Assembly: GCA_040290255.1 (NCBI GenBank)
Contig: PSMU01000002.1
Coordinates: 160,001-224,000 of the forward strand
DNA from: Nitrososphaerota archaeon
Lineage (GTDB): Archaea; Thermoproteota; Nitrososphaeria; PSMU01
Direction: 5' to 3'
DNA: 64,000 nt
The notes below the pieces were generated by a model. It saw nothing but the letters and a program-made list of their open reading frames with translations. It was not told where the DNA came from and did no database searches. Below, piece by piece: positions 1-64,000 of this stretch (its first letter is position 1; every line of letters begins with the position of its first letter). A program made the translations under genes and the position numbers.

Positions 1-255
1 ATAGCCTCTATGACGGAGCCCTTCTGCGACGACTGCGACCGCATCAGGCTCACCGCCGACGGTAAGTTCCTCGCCTGCCTCTTCGATACCCACTACTACG
101 ACCTTAAGCCCCTCCTCCGCGGCGGCGCCTCCGACGAGGAGCTGGCCTCCTTCATTAGCCAGTGCTATCTAAGGAAGCCGGCCGGCGTGGCCTACATGCC
201 TTGGGTCAAGGTGCGCTGGGAGAAGCCGAGGCCGATGCACGCGATAGGTGGGTAA
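1..255 (+). CDS. moaA: GTP 3',8-cyclase MoaA, C-terminal part (5' end outside window)
   Basis: FCDDCDRIRLTADG...CL second Fe-S motif and C-terminal IGG; upstream of moaD-moaE. Confidence 0.9.
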   Translation: MASMTEPFCDDCDRIRLTADGKFLACLFDTHYYDLKPLLRGGASDEELASFISQCYLRKPAGVAYMPWVKVRWEKPRPMHAIGG

Positions 256-256
256 T

Positions 257-514
257 ATGCTGAGGGTGCGCATAAGGTACTTCGGGCAGGCCCGCGAGGC
301 GGCGGGGCTAAGCGAGGAGGAGATGACGGTGGAGGAGGGCGTCACGCTACGCGATGTGATGGAACGAATCTTCCTAAGATATGGGGAGCTTGCCGCCATG
401 CGGGATTCGCTGCGCATAGCGGTGAACAGGAGGCTGGCGGACCTGAGCTCCCAGCTCTCTGAGGGGGATGAGGTAGCGCTCCTGCCTCCCGTGTCCGGGG
501 GTTGTCATGGCTAG
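257..514 (+). CDS. moaD: MoaD/ThiS-family sulfur carrier with GG followed by CHG
   Basis: VRIRYFG...IAVN...GDEVALLPPVSGG pattern; ATG at 257 one base after the moaA stop. Confidence 0.9.
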   Translation: MLRVRIRYFGQAREAAGLSEEEMTVEEGVTLRDVMERIFLRYGELAAMRDSLRIAVNRRLADLSSQLSEGDEVALLPPVSGGCHG

Positions 515-950
515 GCCCCTGCTCGAAAGGAGGGTGCGGAGGGATGCCCTAGACCCCCTGCTCCTGCTGGAGCAGGTGAGGCGCGCGGAGGCCGGTGCCG
601 TGGTGCTGTTCCTCGGCACGGTGAGGGCGGAGGGTGAGGCGGGGAGGGTGAAGGAGATAGAGTATGAGTGCTATGAAGAGATGGCCGAGGAGAAGCTGAG
701 GGAGATAGAGCGCCGGCTGATGGTAAAGTGGGGCCTACAGGCGATAAGCATCGCCCACAGGATAGGCAGGCTGAGCGTAGGGGATATCAGCGTCGTCGTA
801 GCCGTATCTTCCAGGCACAGGGCCGAGGCCTTCGGGGCCTGCAGGGAGGCGATAGAGAGGATAAAGAGGGAAGTGCCCATATGGAAGAAGGAGCTGCTGG
901 AGGAGGGGGGCTCACGGTGGGTTGAGGGGCATGCGCTCGAGGAGGCCTAG
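507..950 (+). CDS. moaE: Molybdopterin synthase catalytic subunit
   Basis: GAVVLFLGTVR, YECYEEMA, HRIG, HRAEAF, PIWKKE motifs. Confidence 0.95.
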   Translation: MARPLLERRVRRDALDPLLLLEQVRRAEAGAVVLFLGTVRAEGEAGRVKEIEYECYEEMAEEKLREIERRLMVKWGLQAISIAHRIGRLSVGDISVVVAVSSRHRAEAFGACREAIERIKREVPIWKKELLEEGGSRWVEGHALEEA

Positions 951-1004
951 CGGCCTCTATAGCTGGTCCGTGCCTATAGACTGCAATAGGAGGAACCCTG
1001 CCGG

Positions 1005-1454
1005 CTAAATGGACCTGAGCTTCTCCTGAAGGCCGTTCGTGACCTGTTTTATGTACCTCTCGGCCGCCGAGTCGAGCAGCCTGGAGCCCACGCCGGCTAT
1101 GAGGCCGCCCACGTTGGCATCCGCCGACCACCTGATCAACGTGCCCCCGCCCTGCCGGTCCTCGAGCGTAAAGGCCATCTCCAGGTCCACGGAGCTGCCC
1201 AGCCCGGTGCCCCTTCCCTTCAGCTTGGCGTAGCTGGGAGGCCTCCTCTCCAGGAAGGTGAACATGAACGACATGCTGCCCTTGATGAAGGAGATGCCCA
1301 CCTTAGCCTTCACCCTGAAGTTGTTCTCGTCCACGGGCTCCAAGCCCTCCAGGTCGGGTATGATCCCGCTCACCTGCCTAGGATCCGTCAGAAAGCCGTA
1401 TACCCTCTCCTTGGGAGCCGGCACCTCGAAGGAACCCTCATAATGAAGAGGCAT
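1005..1454 (-). CDS. coxG: CoxG / SRPBCC-family protein
   Basis: Start reassigned to ATG 1454 (MPLHYEGSFEV...); VGGLIAGVGSRLL motif; cox context. Confidence 0.85.
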   Translation of the reverse strand: MPLHYEGSFEVPAPKERVYGFLTDPRQVSGIIPDLEGLEPVDENNFRVKAKVGISFIKGSMSFMFTFLERRPPSYAKLKGRGTGLGSSVDLEMAFTLEDRQGGGTLIRWSADANVGGLIAGVGSRLLDSAAERYIKQVTNGLQEKLRSI

Positions 1455-1550
1455 GCGAAGCATGGGGCTTAGGGGCTTAAAAAGGTTCGCCGTGCGGCCG
1501 GCGGGAAATGACGAAGGGCGGGCAAATCCTTTAAGCCCGCTCCTCCTTTC

Positions 1551-2795
1551 GTGGAGAGCTTGCAGCCCCACTACACCAGCATCAGCGACGCCTTGGAGGT
1601 CCTGCTCGGGAAGGCAAACCTTCACCCGCGCGTGGAGCGGCTGAGGCCTCAGCAGGCCTTCTCGAGGGTGCTGGCCGAGGACGTCATCGCGGACTTGGAC
1701 ATTCCCCCCCACGATGCTTCGCACATGGATGGATATGCGGTGAGAAGCTCCGACCTTGCAGCTGCTCGCCCCGACGAGCCCGTGCGGCTAAGGCTCAGGG
1801 GGCAGGTGCCCCTCGGCGCCTATGCGGACCTCGAGCTTGGGCCGGGAGAGGCGGTAAGGGTGCCCACGGGAGGTTATATCCCCAGGGGCGCGGACGCCGT
1901 GGTGCCCGTCGAGGAGGCCCTCTTGGAGGGTGAGGAGGTGGTGGTGCGAGCACCGGTGCCCAAGGGGGCCCATATCTACGCCAGGGGGGCCACGATAAGC
2001 AGAGGGGCCCTGGCGCTGCGCAAGGGGCGCCTCCTCACGCCCCAAGATATAGGGCTTCTGCTCGCGCTGGGCAGGGCGACGGTGAGCGTTTATGCGAGGC
2101 CGAGGGCCGTGGTGATCCCCATAGGAAGCGAGCTGGCCGATGTGCCCGAGGAGGGGAAGATACCAAATTCACACGGTCCGCTGGTGGCGGGCCTGTTGGA
2201 GGGCGCGGGCTGCGAGGTCGAGCTTCTGAACGTCGTCCCCGATGAGCCCCTTGAAGTAAAGGCCGTGCTGAAGGATGCCCTTCATAGGGCAGACCTGGCC
2301 CTCACCATAGCGGGCTCTTCCGTGGGCGAGAAGGATGTGACGGAGAGGGTGCTATCAGAACTGGAGGGCCTCGAGCTCCTCGTCCACGGCCTGAGGCTTG
2401 ATCCAGGCAGGAGGGGGGGCTGCGCCTTGGTAGGCCATAAGCCCATCTTCCTGCTCCCTGGCCTCATCCTGGGGACGGTCAGCGTGCTGATCACGCTGGC
2501 CATGCCTGTGCTGCAGAGGCTGGGGAGCCCCGGCTTTCCCAGAATAGGCGCGAGGCTGGCGGCCGAATGGAGGGCTAGGAGGCGCTATGACTTCACCAAA
2601 GTCGTCTATCTGAAGCTTCAGGAAAGGGAGGGCCTCCTGGAGGCCCTGCCCCTCCTGGGCGAGACGGAAAAGCTCACCGTGCTCACGGAGGCAAATGCCT
2701 GCATGGTGGTGCCGGAGCACGTGGTGGAGCTGCGGAGGGGAACTAGGGTCGAGGCCCTGCTCTTGCCCGGCTGGCCCCGCGGCGGCGAGGCCTAG
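1551..2795 (+). CDS. moeA: Molybdopterin molybdotransferase MoeA (divergent)
   Basis: RVLAED...PPHDASHMDGYAV, TGGYIPRGADAVVPVE, GSEL, SSVGEKD. Confidence 0.9.
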   Translation: MESLQPHYTSISDALEVLLGKANLHPRVERLRPQQAFSRVLAEDVIADLDIPPHDASHMDGYAVRSSDLAAARPDEPVRLRLRGQVPLGAYADLELGPGEAVRVPTGGYIPRGADAVVPVEEALLEGEEVVVRAPVPKGAHIYARGATISRGALALRKGRLLTPQDIGLLLALGRATVSVYARPRAVVIPIGSELADVPEEGKIPNSHGPLVAGLLEGAGCEVELLNVVPDEPLEVKAVLKDALHRADLALTIAGSSVGEKDVTERVLSELEGLELLVHGLRLDPGRRGGCALVGHKPIFLLPGLILGTVSVLITLAMPVLQRLGSPGFPRIGARLAAEWRARRRYDFTKVVYLKLQEREGLLEALPLLGETEKLTVLTEANACMVVPEHVVELRRGTRVEALLLPGWPRGGEA

Positions 2796-5155
2796 GCGGC
2801 CAGGCCCTTCTCCTTGAGGATGCGCCAGACCTTTTCCGGCGTGACGGGCATGTCGATATGCCTGACGCCCAGGTGGGCCAATGCGTCCACAATCGCATTG
2901 ACCACGGCCTGAGGCGCCGCTATAGTGCCCGTTTCCCCTACGCCCTTGACGCCCAGCGGGTTGTGCGGCGAAGGCGTCACCGTTGAGTCCGTGACAAAGG
3001 CCGGCAGCTCCACCGCGCTGGGCATCGCGTACTCCGAGAGCGAGGCGGTGAGCAGGTTCCCATCCTTATCGTAGAGGGCCTCCTCATACAGGGCCTGGGC
3101 GAGGCCCTGGGCTATGCCTCCGTGCACCTGCCCCTCGACCAGCATCGGATTGATCTGGACGCCGCAGTCGTCCACGGCCACGTACTTCAGTATCTTGGCC
3201 CTTCCCGTTTCCCTATCGATCTCCACCACGCAGATATGCGCGCCGAAGGGGAACGTGAAGTTCTCCGGGTCGTAGAAGACCGTGCTCTCCAGCCCCGGCT
3301 CCAGCCCCGGCGGCAGCTCCGCCGCGCCGGCGCCGTAGCTGGCGAAGGCCACTTGCTGAAGCGTCACCGCCCTGTGGGGCGCGCCCTTGACGAAGAACTT
3401 ACCCGCTTCGAAGCCTAGGTCCGCCTCCTTTACCTCCAGCAGGTGCGCGGCTATCCTCATGGCCTTCTCCCGGATCTTCCTGCAGGCCAACGCGATGGCG
3501 CCCCCGGCCACGGGCGTGGTCCTGCTGCCATATGTGCCCATGCCGAAGGGGATTGCCGCCGTGTCGCCGTGCACCACCTCGACGTCCTCGAGGGGCACGC
3601 CCAGCTCCTGCGCTACGATCTGCGCAAAGGACGTCTCCTCCCCCTGCCCATGCGGGCTTGAGCCAGTATAGACGGTCACCTTGCCCGATGGGTGAACCCT
3701 CACGAGCGCGCTCTCCCAGAGGCCGAGGCCGAAGCCCGTGGCCCTGACCACCTTTGAGGGGCCCAGGCCGCAGATCTCCACGTAGCTGGAGATGCCGATG
3801 CCCATCAGCCTTCCCTGGTCCCTTGCCCTCCTCTGCTCCTCACGCAGTTCCTCATAGTTCACGAGCCGCTTCGCCCGCTGCAGGGCCTCTGCGTAGTTGC
3901 CGCTGTCGTAGACGAGCCCCGTGGCCACCTTGTAGGGGAAGGCGTTGGCGGGTATGAAGTTCCTCATCCTCACGTCCGCGGGATCAAGGCCCAGCTCATG
4001 GGCCAGGATATCGACGGCCCTCTCCACGATGTACAACGCCTCTGGCCGGCCGGCGCCGCGGTACGCATCCACGGGCGCGGTGTTGGTCAACACCCCATAG
4101 ACCTCGCAGTGGATGACGGGTATCCTGTAGGCCCCGCTCAGCATCGTGCCGAAGAGTATGGTGGGCACGCCCGGGGCCGCGGTGGAGAGGTATGCGCCCA
4201 GGTTGGCATAGGCGGTGACCTTAAGCCCAAGCAGCGTGCCATCCCTCTTGGCCGCGAGCTCTACGTACTGCACGTGGTCCCTGCCATGGGTCGTCGCCAG
4301 ATAGTTCTCCCTCCTGTCCTCTGTGTACTTGACGGGAATGTTCAGCTCCCTCGCAAGAAGGGCCACGACGGCATCGATGCCGTAAACGGGTATCTTGCTG
4401 CCGAACCCTCCGCCCACGTCCTGAGCTATGACCCTGATCTTGTGCTCCGGTACTCCGAGCATGGACGCGAGCAGCAGCCGGTGTATATGAGGGGCCTGGC
4501 AGGCCACCCACATGGTGATTTCACCTGTGCCGGGGTTGTGCTGGGCCACTATGCTGCGAGGCTCCATGGGCGTGGGCTGAAGGCGGTTGTTCACCATGCG
4601 CTGCTTTATGACGACGTCCGCCCGGCGGAAGGCCTCCTCTATATCGCCCGCCTTCAATCGCCACGTAAAGGCTAGGTTGTTTGGGATGTCATCGTAGAGG
4701 AGGGGGGCTCCTGGCTTCGCGGCCTCCTCCGGGCTTGTCACCGCGGGAAGGGGTTCATAATCCACCTGCACGAGCTCGGCGGCATCCTTCGCCCCATATC
4801 TGGACTCGGCCACCACGACGGCCACAGGGTCTCCGACGAAGCGAACCTTATCGACGGCCAGGACATTGTATCTCGGCAGCTTAAGGTTGGCCTCGGGGAT
4901 GAGCCAGGCGCAGGGAACGGGCCCTATCTTCGCCGATAGGTCCCTGCCCGTGTACACGCCCAAGACACCGGGCGCCCTGCTCGCCTTGCTTACGTCGATG
5001 CCCTTGAGCTTAGCGTGGGCATAGGGGCTGCGCACAACCGCGAGATGGGCCATTCTGGTAAGCCGGACGTCATCAGCATAGAGGCCGGTGCCCGTGATGA
5101 GCCTGGGATCCTCCCTTCTTTTTACCTTGGCGCCGAAGAGGGCGGTGACGGCCAT
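2792..5155 (-). CDS. Xanthine oxidase-family molybdenum hydroxylase large subunit (CoxL form II / CutA-like)
   Basis: [42 protein letters not shown]. Confidence 0.93.
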
Positions 5156-5156
5156 G

Positions 5157-5648
5157 CTACTTCTCCCCCCTCATCTCCCTCGCGGCCGCCAGGATCGCCT
5201 TCACGATGTTCTGATAGCCCGTGCATCTGCACAGGTTGCCGCTGATCCCCCACCTTACCTCCTCCTCCGTGGGATTGGGCTTCTCCTTCAGCAGCCAGTA
5301 GGCCTGCATGATGAAGCCCGGCGTGCAAAACCCACACTGCAGGCCGTGGTGCTCCCAAAAGGCCCTCTGTATCGGGTGAAGCTCGCCGCCCTTTGCCAGG
5401 CCCTCTATCGTCAGGATATCGGCGCCATCCGCCTGCACCGCGAAGAGCGTGCAGGACTTCACGGACTTGCCGTTCATTATTACGGTGCATGCCCCGCAGT
5501 TGCTGGTGTCGCAGCCCACATGGGTTCCCGTCAGGCCCAGAACATCCCGCAGGAAGTGGACCAGCAGCAGCCTCGGCTCCACCTCGGCCTCATGCTCCAC
5601 GCCGTTGACCCTAACCCTTATCCTGTGAAGGACTCTCTGGGCCATCAT
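5157..5648 (-). CDS. 2Fe-2S small subunit (CoxS/CutC-like)
   Basis: [28 protein letters not shown]. Confidence 0.95.
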
Positions 5649-6520
5649 GCGCCACCTCCTGCCCTCCTGAGGGCCTCTGCGAGGGCCCTCCTCGTAAACA
5701 CCTCCACCATCGCCCTCCTGTACTCCGAGGAGGCGCGAATGTCCGAGGGCGGGTTCACCGCCTTGGCCGCCAGCGCCGCGGCCTGCCTTATGAGCTGGGT
5801 ATCGATTTTCCTGTCGAGCAGGGCCTGCTCCGCCTCCTTAGGCCTGACGTAGGTATTGCCCACGCCCGTCAAGCCTATGCCTGCGTAGGCACACTTGCCC
5901 GTATCATCGAGCCCGAGCTGCACGGCTACGCCGACGATGGCGAAGTCCCCCGCCTTCCTTTCGAGCTTCAGGTAGGCGCCGCCCGTTCTCAGCTTAGGCA
6001 GCGGCACCCTTATCTCCGTGATTATCTCAGCGGGCTCCAGCGAGGTGGTGAAGAGGTCCACGAAGAGCTCGTCCGCCCTTATCGTCCTCTGCCCCCTAGG
6101 GCCCATGGCCAGCACTTCGCCTTTGACCGCAAGCAGCACCGCGCCCCAGTCGCCTGCCGGATCTGCGTGTGCCAGCGCCCCTCCTATCGTGCCCAGGTTG
6201 CGGACCTGAGGGTCGCCTATTACGGAGGCCGCCTCGGCCATGACCGCGCATTTGGCCTTTATCAGCTCCGAGACCTCGAAGGCATGATGCCTGGTTAACG
6301 CGCCGATGGCCAGCTGGCCATTCCTCTCCTGGATATATTCCAGCCCCGGCACGCGGTTGATGTCCACAATGTAGGAAGGCGAGGCCAGCCTCAGCTTCAT
6401 GAGCGGGATGAGGCTCTGCCCGCCCGCGAGGACCTTGGCTTCCCCCTCGTGTTCCTTTAGAAGCGAAATCGCTTCGGAGATGCTTCCGGGCCTTAGATAC
6501 TGAAAGGTTCTCGGAATCAC
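5645..6520 (-). CDS. FAD-binding medium subunit (CoxM/CutB-like)
   Basis: [25 protein letters not shown]. Confidence 0.95.
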
Positions 6521-6613
6521 GTACTACACTGAGCGATGTAGATATTTAGAGCTTAGCATTTGTGCGGAGCGCAAAGGTAAAAACATACGCCCGCAACGCT
6601 CCTCCGAGCGTCG

Positions 6614-7519
6614 TTGGAGCAGGCCATAGAGATGCCCGAGGACCTGGCGAGGCTCTTCGAGGAGGCCAAGTATGTGGCCGAACCCGAGATCGTGACAACG
6701 GTCTATCTTGCCCTCAAGCTCGAGAAGCCCCTGCTCGTGGAGGGCGAGCCCGGCTCGGGCAAGACAGAGCTGGCCAAGGTGCTGGCCCAAGGGCTCGGGA
6801 CGGAGCTCATCAGGCTGCAGTGCTATGAGGGGCTCGATGTGAACAGCGCGATTTACGAGTGGGATTACCTAAGGCAGCTCCTCACGATCAGGATGCGCGA
6901 GGGCGAGGGCCTGCGGGAGGGGCTGGAGGGCGAGATCTTCAGCGAAAGGTTCCTGCTGAAGAGGCCGCTGCTGAGGGCGATCCTGCATGAGGGGCCCAGG
7001 CCGCCCGTGCTGCTCATCGATGAGATCGACAGGGCGGATGAGGAGTTCGAAAGCTTTCTGCTGGAGTTCCTAGGAGAATTTCAGGTGACCATTCCCGAGG
7101 TCGGCACATTTAGGGCCAAGAGGAAGCCGGTCGTCATCATAACCTCCAACCGCACCCGGGAGCTCGGGGACGGGCTCAGGAGGAGGTGCATATACCTCTA
7201 CATCACCTACCCCAGCCCCGAGAAGGAGCTGAGGATCCTGAAGCTCAAGGTGCCGAACATACAGGAGCGCCTGGCGCAGCAGATGATTTGGGTGGTCAAC
7301 AGGATAAGGGCCCTCAGCTACGTCACGAAGAAGCCAGGCGTGGCCGAGACGTTGGACTGGGGTTCGGCGCTCCTGGCGCTCGGCCTAGATCACTTGGACG
7401 GGGAGGCCCTGCAGAGCACGCTCTCCTGCCTCGTGAAGGACGCCGATGAGTTGCTGAGGCTGAGGTCCGAGGACCTAAGCCGGCTCTTGGGGGATGAGTT
7501 CAGCGCAGCCCGGCGGTGA
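6614..7519 (+). CDS. coxD: MoxR-type AAA+ ATPase (CoxD-like)
   Basis: GEPGSGKT, RLQCYEG, LLIDEIDR, TSNRTREL...RRRC. Confidence 0.9.
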   Translation: MEQAIEMPEDLARLFEEAKYVAEPEIVTTVYLALKLEKPLLVEGEPGSGKTELAKVLAQGLGTELIRLQCYEGLDVNSAIYEWDYLRQLLTIRMREGEGLREGLEGEIFSERFLLKRPLLRAILHEGPRPPVLLIDEIDRADEEFESFLLEFLGEFQVTIPEVGTFRAKRKPVVIITSNRTRELGDGLRRRCIYLYITYPSPEKELRILKLKVPNIQERLAQQMIWVVNRIRALSYVTKKPGVAETLDWGSALLALGLDHLDGEALQSTLSCLVKDADELLRLRSEDLSRLLGDEFSAARR

Positions 7520-8621
7520 GCTCGCGGAGCCGCTGCTGCGGGCCGTGCTGGCGCTCTGCCTGCGGCTGAGGGAGGCGGGGGCGTCCGCTTCGATCCCCGA
7601 GGCCCTCGATGCCATAAGGGCACTGGAGCTCATCGACCTTAACGATGAAGCCCAGGTTAGGGCCGCGCTGAGGGCCACGCTCATCAAAAGGCCTGAGCTG
7701 CTTCATATCCTAGATGAGCTACTCAGGACGGGTCGATTGAGCTCCCAGGAAGCCGAATCTGCCGCCGAGCGGGCCCCTGGGCATTTTGCCGGGCTGGCTG
7801 CTCCCCATGTAGGCCCTCAGCCTAAGCGCGGCTGGGTGCCGGCCTACAGCCCCCACGAAGTGCTGAACAGGAAGAGCTTCGGCCAACTGCCCGTGCAGGA
7901 GGAGAAGGCCATGAAGAGGGCGCTCAGGAGGCTGGCCAAGGCCCTGGCCTCGCTGCCGGGAAGGAGAAGAGAGGCCTCTAGGAAAGGGGTGCTCGACTTC
8001 AGGAGAACGATCAGGAGTAGCTTGGGCAGGGCGGGAGAGCTGGCCGTGATTAAAAGGAGGAGAAAGAAGTTCTCCAGGGCCAGGCTCATCCTGCTCTGCG
8101 ATGTGAGCGGCTCGATGGATGAGTATAGCGAGAGGCTGCTGGCGCTGATGCATGCGGCCTGTAACTACGCCGGGGCCAGCGTCTTCGCCTTCAGCACGAG
8201 GCTCATCCCCGTCAACCCTCTCCTGCAGGGCCGCTCGCTCGCGCGCGCCGCCGAGCTCGTCGCCGAACGCGTAAGCATCTGGAACGGAGGGACCAGGATA
8301 GCCTCGGCGCTGCGTCAGCTGCTTCTGGAGCACCGGGCCAGGCTGGGCGGCCTGCCCGCCCTGCTGGTGGTGAGCGATGGCCTAGACCTCGGCGATGAGC
8401 GTGAGCTCGAGGAGGCCCTTAGGGAAGTGAAGAGCAGGGTGGGCGTCCTGATATGGCTCAATCCCCTGGCCGATGATGCGTCCTTTAAGCCGGAGGCGGG
8501 AGGAATAAAGGTGGCTCTGCGCCATGCGGATGTAATGGCGGGCCTTTCGTCCCTTCTTATTCCCGCCCAGCTGAGGCCCCTCCTGCGCGAGCTTGTTCCC
8601 TTGATGGCCCGGCGCGGGTAG
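7494..8621 (+). CDS. coxE: VWA domain CoxE-like protein
   Basis: DFRRTIR, MIDAS DVSGSM, FSTRL, GGTRI, SDGLD, WLNP. Confidence 0.9.
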   Translation: MSSAQPGGELAEPLLRAVLALCLRLREAGASASIPEALDAIRALELIDLNDEAQVRAALRATLIKRPELLHILDELLRTGRLSSQEAESAAERAPGHFAGLAAPHVGPQPKRGWVPAYSPHEVLNRKSFGQLPVQEEKAMKRALRRLAKALASLPGRRREASRKGVLDFRRTIRSSLGRAGELAVIKRRRKKFSRARLILLCDVSGSMDEYSERLLALMHAACNYAGASVFAFSTRLIPVNPLLQGRSLARAAELVAERVSIWNGGTRIASALRQLLLEHRARLGGLPALLVVSDGLDLGDERELEEALREVKSRVGVLIWLNPLADDASFKPEAGGIKVALRHADVMAGLSSLLIPAQLRPLLRELVPLMARRG

Positions 8622-8629
8622 CCCGCTGG

Positions 8630-9508
8630 CTACGGAGCCTCCGAGGCCGCCAGCTGCGACGTGGCGGGCAGCGGCTTATGTGGCAGGTGCTTGTTGTACT
8701 TGGTCGCTACGATATCGGCCAAGATGCTGAGGGCTATCTCGGCTGGCGTCACGGCGCCTATATCGGCGCCCACGGGCGCATGAAGTGACGAAAGGAACTC
8801 CTCGCTCACTCCCCTTTGCCTCAGCGCGGCCACATCCTCCAGCACCCTCTTGCGGCTGGCCAGCAGGCCCACGAACCTTACCTTTGCGCCGGAGAGCGCC
8901 TCCAGCACCTCAACATCCCTGGCGCCCTTGGTGAGCACGACCACGCTATCCGTGGGCCTAAATTCATAGCGCCTGAGGTCGAAGTTGAGGTCCGAAATGA
9001 GCACATCAGGCCTTTCCGTGAGCACGGGGTTATGATTGATCAGCACGACCTCGAAGTCGAGCTGCTTGGCGAGCCTGATGAGGGCCTCCTCCACGTCATC
9101 CTTGCCGCCCTGCCCTATGATTATGAGCCTGCTGGGGGATGAATAGGGCTCAATGTAAATCTCCATCATCCCCCCGCAGTTCGTCTCGACGTATATATCA
9201 TCGCCGCTCCTGGACCTGACCGTCGCCTCAACGGCCCTCTCCACGTTCTCCAGGTGCACCCGGACCACCTTGGGCAGGCCCGTCCTCATCGCCTCCAGAG
9301 CCGCGGGGATTATGGCGGCCTCCGGGCATACCCCTCCCAGCCCGCCGTAGGCTATCCTTCCGTCTTGCGTGATGACCACCTTGAAGCCGGGCTTGCCGAT
9401 GGAGGAGCCCTGCACGCGCACCACCGTGGCCAGGGCGAAGGTCTCCCCCCTCTCGGCCAACTCCTTGAGCACGGCGAACAGCTCCGCCGGCTTCACTGCC
9501 CCGTTCAT
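8630..9508 (-). CDS. XdhC/CoxF Moco insertion chaperone
   Basis: ALATVVRVQGS, CGGMMEIYIEP, PVGADIGAVTPAEIALSILA. Confidence 0.92.
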   Translation of the reverse strand: MNGAVKPAELFAVLKELAERGETFALATVVRVQGSSIGKPGFKVVITQDGRIAYGGLGGVCPEAAIIPAALEAMRTGLPKVVRVHLENVERAVEATVRSRSGDDIYVETNCGGMMEIYIEPYSSPSRLIIIGQGGKDDVEEALIRLAKQLDFEVVLINHNPVLTERPDVLISDLNFDLRRYEFRPTDSVVVLTKGARDVEVLEALSGAKVRFVGLLASRKRVLEDVAALRQRGVSEEFLSSLHAPVGADIGAVTPAEIALSILADIVATKYNKHLPHKPLPATSQLAASEAP

Positions 9509-9575
9509 TAGTTAGCCCATCTTAAGGGTTTTGCTGCGCGCTAGCTATATATGAGCGGGCCACGCGCGGCCCTCC

Positions 9576-10025
9576 ATGTCCATTAGGCAGGTGGATATAT
9601 CGGGAAAGGAGCCCGTGCTCAGGGTGGCCACGGCCGAGGGAAGGATCAGGCTGAGGGCCGAGACAGTCAGGAGGATTAGGGAGGGGCGCATCGAAAAAGG
9701 CGACCCCGTCGCGCTCGCCAAGGTGGCGGCCATCCTAGCCGCGAAGCAGACACCTTCTCTCCTGCCCCTCTGCCATCCGCTGAGGCTGGAGCATACTCAG
9801 GTGGACGTCGGCCTCGAGGAGGAGGTAGTCAGCGTCAAGGTGACGGTGACAGCGCACGAAAGGACGGGCGTGGAGATGGAGGCCCTGACGGCGACCTGCA
9901 TCGCCCTCCTGAACATATGGGATGCGGTGAAGGCCTACGAGAAGGATGAGCAGGGGCAATACCCCTGGACGGCGATAGAGGGCGTGCGCGTGGTAAGGAA
10001 GGAGAAGGGACATGTCGGTGCCTGA
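9576..10025 (+). CDS. moaC: Cyclic pyranopterin monophosphate synthase
   Basis: VDISGK, KGD, AAKQT..LLPLCH, TGVEMEALT. Confidence 0.95.
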   Translation: MSIRQVDISGKEPVLRVATAEGRIRLRAETVRRIREGRIEKGDPVALAKVAAILAAKQTPSLLPLCHPLRLEHTQVDVGLEEEVVSVKVTVTAHERTGVEMEALTATCIALLNIWDAVKAYEKDEQGQYPWTAIEGVRVVRKEKGHVGA

Positions 10026-10554
10026 AAGGCACAGGGCCTTGGCGCCGCGCGAGGTTAGCGTCTACGTCATCACCGTGAGCACGAGTAGATACCTGTCGCG
10101 CCAGGAGGGTAGGGTCCTTGAGGACGAGGCGGGCGATGTGGCCGAGGCCCTGGCGAGGGAGGCGGGCTACGCGATGGCGGGCAGGGCGCTCGTGCCCGAT
10201 GATATAGCGATGATTAGGGCCGCGTTGGCAGGCGCGCTGGGCAAGGCCGATGTCATCGTTATCACGGGGGGCACGGGCCTCTCCCCCAAGGACGTCACCA
10301 TAGAAGCGGTTAGGCCCCTGCTGGATAAGGAGCTGGAGGGGTTTGGGGAGCTGCTCAGGTACCTCAGCTACCAGAGGATAGGGGCTGCCGCCGCGCTCAC
10401 GAGGGCCACGGCGGGGGCCCTGGGTAGGAGCCTTGTGCTGTGCCTGCCCGGCTCGCCCGATGCGGTCGAGACCGCGCTCAGGGCCTTCCTGAAGGAGTTG
10501 CCTCACGCGCTTTATGTGCTCAGGCAGGCGCCGGATGCCCCGAAAGAGGCTTAG
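10012..10554 (+). CDS. moaB: Molybdopterin adenylyltransferase, MoaB/MogA family
   Basis: VITVS, VPDD, TGGTGLSPKDVT, GFGE, LPGSPDAV. Confidence 0.92.
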   Translation: MSVPERHRALAPREVSVYVITVSTSRYLSRQEGRVLEDEAGDVAEALAREAGYAMAGRALVPDDIAMIRAALAGALGKADVIVITGGTGLSPKDVTIEAVRPLLDKELEGFGELLRYLSYQRIGAAAALTRATAGALGRSLVLCLPGSPDAVETALRAFLKELPHALYVLRQAPDAPKEA

Positions 10555-11113
10555 CCACCATTACATCGGTCGCCTTCACCAGGGCCAGCACCCTGTCTCC
10601 CTTCTTAAGGCCCAGCTCGCTGATGGCCTCGTTGGAGATGATGGAGACGAGCCGGCCCCCTCCCAGCAGCTCCATGGTCACCTGCGACGCCACGGCCCCC
10701 CTCCTTATGCCCACGACCTTGGCCTCTAGCCTGTTTCTCGCGCTGAGCCGGTAGCCGATGTGACCCCAAAAGTCCAGATCCTCCAGCGCGTTGAATAGGT
10801 GCTTGCGCGCCCTCCTGTAGCGCGCCAGCAGGGCCTTCGCCCGCGGCGTCAGGCTCGTACTCCCCCCTCCTCTGCCGCCGGGCCTCGCTTCTATCAGCTT
10901 GAAGCCCAGGAGCTTCTCGAGCCTTCTAATCCTCCCCCACGCGCTGCGATAGGAGAGGCCCAGCTCCTTCGCCGCCATGGCCAGCGAGCCCTTCTCCTGT
11001 ATGAAGCGCAGCAGCCGCGCGTCTATTAGGCCTAAGCCCACGCGCCTCTTCCCGATGAAAAGCGTGAGGGAGGGATGCAGCTCCAGGCCCTCCGGCCCTC
11101 CCCTCGCCGCCAC
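10520..11113 (-). CDS. modE: ModE-type wHTH regulator with a TOBE (mop) domain
   Basis: GSLAMAAKELGLSYRSAW, GGRGGGSTSLT, SARNRL, LVKATDV; start reassigned to GTG 11113 below a TTTAAT box. Confidence 0.85.
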   Translation of the reverse strand: MAARGGPEGLELHPSLTLFIGKRRVGLGLIDARLLRFIQEKGSLAMAAKELGLSYRSAWGRIRRLEKLLGFKLIEARPGGRGGGSTSLTPRAKALLARYRRARKHLFNALEDLDFWGHIGYRLSARNRLEAKVVGIRRGAVASQVTMELLGGGRLVSIISNEAISELGLKKGDRVLALVKATDVMVAKPLSGHPAPA

Positions 11114-11203
11114 AGGGCAGAGCCCCCAGCCCAAAATTAAAGCTCTCCCCCGCATAGGAGGCTCGGCGGCAAAGCTATATACAGGGGCTCGATATGAAGG
11201 CGC

Positions 11204-12118
11204 GTGCATATCGCTTCCAACCGCGGCGCGGGGCGCGGCGTCCGGCGCCGGGCGCTGTCCAGGGCAATGGCGCTCATGGCAATCGCGGCATTGTTGGCGC
11301 TCACGGGCCTTGTGATTTACGCGCTGGAAGGCATGGCGTCGATTTCAAGGGCGCGCCCCGTGGTCATCTTCAGCGCGCCGACGCTGGCCCGCCTGGCGAT
11401 GGACCTCGCTGCCAAGGCGGGCCTGCCCGCCGACATCAGGAGGTTGGGCAGCTTGGCCGCCTTCAGGCTCATACAGCAGGGGAACGTCCCCGACCTCTAC
11501 TTTAGCGTGGAGGTCGAGCTGGCCCCGTGGCTCCAGGCCAGGAAGATCGTCATGTTGGGCTCCTATGAGCTCTTGCTCCTCTGCCGAGGAGCCCACGACC
11601 TGAGGGATATCTCCCATGTCACGGTGGCCCTGGCGAACCCCAATACGGCGCCCATTGGATATAGGGCGTTGGCCGAGCTCTACCTGCTGGCCCAGCGAGG
11701 GCTGCTGAACATCGGTCAGGTGCAGGAGGAGCTGGGGGTTCGTTACAGCTCGCTGAGTAACGGCACCGTGCTCATAGACGCCGCGAACATGGCGCCCTCA
11801 GGCCGATTCGTCATGAGGTCAAACATAGAAGAGGCGGCGGCGCTGGTGGAGCAGGGTGCTGCCGAATGCACCTTCGCCTACTGGCCCTTTATTCTCTCGA
11901 GGGGCTATGCGCAGGGCTACAGCATCATAAGCCTACCTCCCGAGCTGCGTTTCCTACAGGATCCGCCCGTCCCCTTCATCGTCAAGCTCAGCTCGGGCAC
12001 GATAAGGGTGGGGGCGGAGCGGGCCTTCGTTGCCTCCTTCAGCGCGCTGGGCGATTTGGTGCTCCGCTTTCTGCCGCAAATCAACGTGAGCGCCTATGGG
12101 CTACTTCCGCAGCCATAA
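11204..12118 (+). CDS. Molybdate/tungstate ABC transporter substrate-binding protein (ModA/WtpA-like)
   Basis: N-terminal TM anchor, GSL...PDLYFS, ANPNTAPIGYRAL; divergent from modE. Confidence 0.75.
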   Translation: MHIASNRGAGRGVRRRALSRAMALMAIAALLALTGLVIYALEGMASISRARPVVIFSAPTLARLAMDLAAKAGLPADIRRLGSLAAFRLIQQGNVPDLYFSVEVELAPWLQARKIVMLGSYELLLLCRGAHDLRDISHVTVALANPNTAPIGYRALAELYLLAQRGLLNIGQVQEELGVRYSSLSNGTVLIDAANMAPSGRFVMRSNIEEAAALVEQGAAECTFAYWPFILSRGYAQGYSIISLPPELRFLQDPPVPFIVKLSSGTIRVGAERAFVASFSALGDLVLRFLPQINVSAYGLLPQP

Positions 12119-12815
12119 GCCCGATGGCCTGTTGGCGCTTGGAGGACTGACCGCGGCCCTCTATGCTCTCCTGTTGCTGGGCCTGCCGCTGCTGCTGGTA
12201 AGGCCTCAGTTGGAAGCCAGGGCCCTCTACGCGCTGGCTAACTCGGCCGCCTTGGCCAGCGCGGCCGCCCTGCTCTGCGTGCCGCCGGCCGCCCTTATAG
12301 GGTACGTGGCCCTGAACTCGAGGCGCTCGCTGCTCTTTACGCTCGTGGCCTTCTCCACGGCGGTCCCGCATACCGCGGTAGGGGCCCTTATCTTTCCGCT
12401 GGTCAGGGGACTGGGGCTCATCGACACGGCGCCGGCCGCCCTTCTGGCGATGTGGGTCGTCTCCCTGCCCTTGGCCGTCGCGACCGTGAGGAGCGCATAC
12501 CTAAGCCTGGGCCCCGGGCTTGAGCTGCTGTTGAGGCCCCTGGGCCTGGGCAGGCTGCCGATCCTGCTCATGTACGCCAGGGCCGCATCTAAGGGGCTCC
12601 TCTTGGCCGCCCTCGTGGCGTGGCTAAGGGCCTTCTCGGAGCTGGGGGCCCTGCTGTTGGTGGCCTTCAGGCCTCTCACGGCGGGCATCTATGTATATGA
12701 GGCGTTCGTTACCTCGGGCTTGGCGCCGGTCATAGGGGCCTCCTTACTCATGGCGGGCATGGGTATCGCGCTCTCGTCGGCCCTGCTGCTGCTCGAGGGG
12801 TGGGTGGCGAGGTAG
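12096..12815 (+). CDS. ABC permease (ModB/WtpB-like)
   Basis: PHTAVG, WLRAFSELGA; hydrophobic. Confidence 0.8.
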   Translation: MGYFRSHKPDGLLALGGLTAALYALLLLGLPLLLVRPQLEARALYALANSAALASAAALLCVPPAALIGYVALNSRRSLLFTLVAFSTAVPHTAVGALIFPLVRGLGLIDTAPAALLAMWVVSLPLAVATVRSAYLSLGPGLELLLRPLGLGRLPILLMYARAASKGLLLAALVAWLRAFSELGALLLVAFRPLTAGIYVYEAFVTSGLAPVIGASLLMAGMGIALSSALLLLEGWVAR

Positions 12816-12816
12816 C

Positions 12817-13485
12817 TTGCTTCGCGTCGAAGGGCTAATCGTGAGGAGGTGGGGGCTCAGGCTCTACGTGGAGAGGCTCGAGGTGGCCGGAAGGCTTGTG
12901 CTGCTGGGCAGGAATGGGGCGGGCAAGAGCACGCTCCTGGCCACTCTTGCGGGCCTCTATAGGCCCAGCGCGGGCAAAGTATACATGGAGGGCATGGAGG
13001 TAACCGACCTGCCTCCCGAGAGGAGGGGGATTGGCTACCTGCCCCAGCATCCCGCGCGGCTCCCGCTAAGGCCGAGGAGGGCGCTCGAGTACTTTTCCAG
13101 GCGGTGGGGCGTGGACTATATGCCCTTCGTGCGAAGGCTGGGCGCCGGGGGGCTGCTAGAGAAGCAGGCCCTCTCGGACGGCGAGCAGCAGCTGCTGAAC
13201 CTCTGCATCCTCCTCATGAGGGAGCCGCGCTGCCTGCTGCTGGATGAGCCAACAAGCCACCTCGACTGGGAGAATAGGAGGGTGGTCTGGGCCGCGCTCA
13301 GGGAGCTCGACCTGCCGCTGCTGCTCGTGACCCACGACCCCCTTGAGGCGCTGCTCGTGGGCGAGAGGGCCGCGCTGCTGAAGGATGGCCTTGTGAGGGG
13401 TCCCATAGCGCTGAATACGGCTGACGCACGCGAAGCCATCGGGGCGAGGCTGGACCTCTATGGCCTCCTCGAGGGCTTGGGCTAG
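12817..13485 (+). CDS. ABC ATPase (ModC/WtpC-like)
   Basis: GRNGAGKST, PPERRGIGY, LSDGEQQ, LLLDEP, VTHD. Confidence 0.85.
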   Translation: MLRVEGLIVRRWGLRLYVERLEVAGRLVLLGRNGAGKSTLLATLAGLYRPSAGKVYMEGMEVTDLPPERRGIGYLPQHPARLPLRPRRALEYFSRRWGVDYMPFVRRLGAGGLLEKQALSDGEQQLLNLCILLMREPRCLLLDEPTSHLDWENRRVVWAALRELDLPLLLVTHDPLEALLVGERAALLKDGLVRGPIALNTADAREAIGARLDLYGLLEGLG

Positions 13486-13580
13486 AAGAATTGTAGCCGA
13501 TGGAGAAGATGTGCCTGTTGGCTGGAGCGGGCGAGGACGAAAGAGAACGCTTTTAATGGGCGCCGTGAGCCGAGCGCGGC

Positions 13581-15743
13581 ATGGCGCTAAGCCTGACCCT
13601 GTTCACGATGCTGATCGCGGCCCTGGGCGTGGCCGCTTCGGCGGGCTTCGTCTACGCGGTTGAGCGCAGGCCCAAGGGCTCGGAGAGCATGGCATATGTG
13701 TGGCAGGGCATAAGGGAGGGCTCCCGGGCCTACCTGAGAAGGCAGTATAGGTCCGTAGCCATCATAGCCGGCGTGCTCTTCTTCCTCATCCTCGGTAGCT
13801 TCGCCGCTTACCCCTCGCTGGGGGGCGCGGCCTACGGCCTGAAGGTGGCCGGAAGCTTTGCCCTAGGCGTGGCCTTCTCGCTCATCGCGGCCTACATAGC
13901 CATGGACGCGGCCACCAGGGCCAACGTTAGGTGCACCGCGGCCGCCGAGCAGGGCACGGCGCAGGCGCTCAGGGTGGCCATCCTGGGCGGAGCGGCGCTG
14001 GGGCTTGCGGTGCTGGCCATGAGCCTGCTCGGCCTTTCGATCCTCTATGCGGTCTTCAGGGATCCGGGCGTCCTCGCCGGCTTCGGGTTCGGCGCCAGCC
14101 TCGCCGCCCTCTTCGCCCAGCTGGGAGGGGGGATCTACACGAAGAGCGCGGATATAGGGGCCGACCTCGTGGGCAAGGTGGAGGCGGGCATCCCCGAGGA
14201 TGACCCTAGGAACCCGGCGGTGATAGCGGACCAGGTTGGCGATAACGTGGGAGATGAAGCTGGAAGGGGGGCGGACCTCTTCGAATCGGTCACGGCCGAA
14301 AACCTGGGCGGCATGATCGTGGGCCTGGTGCTATCTATAGCGCTCTTCGGCGCGATAGGCGAAAGCTATGTGCTCCTCCCGCTTGCAGTGACGTCGCTGG
14401 GCATCCTGGCCACCTTCGCCGGCGTGGCCTGGGCGCTGGGGCAAAGGAGCTTCAAGGAGCCGATAGAGCCGCTCAGGAACGGGCTCATCGTGGCCACCGT
14501 GGCCCTGGCGCTCATGCTGCTCCCCGTTTCCTATGGCGTCGTGGGCACGGCGGGCCTCTGGCTGTATGGGGCGATGCTCGTGGGGCTTATGGCGGGCCTG
14601 CTCATCACCTTCTACAGCGAGTTCTACACGGGGCTTCGAAGCTCCTACGTGCAGAGGATCGCCAAGAACAGCGAGGCGGGCCCGGCGCTCACGGTCATGA
14701 GCGGGCTCTCCGCGGGGCTCGTTTCGTCCGCCGTGCCCATAATAACGCTCGTGGTCGCGATCGCGCTCTCCTTCCTGGCAGGCCAGAGGTGGGCCGCGGA
14801 GGCCCACCTGGGCAATATGCTGCTGGGCGGCATATATGGCACCACGATGGCTACGATGGGCCTGCTGGCTATAGCGGGCATGGTGCTGACGATGGATGGG
14901 GTAGGGCCCATCGTGGACAATGCGGGGGGTATAGCGGAGCTCAGCAATGCGCCGGACGAGCTGAGGGCGAGGCTGGAGCCGCTCGATGCCCTGGGCAACA
15001 CCACCAAGGCGCTGACCAAGTCCTATGCCATGGGCTCCGCCACCCTGGCGGCCCTGCTTCTCTTTCAGGCCTTCCTCCTCGAAGTGGCCCGGTACAAGGC
15101 GGGCATCGTGGAGCTGACGCTGCTCACGCCCTCACAGGCCCAGCAGCTGATCTCGGCGGTCTCCCAGCTGGGACAGCAGCTACAGATAAATACCCCCTCT
15201 CTCCTCATTGGACTGCTGGTGGGCGCCGTCCTGCCCTTCTTCTTCTCGGGCCAGGCCATCGGCGCGGTGGCGCTGGGGGCCCATCAGATGGTCGAGGAGG
15301 TAAGGAGGCAGTTCCGGGAGATACCGGGCCTCCTGGACGGCTCGGGCAGGCCGGACTATGCCCGATGCGTGGACATCTCTACCAAGACGGCGCTGAGGCT
15401 CATGGTCACGCCCACGCTTACGTTGACGCTCGCGCCCATAGTCTTGGGCGTGGCGCTGGGCTGGCAGGCGGTGGGGGCGCTGGTGATAGGGGCAACGGCG
15501 GCCGCCATTCCGCTGGCGATCTTGGGCTTCTACGGGGGGGCGGCCATGGACAACGCCAAGAAGTTCCTCGAGATCCAGGGCAAGAAGGGCACGGATGCCC
15601 ACAAGGCCGCGGTCATAGGCGACACGGTGGGCGACCCCATGAAGGACACCTATGCGCCCAGCCTGCACATCCTGGTCAAGCTGCTGAACACGCTGTCGCT
15701 GGTCTTCATACCGCTCTTCCTCGCCCCGCTGCTGGCGCTCTGA
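13581..15743 (+). CDS. hppA: Membrane H+-translocating pyrophosphatase, K+-independent type
   Basis: GGGIYTKSADIGADLVGKVE, EDDPRN, DNVGD, GNTTKA, GDTVGDPMKDT. Confidence 0.95.
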   Translation: MALSLTLFTMLIAALGVAASAGFVYAVERRPKGSESMAYVWQGIREGSRAYLRRQYRSVAIIAGVLFFLILGSFAAYPSLGGAAYGLKVAGSFALGVAFSLIAAYIAMDAATRANVRCTAAAEQGTAQALRVAILGGAALGLAVLAMSLLGLSILYAVFRDPGVLAGFGFGASLAALFAQLGGGIYTKSADIGADLVGKVEAGIPEDDPRNPAVIADQVGDNVGDEAGRGADLFESVTAENLGGMIVGLVLSIALFGAIGESYVLLPLAVTSLGILATFAGVAWALGQRSFKEPIEPLRNGLIVATVALALMLLPVSYGVVGTAGLWLYGAMLVGLMAGLLITFYSEFYTGLRSSYVQRIAKNSEAGPALTVMSGLSAGLVSSAVPIITLVVAIALSFLAGQRWAAEAHLGNMLLGGIYGTTMATMGLLAIAGMVLTMDGVGPIVDNAGGIAELSNAPDELRARLEPLDALGNTTKALTKSYAMGSATLAALLLFQAFLLEVARYKAGIVELTLLTPSQAQQLISAVSQLGQQLQINTPSLLIGLLVGAVLPFFFSGQAIGAVALGAHQMVEEVRRQFREIPGLLDGSGRPDYARCVDISTKTALRLMVTPTLTLTLAPIVLGVALGWQAVGALVIGATAAAIPLAILGFYGGAAMDNAKKFLEIQGKKGTDAHKAAVIGDTVGDPMKDTYAPSLHILVKLLNTLSLVFIPLFLAPLLAL

Positions 15744-15756
15744 AGCCCTCGGGCGC

Positions 15757-16080
15757 TCAGCCCAAGGGCAGGCCGAGATGGTGCGTCAGCAGGTGGCGAT
15801 ACTCCCCCGGCGGCATTAGGTTTCCACAGGCCCTCTGCACCACTTCGCTGAGTGCCGGATGTATATGCATGGCTTGAGCCACATGCCTCGTCCTCGCCTG
15901 CATGTGCATCTCGGTAACGAGCTCCTGAATCAGCGAGGAGGCATAGGGGCCTATGATGTGGGCCCCCAAAATCTTCAGCGAGCTGCGCTGTACGATGACC
16001 TTCACGAAGTAGTCCTTAAGGCCCATGGCCTCCCTCTTCGCCGGGTCCTCGTAGCGGTAGAAGCCTATCAGCAGGTCGTC
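15757..16080 (-). pseudogene. C-terminal dimerisation-domain fragment of a dihydrolipoamide dehydrogenase-like flavoprotein
   Basis: KILGAHIIGP...LIQE...HIHPALSEVV; no FAD-binding or CxxxxC N-terminal region; left boundary is the stop codon, right boundary approximate. Confidence 0.75.
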
Positions 16081-16081
16081 G

Positions 16082-16288
16082 GGGCCGTACTTCGCGCTCG
16101 CCTCGCCCTCCCAGCTTGAGGCCATAAGGCAATTCGTGGCTGAACTCGAGGAGCAGGCTTCGCGCATGAGGAACTCCTCGAACCTGCTCGATGCCCTGCA
16201 GGGCCTTTCCCTCCTAGGGTCCAACTTTAGGCTCTCGGAGATCTTGATTAAGGACAAGAACTGGACGTTAAAGTTCACGAGGGCTTAG
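16082..16288 (+). pseudogene. Start-less 3' fragment of an unknown gene
   Basis: Open frame GPYFALASPSQLEAIRQFVAELEEQ...WTLKFTRA* with host-like codons; in-frame stop at 16058-16060 and no promoter-proximal start. Confidence 0.4.
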
Positions 16289-16307
16289 CGCCCAAGGCCC
16301 TAAGACC

Positions 16308-16481
16308 CTATTTCTCTTCTACTCGCTCGGGCCCCGCAGGGGGCAGCACGAGCGCCCTAGCGCCCGAGGCCAGCACTACGATGACATAGCCGCAGGCCGT
16401 GCAGCGGTAGTACTTATTATAACCCTCCTCGCTCTTCTGGTCCCCCAGAAACTCCAGCTCCTCATGTGCACAATCCTTCAC
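16308..16481 (-). CDS. Small putative Zn-ribbon protein (57 aa, absent from the ORF track)
   Basis: Hand translation from GTG: MKDCAHEELEFLGDQKSEEGYNKYYRCTACGYVIVVLASGARALVLPPAGPERVEEK; CxH...CxxC. Confidence 0.65.
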   Translation of the reverse strand: MKDCAHEELEFLGDQKSEEGYNKYYRCTACGYVIVVLASGARALVLPPAGPERVEEK

Positions 16482-16527
16482 TACATATCATGTGCCGCTA
16501 CACCTAGATATGCCTAGCGGTCGGCGC

Positions 16528-16944
16528 TCATGCCTTGAGCTCCGCTGACTGGGCTATGCGCCTTAGCGTCAGGCCCACGGCGGCCAGCCCCACCGCATGT
16601 GCGAGCGTGCAGAAGGAACAGATCGCCTTGAGCACGAACAGCTCTATTGAGATGAAGTAGACGGCGCCCAATAGGCCCACCGCGCTGAGCAGCAGTAGGA
16701 GCGCCCTCGGCGGGTTGGGCATGGCCTGAGTCCAGCCCAGCGCTAGGAACCAGAGCGCGGCTACAAAGGAGACCGGCACGCCAAGCAGCCTTGAGTAGCT
16801 GCTCGTGAGCACGACGGCGCAGTTCAGCATGGTGCCCGGCGCGCAGGAGGCGAGCGCGGAGGTTTCAAAGAAGGTCAGGTACAGCGCATCGCCCAGCCCC
16901 ACGGCGCAGAGCCCGGCCACGAGGGCGCGCTCAGCGGCGCTCAA
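16528..16944 (-). CDS. Vitamin K epoxide reductase (VKOR) family protein
   Basis: Loop Cys pair (SCAPGTMLNC), VLTSSYS, CSFC, four TM segments. Confidence 0.9.
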   Translation of the reverse strand: MSAAERALVAGLCAVGLGDALYLTFFETSALASCAPGTMLNCAVVLTSSYSRLLGVPVSFVAALWFLALGWTQAMPNPPRALLLLLSAVGLLGAVYFISIELFVLKAICSFCTLAHAVGLAAVGLTLRRIAQSAELKA

Positions 16945-17662
16945 GGCTCTCGACCTCCGCCAGCGCGACGGCGCGCTGGAGCAGCCCTGAGGTCCTGCCC
17001 AGGAGCTGATCTAGGGCCTTGGCTATGAGCGCCGCCTCCCTCGAGACCGCATCGTAGATGGGCCCCTGCTTCGCCTCCAGCTGCGCCTTCACCTCATCGA
17101 AGCTCTTCCCCACCAGCAGGCTCGGGTCAACGCCGCTGCCCACCCTGTAATACTTGCCGCCTATGCAGAGAAAGGGGATGCTACGGCTCGGGTCATACCT
17201 CTGCAGCAGCTGCTGCGCCAGCGCGGAGAGGTTCTGAAGGGGAGTCCCAAACCGATCCTGAATCTCGTAGGCCTCAAAGGCCACTACATCGCTGCTGTAG
17301 ATGGCGTTCACGAAGGTGTACGTGGGCAGGTTGGGCAGCGAGGGCTCTATGGAAGCGGGCGCGCTCGTGGTGGGCTGCAGGTGACTCCATGTCCCGTACT
17401 TGGAGAGGGCCATCACAATGGCCCATCTTTCGGCCGCACAAAAGGGGCAATACTCGGCCCCGACGTAGAGCACTAGCACCTTGCCGTCCTTGAAGAGAAG
17501 CTGTGCGCTGGCGTCGTAGACCAGGCCCGAGGGGCCGGACCTGCCCAAGAGCGCAAAGGCCGCCACTAGGCCTAGGAGGGCGGCGATGAGAAGCAGATAG
17601 GGAGTTCGCTTAATATGCCGCCGCGCCAGGGGCTCCCTCCCCCGCCCTCGCCTCGCCGGCAT
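16931..17662 (-). CDS. DUF929-family membrane-anchored thioredoxin-like protein
   Basis: YVGAEYCPFCAAERW...ALSKYG, SIPF; start reassigned to ATG 17662. Confidence 0.85.
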   Translation of the reverse strand: MPARRGRGREPLARRHIKRTPYLLLIAALLGLVAAFALLGRSGPSGLVYDASAQLLFKDGKVLVLYVGAEYCPFCAAERWAIVMALSKYGTWSHLQPTTSAPASIEPSLPNLPTYTFVNAIYSSDVVAFEAYEIQDRFGTPLQNLSALAQQLLQRYDPSRSIPFLCIGGKYYRVGSGVDPSLLVGKSFDEVKAQLEAKQGPIYDAVSREAALIAKALDQLLGRTSGLLQRAVALAEVESLERR

Positions 17663-17754
17663 GGCCGTCCTGCCAAAGCGAGGCCTGTTTAAGGGCTTTA
17701 GCGGCGGTCCCTTGACTCGCCCAGGGCAAGGCTGATAAAACAGCCCCGCAGAAG

Positions 17755-18960
17755 ATGAACGTGAAGGAGGAGCGCGAGGCCTACATAGTCTCGGCCGCGA
17801 GGACGCCCATTGGCGTGCTGCTGGGAAGCCTAAGGGGCCTGAGCGCGGCCAAGCTTGGGGGAATCGCGATTCAGGCCGCACTGAAGCGCGCGGGCCTGGA
17901 GGGAAAGGAGGTGCAGGGCGTGGTCATGGGCAATGTGCTTCAGGCAGGGCTGGGGCAGAATCCGGCGAGGCAGGCCGCATACTATGCGGGCTTGCCCGAA
18001 AGCGTCAACGCCTACACCGTGAACCTAGTATGCGCCTCCGGCATGATGGCCATAGCGAACGCCCACAACGAGATACGCCTGGGCTATAGGGATGTGATGG
18101 TGGCGGGGGGCATGGAGAGCATGAGCAACGCCCCCTTCCTCCTGTCCGCCGAACTTAGGAGCGGCCTGAGGTTCCTATACCAGCTGCGCGTGCCCCTGGT
18201 CGATGCGATGACCTGGGACGGGCTCATCGACTTCAGAAGCGGCAGGAGCATGGGCGAAATAGCCGAACGCCTTGCCAGGGAGAGAGGGCTCTCGAGGAGG
18301 GAGCTCGACGAGTTTGCCTACCTCAGCAACCTGCGCGCGGCCGAGGCCTGGGATGAGGGGCTCTTCGCGGAGGAGGTGGTGCCCGTTGAGCTGGAGGCGC
18401 AGGGGCAAAGAAAGCAGGTGACCCAAGATGAAGGCATTAGGAGGGATACCAGCCTCGAGAAGCTGCTGCAGCTGCGCCCGGCCTTCCCGGGCGGCGACCT
18501 AGTCACGGCCGGCAATTCTCCCAAGCTCTCCGATGGGGCCTGCGCGCTCGTCCTGGCCAGCGGTCGCGCTGTTAAGGAACGGGGCCTGAAGCCGCTCGCC
18601 AGGATCCTGGGCTATAGCTGGGGCGCCCTGGACCTTGAGAACTTCCCCGAGGCGCCTATCCCCGTTACAAGGAGCCTGCTGGAAAGGCTGCGGCTTAGGA
18701 TCGAGGATTTTGACCTCATCGAGCATAACGAGGCCTTCGCCGTCTCCAGCCTGCTGGTGCTTAAGGGCCTCGGCATATCAATAGATAGGTACAACGTGAA
18801 TGGCGGCGCGATAGCGCTCGGCCATCCGCTGGGCTGCTCGGGCGCAAGGATCGTCGCCACGCTGCTGTACGCGCTTAAGGCCAGGGGCCTCAGGAGGGGG
18901 CTCGCAACGATATGCCATGGAGGAGGAGGGGCCATGAGCTTGGCCCTCGAGCTGCTCTAG
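17755..18960 (+). CDS. Acetyl-CoA C-acyltransferase (thiolase)
   Basis: RTPIG, VCASG, GGMESMS, NEAF, GHPLGCSG, ICHGGG. Confidence 0.95.
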   Translation: MNVKEEREAYIVSAARTPIGVLLGSLRGLSAAKLGGIAIQAALKRAGLEGKEVQGVVMGNVLQAGLGQNPARQAAYYAGLPESVNAYTVNLVCASGMMAIANAHNEIRLGYRDVMVAGGMESMSNAPFLLSAELRSGLRFLYQLRVPLVDAMTWDGLIDFRSGRSMGEIAERLARERGLSRRELDEFAYLSNLRAAEAWDEGLFAEEVVPVELEAQGQRKQVTQDEGIRRDTSLEKLLQLRPAFPGGDLVTAGNSPKLSDGACALVLASGRAVKERGLKPLARILGYSWGALDLENFPEAPIPVTRSLLERLRLRIEDFDLIEHNEAFAVSSLLVLKGLGISIDRYNVNGGAIALGHPLGCSGARIVATLLYALKARGLRRGLATICHGGGGAMSLALELL

Positions 18961-19008
18961 CCTTCATCCCAACCGCAAAGGTTTATTTGTGGAGCGAGCA
19001 CGAGCGCC

Positions 19009-19410
19009 ATGGCAAAGTTCCCTTCTCAGGAATGGGCCGACCTTTATATGAAGGCCATCAACTCGAACCCCGCCTACGAGCAGGCCGCGAGGGACTGGGA
19101 GGGCGACTTCCTCTTCGTCATAACGCCGGATGAGCGCTTCAAGGGCGAAGCGGTGCTTTATCTAGACCTCTACCACGGCAAGTGTAGGCAGGCGCGCCTG
19201 CTGGCCAGCAGGGCCGAGAGGGGCGCGGCCTTCACGCTCGAAGGGCCCTTCTCGAGCTGGCTGGATCTGCTGCAGGGGAGGCTGGACCCCATTCAGGCCG
19301 TCATCAGCGGAAGGCTCAGGCTGCAGGGAGATATGATGAAGGTGATGAGGTATATACAGGCAGCGACGGAGCTCGTTAGGACGGCGCAGAGGGTACCGAC
19401 CGAGTACTGA
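19009..19410 (+). CDS. SCP2 sterol/lipid-binding domain protein
   Basis: FPSQEW, WEGDF, LDPIQAVISGRLRLQGD. Confidence 0.85.
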   Translation: MAKFPSQEWADLYMKAINSNPAYEQAARDWEGDFLFVITPDERFKGEAVLYLDLYHGKCRQARLLASRAERGAAFTLEGPFSSWLDLLQGRLDPIQAVISGRLRLQGDMMKVMRYIQAATELVRTAQRVPTEY

Positions 19411-19425
19411 CCTCGTTTGCCGCGC

Positions 19426-20646
19426 CTACGCTGAGGCCTTGATGTAGCCTTCGCGGAGCAGGAGGGCCGCCAGGTAGTCGGCGAAGGAAAGCGAGCTGGT
19501 GAGCGCTGGCGATATCGCGTTGAGCACGTGCACGGAGTGCGAAGATGTGAGCAGCACCGGCTCGTCCATGAGCCTGCCATGCCTGTCGAGCAGCTGTGGC
19601 CTTATGCCCGCCGGCCCCCTGGCCAGCATCTCGGGCCTGAGGCTGGGCACGAGCCTCTTGGCCCTGGCGCAGAAGAGCGTCCTGGATAGAGAGGATAGCA
19701 GCTCCCTTGCCAGAAGCGAGAGGTTGCGAGGCCTCCAGGCCAGCCGGGCCACCTCCTGAGCCTTGAGCAGGCGGGCCGCCTCTCCCGGCCTCACGGCGCG
19801 CCACTCATAGGCTTCAAGCCCCAGGCTGGGCACGGCGTTGGGCCCCACCAGCACCTGGCCATCCGTGCGCTTAGTGAGGTGTATTCCAAGGAAGGGGTAT
19901 GAGAGGTCCGGCGCCGGATAGATGGCCGAGCGCACCAAGAAGCTATACGGCTTGCTTAATAGATAATATTCGCCCCTGAAGGGCATAACCGCATAGGGGG
20001 GGTTAAGGCCCGCCAGCCTGGCTACATGAAGGGCATGCGCCCCCGCGCAGTTCACCAACAGGCGGGCCCTGAGGGGTCCCCTGGTGGTCTCAAGCAGCAA
20101 GCCCTCGTGCTCCTTTACCGAAAGAAGCCGGGCGCCAAAGAGGTACCTGACCCCATGCGCCCTTGAGTCCTCGAAGAGCGCCCCGACGTATGCCTCGGGC
20201 TGCAGCACGGCATCCTCGGGAGCATACAGGCCCGCCAGGCCTCTAACGTGAGGCTCAAGCCCCTTAAGCTCCCTGCCTTCCACGAAGGCCACGGCCACGC
20301 CATTTGCACGGGCCCTCCTCTCCAACTCCTTCAGAACCATCAGCCCGCGCTCCTCCGTGGCCACGACCAGCGTGCCCCCCTCCCGGAGGGGGACTCCCCT
20401 CTCCCTGCAGTAGGCCTTGAGCCGCCTGGCGCCGCTCACGCAGAGCCGGGCTCGCAGTCCTCCTGGCCTGAGGTGGAAGCCCGAGTGTATGACGCCGCTA
20501 TTTCGGCCGCTGGCATGCTGGCCAGGCCTCGCCTCCTTTTCCAAGACGACGATTCGCTCCCCCGGCATCCTGAGGGAGAGCGCCCTGGCCAGCGCGCACC
20601 CTATTACGCCCGCCCCCACGATGGCCACGTCGTACTGCTCACCCAT
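19426..20646 (-). CDS. lhgO: L-2-hydroxyglutarate oxidase-like FAD oxidoreductase
   Basis: GAGVIG, HASGRNSGVIHSG, PFRGEY, PFLGIHLT, SPALTSS; start ATG 20646. Confidence 0.85.
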   Translation of the reverse strand: MGEQYDVAIVGAGVIGCALARALSLRMPGERIVVLEKEARPGQHASGRNSGVIHSGFHLRPGGLRARLCVSGARRLKAYCRERGVPLREGGTLVVATEERGLMVLKELERRARANGVAVAFVEGRELKGLEPHVRGLAGLYAPEDAVLQPEAYVGALFEDSRAHGVRYLFGARLLSVKEHEGLLLETTRGPLRARLLVNCAGAHALHVARLAGLNPPYAVMPFRGEYYLLSKPYSFLVRSAIYPAPDLSYPFLGIHLTKRTDGQVLVGPNAVPSLGLEAYEWRAVRPGEAARLLKAQEVARLAWRPRNLSLLARELLSSLSRTLFCARAKRLVPSLRPEMLARGPAGIRPQLLDRHGRLMDEPVLLTSSHSVHVLNAISPALTSSLSFADYLAALLLREGYIKASA

Positions 20647-21559
20647 AGGGCTCCTCCCAATACCTCTCGTGAAGGTAGTGGTGGGCCGCATCCGGCAAAA
20701 CGGTCACCAACACCCCAGAACTGAGCTCCGAGGCCACGCGCAGGGCGGCGGCCACGTTCGCGCCCGACGAGGTCCCCACGAGCAGGCCCTCCTCCCTGGC
20801 CAACCTCCTGACCATGGCCTGGGCCTCCTTCGTGCTCACCTGCAGCACGCGATCCGCCAGCGAAGGGTCGTAGATGGCGGGCCTGAGGGAGCTGGACATA
20901 TGCTTTAGCCCCTCGATGCCGTGCAGTGGCTCTGAGGGCTGAACCTCGACGAGCCTTATGGCCCTATCGTGCTGCTTAAGCCTCCTCCCCACCCCCATCA
21001 GCGTGCCCGAGGTGCCCACGCCCGCGATAAAGTGCGTCAGCTTGCCGCCGGTCTGAGAGATTATTTCAGGCCCCGTGCCATCGTAGTGGGCCCTCCAGTT
21101 GGCCTCGTTCGAATATTGGTCCCCGTAAAAGTACCTCTTCGGCTCGGCCTCGTAGAGCTGCCGAGCAAGCTTAATGGCTCCATCGGAGCCCTCGAGCGGG
21201 TCGCTGAGCACGACCTCGGCGCCCAAGGCCCTTAAGATGCGCCTCTTGGCCTCGCTTGCATTGGAGGGGATGACGAGCTTGACCCTGTAGCCCTTGGCCG
21301 CCCCTATAAGCGCGTACGCTATGCCCGCGTTGCCCGAGCTGGCGTCGAGGATGACCTTATCGCGCGTAAGAAGTCCCTGCCGCTCCGCCTCGCTTATTAT
21401 CCTGAACACGGGCCTATCCTTGACGGAGCCGCCCGGGTTGTACCACTCGGCCTTGGCGAAGATAAGGACGCCCTGCCTGGGCTCCAGCCTGCGCAGCCTC
21501 AGCAGCGGCGTGTTCCCGATGAGCGAAAGCAGCTGCGGAGCGACATTCCTTATGGACAA
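20639..21559 (-). CDS. PLP-dependent cysteine synthase family protein (CysM-like)
   Basis: IGNTPL, NPGGSVKDR, SSGNAG, GTSGT, GIEGL. Confidence 0.9.
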   Translation of the reverse strand: MSIRNVAPQLLSLIGNTPLLRLRRLEPRQGVLIFAKAEWYNPGGSVKDRPVFRIISEAERQGLLTRDKVILDASSGNAGIAYALIGAAKGYRVKLVIPSNASEAKRRILRALGAEVVLSDPLEGSDGAIKLARQLYEAEPKRYFYGDQYSNEANWRAHYDGTGPEIISQTGGKLTHFIAGVGTSGTLMGVGRRLKQHDRAIRLVEVQPSEPLHGIEGLKHMSSSLRPAIYDPSLADRVLQVSTKEAQAMVRRLAREEGLLVGTSSGANVAAALRVASELSSGVLVTVLPDAAHHYLHERYWEEPYG

Positions 21560-21636
21560 GGGTCTCCCGGGCCAGCGCCGCTCGGCTCATAAGTTTTAAC
21601 GCCTGAGCTTTAAGAGGGGGCGCGCCAGGCCCGTGA

Positions 21637-23160
21637 GTGGCGCGGCAAGCCGCGAGGGGCGCATCGCTGCTCCTCCTCCTGCAGGCCCTGCGCGGGATAT
21701 CCTCCGTGATCTTCTTCGCGCTGGCCGCAAGGCTGCTGCCCAGGATAGAGGACTATGGCCAGCTCTCGGCGCTGACGCTGGTGTACAACCTGTATGGCCT
21801 CGCCTGTGGCTTAGGCCTTCCGGCCGCGGAGACCTACTATATGGCCCAGGCGCTGGGCCAAGGGCAAGCGGCCGAAGCCGCGGCCGTGCTCAGGCTAGGC
21901 CTATCGTTGGGCCTTGGCGTCAGCCTCGCGGCCGCGGCGCTGAACGCGCTCCTAGCCCTGCCCCTGGCGGCTTTTCTCCTGGGCGACCCGGGCGCAGCGC
22001 CGCTGATAGGGCTGCTCAGCCTGAGCCTCGTGCCCAGCTCGCTCTCTGGCCACCTCTATGCCGCGCTCAGGGCGCAGCGCCGCTTCCCTGAGGCCACCTC
22101 GATAGAGGCCATCGGTGTAAGCATTAGGAACGTGGGCGGCGTGCTGCTGCTGTGGCGGCTTGGACTGGCGGGCGCCCCGCTTGGGTGGGCGTTGGGGGAT
22201 GCCTGCCGATTCGTGCTTTACCTGTGGAGGACGGGGCCGCTCTTAACGCGGCGTGACCAGGCCTTCGGCGCCACAAGGCTGCTGTCCTATGCGGCCGCGC
22301 CTTACGCGAACGACCTGGTCAGCTACGTATATGGCAGCGTTGACAGGGTCCTGCTGCTGAAGCTCCTCGGGAGCAGGCCGCTGGGCCTCTATACGCCCGC
22401 GGTCACGGCGGCGCTGCTCGTCTCCAACCTCGTAGCGGCCATGGGCGATGCCCTTTTTCCCGAGCTTTCGACAAGGGCGGGCAGGGGCGATGCCAAAGGC
22501 ATGGCCAGGGTCAGCCGGCTGGCCTCCCGCTACCTGGGCCTGGGCGCCGTGCCGGCCATGATAGGGCTCGCAAGCGTCGCAACGCCCACGGTGACGCTCT
22601 TCGCAGGCCTGAGATACGAAGCCTCGGCGCCCGTATTGGCCATGGTGGCGCTGAGCCTGAGCCTCACCACCCAGGCCCTGATAGCCGGCTCCCTCTCCTT
22701 ATCGCTCGGCCTTCCCCGGTTCATCCTTTACTCGACGCTCCTGGGCTCCGCGCTGCAGGCGGCGCTCTCGCTGGCGCTGATCCCCTGGCTCTCGCTCTCC
22801 GGCGCGGCCCTGGCCAGAGCCCTTTCGGCCCTGGGCTCGTTCCTGGCCCTTCTCATGCTCCTGGCCCGCCGGTGGCCGGTGCTGCAGAGCATCGATTGGG
22901 GTTCCCTGGCCAAGGCCTATATCGCCTCGATCCCCTGCTCGTTGGCGGCGCTGGGCCTGCAGCTGCTCTATTACGGTAGGTATCTCCTGCCGGCCTACAT
23001 TTCGGCGGGCCTGGTGGCCTATCTGTTAGCCCTCAGGTCGCTGAGGGTCTGGAGGGAGGAGGATGGGAGGCTGCTGCGGGAGCTGGTGGGGGCCAGGGCC
23101 TGGCGCTTCGCCCGGCCCCTGAGGCTCCTCGCGGGGCTTGCCCACGATCAAAAGGGCTAG
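21637..23160 (+). CDS. Oligosaccharide flippase (Wzx/MOP family)
   Basis: About 14 TM; EDYG, VDRVLL...LGLYT, LFPELS. Confidence 0.8.
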   Translation: MARQAARGASLLLLLQALRGISSVIFFALAARLLPRIEDYGQLSALTLVYNLYGLACGLGLPAAETYYMAQALGQGQAAEAAAVLRLGLSLGLGVSLAAAALNALLALPLAAFLLGDPGAAPLIGLLSLSLVPSSLSGHLYAALRAQRRFPEATSIEAIGVSIRNVGGVLLLWRLGLAGAPLGWALGDACRFVLYLWRTGPLLTRRDQAFGATRLLSYAAAPYANDLVSYVYGSVDRVLLLKLLGSRPLGLYTPAVTAALLVSNLVAAMGDALFPELSTRAGRGDAKGMARVSRLASRYLGLGAVPAMIGLASVATPTVTLFAGLRYEASAPVLAMVALSLSLTTQALIAGSLSLSLGLPRFILYSTLLGSALQAALSLALIPWLSLSGAALARALSALGSFLALLMLLARRWPVLQSIDWGSLAKAYIASIPCSLAALGLQLLYYGRYLLPAYISAGLVAYLLALRSLRVWREEDGRLLRELVGARAWRFARPLRLLAGLAHDQKG

Positions 23161-23447
23161 GGGGAAGTATGGACGTGTATGACGCCGATGATCGAGTGCG
23201 CGCTCATGAAGAGCAGGATGACAACGCCGGCTAGGCCGAAGAGCTCAAAGGAGGACAGCGGCCGGGGCTCGGCTATCAGGTGCTGGAAGAAGAGCGCGAT
23301 CATCGCGGCCTTCACGAAGGCGAGGCCGATCAGGGAGGCCACGAGCAGCTCATAGCTGAGCTGAAGGGGAATGGTCACCAGGTACACCTCGGCCAAGGTC
23401 ACCCCTATCAGCACGGCGTACACCAGCACGTAATCCAGCACCCTCAT
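23157..23447 (-). CDS. Heme-copper oxidase subunit IV
   Basis: LAFVKAAMIALFFQHL; 3 TM; directly downstream of subunit I/III. Confidence 0.85.
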   Translation of the reverse strand: MRVLDYVLVYAVLIGVTLAEVYLVTIPLQLSYELLVASLIGLAFVKAAMIALFFQHLIAEPRPLSSFELFGLAGVVILLFMSAHSIIGVIHVHTSP

Positions 23448-23449
23448 GG

Positions 23450-25801
23450 CTAGATCAGGTAGAAGAGCGGGAAGAGGAAGACCCAGACGATGTCCACGAA
23501 GTGCCAGTAGAGGCCAAAGTACTCGATGGTGTGGTGGTTCTCCCGGCCATATGCGCCCTTGATGGCTCTGGCGATCAGGAAGCCGAGCACCACCAGGCCC
23601 GCCAGCACGTGGGCCCCGTGGGCGCCCGTCGTGACGAAATATGTGGAGGCCGGGAGGCCGCTGGAGAATGTGAAGCCCTTAAACAAGAGCTCGGTCCACT
23701 CAAAGTACTTATTGATGAGGAAGAGCGCGCCGAGGACGAGCGTGGCAGCCAGGCTCGCGATGACCCCCTTCCTGTTATCCGTCTTCGCCAGCGCCAGGGC
23801 CAAAACGGCGGTGAGGCTGCTGGTGAGCAGGATGAAGGTGTTGAGCGCGCCTATGTACAGGTCGTGCACGGTGGGGCCCGGCGGCCAGCTCACGCTCGCG
23901 AGCCTCACGAAGAGGTAGCTGCTGATGAAGGTGCCGAAGAGCACGACCTCTGAGGCCAGGAAGATCCACATGCCCAGCTTGACGCGCTCGACCCTCTCAA
24001 AGGGCCACCGCTCCCCCTCGGGCTCCTCCCTCGCGATGAACCTCTCCCTGAGCCATCCCGAAGCAGCCACGAGGGCCAGGATTAGGCCCAGCGCCATGAT
24101 GGGCACGGAGACAAAGACGACGCCGGCCAAACCCACAAAGGCCGCGAGGGCCAGCAGCGGGGGCCACCGGCTTAGATGCGTCTCCTCCAGCTGCACGAGC
24201 TCGGCATGCACCGCGCCATTAGCGCGCGTGAGCATCGGGCCCTGAGGCGTAAAGATGGGGGGAAGGTCGAAGTCGTGCAGCGGGGGAGGCGAGGGCAGCT
24301 GCCACTCCAGCGTGGCGGCGCCCCAGGGGTTCGGCCCCGCCTGCGCGCCATGCCTTAGGCTATAGATGAAGTTGGCAAAGAGCAGGAGCTGGGCGGGGCC
24401 GAAGAGAAGGCCTCCAAGCGTGGCTAGATAATTCCAGGTGGCCCAGCCCATATCGGGCGAGTAGACGCCGATCCTCCTCGGCATATCGTAGAGGAAGAAC
24501 ATGGGGAAATACAGGAGGTTGAACCCCACCATGGAGAGGGCGAAGTGGAGCTTGCCCAGCCTTTCGCTGTACATGCGGCCCGTCATCTTGGGGTACCAGT
24601 AGTAGAGGCCGGCGAAGAGGCCCAGCAACGCGCCGCCGGCCATCACGTAATGAAAGTGAGCCACCACGAAGTAGCTTCCCCTGAGCGCGTAGTCCAGAGG
24701 CACGGAGCCCAGGAAGACGCCCGTGATGCCTCCGATTATGAAGATGGCTATCGTGCCCAGCGCGAAGAGCATGGGCGTGGTGAGCCTTATCCTCCCCCTC
24801 GCGAGCGTGTAGATCATTGAGAGGACCATCGCATCGAAGGGAAGCGAGATGCCGATCGTCGTGATGATGAAGGCCTTGAGCACGGCTTCGTTGATGCCCG
24901 TGTTGAACATGTGGTGACCCCAGACAAGGAAGCTCTGCAGGGCGACGAGCGCCATAGAGCCCATTATGTACTTGCGGCCGAAGAGCGGCCTGCCCGCAAA
25001 TGTGGGCAGGATGTCACAGATGACGCCGAAGGCCGGGAAGAGCACGATGTAGACCTCCGGATGGCCGAAGAACCAGAAGAGGTGAGCCCAGAGGATGGCG
25101 CCGCCCTCGGGAGATGTGAAGTAGAGCGTGCCGAGGAGCCTGTCCGAGGTCAGCAGCAGCAGCGCGGCGATGAGGGGAGGAAAGGCGAAGAGCATCATGA
25201 GTACCGTCATCAGGATGCCCCACGTGAACATGGGGAGCTGCCTCAGCTTAAGGCCCCTGGCCCTGGAGCGCAGGATGGTCACGAGGAAGTTCACCGTGGA
25301 CATCGTCACCGAGGCGGCCAGCATCACCACACCTAGCCCTCCGGCCTGGAGGCCCACATACGGAAGGAAGCGCGCGGTGGTGAGCGGCGCGTACAACGTC
25401 CACCCCGCCGCGAAGCCCCCTCCCACGAAGAAGTTGAGCAGCACCAGGTTTCCCCCGAAGAGGTAGAACCAGTAGCTGAGGGCATTGAGCCTGGGGTACG
25501 CGAGGTCCCTGGCCCCTATCTGAAGGGGCACTATATAATTGGCCAGCGCAAAGGCCAGCGGGGAGACCACGAAGAGGATCATCAGTATGCCGTGCGCGGA
25601 GACGGCCTCGTTGTAGGCGTTCAGCGATAGCAGGTTATTGTTGGGCTGGGCCAGCTGCGCCCTTATCAGCAGGCCCAGGGCCCCGGCGACGAGCAGAAAG
25701 TATAGCGAGGTGGCCAGGTAGAGTATGCCTATGTCCTTATGGTTCGTGGTGAAGAGCCACCTCCTGAGGGAGGTGTAGGGGGGCAGTGGGTCGCCCGGCA
25801 C
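23450..25801 (-). CDS. A1-type heme-copper oxidase, subunit I + III fusion
   Basis: TNHKDIG, GWTLY, WFFGHPEVY, WGHH, AHFH, PRR; C-terminal FLASE, HGAHV, YWHFVD. Confidence 0.95.
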   Translation of the reverse strand: MPGDPLPPYTSLRRWLFTTNHKDIGILYLATSLYFLLVAGALGLLIRAQLAQPNNNLLSLNAYNEAVSAHGILMILFVVSPLAFALANYIVPLQIGARDLAYPRLNALSYWFYLFGGNLVLLNFFVGGGFAAGWTLYAPLTTARFLPYVGLQAGGLGVVMLAASVTMSTVNFLVTILRSRARGLKLRQLPMFTWGILMTVLMMLFAFPPLIAALLLLTSDRLLGTLYFTSPEGGAILWAHLFWFFGHPEVYIVLFPAFGVICDILPTFAGRPLFGRKYIMGSMALVALQSFLVWGHHMFNTGINEAVLKAFIITTIGISLPFDAMVLSMIYTLARGRIRLTTPMLFALGTIAIFIIGGITGVFLGSVPLDYALRGSYFVVAHFHYVMAGGALLGLFAGLYYWYPKMTGRMYSERLGKLHFALSMVGFNLLYFPMFFLYDMPRRIGVYSPDMGWATWNYLATLGGLLFGPAQLLLFANFIYSLRHGAQAGPNPWGAATLEWQLPSPPPLHDFDLPPIFTPQGPMLTRANGAVHAELVQLEETHLSRWPPLLALAAFVGLAGVVFVSVPIMALGLILALVAASGWLRERFIAREEPEGERWPFERVERVKLGMWIFLASEVVLFGTFISSYLFVRLASVSWPPGPTVHDLYIGALNTFILLTSSLTAVLALALAKTDNRKGVIASLAATLVLGALFLINKYFEWTELLFKGFTFSSGLPASTYFVTTGAHGAHVLAGLVVLGFLIARAIKGAYGRENHHTIEYFGLYWHFVDIVWVFLFPLFYLI

Positions 25802-25872
25802 GCCCGTCGGAGGGGTCAGGTTATATTAAAGCTTGGCCCTAACATCTGAGGCCGCCCTTTAAGCAGCAGAGC

Positions 25873-26502
25873 TCAACCGGCGCGAGTAAGGTTTAGGCTT
25901 GAATACCACCTATCAAAGGCGGCCCCGTCCACGACGGTGACGACGGCCTTCATCAGCGCATGGCCGACGCCGCAGAGCTCGAAGCACTGTACGTGGTAGA
26001 CCCCCGTCTGGTTGGCCACGAACCAGATCCTGTTGACTTGGCCAGGTATGGCATCGATGGCCGCGCTGCCGAACTCTATAATGGCGAACTTATGGTATAC
26101 ATCTTGGCTCGTCACGTTCAGGACGATGGGCCGCCCGGCGGGAAGCGTGAGGTTGCCTATGCTGCTGAAGCCGTTGGGGTAGATGAACCTCCAGCCGAAC
26201 TGAAAGCCTATGACCTGCACGTTGAAGGCCTCCCCAGGAGGAGGAAGGGTGTTAAGGTACTCCAGCCTATCGACCGAGAGCGAGATCAGAGAAACGACCA
26301 CCAGCGTGCTCAGCGCCATCGAGAGAAGGAGCTCCCTCCCTTCCCTTGCATGGGGCTGTGAGGATCCCTGAGCCCTGGAGGCCCTATACCTCCAGATGAG
26401 GTAGATCATGTAGCCTATGACCACGGCGCCGACGAGCGTGCCCAACACCGTGAATAGGAAGAAGAGCTGGGAGAAGACCTCGGCCGAAGTCGAGACGGCC
26501 AT
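25873..26502 (-). CDS. Heme-copper oxidase subunit II with CuA site
   Basis: Two TM, QFGWRF, DVYH, CFELCGVGHALM. Confidence 0.93.
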   Translation of the reverse strand: MAVSTSAEVFSQLFFLFTVLGTLVGAVVIGYMIYLIWRYRASRAQGSSQPHAREGRELLLSMALSTLVVVSLISLSVDRLEYLNTLPPPGEAFNVQVIGFQFGWRFIYPNGFSSIGNLTLPAGRPIVLNVTSQDVYHKFAIIEFGSAAIDAIPGQVNRIWFVANQTGVYHVQCFELCGVGHALMKAVVTVVDGAAFDRWYSSLNLTRAG

Positions 26503-26639
26503 CCGCCTCGCGCCCGTGCTGCGAGCTTTTAGGCTTTATGGGTTTACCTCCTGGCTTCTCTTCACCTCAGGGACTCGGAGCCCTGTGGAGCGGGCTGCGA
26601 GGAGAAACAGGTGAGTAAAGGCCTGCTGGATCGAAGGGA

Positions 26640-26830
26640 TGATATCATGGCTTCAAGGGCGCTCCTCCTGCAGGGGTTGCAGTAGCCCCTGCGCCGGACT
26701 TGAGCGTTGTGCCCGTGGTGTGTCTGTAAATGATCATGAGGCTCCTCTGAAACTGCTTCTAGATGCCCGCGTATGAGCGCCCCTTGTGATATAGCCCAAT
26801 GGTTTCGGCGTGCTCATGGTCCGGCACCGC
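26640..26830 (-). pseudogene. Possible degraded HTH protein gene
   Basis: ETIGLYHKGRSYAGI*KQFQRSLMIIYRH, then after a frameshift HNAQVRRRGYCNPCRR; internal TAG at 26759-26761; boundaries approximate. Confidence 0.3.
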
Positions 26831-27158
26831 CGAGGATCCGGCCTTCTCAAGGTGTTCAACCTCGCCCCTGCAACCCTTATGTCCGGCTATCTGGGGAGGT
26901 CCACTTCAGGTTTCTTTTGCCATGGGGGGAGGGTGGCTGTCCCACGCTCGGGCCCGGGAGCTCCTCGTCGTCACCACGCAGGGTACCAAGGGAACGATTC
27001 AGAGGATAGGGCACGGGGGCCGAACCACGCCGACCAGCGCCGTGTGGACCCTGGCTAACGTTTGGCCCTGGCCGCGCCCACCGCAAAGATACGAAAGGCC
27101 ACGTGATGGGCTAAATATATCTGCGGAAAAGGCATCTATCGTCGGAGGTGGGTATGAG

Positions 27159-27596
27159 TTGTCGGGTAAACCCGTCAAGAACAGCGTAGAATGCTGGATA
27201 ATCCGCCGCATGGTGGATGCGGAGGATGCCGTGCTCCTCTTGCACGTGGCGGCGAGCCCTGACATTCCAACCGGTTTCTGGCAGCCCATTACGGGCGGAA
27301 TCAAGGAAGGCGAGACCTCGCGCGAGGCTTGCGTCCGGGAGATCTATGAAGAGACGTCCCTGAGGGTACGGGCTGAGGATGTCCACCAGATTCCCGGCCA
27401 CTGGGAGTTTGAGCTCCCGCACCAGGTCATTCATAAGGATGTGTATTGGGTCGAGACCCGTGAAGCGGCCATTCGGATCGCCCTAGGGGAGCACGACGAC
27501 TGGAAGTGGGTGCCCATCTCGGCGGTGGAGGCGGAGCTGTACTGGGAATCCAACCGACGCACGTGGGCGGCAGTGCGCGACTGCCTGCGGCCGTGA
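27159..27596 (+). CDS. Nudix hydrolase (NudB-like)
   Basis: FWQPITGG, Nudix box GGIKEGETSREACVREIYEETSL, EHDDWKW; TTG start after a GGAGGT Shine-Dalgarno. Confidence 0.85.
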   Translation: MSGKPVKNSVECWIIRRMVDAEDAVLLLHVAASPDIPTGFWQPITGGIKEGETSREACVREIYEETSLRVRAEDVHQIPGHWEFELPHQVIHKDVYWVETREAAIRIALGEHDDWKWVPISAVEAELYWESNRRTWAAVRDCLRP

Positions 27597-27770
27597 AACT
27601 AGAGATATAACGCTACATCACCGGCTTTGAGCGGTTTGGCGTCCGCTTTGATTTGTACGGCATGCAACCGAAGTTGGGGATCTCGTTTCCCGTCGTCTCC
27701 GGCCATTCTTCCGAATGGCGGCCCGGCCCACTGGTTTACTGGGGCTGGGCTTGGATAGCGCATTTGTCCC

Positions 27771-28220
27771 TCAACCCGAGGGGGCCTCCGGGCTCTTCTC
27801 CAGGAACCTGACCAGCGACTTTATCCTCCTCAGCGCCTCCTCGTTCAGGTAGTGCTCCACGCCCTCGACCGTTGCGTGGGCCTTGGCCTTGTCGAGCCCC
27901 AGCAGCATGAAGAACTTGACCAGGACGCCGTGCCTTTCATGTAACGCGCGGGCGACGCGCACGCCCTTGTCGGTGAGCTTGATGCCCCTGTAACGCTCGT
28001 AGGAGATCAGCTCCTGGGATTCCAGGCGCTTAAGCATCTTGCTCGCCGTGGGGGGGCTCACGTGCAGTATCTCGGCGACGTCCACGAGCCTTGCATAGCC
28101 CTTCTCCCTAAGCAGCTCGTAGAGCAGCTCCAGATAATCCTCCGCCCTGGGGGAGCGCGCCTTGGGCTTGGGCCTGTGGGCGCGCCGCAGCTCCTCCAGG
28201 CGGCCGTCACCCGCAAGCAC
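27771..28220 (-). CDS. mntR: DtxR/MntR-family metal-dependent repressor
   Basis: EDYLELLY, VSPPTASKMLKRL, YERYRGIKLT, ERH, EGVEH. Confidence 0.9.
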   Translation of the reverse strand: MLAGDGRLEELRRAHRPKPKARSPRAEDYLELLYELLREKGYARLVDVAEILHVSPPTASKMLKRLESQELISYERYRGIKLTDKGVRVARALHERHGVLVKFFMLLGLDKAKAHATVEGVEHYLNEEALRRIKSLVRFLEKSPEAPSG

Positions 28221-28274
28221 TCTTCACGGCGCTCATCGCCATGAGATATTAACCTTCCGCTTCACGCTGGGCGC

Positions 28275-28859
28275 TCAGGACGAAGGGCCCCGAACGATGA
28301 AGGGGGCCGCCATGCCCAGCTCGGCATGGCCGGGCACGGGGCAGATGTAGTAATAGGTGCCGGGCGTGGTGACCTTGAAGATGACCTCCCCCCTGGCCCC
28401 TGGCGCTAGGGGCTGGGCGGCCGAGCCTATCTCCGCGCCCTGGATGGCCAGCATGGCGCCCGTCCTGGGCTCCTTGGCCACCATGAAAGAATGCGCCGTC
28501 GAGCCCTCGTTCAAGAAGATTATCTTAACCACGTCGCCCGCCTTTACGATTATGCTGTTGTTCTGGCTGCCCTGGACGGTGAAGTAATAGTCATGGGCTA
28601 TCACCGTGAACTGAACGGTGGGCGTCGGGCCCTGGCCGGGCGGCATCAGCTGCAGTGAAAAGCTGAAGACCGAAGGCGCGAGCAGCGAAACGATCACGCC
28701 GATGAAGAGAAGGAGAAAGGTGGTCATGATGGCCCCCAGCCAAAGCCTGCCGAGCATCCAAGATGAGATGCCCACCATGACGCCCAAGAGCACCAGTAGA
28801 AGCAGGAGCTTGGCCAGCGAGCCCACCTGTAGGACGAAGGGCAAGAGGGCCTCCGGCAC
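28275..28859 (-). CDS. Membrane-anchored type 1 blue copper protein (sulfocyanin/plastocyanin-like)
   Basis: Two N-terminal TM; AHSF...YYYICPVPGHAELGM ligand set. Confidence 0.88.
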   Translation of the reverse strand: MPEALLPFVLQVGSLAKLLLLLVLLGVMVGISSWMLGRLWLGAIMTTFLLLFIGVIVSLLAPSVFSFSLQLMPPGQGPTPTVQFTVIAHDYYFTVQGSQNNSIIVKAGDVVKIIFLNEGSTAHSFMVAKEPRTGAMLAIQGAEIGSAAQPLAPGARGEVIFKVTTPGTYYYICPVPGHAELGMAAPFIVRGPSS

Positions 28860-28910
28860 GCCGCGGGGCCGACGATAGGCCTATTAGCCTTTTTCTGCAG
28901 GCCGGCCCGG

Positions 28911-29447
28911 TTGCTCCCCGAAACCTACGCGCCAGCCGAGGACACGCTCCTGTTGATCGAGGGGCTTGAACACGTGAGGGCGCAGAGGGCCCTGGAGATG
29001 GGCACGGGCCCTGGCTATGTTGCTTTGGCGCTCGCGGCCAGGGCGGGCTACGTGGTCGCCTCCGAGGTAAGCAGGGCAGCCCTCGCCAGGGCCAGGGAAG
29101 TTCTGGGCCCGGTCAGGGAGAGGACGGACTTGGTGCTCTGCGATAGGGCGCAGGCCTTTCGTGACGCCTGCTTCGACTTTATCTGCTTTAACCCCCCTTA
29201 TGTAGGGGGCGGGCCGGTGGGGGACGAAACGACCGATGCAGGCACGAGGGCTCAGGTGCCCCTCGCATTCGTGTTGGATGCCCTCAGGGCGCTGTCCGGG
29301 GGAGGGAGGGTCCTTTTCGTGCTCTCCTCGCTCACGCCCCCTGGGCCCGTGCTGCGCGCCGTGAGGAGCATGGGATTGGCCTGTTCGCCGCTTAAGGCCA
29401 AGCGGCTCTTCTTCGAACAGCTCTATCTCATGGCCGTGGAGAAGTGA
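28911..29447 (+). CDS. HemK2-like protein N5-glutamine methyltransferase
   Basis: YAPAEDTLLL, EMGTGPG, FNPPY, LFFEQL. Confidence 0.85.
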   Translation: MLPETYAPAEDTLLLIEGLEHVRAQRALEMGTGPGYVALALAARAGYVVASEVSRAALARAREVLGPVRERTDLVLCDRAQAFRDACFDFICFNPPYVGGGPVGDETTDAGTRAQVPLAFVLDALRALSGGGRVLFVLSSLTPPGPVLRAVRSMGLACSPLKAKRLFFEQLYLMAVEK

Positions 29448-30154
29448 GCCCAGCCCGCGCGGGCCTCTGGATTAGGCCGAGCGACCCCTTGTACAACCTA
29501 GCGCTCGAGGAGGCCGTGTTTCACGAGGAGGACGCGCGTAGTACAGGGCCCCTTCTCTGGCTTTGGATCAACGACCCGTGCGTGGTCGTGGGCGTTGGCA
29601 CGCCGGTCGCCGAGTATGTGAACCTGGGCTTCTGCGCCGCGCGGGACATACGCGTGGCCAGGAGGATGAGCGGCGGCGGTGCGGTGTATCAGGATCGGGG
29701 GAACATAAACTGGAGCCTTATGGCTCCCCTCACTTGGTTTGGAGCCCGCGCACCCTCACAGCTCTATGCCCGTGCGGGCGGCTTCATCAGCGCGCTGCTG
29801 GGCAGGTTGGGCCTACGCGTGACCTTCATGCCTCCCAACAGGCTGGAGGCGAGCGGCAGGAAGGTGGGCGGAATCGCGGCCTACATCAAAAGCGATACCG
29901 CGCTCGTGCATGGCACGCTGCTCGTCAACGCCGACCTGCGCTCCCTTATGGCGGCGATCCGTAAGCATACGAGTCCCGTGCCCGTCTCCAACATAGGCCA
30001 GGGCTGGCGCGCGCCGAGGCTGGCCAAAGCGCTCTTTGAGATCCTTGTACAAGATGGAGCCTCCCGTTACATGCCGTCCCTCACCACCCGAAAAAGGGCG
30101 TGGAGCCTGCTAAACTTAAGGTACGGCAGCGCGGAGTGGACCTTCAGGCTGTAG
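29444..30154 (+). CDS. lplA: Lipoate-protein ligase A catalytic domain
   Basis: NLALEEA, RRMSGGGAVYQD.GN, KVGG, HGTLL. Confidence 0.88.
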   Translation: MSPARAGLWIRPSDPLYNLALEEAVFHEEDARSTGPLLWLWINDPCVVVGVGTPVAEYVNLGFCAARDIRVARRMSGGGAVYQDRGNINWSLMAPLTWFGARAPSQLYARAGGFISALLGRLGLRVTFMPPNRLEASGRKVGGIAAYIKSDTALVHGTLLVNADLRSLMAAIRKHTSPVPVSNIGQGWRAPRLAKALFEILVQDGASRYMPSLTTRKRAWSLLNLRYGSAEWTFRL

Positions 30155-30193
30155 GCGCCGTAGGCCTAAAAGCGGGCTGGAGGCGGTAGGAGT

Positions 30194-31030
30194 GTGGAGT
30201 ACAGGCAGCTGGGCAGGGTCGGCGTGCGGGTCTCGGCGCTTGGCCTTGGGACGTGGGGCATAGGGGGCTTCTACAGGCCCGACCGCTCGGCCGATGCCGA
30301 GGCCGTGGAGGTAATTCGCTTCGCGGTGCAGCAGGGCATGAGCTTCATCGACACGGCGGAGATGTACGGGGCGGGGCACGCGGAGGAGCTGGTCGGGCAG
30401 GCCCTCAAGGATATGAGGGAGCAGGCGTTCATCGCCACGAAGGTCTCGCCGGAACACTTCGATTATGAGGGCGTGATGAGGGCTTGCGAGGCCAGCCTTA
30501 AGAGGTTGGGCACCAGCTATGTGGACCTCTACCAGCTACACTGGCCCAATCCCGCGATTCCGCTCAGGGAAACGATGAAGGCGATGGAGAGGCTTGTTGA
30601 GCTGGGAAAGGTAAGGCACATAGGCGTCAGCAACTTCTCCGTACAGGAGCTCGAGGAGGCGAGGGCCTGCCTCAGCCGGCACGAGGTCGTGTCCAACCAG
30701 GTGGAATACAGCCTGCTGGCGCGGCAGGTTGAGCGGGATGTTTTGCCCTACTGCCTCAGGGAGGGTATCTTGGTAATCGCTTACAGCCCCCTTGCCCGGG
30801 GCGCCCTCTTTAAGGGGAGAAGCCTTGAGGTGTTGAGATCCATAGGGGCAGCGTATGGCAAGACGCCGGCGCAGGTGGCCCTCAACTGGCTCCTCCGCAA
30901 GGAGGGCTTAGTAGCCATACCCAAGGCCCTGCGAAAGGAGCATGTCGTGGAAAACCTGGGCGCGGTCGGCTGGAGGCTCAGGCCCGAACACATCATGGCG
31001 CTCGAACAGGCCTTCCCGGCGGCACGCTAA
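30194..31030 (+). CDS. Aldo/keto reductase
   Basis: GLGTWG, IDTAEMYG, TKV, DLYQLHWP, GVSNF, AYSPL, IPK. Confidence 0.95.
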   Translation: MEYRQLGRVGVRVSALGLGTWGIGGFYRPDRSADAEAVEVIRFAVQQGMSFIDTAEMYGAGHAEELVGQALKDMREQAFIATKVSPEHFDYEGVMRACEASLKRLGTSYVDLYQLHWPNPAIPLRETMKAMERLVELGKVRHIGVSNFSVQELEEARACLSRHEVVSNQVEYSLLARQVERDVLPYCLREGILVIAYSPLARGALFKGRSLEVLRSIGAAYGKTPAQVALNWLLRKEGLVAIPKALRKEHVVENLGAVGWRLRPEHIMALEQAFPAAR

Positions 31031-31064
31031 GCTCATAAGGGTCCCCGCCGGGACGCGCGCCACC

Positions 31065-32222
31065 ATGCGCCTTCGCCTTCGCCTCTACGCGTTGCTCTCG
31101 GGCATCTCGGGTAGCCTTGGGAACAACTTCGTACCCTATCAGGTTGCCGTCACGGGGGCCGCGGCGACCTCCGTGGCGTATGCTCAGGGCGTGAACGGCC
31201 TGGGCTCGGGCTTCGTGCAGGTCGTGGCCAGCGGCCCCATGGCCAGGAGCTCATGGAAGGCGGGTTGGCTGTTCGCCAGCACGCTGCTGTTAGGGCTTCT
31301 TTGGCTGCTCTTGCCGCTCTTCGCCTCAGGTGTGCCGTTGCTGATCCTCTTCACGCTGACCGTCCTGCTGGGCGGCCTGCAGGGGCTTGCCCTCCAGATG
31401 GTGGTGGGACACCACAGCCGGCCCTGGGCCCGGGGCAGGGACCTCTCCACGATAGCCTTCCTCAGCGGCCTCGGAGGCCTGCTCGCCTTTGCCCTGGCCG
31501 CGGTGCTTACTGGCATATACCACGACGTCCGCCTTCTCTACGGGCTAGCCGGCGCGATCTACGTTGCGGCCGCGGTCTGCGTCGCCGGCCTTGGGGAGGG
31601 GGGCGAAGCTCCTAGGCTCTACTGGCGTGAGAGCGAGGAAGATGCGCTGGCCATGAGGAAGTTCCTGCTGGCCTCCGGCGTCTTTGGGTTCTTCTGGGGC
31701 TTCGCCTGGCCGCTATTTACGCTGACCCAGGCCAAGGTCATCGGCATGAGGTACTACGAGTATTCCGTGGCGCAGCTGCTCGCCCTGCTCTCCACCTTGG
31801 CCTTCCAGCCCTTGGCCGGGGTCTTCGTGGACAAGGGGCCGAGAAAGGCGCTCTTCTTCAGCAGGCTGGGGCTCGCGGCCTTCCCACTCGGCTTCGCGCT
31901 CTCCACGAAGGCCTGGCAGGTCTACGTCATAAATGGCGCCACGGGGCTCATCAGCGCTCTCGTGAACATCTCGTCGGCGGGCTACATCTACGCCGCGGCC
32001 GAGCCTCAGGCCTGGGCCAGGTACCTGGCGCAGTACAATATGGTGAACGGCGTGCTGACCATGGCCGGCTCGATAGCCGGCGGCCTGAGCGTCGACCTGC
32101 TTCTGCCACACCTGGGCCTTCAGGGCGCGCTCTTCGCCTCGTATCAGCTGGCCTTCGTCGGGCGAGTGGTCTCCTCCCTCCTCTTCCTCAGGCTTCGTGA
32201 GCCGCCGAGGACGCGGGGATAG
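31065..32222 (+). CDS. MFS transporter
   Basis: About 12 TM; GVFVDKGPRK loop; start reassigned to ATG 31065. Confidence 0.75.
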   Translation: MRLRLRLYALLSGISGSLGNNFVPYQVAVTGAAATSVAYAQGVNGLGSGFVQVVASGPMARSSWKAGWLFASTLLLGLLWLLLPLFASGVPLLILFTLTVLLGGLQGLALQMVVGHHSRPWARGRDLSTIAFLSGLGGLLAFALAAVLTGIYHDVRLLYGLAGAIYVAAAVCVAGLGEGGEAPRLYWRESEEDALAMRKFLLASGVFGFFWGFAWPLFTLTQAKVIGMRYYEYSVAQLLALLSTLAFQPLAGVFVDKGPRKALFFSRLGLAAFPLGFALSTKAWQVYVINGATGLISALVNISSAGYIYAAAEPQAWARYLAQYNMVNGVLTMAGSIAGGLSVDLLLPHLGLQGALFASYQLAFVGRVVSSLLFLRLREPPRTRG

Positions 32223-32232
32223 CCCTTTTCGC

Positions 32233-33399
32233 TTAGAAGTAGAGCAGATCGTACCTCCACTCCCTGAGCCTAAGGCGCGAGGCCTTGGGCAGCAGCTTGT
32301 ACTCACCCTCGAGCCTGCCGCCATCCCTTATGGCCTGGGAGTACAGGGAGGCCAAGGGCGTGGGCCTTCGCCGAAACGAGTCGGCGAACTCAACGTCGAC
32401 GAGCGCTATGAAGGGCTCATAACCCAGGCCCCATTCATAGCCGTGCAGGAGGCTCCACCAGAAGAACCCGCGCACGTCGAAGCCCGAGGCCCGGGCGCGG
32501 CGAAGGCCGTCAAGTGAGGCCATCAGGAACTCAGCCCTCAGCGCTTCATTTCTCGTAAAGATGCCCGTTTCGGTGATGAGCAGCGGCCTAGAGGTGAGCT
32601 GGCCTATGAGCCTTACCGCATCGAAGAGGCCCCTCGGGTTCACCGAATAGCCTACGTCCAGGCCTCCTAAATGAAGGTCGACGTAATAGTCTATGCCCAC
32701 GAAGTCCATTTCCCTGCAGACGGCCTTGGCGAAGCTCCTCTGAAGGGCCCTATCGAAGGCATAGCTGAGCGCGAGGGAAAAGGGGTTGAGCCTGCTCGAT
32801 GGCCTCACGGGGGACACCGAGAGCGTTATGCCCGCCCTCAGCCCCAGCGTATGGGCATACTCGGCCAGCTGAGGGAGCAGGGAGGAGAAGAGCTTAAGCG
32901 CCCGCCTTACGCCGGCTATATAGAGCCGCCAGTAGGGCGGCAGGATGCCGGCGAAGTAGGCCATGACGGGGTAGATGTTGGGCTCGTTGAAGAGGAGCAC
33001 CTCGTCGCAGTAATCGGCCAGAAAGGCCATGGCCTTCTGAGCGTAGCGGACGAAGTACTTCTCGTTGCCGCTCTTCAGCCAACCCCCGTTGAGCGTGAAC
33101 CACTTAGGGTTCGTAAAGTGATGCAGGCCGGGCAGCACGCGCAGGCCCTGATCTTGGGCCTCCCGCAGGTACTGCCGGTAGAAGCGCAGCGCATCTTGGC
33201 TCCACACCCCGGGCTTGGGCTCCAGCAGGGCCCATTCAAGCGTGGTGCGCAGGCTATCGAGCCCCAGCAGCCTGGCCAGCGCGAAGTCCTCCTTATAGAA
33301 GAACATATGGCGGGCGCCATGCGTGGGCGGCATGTCGCATTCGAACTCGCCGAAGTGCTGATAGGCCGAAAGAGAGGCGCCCCACCGGAAGGAGGCCAT
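32233..33399 (-). CDS. Glycoside hydrolase family 1
   Basis: WGASLSAYQ, LHHFTNP, acid/base NEP, nucleophile ITETG, YEWGLGY. Confidence 0.9.
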   Translation of the reverse strand: MASFRWGASLSAYQHFGEFECDMPPTHGARHMFFYKEDFALARLLGLDSLRTTLEWALLEPKPGVWSQDALRFYRQYLREAQDQGLRVLPGLHHFTNPKWFTLNGGWLKSGNEKYFVRYAQKAMAFLADYCDEVLLFNEPNIYPVMAYFAGILPPYWRLYIAGVRRALKLFSSLLPQLAEYAHTLGLRAGITLSVSPVRPSSRLNPFSLALSYAFDRALQRSFAKAVCREMDFVGIDYYVDLHLGGLDVGYSVNPRGLFDAVRLIGQLTSRPLLITETGIFTRNEALRAEFLMASLDGLRRARASGFDVRGFFWWSLLHGYEWGLGYEPFIALVDVEFADSFRRRPTPLASLYSQAIRDGGRLEGEYKLLPKASRLRLREWRYDLLYF

Positions 33400-33454
33400 G
33401 GCCGCGCTAGGGGAGCGCGCTTAAAGGCTTAAGCACAACTTGCCCAGGGGGTGC

Positions 33455-33850
33455 ATGTTCAGCGCCGAGGAGCTGGCCTTCCTGATGAGGAACGAGCTCT
33501 GCCGGCTCGCGACCGTAGACCGCCGGGGCTGGCCCCATGTGGTGCCCGTCTGCTACATCTTCACGAAGGGGGCCTTCTACATGGTGACCGACCTGGGCAC
33601 CAAGAAGCTGGGGAACTTGCAAACGGACCCAAGGGCAGCGCTGCTGGTCGATACGTACAAACCCAACAGGGCCGTGCTGGTCAGGGGCAGGGCCCAGCTC
33701 CTTCTGAGCGGGCCTGAATTCATGGAGGTGACCGAGCTCTTCATGAGGAAGTTCGCATGGGCAAGGGCGGACCCCTGGCAAGAGAACGAGGCAGCCATCA
33801 TCAAGCTCGTTCCCGAGGCAAAGGTCAGCTGGGGGCTAGGCAGGGCTTAG
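33455..33850 (+). CDS. Pyridoxamine 5'-phosphate oxidase-like flavin/F420-binding protein
   Basis: RLATV...PHVVPV, KKLGNL..DPRAALLVD, VSWG. Confidence 0.85.
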   Translation: MFSAEELAFLMRNELCRLATVDRRGWPHVVPVCYIFTKGAFYMVTDLGTKKLGNLQTDPRAALLVDTYKPNRAVLVRGRAQLLLSGPEFMEVTELFMRKFAWARADPWQENEAAIIKLVPEAKVSWGLGRA

Positions 33851-34474
33851 CGCCCCCCTCAGGAAGACGAGGCCCAGGTAGACCAGCACCAAGGCTAGGG
33901 CCAGCAGAAGATATCTGTAGTACCTTTGCCTGAGCAGCTCTGTGCCCCTGCGGGCCATATAGGCGGCCGAGGTGAGGAAGGCGTAGTCCATCCAGACATG
34001 GGCTGCATACATGAGGGCGAGCCCCCACCAGGAGGCGAAGGAGAGCGCGGCGGTGATCAGGACCGCGCCCGCGCTGGACCACCAGAGGAGAAAGAAGGGG
34101 TTTAGCCCCGTGAAGGCGAGGCCGGCCAACAGGGGGCTGCGGGCGAGGCGCGCCGCGGAGCCCTTGCCGACCTCGCCCTTCGTTCCCGAGAGGGCGTCGC
34201 GGATGGTAAGCCCCGCGAAGCCGAAGAGCGAAAGAGCCCCGAGCACCGCGATCGCACCCCTTATGCTGGAGCTTTGCCCCAGCGCGTTGAGGCCAAGGGC
34301 CAAGAGCGAGACGTAGGGCAGCTCGACCAACGTATGCCCTAGCGCAGCCAACAGGCCGCCCTTGGCTCCCAGCCGGGCGCCCTGCAGAAGCGAGGAGAAG
34401 AACAGGGGACCCGGCGCCAGCGCGCCGCTGGCGCTCACGCCCACGGTGAGAAGGGCGAGCTCCGCGATGTTCAT
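33836..34474 (-). CDS. LysE-family exporter
   Basis: SGALAPGP, ALGHTLVE, LNPFFLLWW. Confidence 0.88.
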   Translation of the reverse strand: MNIAELALLTVGVSASGALAPGPLFFSSLLQGARLGAKGGLLAALGHTLVELPYVSLLALGLNALGQSSSIRGAIAVLGALSLFGFAGLTIRDALSGTKGEVGKGSAARLARSPLLAGLAFTGLNPFFLLWWSSAGAVLITAALSFASWWGLALMYAAHVWMDYAFLTSAAYMARRGTELLRQRYYRYLLLALALVLVYLGLVFLRGALSPA

Positions 34475-34480
34475 GTCCCC

Positions 34481-34556
34481 GCGCGGTGCGCTACTTCATC
34501 GGCCCGGGCAAGCCTCAGCAGATACCCGGCACATCATATGCTCAGCGCACTGCACG
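34481..34556 (-). ncRNA. Candidate box C/D-like or K-turn RNA with permuted box order in the lysE leader
   Basis: CTGA-gcat-ATGATG, 12-nt spacer, CTGA-stem-ATGAAG; terminal repeat GTGCGCT/AGCGCAC; spacer complementary to 16S rRNA AGAUACCCGG. Confidence 0.55.
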
Positions 34557-34569
34557 TCTGCGCGCCCCC

Positions 34570-35340
34570 TTAAAGGGCTTCTGCTTCCACGGCCCCCAGC
34601 GAATGAACGGCACCGACGCCATAATAAAGTAGAAAGCCCGCCAGCGCCAGCAGGGCCACCTTCCACGCTTCATAGCGCGCCAAGCCCAGGGAGGCCTCGC
34701 CCATCCTCACGATGTAGTAGAGCGAGGCGCCCGCGGCAAAGGCGAAGAAGCCCGAGGAGGTAAGGCTGATGCCGTAGGGCAGCGCCACACCGAGGATGCC
34801 GGAGAGCGTGATCAGCGCCAGGAAGGCGAGGAAAGGAGCGCGCCAAGGCCTGCGCGACGCGAAGGCTGAGAACGAGATGCCCACGATCATGGCCTCCACG
34901 AACTTGTGCAGGGCAAAGGAGAGCCCCGGGTAAAGCCCGCCCACCGCCTGAACCAAGTCGGAAATCGAAGGTGAAGAAGCGACGCCTCCCACCTCCATCG
35001 CCTCGGCCACGGTGTGAATGGCGAGGGCCACGGCCATCGCGGCGGCCACCTCCGCCCCCTGCAGCCTAGCCCTTATTCCTGCCCTCTCGATCAGCAGCAC
35101 CGTGAGCGCGCCCAACGCGAAGAGAAGCGCCAAGAAGAACGAGTTGAGGTCTAGAAGCGGGCTCTCGGGCAGGGCGGCTTCGCCCAGCAGGTCGCGCACG
35201 AGTGCCACGCTGGAGCCCAGCGCTACGGCCGCAAATGCGGGCACGGAGGCCTTTCTTGTCATGAAGATAAAGAGACCCAGCCCCGCCGAAAGGGCCACCA
35301 GCGAGCCCATAAGAGCCATGGAGAGGGCCAGGGGCACCAT
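34570..35340 (-). CDS. Divergent ZIP-like metal transporter
   Basis: About 8 TM with HTVAE and HKFVE (HxxxE) motifs. Confidence 0.65.
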   Translation of the reverse strand: MVPLALSMALMGSLVALSAGLGLFIFMTRKASVPAFAAVALGSSVALVRDLLGEAALPESPLLDLNSFFLALLFALGALTVLLIERAGIRARLQGAEVAAAMAVALAIHTVAEAMEVGGVASSPSISDLVQAVGGLYPGLSFALHKFVEAMIVGISFSAFASRRPWRAPFLAFLALITLSGILGVALPYGISLTSSGFFAFAAGASLYYIVRMGEASLGLARYEAWKVALLALAGFLLYYGVGAVHSLGAVEAEAL

Positions 35341-35445
35341 TCAACGTCTGAGGGCCTGCGCGCCTTAAAAGCTTATGCGTGCGGGTGTCCACACGACGGG
35401 CGTCTCCCTTAGCAAGCTTTTAAGGAGGCACCTAGGTCCAACCGC

Positions 35446-36594
35446 GTGCTCTTACCCACGACGGTGGTGGGCAGCTGGCCGAGGCCTGCCTGGCTCCTGC
35501 AGGCCCTTAGGCGCAGGGAGAAGGGGGAGCTCTCCTGGGAGGAGTTCAATGAAATAGCCGATGAGGCCGTGCTCTTGGCGCTAAAGTATCAAGAGGACGC
35601 GGCGGTCGATATCATCAGCGACGGAGAGCAGAGAAGGGACAACTTCTACTCCTTTGTGGCCGACAGGGTGGAGGGCATAAAGTTGATGACGGTCGCGCAG
35701 CTCCTCGACTACGTCGAGGACAGGAGCGGCTACGAAGCGCTGCTAGCGAAGCTGGACGTGCCCGCCTTCGCCATAAAGAGTCCCGTCGTCGTGGAAACGA
35801 TAAGGAAGGCGCGCCCGCTGGCCCTGCAGGACTTCCTCTTCGCTAAGCAGCACACGAGCAGGCCTCTTAAGGTGACGCTGCCGGGGCCCTATATGCTGCT
35901 TCGCTCGAGCTGGGTCAAGGGCATCTCCGACCGAGCATATCCTGACCGGTTGGACCTGGCCAGGGATCTAGTGGCCCTATTACGCGAGGAGATCGCGCAG
36001 CTGAGGGATGCGGCGGCGGCCTTCGTGCAGCTGGATGAGCCCGTGCTTATGGAGGTCCTCTACGGCGAGGAGGGAAGGCAGAGCTTTATGTGCGCCGCGC
36101 TGACGTACAAGAGCGACCCTAGCGAGGAGCTCGAGCTGGCAAAGCAACTCGTGAATGAGGTGGTGAAGGGGCAGGGCGGCCTCAAGATAGGGGTGCACGT
36201 CTGCAGGGGCAACTGGACCTCCAAGGAGGAGGCTCTGTTGAAGGGCGACTATGCCCCGCTCCTGCCCTACCTGCTGGACATGAAGATGGATCAGATGGTG
36301 CTTGAGTTCTCCACGCCGAGGGCGGGGGAGCTGAGCGTCCTGAAGGAGTATGCGAACGAAAAGGAGCTGGGCTTCGGCGTCGTGAACCCCAGGGGCTTTG
36401 AAGTCGAGAGGCCGGAGCAAATAGCGCGGAGGGTCAGGGAGCTGCTGGCCTTTTATGATGCCGGCAAGGTGTACCTAAACCCCGACTGCGGATTCGGAAC
36501 CTTCGCGGAGAGGCCCGTGACGACGGCCCAGGTGGCCTTTGCTAAGCTCAGGAGCATGGTGGCTGCCGCCGAGCTGCTGAGGAGGGAACTGTAG
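35446..36594 (+). CDS. Cobalamin-independent methionine synthase II / MetE catalytic-core family protein
   Basis: TTVVGSWPRP, SDGEQRR, QLDEP, HVCRGN, LEF, PDCGF (Zn ligands). Confidence 0.9.
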   Translation: MLLPTTVVGSWPRPAWLLQALRRREKGELSWEEFNEIADEAVLLALKYQEDAAVDIISDGEQRRDNFYSFVADRVEGIKLMTVAQLLDYVEDRSGYEALLAKLDVPAFAIKSPVVVETIRKARPLALQDFLFAKQHTSRPLKVTLPGPYMLLRSSWVKGISDRAYPDRLDLARDLVALLREEIAQLRDAAAAFVQLDEPVLMEVLYGEEGRQSFMCAALTYKSDPSEELELAKQLVNEVVKGQGGLKIGVHVCRGNWTSKEEALLKGDYAPLLPYLLDMKMDQMVLEFSTPRAGELSVLKEYANEKELGFGVVNPRGFEVERPEQIARRVRELLAFYDAGKVYLNPDCGFGTFAERPVTTAQVAFAKLRSMVAAAELLRREL

Positions 36595-36596
36595 GG

Positions 36597-37118
36597 ATGG
36601 AGCTTAACGGGCTTTCCCTCGAGGGCCTGCAGGAGATGCTTCGCTTGGTTGGCCAGCAGGAGCAGAAGGTGAAGGAGCTCTCGAGCTGGAGGGCCAGGAT
36701 AAGGTGGAATGGGGGCTTTAAGTGCACGGCCTACATCAGGCGACACATGCTCAAGGCCGATGAGCCCTCGGACCTCGCCGGCGTGGATGTGGCCCCCAAC
36801 GCCGTGGAATACCTCCTCGCCGCGCTGGGGTTCTGCGTGGCCGTGGGCTTCGTCTATAATGCCACGAGGAAGGGCGTCAGGATAGAGGACCTGGAGCTGT
36901 CAGTGGCCGGCAGGCTGGAGAACGTGCTGAAGTTTCTGAGGCTGAGCGAGGAGGGGAGCCCCGGCTATGGGCAAATAGAGCTTAAGGTCTATGTACGCGC
37001 TCAGGCCCCTAAGGAGGAGCTTGCCCGCCTTCTTGGCGAGGCGATTGAAACCTCGCCCGTCGCACAGAGCCTCATCAGGGGCGTGCGCGTCTCCGCCTCT
37101 CTCGAAGCCGTGGATTAG
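36597..37118 (+). CDS. OsmC-family protein (second Cys replaced by Ser)
   Basis: ADEP..L.G...APNAVEYLLAALGFC; ETSPV instead of CPV. Confidence 0.85.
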   Translation: MELNGLSLEGLQEMLRLVGQQEQKVKELSSWRARIRWNGGFKCTAYIRRHMLKADEPSDLAGVDVAPNAVEYLLAALGFCVAVGFVYNATRKGVRIEDLELSVAGRLENVLKFLRLSEEGSPGYGQIELKVYVRAQAPKEELARLLGEAIETSPVAQSLIRGVRVSASLEAVD

Positions 37119-37123
37119 GCGCC

Positions 37124-37663
37124 ATGTGGCCCTGGCCGCTGCTGGCCGGGCTAGCATGCTCTGCTTTTCTCGGCTACTTCTTTCTCTTCTCTTTCGTGTG
37201 GGGCGCAGGGTTTGAGCCCACCCCTCGGCGCAGCGTTGAGAAGATGCTGGAACTGTTGGCGCCGAGGCAGGGGGAGACGCTGTACGACCTGGGCTCGGGC
37301 ATAGGAACGATCGTATTATGTGCCGCGGAGCGGTACCCCATTAGGTGCGTGGGCCTCGAGCTCGAGCCGCTGAGGTATGCCATAAGCTTGGTCAGGGCCT
37401 GGCTTCGAAGGGGAAGGCTGAAGGGGCAGGTGACCTTCCTGAGAAGGAATATCTTCCGCGTGCCCCTCAACAAAGCCGATATGGTGACGCTCTTCCTTAC
37501 AGCGGGGACCCACAAAAGGCTCGAGAAAAAGCTCTTGAACGAGCTCAGGCAAGGCGCGCGCGTGGCCACCTACTACCACCCGATGCCCGGCTGGAGGGCG
37601 AGCGGCTATAGCCCCGAGCACCGGGTCTACCTCTACGTGATAGGGCAGAGTGAGCGCGGCTGA
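37124..37663 (+). CDS. Membrane-anchored class I SAM methyltransferase
   Basis: N-terminal TM, GAGFEPTP, YDLGSGIG. Confidence 0.8.
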   Translation: MWPWPLLAGLACSAFLGYFFLFSFVWGAGFEPTPRRSVEKMLELLAPRQGETLYDLGSGIGTIVLCAAERYPIRCVGLELEPLRYAISLVRAWLRRGRLKGQVTFLRRNIFRVPLNKADMVTLFLTAGTHKRLEKKLLNELRQGARVATYYHPMPGWRASGYSPEHRVYLYVIGQSERG

Positions 37664-38432
37664 GCTCGTGAGGGGCGAATGGCTGGCGGGCCGACTCCTT
37701 GATAAGGAACTACAGATCCTCGATCCTAGGCCGCCCGTTAAGTACTTCTCGGGGCATATAGCCGGGGCCCTGAACGTCAGGGCGGATCGCCTGCTGGAAA
37801 CCCTGAAGCGAGAAGGAGCCGCGGCCGCCGCCCAGGCGCTGGGCAAGGCCGGCGTAAGCAGCGACAGCCTTGTCGTGGTCTATGACGATGCGGACGGCCA
37901 GCTGGCCTGCACGCTTGCCTGGATACTGGAATACCTGGGGCATGAGCGCGTCTTCATCCTCGGCCAAAGGCTGCAGGGCTGGCTGCTGAGCCACGGGCAT
38001 AAGGCGCTAAGGCCCACCGTAGGCCAGCCCACGCTATTTGAGGCGAGGCCCAGGGCCGAGCTAAGGGCCACCTTAGAGGAGGTGCGGGCCGCGCTCGGGA
38101 GGGCCAGGCTCTTGGATGTAAGGAGCCGGGAGGAATTCACCGGGGAGCTCAAGCTGCACGCAAGGGCGGGCAGGATACCGGGCGCCATAAACCTGCCCTG
38201 GCTCGAGCTCTTGGGCCAAGGCGATGAGCTCTTCCTCAGCGGCCACCAGATAAGGGCGAAGCTCGGCCCCTTGTTGGAATCAAACGCGCCCGTGATAACC
38301 TACTGCAGCACGGGCACGAGGGCCTGCGTAGCGTACTATGCGCTGCGCTGGGCGGGCCTTGAAGCCGTGAAGGTTTATGATGGCTCCTTCGATGAGTGGG
38401 CCTCGAACAGAGAGCTGCCCGTCGAGGAGTAG
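37650..38432 (+). CDS. Tandem-domain sulfurtransferase (rhodanese)
   Basis: GHIAGA, GRIPGA, YCSTGTRA, YDGSFDEW. Confidence 0.92.
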   Translation: MSAAELVRGEWLAGRLLDKELQILDPRPPVKYFSGHIAGALNVRADRLLETLKREGAAAAAQALGKAGVSSDSLVVVYDDADGQLACTLAWILEYLGHERVFILGQRLQGWLLSHGHKALRPTVGQPTLFEARPRAELRATLEEVRAALGRARLLDVRSREEFTGELKLHARAGRIPGAINLPWLELLGQGDELFLSGHQIRAKLGPLLESNAPVITYCSTGTRACVAYYALRWAGLEAVKVYDGSFDEWASNRELPVEE

Positions 38433-38448
38433 GCCAAGGCCATGATGG

Positions 38449-39186
38449 CTAGCAGAGGCCCCTCTTCGCGAGACCGTACTCCGAAACCAGCGTGACCACG
38501 CCGCTCGAGGGGCCGAAGAGGCTCTTACATGCGCTGGCCCTGGCCGCGTCTATCTGTGCGTAGAGCTCGGCGAGCGCGCCCGAGGCCTCTTCTCCCGTGG
38601 TGGCGCAGCCTAGGAGGCGCAGAAGCGAACTCCTCCCCCCTTCCTCCGCGAAGGCCGAGGCGAAGAGCAGCAGGGTATTCTCCTCCAGGAACTTGACCAT
38701 GGCTTCCTCTAGGCCTGCAACATACGGCCGGCGCAGGGCCTCCAGCGCCTTGGCCGAATGCTCGGCCTCCTCGGGCGCGTACCGCAAGGTGAGGGGCAAA
38801 GAAGTCCTGGCCGAAAGGAAGCTCAGCAGGGCCGCCAGCGTGGGCTCCAAGATGGCCACATGGAAGGCCTCCACCACCTCCGCCTCCCTGGCCAGCGCCC
38901 TAGATAGGCCTTCGCGCAGCAGGGGGCTGAGCCACGCGCGAGGCCCGGCGGAGTAGGGCTTAGAGAGCTCGCCCAAGTGCCTTAGGTCCTCCGCCAGCAG
39001 CTCCGAAAGCGGCGATAGGGAAGGCAGGCGCTCGGGCGCGGCCCTCTCGAGAAGGCCCGCCCTAGCCCTGACCTCGAAGAGCTCGAGGAGCCAGAAGTTA
39101 GCGGCAAGCGTGCCGAGCGCCAGCTCCTCCGTCGGCTCCTCCTCTAGCTCCTCCAGCGGCTCGCTAAGCCAGGCCGGTTTCAGCAA
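38449..39186 (-). CDS. Hypothetical protein, possible ferritin-like diiron fold
   Basis: Helical; E...EDLRH...E...EEAEH pattern; TTG start 39186 after GGAGG (start uncertain). Confidence 0.5.
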   Translation of the reverse strand: MLKPAWLSEPLEELEEEPTEELALGTLAANFWLLELFEVRARAGLLERAAPERLPSLSPLSELLAEDLRHLGELSKPYSAGPRAWLSPLLREGLSRALAREAEVVEAFHVAILEPTLAALLSFLSARTSLPLTLRYAPEEAEHSAKALEALRRPYVAGLEEAMVKFLEENTLLLFASAFAEEGGRSSLLRLLGCATTGEEASGALAELYAQIDAARASACKSLFGPSSGVVTLVSEYGLAKRGLC

Positions 39187-39556
39187 GGCCCTCCTCCCGA
39201 TATAGGCTCGGCGATGTGCCGAAGCAATAGAACTCCAGCGGGCGGGTGCCCGTGTTGATGAACTGGTGAGGTTCGCCGGGGCCGATGTAGACAACGTCGC
39301 CCTCCCTTATGCTTCTGACCGTGGGAACCCCCTTGAGCCTGGTGAGCACGGACCCTTCGCCGCTCGTCACGATCACTAAATGCTCGTAGACATGAACGTC
39401 ATAGGGAGTCTGGCCTCCCGGCTGAAGGGAGTAAAACCTCAGCCTAAAGAACTTGGATCCCTGCGCCTCGGAGACGAGCGTCCTGCGCAAAACGCCTCTC
39501 GCCCCCCTCTCTTCGAAGGCCTCGGCGGAGACCTGGGCCGGGCGCGTGATCAGCAT
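39164..39556 (-). CDS. Cupin domain protein
   Basis: PGGQTPYDVHVYEH...GEG...GDVVYI...PHQFIN. Confidence 0.85.
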   Translation of the reverse strand: MLITRPAQVSAEAFEERGARGVLRRTLVSEAQGSKFFRLRFYSLQPGGQTPYDVHVYEHLVIVTSGEGSVLTRLKGVPTVRSIREGDVVYIGPGEPHQFINTGTRPLEFYCFGTSPSLYREEGLAETGLA

Positions 39557-39607
39557 CGCTCGAAGCGGCCGGATAAGCTTATTAAACTTACCCGCTGAGG
39601 CCACTAA

Positions 39608-39904
39608 ATGCTTCAAGTGGACGCGGCGGCGGGCCTCGTGGTGGGGGTCGCCGTCCCATTTGTCATGGGCCTACTCGTGGGCGCCGCCGTGAAGCGGACG
39701 ATAAAGCTCCTCGTCGTCATCATGGCGCTTGCGCTGTTGCTGGTGGCCTTCGGTTACGTTTCCCTGAGCTTCTCCGAGCTACTACGCGCCGCTCAGGCAT
39801 ATCTGCCCAAGCTGCTATCGGCGGGCGGCCAGCTGCTGAACATCCTGCCTTATTCCTCCGCGGCCTTCTTAGTAGGGCTGGCGCTGGGCCTCTGGAAGGG
39901 CTAA
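39608..39904 (+). CDS. FUN14-like small membrane protein
   Basis: GLLVGAAVKRTIK, AFLVGLALG. Confidence 0.6.
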   Translation: MLQVDAAAGLVVGVAVPFVMGLLVGAAVKRTIKLLVVIMALALLLVAFGYVSLSFSELLRAAQAYLPKLLSAGGQLLNILPYSSAAFLVGLALGLWKG

Positions 39905-40402
39905 CGGCCTGCCATAGCGCTCCGAGAAGGCGAGCTCCGTGAGCGGGCGCCTGTCCTTCCTCCCCCTCAGCGGGCGCGCCGGGTAGCCGAAGCCGACCAC
40001 GGCGCAGGGGTATAGGTGGTCGGGCACGTGGAACTCTCTCCTGAGCTCCTTCTCCCTAATGCCGGTGAAGGGGCAGGAGGCCACGCCCAACTCCCAGGCG
40101 GCGAGCTGCATGTCCTGCAGGGCTCTGCCCGCATCGATCTGGTGAAAGGGGAGGGAGGGGTCGGTGAGTATGATGACCGCGAACGCCGCTCCTTCAACCC
40201 ATTGGCCCGTGGTGCTGTCTCTGGCCAAGGCCTGGAGGTTCGCCTTCTCATGGACTAGGATGAACCTCCAGTGCTGTGCATTACGCCCGCTGCCCGTGAG
40301 CCTGGCCGCCTCCAGCACCCTACCCATGACGTGAGGAGGCACGGGCCTTGGGGCGAACTCCCTTACGTCCAGCTTTGTGGCGATGCATGTGAAGACGTCC
40401 AT
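39869..40402 (-). CDS. Nitroreductase family protein
   Basis: VREF, SGRNAQHWRF, IDAG...MQLAAWELGVASC, FGYP. Confidence 0.9.
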   Translation of the reverse strand: MDVFTCIATKLDVREFAPRPVPPHVMGRVLEAARLTGSGRNAQHWRFILVHEKANLQALARDSTTGQWVEGAAFAVIILTDPSLPFHQIDAGRALQDMQLAAWELGVASCPFTGIREKELRREFHVPDHLYPCAVVGFGYPARPLRGRKDRRPLTELAFSERYGRPLALPEAQRQPY

Positions 40403-40432
40403 GCCAAGGGATCGCGCACGCCGATAATAGCC

Positions 40433-41575
40433 CTATGCCGCCCCCGCGAACCTGCTAAGGGAAAAGAGCTGCTGCCGAGGTCCCTTTATTTTTCCCTCCG
40501 CGAGGTCGGCGGCCTCCTCGGCTATGGCGGGCGCGAACTTGAACCCATGGCCCGAGCAGGCGCTGATGATGATGAGGTTCTCTTGGCGCGGAAGATGATC
40601 AACGATGAAGTGCTGGTCCGGGGTGTTGGTGTAGATACAGGCCCTGGCCTCCTTAGGCCGGGCCCGCAGCGCGGGCATGTAACGATCTAGGAACTGGGCG
40701 ATGGGCCTGAGGTCCTCCTCCTTGACCTCCCTTTCCAGTCGGTCGGGCTCACAGCTGGCGCCGCCATGATGCCTTGCGACCTTGTAGAGGCCGCGTTCGG
40801 GCTCCGGTATCCCGTAGAAGAACCCCTCATTCGTCTCAGCTATTAGCGCAGGAACCTGCTCCAGCGCCCGCTCCATGCGCGAGGCGTCCCATTCAAACCA
40901 GAACATCACCTGCCTTTCGCAGGCCAGCGGAAGTTCGGGCAAGAATTTCTTCATCCAGGGGCCCACGCAGAGCAACAGGCGCTCGGCGAGATATGTGCCG
41001 CGCTCGGTCGCCACCTTAAAATGGCGCCCCAGGCTCTTCCAGCGCAGAACCCTTTCGTTCAGGCGTAACGAGGCGCCCTTTCGGCGCGCCAGGGCGAGCA
41101 GCGCCTGCACACACCTCTCGGGGTGCAACACGCCCGCCAGCGGCTCCAGCAGGGCCTGATGCCCTTGCGGAAGCCTCAGGAAGGGGTACCTGATAAGGAC
41201 CTTCTCCGCGTCCAACTCCTCAAACGGGAGCGAGTGGGGAGCGAGCGCGCGCCTAGCTCCCATGCAGAGCAGGCCATCCTCAGGGCCTATGCTGAGGCAG
41301 CCCGTGCGCCTGAAGAGCGAGGTCTGAGCCTCCAGCTCTATGCCTCGCCACAGCTCAAGGGCCCTGATCACCAGCGGCACGTATGAGGGGTGCTCGAAGT
41401 AAGAGGCGCGTATTATCCTGCTGTGCCCATGGCTTGAGCCTAGGGGGTGCGGAGGCGAGAGCTGATCGAGCCCCAGCACGGCGTGCCCCCTCTTGGCCAA
41501 CTCATGCAGGCAGGCGGAGCCCATTATGCCCAACCCTACGACTATGCATTCAGGCCGATCGTCTAGCCTGTTCAC
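40433..41575 (-). CDS. solA: N-methyl amino acid oxidase (SolA / monomeric sarcosine oxidase family)
   Basis: GLGIMGS, GSSHGHSRIIR, CIYTNTPD, SGHGFKF. Confidence 0.88.
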   Translation of the reverse strand: MNRLDDRPECIVVGLGIMGSACLHELAKRGHAVLGLDQLSPPHPLGSSHGHSRIIRASYFEHPSYVPLVIRALELWRGIELEAQTSLFRRTGCLSIGPEDGLLCMGARRALAPHSLPFEELDAEKVLIRYPFLRLPQGHQALLEPLAGVLHPERCVQALLALARRKGASLRLNERVLRWKSLGRHFKVATERGTYLAERLLLCVGPWMKKFLPELPLACERQVMFWFEWDASRMERALEQVPALIAETNEGFFYGIPEPERGLYKVARHHGGASCEPDRLEREVKEEDLRPIAQFLDRYMPALRARPKEARACIYTNTPDQHFIVDHLPRQENLIIISACSGHGFKFAPAIAEEAADLAEGKIKGPRQQLFSLSRFAGAA

Positions 41576-42056
41576 GCTCCCTCTCCCCCAACATCGCGCG
41601 AAGCCTTTCGAGGGGCCTAAAGTCCTCCTTCACGCAGGTCAGCACCACGTGCGTGTTCGTCCTCTCGACAAAGGGCATCGAGAGCAGCCGCTTGACGAAG
41701 CCGCTGAGCTCGGCCCTGTTCCTGAACTTGGCTATGACGAAGGCATCGGTGAGGCCCGTCACGTCGTATACCGCGCAGACCTCCGGCATCTTGGCGATTT
41801 CGCCCTCCATCTCCAACAGCTTGCCCCTCGAAACGGTGATCTCTATGATGGCCGTTACGTCGAACCCCAGCCTCTCCCAGTCGACTATGGCGCAGAAGCC
41901 GCCTATTATCCCCTGCTGCATCAGCCTCCTTACCCGCCTTATCACCGAGGCCGTCGTCAGGCCCAGGGCGGAGGAGAGCCTCCTGAAGGAGCGACGGGCA
42001 TCCCGGAGAAGCTCGATCAGCAGGGCCAAGTCCTCTCTGTCCAGCCGCAAGGACAA
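41550..42056 (-). CDS. Lrp/AsnC-family regulator
   Basis: LDREDLALL...DARRSF, VYDVTGLTD, RTNT. Confidence 0.92.
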   Translation of the reverse strand: MSLRLDREDLALLIELLRDARRSFRRLSSALGLTTASVIRRVRRLMQQGIIGGFCAIVDWERLGFDVTAIIEITVSRGKLLEMEGEIAKMPEVCAVYDVTGLTDAFVIAKFRNRAELSGFVKRLLSMPFVERTNTHVVLTCVKEDFRPLERLRAMLGEREREQARRSA

Positions 42057-42135
42057 GCCGTCGCCTTTGGCCTGCTTGGGTTATAAAGGCAGTAAACAAT
42101 CGATTAATAGCGGGGGCAGGCCGGGGGCTATACCC

Positions 42136-43350
42136 TTGAGGGCCCCTAGGGCGAAGAGGGATCTCCCTGCGCTGTATCTGGCGACGATGATAATAAGGGC
42201 CGGGTTTGGGTCCATCTTCCTGCTCTTTCCGCTTTATGTGCCCGCGGGCAGCGTGGCCACCGCGCAGGCTCTTGCCGCTTATCCTCTGGCCGAGCTGGCC
42301 TCCGCGCCGATCATGGGCCGGCTCGTGGACATCTGGAGCAGGAGGTGGGTCCTGCTATCGGGCCTCCTCAGCATAGCCCTCCTCACGTTCCTCATATCTC
42401 TCACGAGGAACTATCTGCTCATAGCCCTATTGCATGCCGCCATGGGCATCTCGGCGGCCGCCGTGACCGTCGCCTCGCTCACCATGGTCACGGACCTCAC
42501 AAGGCAGAGCAACAGAGGAGTGGGCATGGGCGCCTTTGACTTCTCAAACATCGTGGGCTATTCAGCAGGCATAGCGTTAGCCACGGCCCTTCTTAACCTG
42601 GAGCGAAACCTGAGCTCGATCTTCATGACCACGGCGGCGCTGCTCTTCATCGCCTGGGGTGCGTGCGCCCTTCTCTTGGAGGAGACGAAGCCGGAAGCGG
42701 GCGCACAACGCTTCGCGCTCAACCCGCTGCAGGGGCTTGACCCGGGCTCGAGGGCCCTGCTGCCGCTTTGGTTCGCGCTCACCACGGTCCTGGGCGTCAT
42801 CTTCTTCCTTCCCAGGACCCTCATCGAGAGCGGGCTCACGAGCTCCCAGACGGGGCTCCTGCTTCTAGCCGGCGCCGGCGCCCTGGGCCTGGGCTCGGTC
42901 TTCTTCGGCAGGCTCTCGGACAAGGTGGGGAGGGGAAGGATTATGGGCCTGGGCCTGATAGGGGCGGCCCTGCTTGTGTACTTTGTACGCCTTGCGGCCA
43001 GTTATGACCCGCCGAAGTTCTTCGAGCTCCTGCCCATGATAGGGCCCTCGGCTCTGCTGGCCTCGGCCCTCGTGCCCTCCGCGCTTGCCTACGTGGGGGA
43101 TAGGGCCAGGCTGGCGCTGAGGGGGACCGCCATGGGCCTCTATAGCATGATGCTGAGCGCCGGCATCGCCTCGGGAAACCTCCTGGCGGGCTACCTCCAC
43201 GAGCTGGGAGGGCTGAGCGCGATACTGGATGCCGTGGCAGGGCTGCTCGCGCTTTCGCTGATGCTCTCGGCCCTTCTGCTCAGGAGGGCTGGGCTCCTGC
43301 GCTGGGCGCTCCTGGCTAAAGGGCTCTCCGCCCTGCGAAGAAAGCCTTAG
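42136..43350 (+). CDS. MFS transporter
   Basis: GRLVDIWSRR and GRLSDKVGR motif A; start reassigned to TTG 42136. Confidence 0.85.
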   Translation: MRAPRAKRDLPALYLATMIIRAGFGSIFLLFPLYVPAGSVATAQALAAYPLAELASAPIMGRLVDIWSRRWVLLSGLLSIALLTFLISLTRNYLLIALLHAAMGISAAAVTVASLTMVTDLTRQSNRGVGMGAFDFSNIVGYSAGIALATALLNLERNLSSIFMTTAALLFIAWGACALLLEETKPEAGAQRFALNPLQGLDPGSRALLPLWFALTTVLGVIFFLPRTLIESGLTSSQTGLLLLAGAGALGLGSVFFGRLSDKVGRGRIMGLGLIGAALLVYFVRLAASYDPPKFFELLPMIGPSALLASALVPSALAYVGDRARLALRGTAMGLYSMMLSAGIASGNLLAGYLHELGGLSAILDAVAGLLALSLMLSALLLRRAGLLRWALLAKGLSALRRKP

Positions 43351-43394
43351 GCGCTAACGCACGCCTTAAAAGCGCCGCGGGCCCGAGCGCGCCG

Positions 43395-44216
43395 TTGATA
43401 TCGCCGCTCCTCCTGATCCTGCTCTCACTGCCCGCAGGGCTGCTGGGGGCGCTCACGGGCCTAGGGGGAGCCAGCATCCTCATACCCATCTTGGTCCTGC
43501 TGGGCCTTCCGCTCAAGACCGCCATCGCCACCGGCATGGTCGTCATCATCGCCACGTCCAGCGGCTCCGCCGCGTATGTGAAGGAGGGCCTGGCCAACGT
43601 CAGGGCGGCCATGTATCTGGAGCTCTTCACCATCCTGGGCGCCATAGCGGGCGCCACCATCACCAGCCTCCTGCCCTCCAAGCCCCTATACTTCCTCTTC
43701 GCCGCCTTCCTGCTCTTCTCCTTCTTCGGCCTGCGCGGGAGGCCAACCCAAGGGCAAGGGGAGGTCGTGCAGGACCGCCTGGCCAGGTGGCTAAGGCTTG
43801 AGGGCAGCTATTACGACCAAGAGCTGGGCCGGATGGTGAACTACAAGTTGACCAACCCTGTTCTGGGCGGGCTGGGCATGGCCTTCGCCGGCCTGGCGGC
43901 AGGGATGCTGGGCATAGGGGCCGGGGCCTTTAAGGTATCCGTGCACGAGCTCATCCTGCGCATGCCTCCCAAGGTCTCTACGACCACGAGCAACTTCATC
44001 ATCGGCATGACGGCCCTCGCGGGGGCGAGCGTCTACTTTAACTCCGGCCTGCTGTACGTCGATCTAGCCGCGCCGGCCGCCATAGGCACGGCGCTGGGCG
44101 CCGTCCTGGGCTCCAAGTTTTTACCCCGCATGAGGGGCCGCACGCTCAGGGCTCTCTTCCTGGCGCTGGTGCTGTACCTTATCGCGCAGATGGTGCTGAG
44201 GGGGTTGGCGGGTTGA
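43395..44216 (+). CDS. TauE/SafE sulfite exporter family protein
   Basis: GALTGLGG, IATSSG, GMLGIGAG, KVSTTTSNF. Confidence 0.9.
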   Translation: MISPLLLILLSLPAGLLGALTGLGGASILIPILVLLGLPLKTAIATGMVVIIATSSGSAAYVKEGLANVRAAMYLELFTILGAIAGATITSLLPSKPLYFLFAAFLLFSFFGLRGRPTQGQGEVVQDRLARWLRLEGSYYDQELGRMVNYKLTNPVLGGLGMAFAGLAAGMLGIGAGAFKVSVHELILRMPPKVSTTTSNFIIGMTALAGASVYFNSGLLYVDLAAPAAIGTALGAVLGSKFLPRMRGRTLRALFLALVLYLIAQMVLRGLAG

Positions 44217-44584
44217 GCGGTCAGGGCGGTATGCTCGAGAGGATCCTCGCGCTGGTGCTCACGCTGGGCGTCACCTTTAGCCTTGCGCTGTCCGCGATAG
44301 GCGTGGCCTTCTATTACGTGCGCCCCTCCCCACAGCCGGGCCCCTCCGACTGGCGCATCACGGGCACGGACTACTTCTCGTTCGCAGCCCGACTGCTGGC
44401 CAGCCTTCCTTCGGGCCTGGGCGCGTACAACCTTATGGCACTGGGGCTCGTGCTCCTGCTGGCGACGCCTTACGTGAGGGTGCTCACCTCCTTCGTTTAC
44501 TTCGCGCTCACCAGGGATGGAAGGTATTCGGTCCTAACCCTGGCCGTGCTGACCATTCTTACGTGGAGCTTGTTCGTTCACTGA
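44213..44584 (+). CDS. DUF1634 membrane protein
   Basis: LGLVLLLATPYVRV; overlaps the tauE stop. Confidence 0.8.
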   Translation: MSGQGGMLERILALVLTLGVTFSLALSAIGVAFYYVRPSPQPGPSDWRITGTDYFSFAARLLASLPSGLGAYNLMALGLVLLLATPYVRVLTSFVYFALTRDGRYSVLTLAVLTILTWSLFVH

Positions 44585-45579
44585 AGAAGTTCCCGGAGCT
44601 GCTCCCTCCTGCGCAGCAGGGCCTGAGGAAGGCCGGCCAGCACCTTCCTCCAGCGGGAGTTCGAGCCGAGGACTTCGCGCAGCAGGGGCAGCGCCTGCTC
44701 GCTGTTTCCGGCGTTGAGCAGGGCAATGCCTTGCCAGAAGCGAAGCTCATCGTTTTCGGGTGCCTTTTCACTGGCCAGCCGGTATTCGAGCAGGGCCTCG
44801 GCCGTCTTCCCCTCCGCCAGGAGCTGGTCGCCCCTGTTGGCATGCTCATAGGCCTCATGGATCCTCAACAGCCTCCTGAGCTCCTGCAGGGGCTCCGGGT
44901 GGTCATCCACGCGCAGGTCCACGAGCTTGTCGGCCGAGGGGTGGCCCTTGGCCCTTAGGCTCACGATCAGCATCGCCGCGGACTGGCGGCCTCTCACATC
45001 GCCCCCGGCCCTTTCCCCGGCCTCCAAGGCCGCCAAGAGCCTTTGGGCCAGGCTGCCCTCGGCCGCCTCGAAGGCCTCCGCCATGGCCGGCCAGACGCCC
45101 GCGCTGCTCATGAGGTTGGCCTGCACGCTGAAGCGCCTTCCCACCAGGTGCCCCGCCTCGGGGATGCAATCGTTTCCCGTGTGCACCGCCACCCTTCCCC
45201 CTATATCCAGCATGGCCACCTGCCTGACGTTGGCAAGTGGGTCCACCGACAGAAGCGCCCTGAGGGCCTCGTCGGCGCGTTTGCCTCCCCGCATTAGCGC
45301 CAGTCCGAGCGGACCATAGCTCGGCTCCGCCACCGATTGAGTGGCCACGACGCCCACGCCGGCCTCGGCCCAGCAGACGATGGAGCCCACGCAGAACCAA
45401 TGCGACTGTACGGCTACCCCCATCTGTTGGGCCTCTTCGTCGATGGCGATGATCGAATAGGTCCCGGCCCTGCGCGGGCGGAGAAGAGCCTGGCGGGCTA
45501 GGCAGCGAGGGTCGGGCGGCCCGGGCGCGGTGACATGTGATGGTCCCCTGTCCCTAAGCCCTCCCTTTTCCCTGAGCAT
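44578..45579 (-). CDS. DUF1028 Ntn-hydrolase-like protein with TPR-like C-terminus
   Basis: TYSIIA, GVAVQS, VATQ, QANLM, GGDVRGRQSAA, DLRVDDH. Confidence 0.85.
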   Translation of the reverse strand: MLREKGGLRDRGPSHVTAPGPPDPRCLARQALLRPRRAGTYSIIAIDEEAQQMGVAVQSHWFCVGSIVCWAEAGVGVVATQSVAEPSYGPLGLALMRGGKRADEALRALLSVDPLANVRQVAMLDIGGRVAVHTGNDCIPEAGHLVGRRFSVQANLMSSAGVWPAMAEAFEAAEGSLAQRLLAALEAGERAGGDVRGRQSAAMLIVSLRAKGHPSADKLVDLRVDDHPEPLQELRRLLRIHEAYEHANRGDQLLAEGKTAEALLEYRLASEKAPENDELRFWQGIALLNAGNSEQALPLLREVLGSNSRWRKVLAGLPQALLRRREQLRELLQ

Positions 45580-45627
45580 GGCCCTCCCGTCAAGCTCGCT
45601 TATATAGCCCCTTCAGTCGCGGCCCGC

Positions 45628-45999
45628 ATGCCAAGGCCGAGGGAGCCGGTCGAGCTGGGGAAGGAGCTCGAGGACAGGATCGCGGCGCTGGCCGAGCAAA
45701 GGGGGTGGATCGTTGAGAAGAGGAAGAAGTTCGGCCCGCACGTGCTGGACCTGGTGCTCAGGAGGAGGGGGCTCGTGCTGGTGGTGCAGTGTAAGAACAC
45801 GGCGGCCTCGCCCAGGGACGTGACGCAGACGAGGAAGGATTTTGAGGCCTACCTGAACTGGTTGCTGGAGGAGAAGCTCGGCATTCTCGTGCAGCCCGTG
45901 CTCGTGGCACGCGAATTCAGCGAAAGGACAAAGCGCAGGGCCTCGGGCTATAGGGTACTGTGTTACATGCCTGATGAGCTGGAGAAGCTGCTCGGCTAG
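45628..45999 (+). CDS. Small PD-(D/E)xK nuclease (Mrr-cat-like)
   Basis: ELE...DLVL...VVQCK. Confidence 0.65.
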   Translation: MPRPREPVELGKELEDRIAALAEQRGWIVEKRKKFGPHVLDLVLRRRGLVLVVQCKNTAASPRDVTQTRKDFEAYLNWLLEEKLGILVQPVLVAREFSERTKRRASGYRVLCYMPDELEKLLG

Positions 46000-46004
46000 C
46001 GAGC

Positions 46005-46712
46005 ATGGCCTGGCGAAGGACGCTGCGCGTGCTCAGCGCGCTGGTCGAGGTATATGATAGGGTCAACAGGGTCATCTCACTGCTGAGCGATGTCCCGCTC
46101 AGGAGGGAGGCCGTGGCAAGGGCTGCTCCCCTTCCAAACCCCGTCCTCGATGCGGGCTGCGGCACGGGCGCCATGGCGAAGGAGGCCCTTCGGCTGCGTG
46201 CTCGGCCCGAGCAGCTGGTGCTGCTCGACCCGCTGCCCGAAATGCTTCACCGCTCAAGGCAGGGGCTTAAGGAGGTGGCGGGGAGGGTGATGGGCATCTT
46301 CGAGGCGCTTCCCTTCAGGCCGGCCTCGCTGGGGGCCGTCCTCTGCGGCTTCTCCCTTCGCGATGCCGCAAACATAGGCAGGGCCCTTGAAGAGCTTGCC
46401 TGCGCGCTACGCCCCCAGGGCCTGCTGGTGAACGTGGACCTAGGAAAGCCCGATGGTCCCCTGCGCTCGGCCCTGCTCGGCGCCTATTGGCGCTTCGTGG
46501 CGCCGCTGCTGGCAGCGGCCGTGATAGGCGCCAGGGGCAGGCTTTACGGCGAACTGTATAACACTTATCTCCGATACCCGCGCCTCAACGAGCTTAAGAA
46601 GCTCCTGGGTCTGCACTTCGAGGTCCTCTGGCTAAGGACCAGATGGCTGGGAGGCGTGCTGCAGCTGATCGCGAGCAGGAGGGCACAAAGGGCTTATAAC
46701 ATACGGCGCTAG
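46005..46712 (+). CDS. UbiE/MenG-family methyltransferase
   Basis: YDRVNRVIS, LDAGCGTG, GFSLRD, DLGKP. Confidence 0.8.
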   Translation: MAWRRTLRVLSALVEVYDRVNRVISLLSDVPLRREAVARAAPLPNPVLDAGCGTGAMAKEALRLRARPEQLVLLDPLPEMLHRSRQGLKEVAGRVMGIFEALPFRPASLGAVLCGFSLRDAANIGRALEELACALRPQGLLVNVDLGKPDGPLRSALLGAYWRFVAPLLAAAVIGARGRLYGELYNTYLRYPRLNELKKLLGLHFEVLWLRTRWLGGVLQLIASRRAQRAYNIRR

Positions 46713-46719
46713 GCCGCTT

Positions 46720-47751
46720 ATGCCCTATGACATCGTGGACCTGCACGAGGACCTCTCCTACCACTTTATGATCAACGGCCTAGGGAGGCCCTTCAGCGAG
46801 GACGATCCGAGGAGGCCCGTGGACCTCCCCAAGTACAGGAGGGCGGGGGTCAGGCTGGTGGTTGCCTCGGTCTTCCCGCTTCAGCCTTCCCTAAACCCGG
46901 ATCTGCTCGAGAGGGAGAGGAGCGTTTACCAGCTGAAGGAGCTACAGCCCACCTACGTGGGCTCTATGGCCCGCGAGCTGGCCCTTGAGCACATTAAATT
47001 TTATCATGAGCTGGTGAGGCTTCATCCGGGCGAGTTAGTGCTGGTCAGCAGCGCCGAGGACCTGGAGGTGTTGCAGCGCTCGGGCGCCGTGGGCCTCCTC
47101 CTGCACCTGGAGGGCACGGAGGCGCTGGCGGAGCCGGAGGACATCGGCCTCTTCTACAGGCTAGGCGTGAGGTCGCTGGGGCTCACGTGGAATTACGATA
47201 CTAGGTACGCGGCCAGCTGCCTTTCCTCCAAGGATTACGGGCTTACGGGCGAGGGGCAGAGGCTCGTCCGCCTAGCCAACAGGCTCCATGTGCTGCTGGA
47301 CCTCTCGCACGCAAGCCCTAAGACCTGCGCGGAGGTGCTCGAGCTCTCCGAGGACCCACCCTACTTCAGCCACGCTAACGCGGCCTCCGTTACACAGCAC
47401 CCGAGGAATGTGGGCGACGAGCTGCTCAGGAGTTTGGGCAACAGGGGAGGCATACTGGGCTTGACCTTCATAAGGGCCTGCATAGGTCCGCCCTTCAACG
47501 CCTCTAAGCTCGCCGAGCACGCGCTTCACGTCAAGCGCGTGGCCGGGGCCCAGGTCCTGGCCCTTGGCTCCGATCTGCTGGGCTTCTCTGAGGCACCCGA
47601 AGACCTGAGGGGCCTGGATGACCTAGGCGGGCTGAGGCGGGCCCTGCTTCAGGCCGGCCTGGGCCCCGAGGAGGCGGAGGCGCTGCTAGCCCATAATGCG
47701 CGGCGCTACATCTCCTCCCTTGCCCCAGGATGGTCGGAAAAGCCTTATTAG
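46720..47751 (+). CDS. Membrane dipeptidase (M19) family
   Basis: DLHED, LEG, LTWN, DLSH, FSH, LGSD. Confidence 0.9.
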   Translation: MPYDIVDLHEDLSYHFMINGLGRPFSEDDPRRPVDLPKYRRAGVRLVVASVFPLQPSLNPDLLERERSVYQLKELQPTYVGSMARELALEHIKFYHELVRLHPGELVLVSSAEDLEVLQRSGAVGLLLHLEGTEALAEPEDIGLFYRLGVRSLGLTWNYDTRYAASCLSSKDYGLTGEGQRLVRLANRLHVLLDLSHASPKTCAEVLELSEDPPYFSHANAASVTQHPRNVGDELLRSLGNRGGILGLTFIRACIGPPFNASKLAEHALHVKRVAGAQVLALGSDLLGFSEAPEDLRGLDDLGGLRRALLQAGLGPEEAEALLAHNARRYISSLAPGWSEKPY

Positions 47752-47774
47752 CACCTCTTGGCCGCGCGGGCCAG

Positions 47775-48740
47775 ATGGAGCGGGAGCTGTACGACATTAT
47801 CGTGCTCGGCTCCGGGCCCGCGGGCTACACGGCCGCCATCTATGCCGTCAGGGCGAACCTCAGGACCCTCCTCGTGGCGGGCCTGGAGGCTGGGGGGCAG
47901 CTGATGCTGACCTCGATGGTCGAGAACTACCCGGGCTTTCCCGAGGGCGTGCTGGGGCCCGAGCTGATGGAGAGGATGAGGGAGCAGGCGGAGAGGCAAG
48001 GCGTGCAGATCGTCTTCGACAACGCCACCGCCGTCGACTTCAAGGCCTACCCCTTCAAGGTGCAGGTGGGCGAGAGCAGCTTTGCCGCCAAGGCCGTCAT
48101 CGTGGCCACGGGCGCCTCGCCTCAGATGCTGGGGCTCGAGTCCGAGAGGAAGCTGATGGGCGCCGGCGTCTCAACGTGCGCCGTCTGCGACGGGCCGCTC
48201 TTCAAGGACTCCGACCGCGTGGTCGTCGTGGGCGGCGGCGATACGGCCATGGAGTATGCCATCTTCATGAGCAATCTCTCGAAAGAGGTCATAATAGTGC
48301 ATAGGCGCGACAGGCTGAGGGCCTCGCCCGTGATGCAGCAGAGGGCGCTCTCGAAGCCCAACGTCAAGGTGCTCTGGAACAGCGTCGTCACCGATATCTT
48401 GGGCGATAAGAAAGTTGAAGCGGTGAAGGTGAAGAACCTCCAGAGCGGGGAGGAGCGGGTCATCGCCTGCAGGGCGGTCTTCATCGCCATAGGGCACAGG
48501 CCCAACACGGAGATCTTCAGGGGGCAGCTTGAGCTGGATGAGAAGGGCTACGTGAAGGTGTACGACGGGCAGCGCACCAGCGTGGAGGGCGTCTTTGCGG
48601 CCGGCGATGTTCATGATCATAAGTACCGGCAGGCCGTGACCGCCGCCGGCTTCGGCTGCATCGCGGCCCTTGAAGCGATAGCCTTCGTCGAGAGCGGAAG
48701 GCCCGAGCAGCTGATGGCCCAAGTAGTCAGGAGCGCTTAA
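47775..48740 (+). CDS. trxB: Thioredoxin-disulfide reductase
   Basis: GSGPAG, ENYPGF, CAVCDG, GGGDTA, HRRD, QAVTAAG. Confidence 0.96.
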   Translation: MERELYDIIVLGSGPAGYTAAIYAVRANLRTLLVAGLEAGGQLMLTSMVENYPGFPEGVLGPELMERMREQAERQGVQIVFDNATAVDFKAYPFKVQVGESSFAAKAVIVATGASPQMLGLESERKLMGAGVSTCAVCDGPLFKDSDRVVVVGGGDTAMEYAIFMSNLSKEVIIVHRRDRLRASPVMQQRALSKPNVKVLWNSVVTDILGDKKVEAVKVKNLQSGEERVIACRAVFIAIGHRPNTEIFRGQLELDEKGYVKVYDGQRTSVEGVFAAGDVHDHKYRQAVTAAGFGCIAALEAIAFVESGRPEQLMAQVVRSA

Positions 48741-48765
48741 GTGAGGCGTGGGTTAGAGGGCCACG

Positions 48766-49500
48766 ATGGAGCCCGGGAGAAGGGAGGAAAAGGAGCCGGT
48801 CCACATAAAGGCCAAGCCCGAGGACGTGGCGGAGCTCTGCCTGATAATGGGCGACCCGGCGAGGGTTGAGCACGCTTCATCCGTGCTATCGGAGCGCAGG
48901 CTGGTGAACGCACACAGGGGCTTCATCGCCTATACCGGCATGTATAGGGGCCTCAGGGTCACCATGGCCTGCCACGGCGTGGGCGGGCCCTCAGCCGCGA
49001 TTGCGGTGGAGGAGCTGGCGATGCTGGGCGCCAAGCGCTTCGTGCGCCTGGGCACGACGGGCGCATTCTTGGAGGGCATCGAGCCAGGAGACGTAGTAGT
49101 GCCCACGGCCGCCCTGTACAGGGATTCGGTCCCCTCACTATATCTAGGCGGCTCCGTGGGGCCCACGGTCCCCGACTATGGCCTGCTTCAGGCAGTGGTC
49201 CGGGGGCTGGAGGAGAGGGGAATAAGAGCGCACCTCGGGCCCGTCTTCTCCAGCGATGCCTTCTACCTGGAAAGCCCGTCCTTTGCCAGCGAATGGGCCT
49301 CAAGGGGCGCGCTGGCCGTGGAGATGGAGTGCGCCACCATCTTCGCCGTCGCGGCCGTCAGAAGGCTACGGGCCGCGGCCGTGCTGATCGTCAGCAACAA
49401 CCTGGCCAGGCGCACCAGGATGCTGGACGCGGAGGAGCTAAGGCCCACCGCGCTCGCGGTCACGAAGGCCATCTTGGACGAGCTCTCGCGGGAGCGCTAA
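48766..49500 (+). CDS. Hexameric nucleoside phosphorylase (DeoD/Udp type)
   Basis: GDPAR, HGVGGPS, RLGTTG, SSDAFY, VEME. Confidence 0.9.
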   Translation: MEPGRREEKEPVHIKAKPEDVAELCLIMGDPARVEHASSVLSERRLVNAHRGFIAYTGMYRGLRVTMACHGVGGPSAAIAVEELAMLGAKRFVRLGTTGAFLEGIEPGDVVVPTAALYRDSVPSLYLGGSVGPTVPDYGLLQAVVRGLEERGIRAHLGPVFSSDAFYLESPSFASEWASRGALAVEMECATIFAVAAVRRLRAAAVLIVSNNLARRTRMLDAEELRPTALAVTKAILDELSRER

Positions 49501-49532
49501 GCCTAAAAGCCCCCTTGGGCTTCGGCGCCTGG

Positions 49533-50771
49533 TTGAGGTTTTCTATCCCTCCCTCGCTCTGCCTGGCCTGCCGGGGGGCCAAGCTGCTCTGCGGCCTGGC
49601 CTTCTGTCCCATAATCCTAGAACATAAGGCGAAGGCCAGCCGCCTCCCGCCCCTAAAGGAGCTCACGGGCTCCTCGCCTCCTTCCGTCTTCGTGGGCAGA
49701 TATGATTACCCAAAGGTCAGGGTGGGTGCCCTCGCGCCTCCTAGGCTCGGCGACACGAGCGAGCTGGACCTGCCGGAGCTCTGGACGGGCAGAAGGCTCG
49801 AAGAGGTGGTCGAGGCAAGAATAAGCCTGATAGGCGGCTTCAGGAGGCTGCCGGTGCAGGTGGCCAGGGAGCCCGACCGCTACCTGCAGGGCCTGCAGCT
49901 GCTCTCGATGAGCGAGAGCTCCGTTCCGCTCTATATGACTTTCGAGCGCCTTGTAAGGGCCCGGCCCACGTTCGACGAGCATCATGCCCCCTTTGGGCCC
50001 TCAGCGCTGCTACAGCGGCTCTCCTTTGAGGAGGAGCCCAAGCCGCTCGGCCATCTAGAGAAGGCCTATTATGACCTGGACCTAAGGGCGGAGGAGGCCG
50101 TAGTTCTTCTGTATTCGGCCGGCCTCTCCATCTACGCAATCCAGAGGGCCTTTAGCCTGGGCTGCTTCGGAAGCGGCAGGGCCAGGAGGCTCGTGCCCAC
50201 GCGCTGGAGCATAACGGCCGTGGACGACATGCTCTCCCAGCATAACATAGCCCTGCTGAAGAAGATGCCGGAGCTGGACAAGCCGAGGGTCTTCGTAAGA
50301 AGGGCGCACCTCAATACCTTTGTGGCCATCCTGCTGCCCAAGAAGTGGGCCTTTGAGTGGATAGAGGCCTGGTTCCCGAGGACCACCTGGAACCTTCAGC
50401 GCTCGGGTGCGCCGGAGCTCATGGGGGACTATGAGCCCTTCAGGGGCAGAACCGAGTATGCGCGCGTGGGGGGCTGCTACTATTCCTCCCGCCTTGCCGT
50501 CACGGAATATCTGTTGGGAATAGGCAGGCAGGCCTCGGCCGTCCTGCTCAGGGAGATCCACCCCGGCTTCAGGCTGCCGCTGGGCGTCTGGTTCGTAAGG
50601 GAGAACCTAAGGGAGATGTTCAGGGGCGGCTTCCGTGAGTTGGAGTCCGAGGAGGAAGCCGTACGCTATGCGCTCTCTAACCTAACGGTGCCCCACGGTC
50701 GGTGGCTGGCCTGCAGCAGGCTCTTGCGCCTGGCCATGGTGAACAAAACTTTACTGGACTTCGCGAGCTAG
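49533..50771 (+). CDS. nreA: Nre-family DNA repair protein
   Basis: CLACRG...LCG...CP, GSSPPSVFVG, LVPTRWSITAVD, GGCYY, C-terminal PIP-like KTLLDF. Confidence 0.9.
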   Translation: MRFSIPPSLCLACRGAKLLCGLAFCPIILEHKAKASRLPPLKELTGSSPPSVFVGRYDYPKVRVGALAPPRLGDTSELDLPELWTGRRLEEVVEARISLIGGFRRLPVQVAREPDRYLQGLQLLSMSESSVPLYMTFERLVRARPTFDEHHAPFGPSALLQRLSFEEEPKPLGHLEKAYYDLDLRAEEAVVLLYSAGLSIYAIQRAFSLGCFGSGRARRLVPTRWSITAVDDMLSQHNIALLKKMPELDKPRVFVRRAHLNTFVAILLPKKWAFEWIEAWFPRTTWNLQRSGAPELMGDYEPFRGRTEYARVGGCYYSSRLAVTEYLLGIGRQASAVLLREIHPGFRLPLGVWFVRENLREMFRGGFRELESEEEAVRYALSNLTVPHGRWLACSRLLRLAMVNKTLLDFAS

Positions 50772-50864
50772 GCCTTTCACGGCGTAGCCCGAGCTTAGAG
50801 CCCAAGCCTTTTAAGATGAGCCAGCAAGGCGGGCCCGCTTTGTCGCGCGCGGGGGGGCGAGCAG

Positions 50865-51188
50865 ATGGGAGTCCGTGAAGTAAAGGCGCTTTACGTAAAG
50901 AAGGTGCTCAAGCAGCTCGATGAGCTGCTGGAGGAGCTCGGCGCGGAGGAGAGGAAGGTGAGGATGCTGAGGAGGGAGGCACTTGAGTACGATAATCAGC
51001 TGCCCGGCGCGGTGCACCTTTACATCCGTTCCCTGGAGCGGGCGCTCGAAAGGGTGAGGAGGAGGTTAATGGACCTCCAGGGCAGCTGGCAGGGGCTCCT
51101 GCCCAGGCCTGACCGCCCTCTTCTGGCCGAGTGGCAGGCCCCCTTGGATGGCGAGGTTTTGCCCGATGACGAGCGGGAGGAACGATAA
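50865..51188 (+). CDS. Hypothetical coiled-coil protein
   Basis: Host-like codon usage, helical charge pattern; no recognisable family. Confidence 0.55.
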   Translation: MGVREVKALYVKKVLKQLDELLEELGAEERKVRMLRREALEYDNQLPGAVHLYIRSLERALERVRRRLMDLQGSWQGLLPRPDRPLLAEWQAPLDGEVLPDDEREER

Positions 51189-51217
51189 CCGGCGCTTGCT
51201 CCGGCCTTGAAGTCTTA

Positions 51218-51232
51218 TATAACGGCGTTATA
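51218..51232. promoter_or_regulatory. Palindromic operator TATAACG-G-CGTTATA overlapping the ZIP gene TATA box
   Basis: Perfect 7-1-7 palindrome; recurs at 58978. Confidence 0.65.
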
Positions 51233-51243
51233 GCCTCGTAAGC

Positions 51244-51990
51244 GTGGGCGCCGATCTTGTTTACTCCGCATGGCTGGGCTTTCTGGCGGGGCTCCTGCCC
51301 GTCTACCTGGGCCTTTTGGCACTTCCAGCCTTCAGGGCGGCCTCGGAGAGGCGGCGAAGGCTCCTGCTTGGCTTCACGATAGGCATCCTGCTCTTCCTCT
51401 TTGCGGACGTCACGCATGAAGCCCTACAGGGGGCCCAGGCCTCTGCTCCTGGCCCTCTCGTCTACTCCTTAGCCCTGCTCGCTGGCCTTCTGGCGCCGAT
51501 GGCCGTGGCGGGGGCAAGCCAGACCTCCAGGCATGCCGAGGGCGTCAGGGAGAGGGGCGTGCTGACGGCCTACTTGGTGGCGCTGGGCATAGGACTACAT
51601 AACTTTGGCGAAGGCCTCGCGATAGGGGCCGCGTATACGGCCGGCCAGCTCGCGCTTACGACGCTGCTCGTCATAGGCTTCGCGCTGCACAACGGCACGG
51701 AGGGCATGGGCATAGCGGGGCCCATGGTGGGGGCCAAGGTCTCGGCGCGCGACCCCGTTCTTATGGGCTTTGTGGCGGGCGCGCCCACCATCTTGGGCAG
51801 CGTCGTGGGAAGCCTGGCCTTCTCCACGCTTTTGGCGGTGGCCTTCTTCTCGGCCGCCTCCGGCGCCATACTTTATGTCGTGATAGAGCTGGCCAGGCTG
51901 GCCTATCAAAGGCCCACGGCCGCCGATGTCCTGAGCACGGCCTTGGGCATACTGCTCATGTTTGGCACGGGCCTTCTCCTACAGCTTTAG
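51244..51990 (+). CDS. ZIP-family metal transporter
   Basis: GIGLHNFGEGLAIG, LHNGTEG. Confidence 0.92.
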   Translation: MGADLVYSAWLGFLAGLLPVYLGLLALPAFRAASERRRRLLLGFTIGILLFLFADVTHEALQGAQASAPGPLVYSLALLAGLLAPMAVAGASQTSRHAEGVRERGVLTAYLVALGIGLHNFGEGLAIGAAYTAGQLALTTLLVIGFALHNGTEGMGIAGPMVGAKVSARDPVLMGFVAGAPTILGSVVGSLAFSTLLAVAFFSAASGAILYVVIELARLAYQRPTAADVLSTALGILLMFGTGLLLQL

Positions 51991-52029
51991 GCGATTAGCT
52001 TTTTTTACCGCCCCCTGGCGCCAAGGCCG

Positions 52030-52362
52030 TTGCCGGAGAAGGTAACGCATGACGAGTTCAAGCGGCTGGATATAAGGGTCGTAGCCGTCGTGAGGGCAGA
52101 GCGCATACCGGGCAGGACGAAGATCCTGAAGGCCCTTATCGATATAGGCAACAACGAGGTGCGAGAGGTCGTCGTGGGCGGCGCGGAGCACTACCAGCCC
52201 GAGTACTTTGTAGGCAAGAAGATGATCGCGGTCGTGAACTTGGAGGAGAGGGTCATCGCAGGCGTAAGGAGCCAGGCGATGCTGCTGGCGGCCGATGATA
52301 AGGGCAGGCCCGTATGGCTCATGCCCGCGGAGGATGTGCCCGCCGGCGCGAAGGTGCTTTAG
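52030..52362 (+). CDS. tRNA-binding OB-fold protein (CsaA/Trbp111-like)
   Basis: FKRLDIRV, VVNL, SQAMLLAA. Confidence 0.88.
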   Translation: MPEKVTHDEFKRLDIRVVAVVRAERIPGRTKILKALIDIGNNEVREVVVGGAEHYQPEYFVGKKMIAVVNLEERVIAGVRSQAMLLAADDKGRPVWLMPAEDVPAGAKVL

Positions 52363-52373
52363 CCGCGAAGGGC

Positions 52374-52814
52374 ATGCCGGCCCGCGCGACGGCGAAGGGC
52401 TATAGGCCACTGGAGCATACCACGGACGCCTACTGGGAGGCCTATGGCAGGAGCCTGGAGGAGGTCTTCGAGGCCGCCGCCCTGGCCCTGATGGACACCA
52501 TTTTGGATGTGAAGCGAGTTGAGCCCCTGCTCGAGGTAAGGCTCGAGGCCAGCGGCTTCGACCTAGAGAGCCTGCTCTACAGCTGGCTGGAGGGTGTGTT
52601 GCTGAAGCTCGTCGTGGACAAGCTCGCGCTGTGCAGGTTTGAGCCCTCCATCATACGCCAAGGGGAGCTGCAGCTCAAGGCAAAGGCCCGTGGCGAGCCC
52701 TTTGATTCGCGCAAGCACGGCTATAAGGTCGAGGTCAAGGCGGTCACCTATCACCGAATGGAGGTCTTCCAAGAGGGGGGCCTCTGGTATGCGAGGTTCG
52801 TCTTGGACCTCTAG
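52374..52814 (+). CDS. Archease
   Basis: EHTTD, EVKAVTYH, C-terminal VLDL. Confidence 0.92.
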   Translation: MPARATAKGYRPLEHTTDAYWEAYGRSLEEVFEAAALALMDTILDVKRVEPLLEVRLEASGFDLESLLYSWLEGVLLKLVVDKLALCRFEPSIIRQGELQLKAKARGEPFDSRKHGYKVEVKAVTYHRMEVFQEGGLWYARFVLDL

Positions 52815-52861
52815 GCCCTCAAGGCTTAAATAAAGGCCCCCGATGCTCGCCCCGAGAGCCT

Positions 52862-55759
52862 ATTGCTAGCTCCACCATCAGCTGGCAGGAGATAGAGGCT
52901 AAGTGGCAGAGGGCCTGGTCCTCCTCTAGGCTCTTCGAAGTCAACCCCGCGCCGGGGAAGGAAAAATACTTCGTGACGATCGCTTACCCATATCCCGAGT
53001 CGCCCTTTCATATAGGCCACGCGAGGACGTATACGATGGGCGACATAAGGGCGAGGTATATGCGCATGAAGGGGAAGACCACGCTCCTTTCCTTGGGCTT
53101 TCACTACACGGGTACGCCGATCCTGGCCATGGCTAGGAGAATTCAGAAGGGGGATGAGGAGGCCATAAGGCTGTACAGGGAGCTCTTCCAGATACCGCAG
53201 GAGGTGGTGGCCAAGTTCAACGACCCGCTCTACATCGCGAACTACTTCAGGGAGGACATGCGGCGTGCGTGCGAGGAGATGGGCTACTCTATGGACTGGC
53301 GCAGGACCTTCACGACGATAGACCCCTGCTACAGCAAGATGATAGAGTGGCAGTTCAGGAGGTTGCGGGCCCTGGGGCTCATCAAACAGGGCACATATCC
53401 GGTGGGATGGTGTCCCGTGGATAGGAATCCGATGGGCATGCATGACACCAGGGGCGACGTGGACCCCGAGATAGGGGAGTTTGTCACGATAAAGTTCCGC
53501 GATGAGCAAGGCGCCATCTTCGCTACGGCCACGCTCAGGCCAGAAACGGTCTACGGCGTCACGAACCTCTGGATTAACCCGCGCGCTACATACGTGAAGG
53601 CAAGGGTGGGCGCGGAGGTCTGGGTCATGGCCAGGCCGGCCGCCGAAAGGCTCAGCCATCAGCTGGACATCGCCATCGAGGATGAGGTGCCCTTGGCCTC
53701 GCTGCTGGGCAGGAGGGTCCGCAATCCGATTACGAACGCTTGGGTACCCGTGTTGCCGGCTGAGTTCGTCCTGCCCGACCACGGCACGGGCGTGGTCATG
53801 TCGGTGCCCGCCCATTCCCCCGACGACTACCTGGCCCTGCTGGAGGCCAAGGCAAAGCGGGCCGATGGCGCTGGCGCAGAGCTGCGGCCCATAGGCGTCA
53901 TCAGGCTCGAGGGGTATGGCGAGGCGCCCGCAAGGGATGCCGTGGAAAGGGCGGGCATAAGGAGCTCCTTGGACCCTCGGCTCAAGCAGGTGACGGCGGA
54001 GCTCTACTCCGAGGAGTATAACAGGGGCGTGATGAACGAGCGCACGCCCCTGGCCGGCCTCCCCGTAAGGGAGGCGAGGGAGAGGGTGAAGCGGGAGCTT
54101 GCGAAGGCGGGGGCCTCGGCGACGGTATATGAGCTGATGAACAAGCCCGTCTTCTGCAGGTGCGGCGCTGAGATCGTTGTCAAGCTGCTGAAGGACCAGT
54201 GGTTCATCGACTATGCGAACCCCGCCTGGAAGGAGAAGGCGCGAGAGGCCCTGAACTCGATGCAGATCCTTCCAGAAGGCTACCGAGCGTACTACGAACA
54301 CACGATAGGCTGGCTCAGGGAAAAACCCTGCGCAAGAAGCAGCGGCCTGGGCACCCCGCTGCCCTGGGACAGGAACTGGATAGTGGAGTCCCTCTCCGAC
54401 TCCACCATCTATATGGCCTACTACATTATAGCGAGGTACGTGAATTCGGGCCAGCTGAAGCCCGAGCACCTTAGCGAGGCCTTCTTCGACTTCGTCTTTC
54501 TGGGCCGGGGCGAGGCCCGGGAGGTGGCGCGGGCCACCGGGCTTCCGGCCGAGCTCCTGTTACAAATAAGACAGGAGTTCGAATACTTCTATCCCGTCGA
54601 TAGCAGGCACTCGGCTCATGAGCTCATACCCAACCACCTGACCTTCTTCATCTTCAACCACGTCGCGCTCTTCGAGCGCAAGCACTGGCCAAGGGCGATA
54701 GTGACCAACGGGCACGTGCTCATGAAGGGGCAGAAGATGTCCAAGTCGCTCGGCAACATAATACCGCTCAGGCAAGCGATAAGGCGCTACGGCGCGGATC
54801 CGATAAGGATCGCGGTGACCGCCTCGGCCGACCTGGCCTCGGACGCGGACATCAGCCTCGAAAGGGTGAGGGAATACGCCTCCAAGCTCGAAGCGCTGTA
54901 CGCCTTTGCCAAGGCTCTGACGGCCCAGCCGCTCCCCTCGCCGCGTGAGGTGACCTTGGACCTCGAGGAGAGATGGCTCCTGAGCATGGTTCAGGCCAGG
55001 GCGAGGGCGGCCACGGAGGCCATTGAAAAAATGGACGTGAAGGGCCTTGTGCTTCAGGCGCTCTTCCTGATGGAACAAGATATCCAGTGGTACCTTGAGT
55101 TCTGCAAGGCCAGGGGGAAGGGAAGCGACGACGCTCGTGTCAGGGCGGCGCTCGGACAGCTGCTCGATGCCAGGGTTAGGCTGCTCGCTCCCGTGACCCC
55201 TCATCTATGCGAGGAGATATGGGCCCTGATGGGGAAAGAGGGCTATGTCTCCGTGGCGCCCTGGCCCGAACCCGAAGTGGAGCTCATAGATGAAGGGGCT
55301 CTGGAGGCGATGGGGATGTTACAGGCCCTGGTTCAGGACCTACAGGCCCTTTCCAGGCGCAGGAGCATAAAGGGCAAGAGGCTGACGCTCTACGTGGCTG
55401 CCCAGTGGAAGAGGGAGCTCTACTCACGCGTGCTCAGGGGCCTCACGATGGGCGGAAGGCCCGATGAGGTGATACGAGCTGCCCTGGAGGGCATGGGCGG
55501 GGAGCTCAAGGGAGCGCCCGAAGTGGCCAAGAAGATGGCCGAGCTTATCCTGCGCGACCCTCCCGACGTGAGGCAGAGAAGGCTCAGGCTGCAGGACTTC
55601 GATGAAAAGGCCTGGCTGAAGTATGCGGCGCCCTTCATAAAGCAGAGGGCGGGCGCGGCGGAGGTGCTGGTCTATTGCGAAGAGGAGGCGGAGGGCCGCG
55701 ACCCGCTGGGCAGGTCGAAGCTCTCGCTGCCCTTCAGGCCCGGCATCTACTCAGAGTAA
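52862..55759 (+). CDS. leuS: Leucine--tRNA ligase, archaeal type; start probably the non-canonical ATT
   Basis: PYPESPFHIGH, TLRPET, ESLSDSTIY, KMSKS; conserved IEAKWQRAW lies in frame upstream of the track's GTG at 52973. Confidence 0.95.
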   Translation: MASSTISWQEIEAKWQRAWSSSRLFEVNPAPGKEKYFVTIAYPYPESPFHIGHARTYTMGDIRARYMRMKGKTTLLSLGFHYTGTPILAMARRIQKGDEEAIRLYRELFQIPQEVVAKFNDPLYIANYFREDMRRACEEMGYSMDWRRTFTTIDPCYSKMIEWQFRRLRALGLIKQGTYPVGWCPVDRNPMGMHDTRGDVDPEIGEFVTIKFRDEQGAIFATATLRPETVYGVTNLWINPRATYVKARVGAEVWVMARPAAERLSHQLDIAIEDEVPLASLLGRRVRNPITNAWVPVLPAEFVLPDHGTGVVMSVPAHSPDDYLALLEAKAKRADGAGAELRPIGVIRLEGYGEAPARDAVERAGIRSSLDPRLKQVTAELYSEEYNRGVMNERTPLAGLPVREARERVKRELAKAGASATVYELMNKPVFCRCGAEIVVKLLKDQWFIDYANPAWKEKAREALNSMQILPEGYRAYYEHTIGWLREKPCARSSGLGTPLPWDRNWIVESLSDSTIYMAYYIIARYVNSGQLKPEHLSEAFFDFVFLGRGEAREVARATGLPAELLLQIRQEFEYFYPVDSRHSAHELIPNHLTFFIFNHVALFERKHWPRAIVTNGHVLMKGQKMSKSLGNIIPLRQAIRRYGADPIRIAVTASADLASDADISLERVREYASKLEALYAFAKALTAQPLPSPREVTLDLEERWLLSMVQARARAATEAIEKMDVKGLVLQALFLMEQDIQWYLEFCKARGKGSDDARVRAALGQLLDARVRLLAPVTPHLCEEIWALMGKEGYVSVAPWPEPEVELIDEGALEAMGMLQALVQDLQALSRRRSIKGKRLTLYVAAQWKRELYSRVLRGLTMGGRPDEVIRAALEGMGGELKGAPEVAKKMAELILRDPPDVRQRRLRLQDFDEKAWLKYAAPFIKQRAGAAEVLVYCEEEAEGRDPLGRSKLSLPFRPGIYSE

Positions 55760-55803
55760 AGCTCATCAGCGGCCCCTGCCGCCTTAAATGCCAGGTGAAC
55801 CAT

Positions 55804-58704
55804 GTGGGAAGTGCCCTTGAGCTGCTAAGCCCCCTTTTAAGGGCCGCCGTGGCCGAGAGAGGCTTTGAGGCGCTCAGCAGGCCGCAGGAGGAGGCCATCC
55901 CCTGGATCCTAGCGGGCGAAAACGTGCTGCTAGTAGCGCCGACCGGCACGGGGAAGACCGAGGCCGCCCTCCTGCCCATCCTCGACCTTCTGCTGATGGC
56001 GAAACAGAAGGGAGAGGCGGCCAGGGTGCTGTACATCACGCCCCTTCGGGCCCTTAACAGGGACCTGCTGGACAGGGTCGGCTGGTGGTGCAGGAAGCTG
56101 GACCTGCGCCTGGCCATAAGGCATGGCGACACGCCGGTGAACGAGAGAAGGCTGCAGAGCCTTGCCCCGCCCGATATCCTAATTACGACTCCTGAAACGC
56201 TTCAGGTGCTGCTAGTCGGAAGGAGGCTGCGCAGGCAGCTGGCCAGCATAAGGTGGGTCATCGTCGACGAGATACATGAGCTGGCGACCGACAAGAGGGG
56301 GGCACAGCTCTCCATAGCCCTCGAGAGGCTGGAGCTCATAACCGGCCGGCCCTTTCAGAGAATCGGGCTCTCGGCCACGGTGGGGTCGCCGGAGAAGGTG
56401 GCCAGCCTGTTGGCGGGCACGGGCCGAAGGTGTAGGGTCGTTAGGGCCGAGGCGCTGAAGGCCCTCTCCCTATGGGTGGAGTGTCCTGAGCCCAGGGCCG
56501 AGCATGTCAGGTTAGCCCAGAGCGTGCTCTTCACCTATCCTGAGGTGGCGGCGCGCGTGGCGAGGATGAAGGAGCTCCTGGACTCCCACAGCTCGGCCCT
56601 GATCTTCACCAACACCAGGAGCGAGGCGGAGGCGCTGGGCAGCCGGTTCAGGCTTCTTGACATCAACTATCCGGTGGCCGTGCATCACAGCTCGCTCTCG
56701 CGGGCCACACGGTTGGCCGTGGAGGAGGGCCTGAAGGAGGGCCGCCTTAAGGGCGTCATCTGCACGAGCAGCCTGGAGATGGGCATCGACATAGGGCCCG
56801 TGGAGCTAGTCATCCAGTATGGCTCGCCCAGGCAGGTGGTCAGGCTCGTGCAGAGGGCGGGGAGGAGCGGCCACCGGCTGGGCCAGGTCTCCAGGGGCAC
56901 CATAATAGCGCTCGACGCCGAGGATGCGCTAGAATCGATGATAATCGCGAAGCGCGCCCTACAGGGCTCGTTGGAGGAGACGCTGATCCCAGAGGCCCCC
57001 TATGATGCGCTGGCCCACCAGCTGGCGGGCCTCATCATCGAATATGGCGAGATGGGCTTTGAAGAGCTCTACCGCATAGTTACGGCGGCATATCCCTACA
57101 GAAACCTTGCCAGGGAGGAGCTGGCCGCCCTCCTCTCCTACCTCTCCAGCCGAAGGCCTCCGGTGCTTCACTATGACAGGAGGAGAGAGAGGGTCCTGAG
57201 GCCGCTCAATCAGAAGGCGCTCTTCGAATACTACTTCGAAAACCTCACGATGATCCCTGAGCAGCGCCAGTTCCTCGTCGTCGACCAAGCAGATAAGCCC
57301 ATAGGCGTCCTGGATGAGCTCTTTGTGATCGAGAAGGGCACGCCGGGCACCCGCTTCGTCGAGGCGGGGCAGGTCTGGAGGATAAGGGCCGTCACGGAGC
57401 GGGAGGTGGTCGTGGAGCCCTATGACGACCCAATGGGCGCCATTCCCACCTGGATCGGTGACGAGATCCCCGTGCCGATGGACGTAGCATGGGAGGTGGC
57501 CGAGCTAAGGAAGCGCGCCGCCGCCCTGGCCTCCGAAGGCCTACCTCTGGAGCGAGTCGCCGAGAGGCTTGTGCGGGAATATCCCACAGATCTAGGCACG
57601 ATGGAGAGGTGCCTGGCCCCCATCCTAGAACATGCGAAACAGTTGCCGGTCCCCGGCCCCCTGGAGTTGGCGCTCGAGGGGAAGGAAGAGCAGGTTATAC
57701 TGCATGCCTGCTATGGATCGCTCGTGAACAACCTGCTGGCCCATTGCCTGGCCTACCTGCTCAGCGCGGAGACGGGAGGCAAGGTGCAGCTCCTGGTGGA
57801 CCCCTACAGGATAGCCCTATCCGGCCCTGGCGTGGACAGGGGGAGAGTCTTGGCCGCCCTGGAACGGCTTAAACGCGAGGATCTTGGCCCGCTGGCAAGG
57901 AGCGCCTTTGCCGACAGCGGGGCCTTCAGGAAGAGGTTCGTGCAGGTGGCCCAGAAGATGGGCGTCATCGCTAAGGACTCAAGGCTTGACCCTTCCCTTC
58001 TCTCCTCGCTCATCGATTCGCTCAGGGGCACGCCGGTGTACGAAGAGGCCCTGAGGACGACGCTCAGGGAAGATGCGGATGTGGAGGGCCTTGATAGGGT
58101 CCTCGACCTGCTGAGGCAGGGGAAGATCGAGCTCTTGGAACTAAGGCCGAGGGAGGGCCTCTCGCCCCTCGCCAGGCTGGGGCTGGAGAGGATGAGCATG
58201 AAGCTCGACATAGTGCGTGGCGAGAGGCTGAAGGCCCTGCTGATAAACGCCGTGAGGAGCAGGCTGCTCTCCGAAGGTCGGACCTTCGCCTGCGCTAACT
58301 GCTGGTCCTTCACAAGGGCCATGAGGGTGCTTGACTATTGGTCCCAGCCGACCTGTCCCAGCTGCTCCTCGAGGAAGCTGGGCATGTGCAACGAGCCACC
58401 GGAGATGGTGGAGGCGCTCGCCTCGAGGCTTCGTTTGGGCCTGGCGCCGAGGCAGGAGCAGGAACAGCTGCTCAAGAGGATAATGGCCTCGTCGTCGCTG
58501 CTGGAGCGCTATGGCATCTCCGCCGCCCTGGTGCTCGTGGCCAAGGGCGTTACGGTCAGGGAGGCCGAGAAGGTGCTGGAGCAGGTGCACGAAGTGGGGG
58601 AAGCGCTCATCGTGAAGGTCATCGAGCTCGAAAGGAGGAGATTGAGGTTCGTGGCGGCGAGGCCCAGCTCTTCGCCCAGGGCCCCCGCTGCTCAGCGCTT
58701 GTAG
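55804..58704 (+). CDS. lhr: Lhr-like SF2 helicase with C-terminal Cys cluster
   Basis: APTGTGKT, PLRALNRD, TTPE, DEIH, LSAT, QRAGRSGH, CANC...CPSC; start 55795 or 55804. Confidence 0.92.
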   Translation: MGSALELLSPLLRAAVAERGFEALSRPQEEAIPWILAGENVLLVAPTGTGKTEAALLPILDLLLMAKQKGEAARVLYITPLRALNRDLLDRVGWWCRKLDLRLAIRHGDTPVNERRLQSLAPPDILITTPETLQVLLVGRRLRRQLASIRWVIVDEIHELATDKRGAQLSIALERLELITGRPFQRIGLSATVGSPEKVASLLAGTGRRCRVVRAEALKALSLWVECPEPRAEHVRLAQSVLFTYPEVAARVARMKELLDSHSSALIFTNTRSEAEALGSRFRLLDINYPVAVHHSSLSRATRLAVEEGLKEGRLKGVICTSSLEMGIDIGPVELVIQYGSPRQVVRLVQRAGRSGHRLGQVSRGTIIALDAEDALESMIIAKRALQGSLEETLIPEAPYDALAHQLAGLIIEYGEMGFEELYRIVTAAYPYRNLAREELAALLSYLSSRRPPVLHYDRRRERVLRPLNQKALFEYYFENLTMIPEQRQFLVVDQADKPIGVLDELFVIEKGTPGTRFVEAGQVWRIRAVTEREVVVEPYDDPMGAIPTWIGDEIPVPMDVAWEVAELRKRAAALASEGLPLERVAERLVREYPTDLGTMERCLAPILEHAKQLPVPGPLELALEGKEEQVILHACYGSLVNNLLAHCLAYLLSAETGGKVQLLVDPYRIALSGPGVDRGRVLAALERLKREDLGPLARSAFADSGAFRKRFVQVAQKMGVIAKDSRLDPSLLSSLIDSLRGTPVYEEALRTTLREDADVEGLDRVLDLLRQGKIELLELRPREGLSPLARLGLERMSMKLDIVRGERLKALLINAVRSRLLSEGRTFACANCWSFTRAMRVLDYWSQPTCPSCSSRKLGMCNEPPEMVEALASRLRLGLAPRQEQEQLLKRIMASSSLLERYGISAALVLVAKGVTVREAEKVLEQVHEVGEALIVKVIELERRRLRFVAARPSSSPRAPAAQRL

Positions 58705-58922
58705 ATTTTTATGATGGTGCGGCCTCCCTCGGCGCTCTCCTCGAACGTGAGCCCCTTCCTTTCACAGATGCCCCTGACCGTCGAGGCCTCGCGCGGATCG
58801 GAGAGCCTGGCCTCTATGATATCGCCCGGTGCCGCGTACTGAAGCGTGGCCAGAAGCCTTATGACGGGCGTATCCGTGCAGGACTCGCCTCTTTCGGAGA
58901 AGTCTATGACGTGCACCGCCAC
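58692..58922 (-). CDS. TusA/SirA-like small protein (variant motif)
   Basis: VIDF...SCTDTP, PGDIIE...SD, IIKIYK. Confidence 0.6.
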   Translation of the reverse strand: MAVHVIDFSERGESCTDTPVIRLLATLQYAAPGDIIEARLSDPREASTVRGICERKGLTFEESAEGGRTIIKIYKR

Positions 58923-58977
58923 GCAGCTCGGGCACCCTCTAAGCATATATGCTTCATGGTAAAGCTTATAGAACCCA

Positions 58978-58991
58978 TATAACGCCGTTAT
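58978..58991. promoter_or_regulatory. Palindromic operator TATAACG-C-CGTTAT overlapping the dsrE start codon
   Basis: 14 of 15 bp match to the reverse complement of the 51218-51232 site. Confidence 0.65.
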
Positions 58992-59373
58992 GTCGTTGGC
59001 CCAGGAGGTCCACGTAGTCCTGCTCTCAAACGACCCAAACAGGGCCTATCCTGCCCTGAGCCTGGTGCTCGCGGCCAGGGCTCTCGGACACGATGTATCG
59101 CTCTACTGTGCCCAGCAGGGCCTTGATGTGGTCAGAAGGGATAAAGGGGGCGCGATAACGCTGCCGGGCTATCCTCCGCTGTCCAAGTTCGTTCAAGATG
59201 CGCTGCAGCTGGGCGCCTATATCTGCGCCTGCGCCCCCTCCAAGGAGATCCTGGAGGCCCAGGGCATAAGGCCGGAAACCGTCTATGAGGGGGTCAGGAT
59301 GGAGGATGCCGTCGCGTTCCTCTCGAGGGCGCTCAAGGCGGCCAAGGAGGGCGGCCTGGTGTTCTTCATATGA
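58990..59373 (+). CDS. DsrE/DsrF-like sulfur relay protein
   Basis: RAYPAL..VLAARALG..VSLY...G, ICAC, AVAFL, C-terminal FFI. Confidence 0.8.
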   Translation: MSLAQEVHVVLLSNDPNRAYPALSLVLAARALGHDVSLYCAQQGLDVVRRDKGGAITLPGYPPLSKFVQDALQLGAYICACAPSKEILEAQGIRPETVYEGVRMEDAVAFLSRALKAAKEGGLVFFI

Positions 59374-59651
59374 GCGAGGTGGAGCTCGTCCTGCTTCGGG
59401 GCCCCCTGGACCTAGTGCGCGAGGAGGCCAGGAAGCACTTAGACGTGACGGGGCTCATCTGCCCCTATCCCGCGCTGGAGGTTTCGAAGGTTCTGCCTCA
59501 GGTCAACGAGGGCGAGGTGGTCGAGGTGGTTACCGACTCGGAGGTCTCCGCCACGAAATCCCTGCCGGTCATCCTCGACCGCCTAGGGTTCAGCTATGTC
59601 GTGTTTAAGCGGGAGGGCCTCTGGTATGTAAGGGCCGTCAAGAGGGGCTGA
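59370..59651 (+). CDS. tusA: Sulfur carrier TusA
   Basis: LDVTGLICPYP, GEVVEVVTD; ATGA overlap with dsrE. Confidence 0.88.
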   Translation: MSEVELVLLRGPLDLVREEARKHLDVTGLICPYPALEVSKVLPQVNEGEVVEVVTDSEVSATKSLPVILDRLGFSYVVFKREGLWYVRAVKRG

Positions 59652-59763
59652 GCCGAGCGGCTCAACGTGGGCGCACGGGCAAAGGCCCTTGCCCATGCCC
59701 AAGAAAATTGGGCACATTTGTGCAACAAAACGATTTTAACCGCGGCCGCGGGGCCCCTGGGCC

Positions 59764-60111
59764 GTGGTCGAGAGCGAGCTCATCGACGTCGGCCAGCTAA
59801 AGGAGGAGGATGTAGTGAAGGTCGATGTGGATGGCAGACAGGCGCTGCTCTACAAAAAGGGCAATAAGGTCTTCGCGTACATCGACGCCTGTCCTCACAT
59901 AGGCGGCTCGCTGAGGGCCGTGAAGGGCACCTTCGTCTGTGAGTGGCACGGCTCTAGGTTCGACGTGGAGACCGGCAAGTATCTCTCCGGCGTGGCCCCT
60001 AAGGACAGCGCGCTCATCCCCTTTCCCATAATAATCAGGGACGGCAAGGTCTACTACAAGTACCCACATGATAAGCCGCGTGGCCAGTGGCATATAGCCG
60101 AGATCAGATAG
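59764..60111 (+). CDS. Rieske 2Fe-2S ferredoxin
   Basis: CPH...CEWHGSRFD. Confidence 0.92.
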   Translation: MVESELIDVGQLKEEDVVKVDVDGRQALLYKKGNKVFAYIDACPHIGGSLRAVKGTFVCEWHGSRFDVETGKYLSGVAPKDSALIPFPIIIRDGKVYYKYPHDKPRGQWHIAEIR

Positions 60112-60119
60112 GCTCGGAG

Positions 60120-60998
60120 CTAACTGGGGATGATGCCCCTGAGCCCGAAGGCGGTGCCCAATACGTCGCCGAAGAGGAAGGATCCGAAGGCGGTGCCCAA
60201 CGTGAGCCCCACGCTGATCAGGAACTCGCGCGCGAAGGGCCTGTCCGCCAGCACGTTGCCGTAGAAGGTGAAGAAGGCGACGAGGGCTATTGCCACGGTG
60301 ACGGAGGCCGAAAAGGCCAACAGCATGTCATGAGTAAGGAAATACGGGAGCGCCATGGCCACGGCGGCGCCCAGGTAAGATATGCCGGTGGCCCCCGCCG
60401 AGCTCTGAGGGGAAATGCCCTTTTGCTGTCGGGCCTGCAGATAGGCGGCGGAGGCCATGGCCACCGCCGCCGAAAAGCCCACAATCAATCCCGCGATGCC
60501 CGCTATCAGAGTCGAGCTCGTGACGCCGAGGAACCCCGCGTGCACGCCCGTTATCTCGACGATCGCGTCGGCCAAGCCTAATATGACGAAGCTCAGGTAC
60601 CTGACGGCCCCCTCGTCCACCTGGCTCATAAAGTACCTTTCATGCTCCTCCTCCTCGCGAATTATGCCCTCCAGCTCCTCCCTTTCCTGCCCCTCGAGGG
60701 CCTGGGCAAAGCGCCTGTAGCTCTCTATCACTCTCCTTTCATGCCTCTCGAGGAACTTCATCGTGAACACGAGGCCGAAGAGCCTCCTTAGCAGGAGCAC
60801 GCCTATCAGCTGCCACCTGCTCAAATGGGGCTCGTAGCCTCCTGCATACCTGCTCCAGAAGCTGTAGTGGCGACGCTCCATCTCCGCCATGTCGCGGAGG
60901 ACCTTGCTTCGTTCAGACTGCCTCTCGCGCGTGGCAAGCGCTGAGTAGAGCGAGTAGTCGACGTACTCCTCTTGGCAGTATGCCTGGGCCTCCTTCAC
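60120..60998 (-). CDS. Rubrerythrin/ferritin-like + VIT1/CCC1 iron transporter fusion
   Basis: EE...MERRH...E...EEEHE, then LGLADAIVE, AMASAAYL; start GTG 60998 below a TATA box. Confidence 0.88.
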   Translation of the reverse strand: MKEAQAYCQEEYVDYSLYSALATRERQSERSKVLRDMAEMERRHYSFWSRYAGGYEPHLSRWQLIGVLLLRRLFGLVFTMKFLERHERRVIESYRRFAQALEGQEREELEGIIREEEEHERYFMSQVDEGAVRYLSFVILGLADAIVEITGVHAGFLGVTSSTLIAGIAGLIVGFSAAVAMASAAYLQARQQKGISPQSSAGATGISYLGAAVAMALPYFLTHDMLLAFSASVTVAIALVAFFTFYGNVLADRPFAREFLISVGLTLGTAFGSFLFGDVLGTAFGLRGIIPS

Positions 60999-61089
60999 GC
61001 CCCGCGGGCAGGAGGTGAGCGAATATAATCTTGCCCCTTGCCGATGGCGTTCGCCCAAAGATTATATCGAGGCCGCCTGGCGTCGGTTC

Positions 61090-61443
61090 ATGATACGCAC
61101 GCAGAAGACGGTCTATGACCCTGCGGACCCCTCCGATGGAAAGAGGATCCTAGTGATGAGGATATGGCCAAGGGGAGTACGGAGGGGCAAGGTGGACCTG
61201 TGGTTGAAGGAGCTGGGCGCGGATAGGGAGCTCATAGGGCAGTGGAAGCAAGGAAAGGTGAGCTGGGAGGAGTTCAGCAGGCGCTACAAGGAGAGCTTGG
61301 TGGGCAAGCGGGCCCTGCTCATGCAGCTGGCCGAGGAGGCGAGGCAGGGCACCATAACCTTGCTCTGCAGCTGCAGGGATGAGCGGCACTGCCACCGATA
61401 CCTGCTGAAGGAGGAGATAGAACGCTACCTGCAGGGGGATTAA
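61090..61443 (+). CDS. DUF488 (YeaO-like) protein
   Basis: VYD...DGKRILV.RIWPRG, TLLC, HCHR. Confidence 0.88.
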   Translation: MIRTQKTVYDPADPSDGKRILVMRIWPRGVRRGKVDLWLKELGADRELIGQWKQGKVSWEEFSRRYKESLVGKRALLMQLAEEARQGTITLLCSCRDERHCHRYLLKEEIERYLQGD

Positions 61444-61453
61444 GCCCCCCTCG

Positions 61454-62026
61454 CTACAACCTGATGATGCGGTCCATCAGGCCCAGGAGGGCCTCGACCG
61501 CTTTCCTCTCCCTCAGGGAGATGCCCGAGCCCTTGTCCTCCTCGAGCGAGGAGCCATAATATGCGTTGCCCAGGAAGGTCTCCGCGCTCATAATTGCCCT
61601 GTTCATAAGTCCTGGGGAGCCGGCCTGAAGATAAAGCGAGAGGTCGTTGATGGCGAGCAGCGGAGTGGGCCTCCTCAAGTAGGCCAGCAGGAGCGGCCTG
61701 AGCCTTCGGGCGTTGAGTCTCGCCAGCTCCAGCACTTCTGCTCCGCTCCTGCCCTCTATCCTAGGAGCCCTGATGGGCCGCGCCGTGAGCAGCCTCACCG
61801 TAGATGGCAATGCCATGTAGGCCCCAAGTGGAGTACCGAGGCCCTGGATCCTGCTCGGCGCCATCTCTATGACCGTCCCCTCATAGCCCGGATAGGTTGC
61901 AAGGAACGAGGCAAGGGCCAGGGCCGTCAGCCGCGTTTTGCCGGCCCCTACCTCGCCTACGATTAGCACGCGCCTTCCCATCAGGCGTTCAGGCGTGAGG
62001 CCGAGCTCATCCAAGCGAAAGGGCAC
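61454..62026 (-). CDS. Uncharacterised P-loop NTPase
   Basis: GEVGAGKT Walker A, LLAIND Walker B-like. Confidence 0.7.
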   Translation of the reverse strand: MPFRLDELGLTPERLMGRRVLIVGEVGAGKTRLTALALASFLATYPGYEGTVIEMAPSRIQGLGTPLGAYMALPSTVRLLTARPIRAPRIEGRSGAEVLELARLNARRLRPLLLAYLRRPTPLLAINDLSLYLQAGSPGLMNRAIMSAETFLGNAYYGSSLEEDKGSGISLRERKAVEALLGLMDRIIRL

Positions 62027-62549
62027 GAAGCACCCCTCTGGCCTCTAGGGCGGTCAGGACCAGCATGGCCAGGACGCTCCCGCTGATGCTGCTCAGGGCC
62101 CAGCCCGCGTAGAAGGGAAGGAGCGAGAGAAACCTGGTCCTGAGGCCGGCATTGATGAGCGGGTCCACCAGGTACCAGGAGGTCGTGGCGCCTATCAGGA
62201 CCGTGCCGAGCGGCTCGGATAGGGCGGCCAGCGCCATGGCCCTGGCCCTTCCTAGCCTTCGCTTGAGCAGCGCATACACGAGGCCCACGACCACGCCGCC
62301 AGGGATGCCGCCTGGATACGCGAAGACCGTTCCGAGGCCCAGCGATATCCTCAGCGTGCCCACGATCACGGCTATGGCGATGGCCCACAGCGGACCCACC
62401 GTCACACCGGCCAGGGCGTTGATGAAGTGCTGCCCAGGGAAGGCCCTCGTGGGCCCCCAGGCGAACCAGGAGACAGGGGAGAGCACGAGGGCCAAGGCGG
62501 CCAGGACGGCGGAAAGGGCCGGCTTCACGGTGAGGGGAGGGCGCTGCAT
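62007..62549 (-). CDS. thiW: ECF S-component ThiW
   Basis: FPGQHFINALAGV..GP, GTVFAYPG, EPLGT. Confidence 0.88.
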   Translation of the reverse strand: MQRPPLTVKPALSAVLAALALVLSPVSWFAWGPTRAFPGQHFINALAGVTVGPLWAIAIAVIVGTLRISLGLGTVFAYPGGIPGGVVVGLVYALLKRRLGRARAMALAALSEPLGTVLIGATTSWYLVDPLINAGLRTRFLSLLPFYAGWALSSISGSVLAMLVLTALEARGVLRALSLG

Positions 62550-62566
62550 GGCAGGGGTTCGCAGGG

Positions 62567-63304
62567 CTAGGATAAGGCCTTAGCGGGCAGGAGAAGGAGC
62601 AGGGCGGCCAGGCCGAGCAGATATGCGAGCAAAATTAAGCTCTCCCTCCTGCTCCACCTAAAGCTAGGCGGCGGCCGGCTCATCTTGGCGGCGCCATACC
62701 CCCTTACCTCCAGGGCCTGGGCTAGGTCGAGGGCCGTCCTGAGGGCCAGGGCCGTCAAGGGCACCAGCACGAGCGCCAGGGCCCTTAGCCTAGCCACAGG
62801 GCTGCGTGCTCCATGCTCGACGCCCCTTGCCCTCTGTGCGTCCACGATGTTCTGATACTCCAGCGCGAGCTGAGGAGCAAGCCTGAGGGCGCCCATGAAC
62901 GCAAGGATGAACCCCTGGGGCAGCCTGGCCTGTGCCAGCAGAGGCTCTATCTCCTCGGGAGCCACGAGCATCAGCGTCAGGCTGGAGGAGCTGAAGAAGG
63001 CCAGCAGCCTAAGGCCCTGGCCAATGGCGGGCGTCAGCTCCATGCCCGAAACGTAGCTTAGGCCCGAGAGGAGGAGCGCGAGCAGGGCCATGTACCTCTG
63101 GGCCCTCACCAGCCTGCGCGCGCAGCCGGCGATGGCCGCGAGGCCGAGCGCTAGCAGCAGGGAAGCGGCCGTAAGTGAGAAGGAAGCGCCCAAGAGCGAG
63201 AGCAGGAGGGGGCCGAAGCCCAGCGCCAGCCTGAGCCTGGGATCTAGGTCGAAGAGCCGCGAGGTCGTGGCCCTGAACGAAAGGCTAAGGTAGAGCAAGC
63301 TCAT
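62567..63304 (-). CDS. ECF transmembrane T component
   Basis: LDPR, AQRARG, ALEVRG; start ATG 63304. Confidence 0.85.
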   Translation of the reverse strand: MSLLYLSLSFRATTSRLFDLDPRLRLALGFGPLLLSLLGASFSLTAASLLLALGLAAIAGCARRLVRAQRYMALLALLLSGLSYVSGMELTPAIGQGLRLLAFFSSSSLTLMLVAPEEIEPLLAQARLPQGFILAFMGALRLAPQLALEYQNIVDAQRARGVEHGARSPVARLRALALVLVPLTALALRTALDLAQALEVRGYGAAKMSRPPPSFRWSRRESLILLAYLLGLAALLLLLPAKALS

Positions 63305-64000
63305 CTCGAATCCTTCTGATCGCCTCCTCCTTTGTAGTGAAGGGCCCGGGCCCCGGCCTGCCCAGCTCCTTCCAGAGCCGCACGAGCGCGGGAGGCCTAA
63401 GGCCGGCGCGGGCGAGAAGCCCCTCATCCGCGAGCAGCCTCTCGGTGGGCCCCTCAGCGAGCACGCGGCCCAGGGCCAAGATGACGGCCCTCCCCTGCAG
63501 GCTCCAGGCGAAGTCCATATCATGGGTGGCCACCAGCACCGCGGCGCCGCGAAGGGCTAGCCCCTTGAGCAAGGAGGTCAGCTCGAGCTTGAAGAAGTGA
63601 TCCTGGCCCAGCGTGGGCTCATCCAGCGCCAGGGCCCTTGGCCTGCGCATGAGCGCCACGGCCAGGCAAAGCCTCTTCTTCTGGCCCCAGCTCAGCGTGA
63701 ACGGCGACCTGCGCCGAAGTTGCCAGAGGCCAAACAGGCGCAGCAGCTCCTCGGCCCTGGCCAAGGCCTCTTCCCTCGTCACCCCGCTGCCAACTCCGAA
63801 CAGAAGTTCCTCCAGTACGCTCGAGGCGAAGAGCTGATGGTCAGGGTTCTGAAAGACAAGGCCCAGCAAGGCCGCTACATCTGAAGCTCGAGCGCTCGCG
63901 GGATCGACCCCGAAGAGGCTAATGCTGCCCTGGGTGGGCCTCATTAGGCCGGCCATCAGCTTGAGCAGCGTGCTCTTGCCCGAGCCGTTCGCGCCCAGCA
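63285..64000 (-). CDS. ECF ATPase (5' end outside window)
   Basis: GANGSGKST, FQNPDHQL, LSWGQKKR, LDEPT. Confidence 0.9.
   Translation of the reverse strand, partial: LGANGSGKSTLLKLMAGLMRPTQGSISLFGVDPASARASDVAALLGLVFQNPDHQLFASSVLEELLFGVGSGVTREEALARAEELLRLFGLWQLRRRSPFTLSWGQKKRLCLAVALMRRPRALALDEPTLGQDHFFKLELTSLLKGLALRGAAVLVATHDMDFAWSLQGRAVILALGRVLAEGPTERLLADEGLLARAGLRPPALVRLWKELGRPGPGPFTTKEEAIRRIRDELALP

Follow-up and report, generated by a model that had tools for sequence, protein, structure and literature searches.

A short spacer on the minus strand of an archaeal genome carries the boxes of a C/D guide RNA in a rotated order, around a single guide complementary to the 790 loop of the host 16S rRNA. 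Our best reading, to which we assign a probability of roughly 0.55, is that this element is a C/D RNA in circularly permuted form, with one guide and its own promoter, that doubles as the leader of a lysE gene.

The window (the whole 64,000-nt stretch of DNA that was analyzed) derives from an archaeal genome of 1.21 Mb with 64% G+C, represented by nine contigs and 91% complete. The host lineage is deep-branching. The element occupies a 95-nt spacer (34475-34569, minus strand) between an ORF of 256 aa, for which no matching Pfam family was found, and a lysE-family transporter ORF. The features of the locus are collected in Table 1.

Table 1. Positions of the boxes, guide, flanking arms, promoter-like element and neighboring ORFs in the window.
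Feature	Position	Strand	Basis or remark
ORF 5' of the element	34570..35340	minus	256 aa, hydrophobic; TAA stop inside TTTAAG
Promoter-like element: purine-rich stretch, then TTTAAG (34574-34569)	34569..34583	minus	overlaps TAA of the 5' ORF
5' arm GUGCG of the inverted repeat	34546..34550	minus	sequence and MFE fold
Predicted transcription start	34545..34547	minus	first T at 34574 minus the modal 27-29 nt; inferred
D-type box 1 CUGA	34542..34545	minus	5' half of K-loop with C-type box 1
C-type box 1 AUGAUGU	34531..34537	minus	4 nt (gcat) 3' of D-type box 1
Guide, 12 nt, gccgggtatctg	34519..34530	minus	complementary to the 16S 790 loop
D-type box 2 CUGA	34515..34518	minus	perfect CUGA
Linker hairpin, 15 nt, ggcttgcccgggccg	34500..34514	minus	K-turn C-stem GGCUU/GGGCC, loop GCCC; G34500 is L1
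C-type box 2 AUGAAGU	34493..34499	minus	pairs with D-type box 2: tandem G.A/A.G, then A-U, G-C
3' arm AGCGCAC	34486..34492	minus	complementary to GUGCGCU 34550-34544; paired in MFE fold
lysE-family transporter ORF	33836..34474	minus	212 aa, ATG at 34474; Pfam LysE PF01810, E 2.7e-26

Box order and folding of the element

Read along the minus strand from 34550 to 34486, the element is gtgcg-CTGA-gcat-ATGATGT-gccgggtatctg-CTGA-ggcttgcccgggccg-ATGAAGT-agcgcac, and its core as RNA (34545-34493) is CUGA-gcau-AUGAUGU-12 nt-CUGA-15-nt hairpin-AUGAAGU, which confirms the D-C-guide-D-C order described in the first-pass annotation. The box motifs of a C/D sRNA are all present (AUGAUGU, AUGAAGU and two perfect CUGA), and exactly 12 nt separate C-type box 1 from D-type box 2, as in canonical spacing; the boxes do not follow the canonical C-guide-D'-C'-guide-D order. 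No C-type box occurs 10-14 nt 5' of the first CUGA, and no CUGA occurs 10-14 nt 3' of AUGAAGU, where the sequence is GGGG/GGGA. The canonical order appears only when the element is read as a circle (C-spacer-D-4 nt-C-12 nt-D-hairpin). Both K-motifs are formed by an adjacent D-then-C pair rather than by a terminal C/D K-turn closed by the 5' and 3' RNA flanks, and the complementary ends of the element flank no C/D pair.

Both pairs can adopt the kinked folds that had been suggested for them. For pair 1 (CUGA-gcau-AUGAUGU) the contacts are tandem G.A/A.G, U.U and C-G, like those of a D'/C' K-loop. Pair 2 falls into K-turn register, with C:G at -1b:-1n, a 3-nt loop (G, A, U), tandem G.A/A.G, A:U at 3b:3n and G:C at 4b:4n, and its closing stem (GGCUU/GGGCC) may extend to 5 bp rather than the 3 bp originally described. 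According to the available part of PMC6298567, L7Ae folded all k-turns tested, irrespective of the pairs at 3b:3n and -1b:-1n; A:U at 3b:3n occurs in an L7Ae complex, and C:G is favorable at -1b:-1n. The sequence of pair 2 obeys the k-turn rules, and its folding by L7Ae is predicted. The guide-hiding alternative fold (ccgggua/ugcccgg) noted at first pass is also present in the MFE structure, in which a helix of CCGGGUA with UGCCCGG buries seven guide bases at -11.7 kcal/mol, against -5.4 kcal/mol for the K-turn stem (naked RNA, 37 C). As the guide-hiding helix is the more stable one in naked RNA, the K-turn fold would need protein.

Soil and hot-spring sequencing runs contain DNA of this organism, and no RNA run was listed among those with the locus. 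Contigs of four DNA runs were compared over positions 33800-35400 (the X6 and X7 tables are identical and were counted once), with strains at least 96% identical. A strain diverging by about 3% has two substitutions inside the element, G34500A and G34504A, and its boxes and guide are unchanged. G34500A falls on K-turn loop position L1. G34504A replaces U.G by U-A in the K-turn stem, shifting the stem from -5.4 to -6.3 kcal/mol, and at the same time costs the guide-hiding helix one C-G pair, taking it from -11.7 to -8.8 kcal/mol. The direction of these changes agrees with the K-turn model, although two substitutions prove little; that both miss the 32 box and guide positions among 66 has, by our estimate, a p of about 0.27 and is not significant.

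Promoter, transcription start and the lysE leader

The sequence upstream of the element (..gcccTTTAAggggg..) resembles the tRNA upstream regions of this genome, in which a purine-rich stretch is followed by TTTAAR, for example ..AAgccTTTAAggg.. 5' of tRNA-Arg and ..AAAgcTTTAAggg.. 5' of tRNA-Glu (both C5); the cores of these two, ..gccTTTAAggg.. and ..gcTTTAAggg.., are nearly identical to the promoter here. The first T of the tRNA boxes lies 27-29 nt from the mature tRNA 5' end in 11 of 18 cases. Before ORFs, the commonest distances from the first T of TTTAAR to the start codon are 27 nt (17 cases) and 29 nt (15 cases), and 62 of 145 TTTAAR boxes lie 25-34 nt from an ORF start codon. These modal distances suggest that most mRNAs are leaderless and start about 27-29 nt from the first T. 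Measured from the first CUGA, the TTTAAG box stands at 27-29 nt, the genome's modal spacing between TATA and start, which supports the earlier proposal that it serves as a promoter; since it puts the start at the first CUGA, it leaves no room for a 5' C box. A screen of 216 orphan TATA-like boxes in the genome for other permuted or promoter-driven candidates found none comparable.

Given this predicted start, most of the 5' arm gtgcg would lie outside the promoter-driven RNA, and the arm is probably transcribed only through read-through from the upstream gene. The terminal stem (GTGCGCT/AGCGCAC) claimed at first pass therefore holds in part: the complementarity exists and is paired in the MFE fold, but most of the arm lies 5' of where transcription is predicted to begin, and the stem would take up the C and U of the first CUGA, which the K-loop also needs; for these reasons we treat the end complementarity as uncertain. 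By inspection, the MFE flanking helix has 13 bp, a single A x C mismatch and no 3-nt bulges, and no bulge-helix-bulge motif was seen at the element flanks in the MFE fold. For a hypothetical circular-junction spacer of about 12 nt no target was found, the best match being 9/10 among 35 end combinations.

The distance from TTTAAG to the lysE ATG, 100 nt, lies in the thin tail of the box-to-ATG distribution, and a start at 34547-34545 would give lysE a leader of 72 nt. No T-run terminator occurs in the sequence between the element and the lysE ATG, which suggests that the RNA would be made as this 72-nt mRNA leader; it would presumably be trimmed out of the leader after protection by protein. 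The organism appears to be largely leaderless otherwise, against the 72 nt of the lysE leader.

Such a leader raises the question of whether the element acts on lysE itself, as the first-pass annotation had also proposed. On that account, the guide-hiding helix and the K-turn would be the two states of an L7Ae-responsive switch controlling translation or stability, and the rRNA match would be incidental. The two folds are indeed mutually exclusive, a 72-nt leader is unusual in a genome where TTTAAR boxes most often stand 27-29 nt before the start codon, and L7Ae control through k-turns in 5' leaders, such as those of l7ae mRNAs, has been published, as described in the available parts of PMC5539422 and PMC6298567. 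The leader k-turns in those parts share with our element a hairpin-closed k-turn, with A:U at 3b:3n, in a 5' leader; unlike it, they have no guide, second K-motif or C-to-D spacing and are sited to affect the translation start. Here the K-turn ends at 34494, 19 nt 5' of the AUG at 34474, and leaves the start codon uncovered. A switch would require neither the 10/10 rRNA match (p about 0.01) nor the exact 12-nt spacing between C-type and D-type boxes, and the box pattern was found at 0 of 80 lysE-homologue loci, all of them distant (metagenomes, at most 47% identity). The guide 10-mer occurred at 4 of these 80 loci, all in one unrelated context. With no specific support for it, we consider a switch controlling lysE improbable.

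Guide target and tests against chance

C/D guides pair with rRNA or tRNA over about 10 bp or more, and the 790 loop of 16S rRNA is conserved and binds the KsgA/Dim1 methyltransferase. The 16S rRNA of the host itself was checked for the target stretch on which the first-pass proposal depended, GGATTAGATACCCGGGTAGTCC, and carries it. Aligned with 16S positions 753-764, the guide forms Watson-Crick pairs at 10 of 10 positions from 2 to 11, counted from the D box, and a G.U pair at position 1, with position 12 unpaired. Position 5 from the D box faces U757 of the host 16S, in N+5 geometry. The same U is residue 789 in an annotated 1538-nt E. coli 16S gene; that record is 4 nt short of conventional numbering, between the 515 and 785 landmarks. 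The conventional E. coli 790 loop we take to be 787-AUUAGAUAC-795, which would make host U757 the equivalent of E. coli U793, the residue named at first pass. By the N+5 rule, 2'-O-methylation is predicted at this position. The 790 loop is not mentioned in sections 6 and 8 of PMC4644070.

The machinery that such a guide would serve is encoded in the window's own genome, where L7Ae (PF01248), Nop5 (PF01798) and fibrillarin (PF01269) each exceeded the curated cut-off; L7Ae lies at C5:12623-12892, and the fibrillarin and Nop5 genes are adjacent at C3:353913-355349. Under the permuted-guide reading, TTTAAG would direct transcription from about 34547-34545, at the first CUGA, which would form the K-loop with AUGAUGU, and the second CUGA would form the K-turn with AUGAAGU and the 5-bp hairpin. 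Judging from the mechanism of the family, both motifs would be L7Ae sites to which Nop5-fibrillarin is recruited, and a Nop5-fibrillarin bridge may span the two. The only intact guide, the 12 nt between C-type box 1 and D-type box 2, would then pair with the 790 loop and direct methylation of U757; its context, with a C-type box 5' and a D-type box 3', is the same as that of each guide in a normal sRNA. The strand of the second guide would be open, with the RNA 5' and 3' ends falling there, in one of the two spacers. A more particular form of this reading, which we advance tentatively and with the odds against it, is a non-circular permuted guide RNA that begins at a D box, as fixed by its promoter, and has one guide flanked by tandem D-then-C K-motifs, two in number, working as an RNP on an open scaffold that lacks a terminal K-turn. 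An obligatory role as lysE leader would, in that form, couple production of the guide to expression of the transporter.

A GC-rich spacer holding the lysE promoter, two CTGA, two TGA-containing hexamers and a short rRNA match could in principle arise by chance, and parts of the evidence are compatible with this. Taken whole, the spacer has an ordinary fold energy (z = +0.8 against shuffles), the element was chosen post hoc out of a very large scan, and rRNA complementarity is common: 10-mers complementary to rRNA beside any NTGA numbered 993 genome-wide against 744 for the decoy, those of at least 10 nt beside any CTGA numbered 486 of 22,613 against 399 of 22,613 for reversed rRNA, and TGATGN-spacer-CTGA modules with at least 10 nt of complementarity numbered 3 against 1 in the decoy. 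Against chance stand the rates measured for the individual features. The pattern CTGA-N2-7-RTGATG-N11-14-CTGA occurs once in the genome, at this site, compared with 0, 0, 0, 0 and 1 times in five Markov simulations, which under-represent TGATG; we estimate an expectation of about 0.8 from observed word counts. A 10/10 core rRNA match was obtained by 4 of 400 random CTGA-adjacent 12-mers (p about 0.01). A CTGA-hairpin-C box arrangement in K-turn register (CTGA then RTGA[ATG]G within 45 nt, stem of at least 3 bp) was found at 41 of 11,349 CTGA sites in a scan with no control set, and the one non-coding instance is the present one, with 5 bp. The product of the three rates (about 0.8 x 0.01 x 0.004) is about 3e-5 expected per genome, with the promoter distance left out.

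Further evidence against coincidence came from the phylum. The composite pattern CTGA-N3-6-RTGATG-N13-CTGA-N9-20-RTGAWG had 14 matches in 11 of 401 phylum genomes, against 0 for the backward pattern. In 11 of the 13 matches outside our element, a C-type box lies 17-21 nt 5' of the first CTGA, and these 11 are therefore presumably ordinary dual-guide sRNAs; the match L143 is, on our reading, a canonical sRNA in shifted register, and the match L147 is ambiguous. The upstream C boxes, together with the absence of backward matches, indicate that, within this phylum, the composite pattern is a marker of C/D sRNA genes. Among the 14 matches, only the instance in the window lacks an upstream C box and has a 5-bp hairpin in K-turn register. 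Collectively, it is very unlikely that box pattern, guide and K-turn hairpin came together by chance, and we rate pure coincidence as the least probable account of the element.

Relatives, decay and known permuted guides

Almost no other recognizable C/D sRNAs were found in this genome. An Rfam scan of the whole window returned nothing at gathering score; the best local matches were below threshold (sR46, 11.1 bits, E 5.8; sR1, 9.1 bits, E 7.9), and at these E values (5.8-7.9) both models align D-type box 1 as D'. In our judgment a new guide would be expected to go unmatched, because the sRNA models lean heavily on guide sequence. A strict regular expression for canonical dual-guide sRNAs gave one match in the genome, of unchecked coding context, and a canonical scan allowing up to two box mismatches also gave one, C8:6736, a near-canonical candidate with spacers matching 16S at 9 of 10 positions and at 9 plus one G.U of 10. 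Relaxed boxes combined with a terminal stem gave two matches, neither with a stem of at least 3 bp. A scan for C...D with a terminal stem yielded three non-coding candidates, none of them convincing; the reversed genome that served as its control was a poor match. The guide sequences of sRNAs from relatives were not found in the host genome, a search whose output was little informative.

Relatives of the same class carry canonical sRNAs in number. D'-C'-guide-D arrangements with perfect boxes numbered 53 in class relatives, against 7 in the control, and occurred in 26 of 41 genomes. Seven of 12 sampled class loci had a C box (ATGATGT, ATGATGA, ATGAGGA, ATGAAGA or ATGATGG) at 12-14 nt, and the terminal stems of the loci with C boxes were mostly G+C-rich. 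ATGAAG(A) is a frequent C' box in relatives and ATGATGT a C box of canonical sRNAs there, which suggests that both unusual boxes of our element have working counterparts. One relative, G030, carries a full canonical C/D sRNA; its guide contains CGGGTAT, and no 16S was found in the G030 assembly (87% complete). A looser phylum pattern, matched by 296 of 401 genomes, was left uncounted and served only to show recurrent families, in which a D' box, a linker (some self-complementary-looking) and an AUGAAG box follow one another; one guide family recurred in at least 12 phylum matches. The 40 nearest relatives returned were of the same class only, with none closer, and DNA search against them gave matches of at most 35 nt, none at the element. 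C box, guide and D box together had 7 matches over 185,579 species representatives, all in bacterial records and none archaeal.

The recurrent families also make it conceivable that the element is a decayed canonical sRNA, of the form C(AUGAUGU)-guide-D'(CUGA)-hairpin-C'(AUGAAGU)-guide-D without its 3' D box, surviving as a relic or a crippled guide, with the first CUGA a coincidence or a leftover from a neighboring sRNA. Linker-containing families recur in the phylum, and the linear order fits relatives up to the D box, as in L143, which reads C, 12-nt guide, D', 15-nt linker, C', 12-nt guide, D; a start 8-10 nt 5' of AUGAUGU would suit a canonical sRNA equally. The expected D site is GGGA (34479-34476), the only D-like tetramer 3' of AUGAAGU, and in strain X2, which is 99% identical, the substitution A34476G destroys its GA. 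The site is thus not maintained, as decay would have it, and the substitution makes a canonical 3' D box at this place less likely. What decay does not readily explain is the state of everything else: the three other boxes, the guide and the hairpin are perfect, and the hairpin is stronger in the divergent strain. Loss of at least two of the four D positions with about 27 constrained positions intact has, by our estimate, a probability of at most 0.004 under neutral decay, so decay would be plausible only if a rearrangement removed the 3' part. A CUGA lying 2-7 nt 5' of a C box by chance has an estimated probability of about 0.03. We regard decay as unlikely, though the most credible of the alternatives to a permuted guide.

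Guide prediction tools generally assume the C-D'-C'-D order of C/D sRNAs. Full-text literature searches for permuted C/D sRNAs found only sRNA24 of Nanoarchaeum equitans, which, according to the available part of Randau 2012 (PMC3491384), was found as a circle by inverse RT-PCR; the same part points out that permuted genes escape automated annotation and need to be considered in it. As described there, sRNA24 and our element are alike in having a permuted genomic C/D order that becomes canonical only in circular reading, and the sRNA24 primers, as we read them, contain a D box, 4 nt and a C box, as in the element. They differ in that sRNA24 is a circular RNA encoded beside a split reverse gyrase gene, whereas our element is known from DNA alone, and in that the element has an apparent promoter-set 5' end at the first D box, a K-motif closed by a 15-nt hairpin, and one intact guide.

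With canonical dual-guide C/D sRNAs (PMC7994747, PMC6009581), the element shares the boxes, a spacer of 12 nt, targeting by N+5 geometry, a target in a conserved functional loop of rRNA, the D'-3-6 nt-C' type of K-loop and a host that encodes L7Ae, Nop5 and fibrillarin; it differs from them in having a single guide and no 5' C box, 3' D box or terminal stem of RNA ends. Precedents exist for several of its traits. In Pyrobaculum, some sRNAs arise from mRNA 5' ends (PMC6009581, category 1), and the sR56 and sR57 families are related by circular permutation (Lui et al. 2018, PMC6009581). In that pair the guides are swapped and the canonical box order is kept, whereas in our element the box order itself is rotated. 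Circular C/D RNAs occur in Pyrococcus and Sulfolobus, as cited in the available parts of PMC7994747 and PMC6009581. sRNAs that circularize, with permuted descendants re-entering genomes, may offer a route of origin for the element. The novelty would lie in combining a 5' end that a promoter sets at a D box, a tandem pair of D-C modules, a single guide and a role as gene leader.

If the permuted-guide reading is true, the element would be a second independent permuted case, this one with a promoter of its own, and permutation would be a path that guide RNAs have taken repeatedly in evolution. The element would also allow the need of the L7Ae-Nop5-fibrillarin particle for a closed two-strand scaffold to be tested in a natural system, and it would predict ribose methylation in the 790 loop of 16S rRNA. 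It would be one of very few recognizable methylation guides in a genome that has retained genes for fibrillarin, Nop5 and L7Ae, and the annotation of lineages that look poor in guides may be missing genes with rotated boxes.

Promoters and genes around lysE

Across the whole genome containing the window (G000), the promoter consensus consists of a purine-rich stretch followed by TTTAAR, with the instance in the window located at 34569-34574. The first T of this hexamer lies 27-29 nt upstream of tRNA 5′ ends; most mRNAs of G000 appear to be leaderless because the same T is situated 27 or 29 nt upstream of start codons. The genes around lysE (window 32233-36594) were ordinary in appearance (table). 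Within the N-terminal coding region of lysE, a 35-nt stretch (34390-34424) was matched with five differences by unrelated contigs in the DNA sequencing runs X2 and X6/X7 (the latter two having identical tables), and genome G025 matched a 27-nt stretch (34416-34442) at 96%; these matches probably reflect a short coding word that is either conserved or repeated.

Coordinates of the neighbouring genes and of the canonical or near-canonical sRNA candidates
Feature	Location	Strand	Remarks
GH1-like glycosidase	window 32233-33399	-	lysE neighbourhood
PNPOx-like flavoprotein	window 33440-33850	+	convergent with lysE, 15-nt overlap
MetE-like cobalamin-independent methionine synthase domain protein	window 35446-36594	+	lysE neighbourhood
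Near-canonical dual-guide C/D candidate	G000 C8:6736-6788	+	outside the window; within a 365-nt non-coding stretch
Canonical sRNA of a class relative (L156)	G030:C78:2150-2420	-	ATGAAGA-12 nt-CTGA-ttaa-ATGATGA-11 nt-CTGA

Box C/D modules in the host genome

Fibrillarin, Nop5, and L7Ae are all encoded by G000. C box-spacer-D box modules were nevertheless not enriched in a whole-genome count compared with simulations (TGATGA-N10-13-CTGA: 12 occurrences versus 8-16), and relaxed canonical C/D scans of the whole genome returned at most two matches. Clear sRNAs number a few per genome in class relatives. The candidate on contig C8, whose boxes are arranged as TGATGA-12 nt-CCGA-9 nt-TGAGGA-12 nt-CTGA and preceded by an AT-rich box approximately 33-38 nt upstream, may be the sole conventional sRNA of G000. 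One of its spacers matched 16S rRNA at 9 of 10 positions near position 1164, and the other at 9 plus one G.U of 10 near position 1008.

Recurrent guides and the 790 loop in other archaea

Two conserved sRNA families (f14, f20 and f10 in our pattern-match list) were repeated across the genomes of many relatives. In one, the guide includes ACTGACCTG and leads into CTGA, then a short linker, seemingly self-complementary by eye in several copies, and ATGAAG. In the other, CGCCGTCCCAGT or AGTCGTCCCAGC serves as the guide, and CTGA, a 9-15-nt gap, and ATGAAG come after it. The L156 sRNA is closed by a GATC/GATC terminal stem, and its D guide, in which CGGGTAT is complementary to the core of the 790 loop, would put C795 at N+5 if the 16S rRNA of G030 (not assembled) reads accordingly. 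CGGGTAT also stands just before a D box in the primers for Nanoarchaeum equitans sRNA24, a permuted, circular C/D box sRNA, in the Methods of PMC3491384. These two cases tentatively hint that guides could target the 790 loop recurrently.
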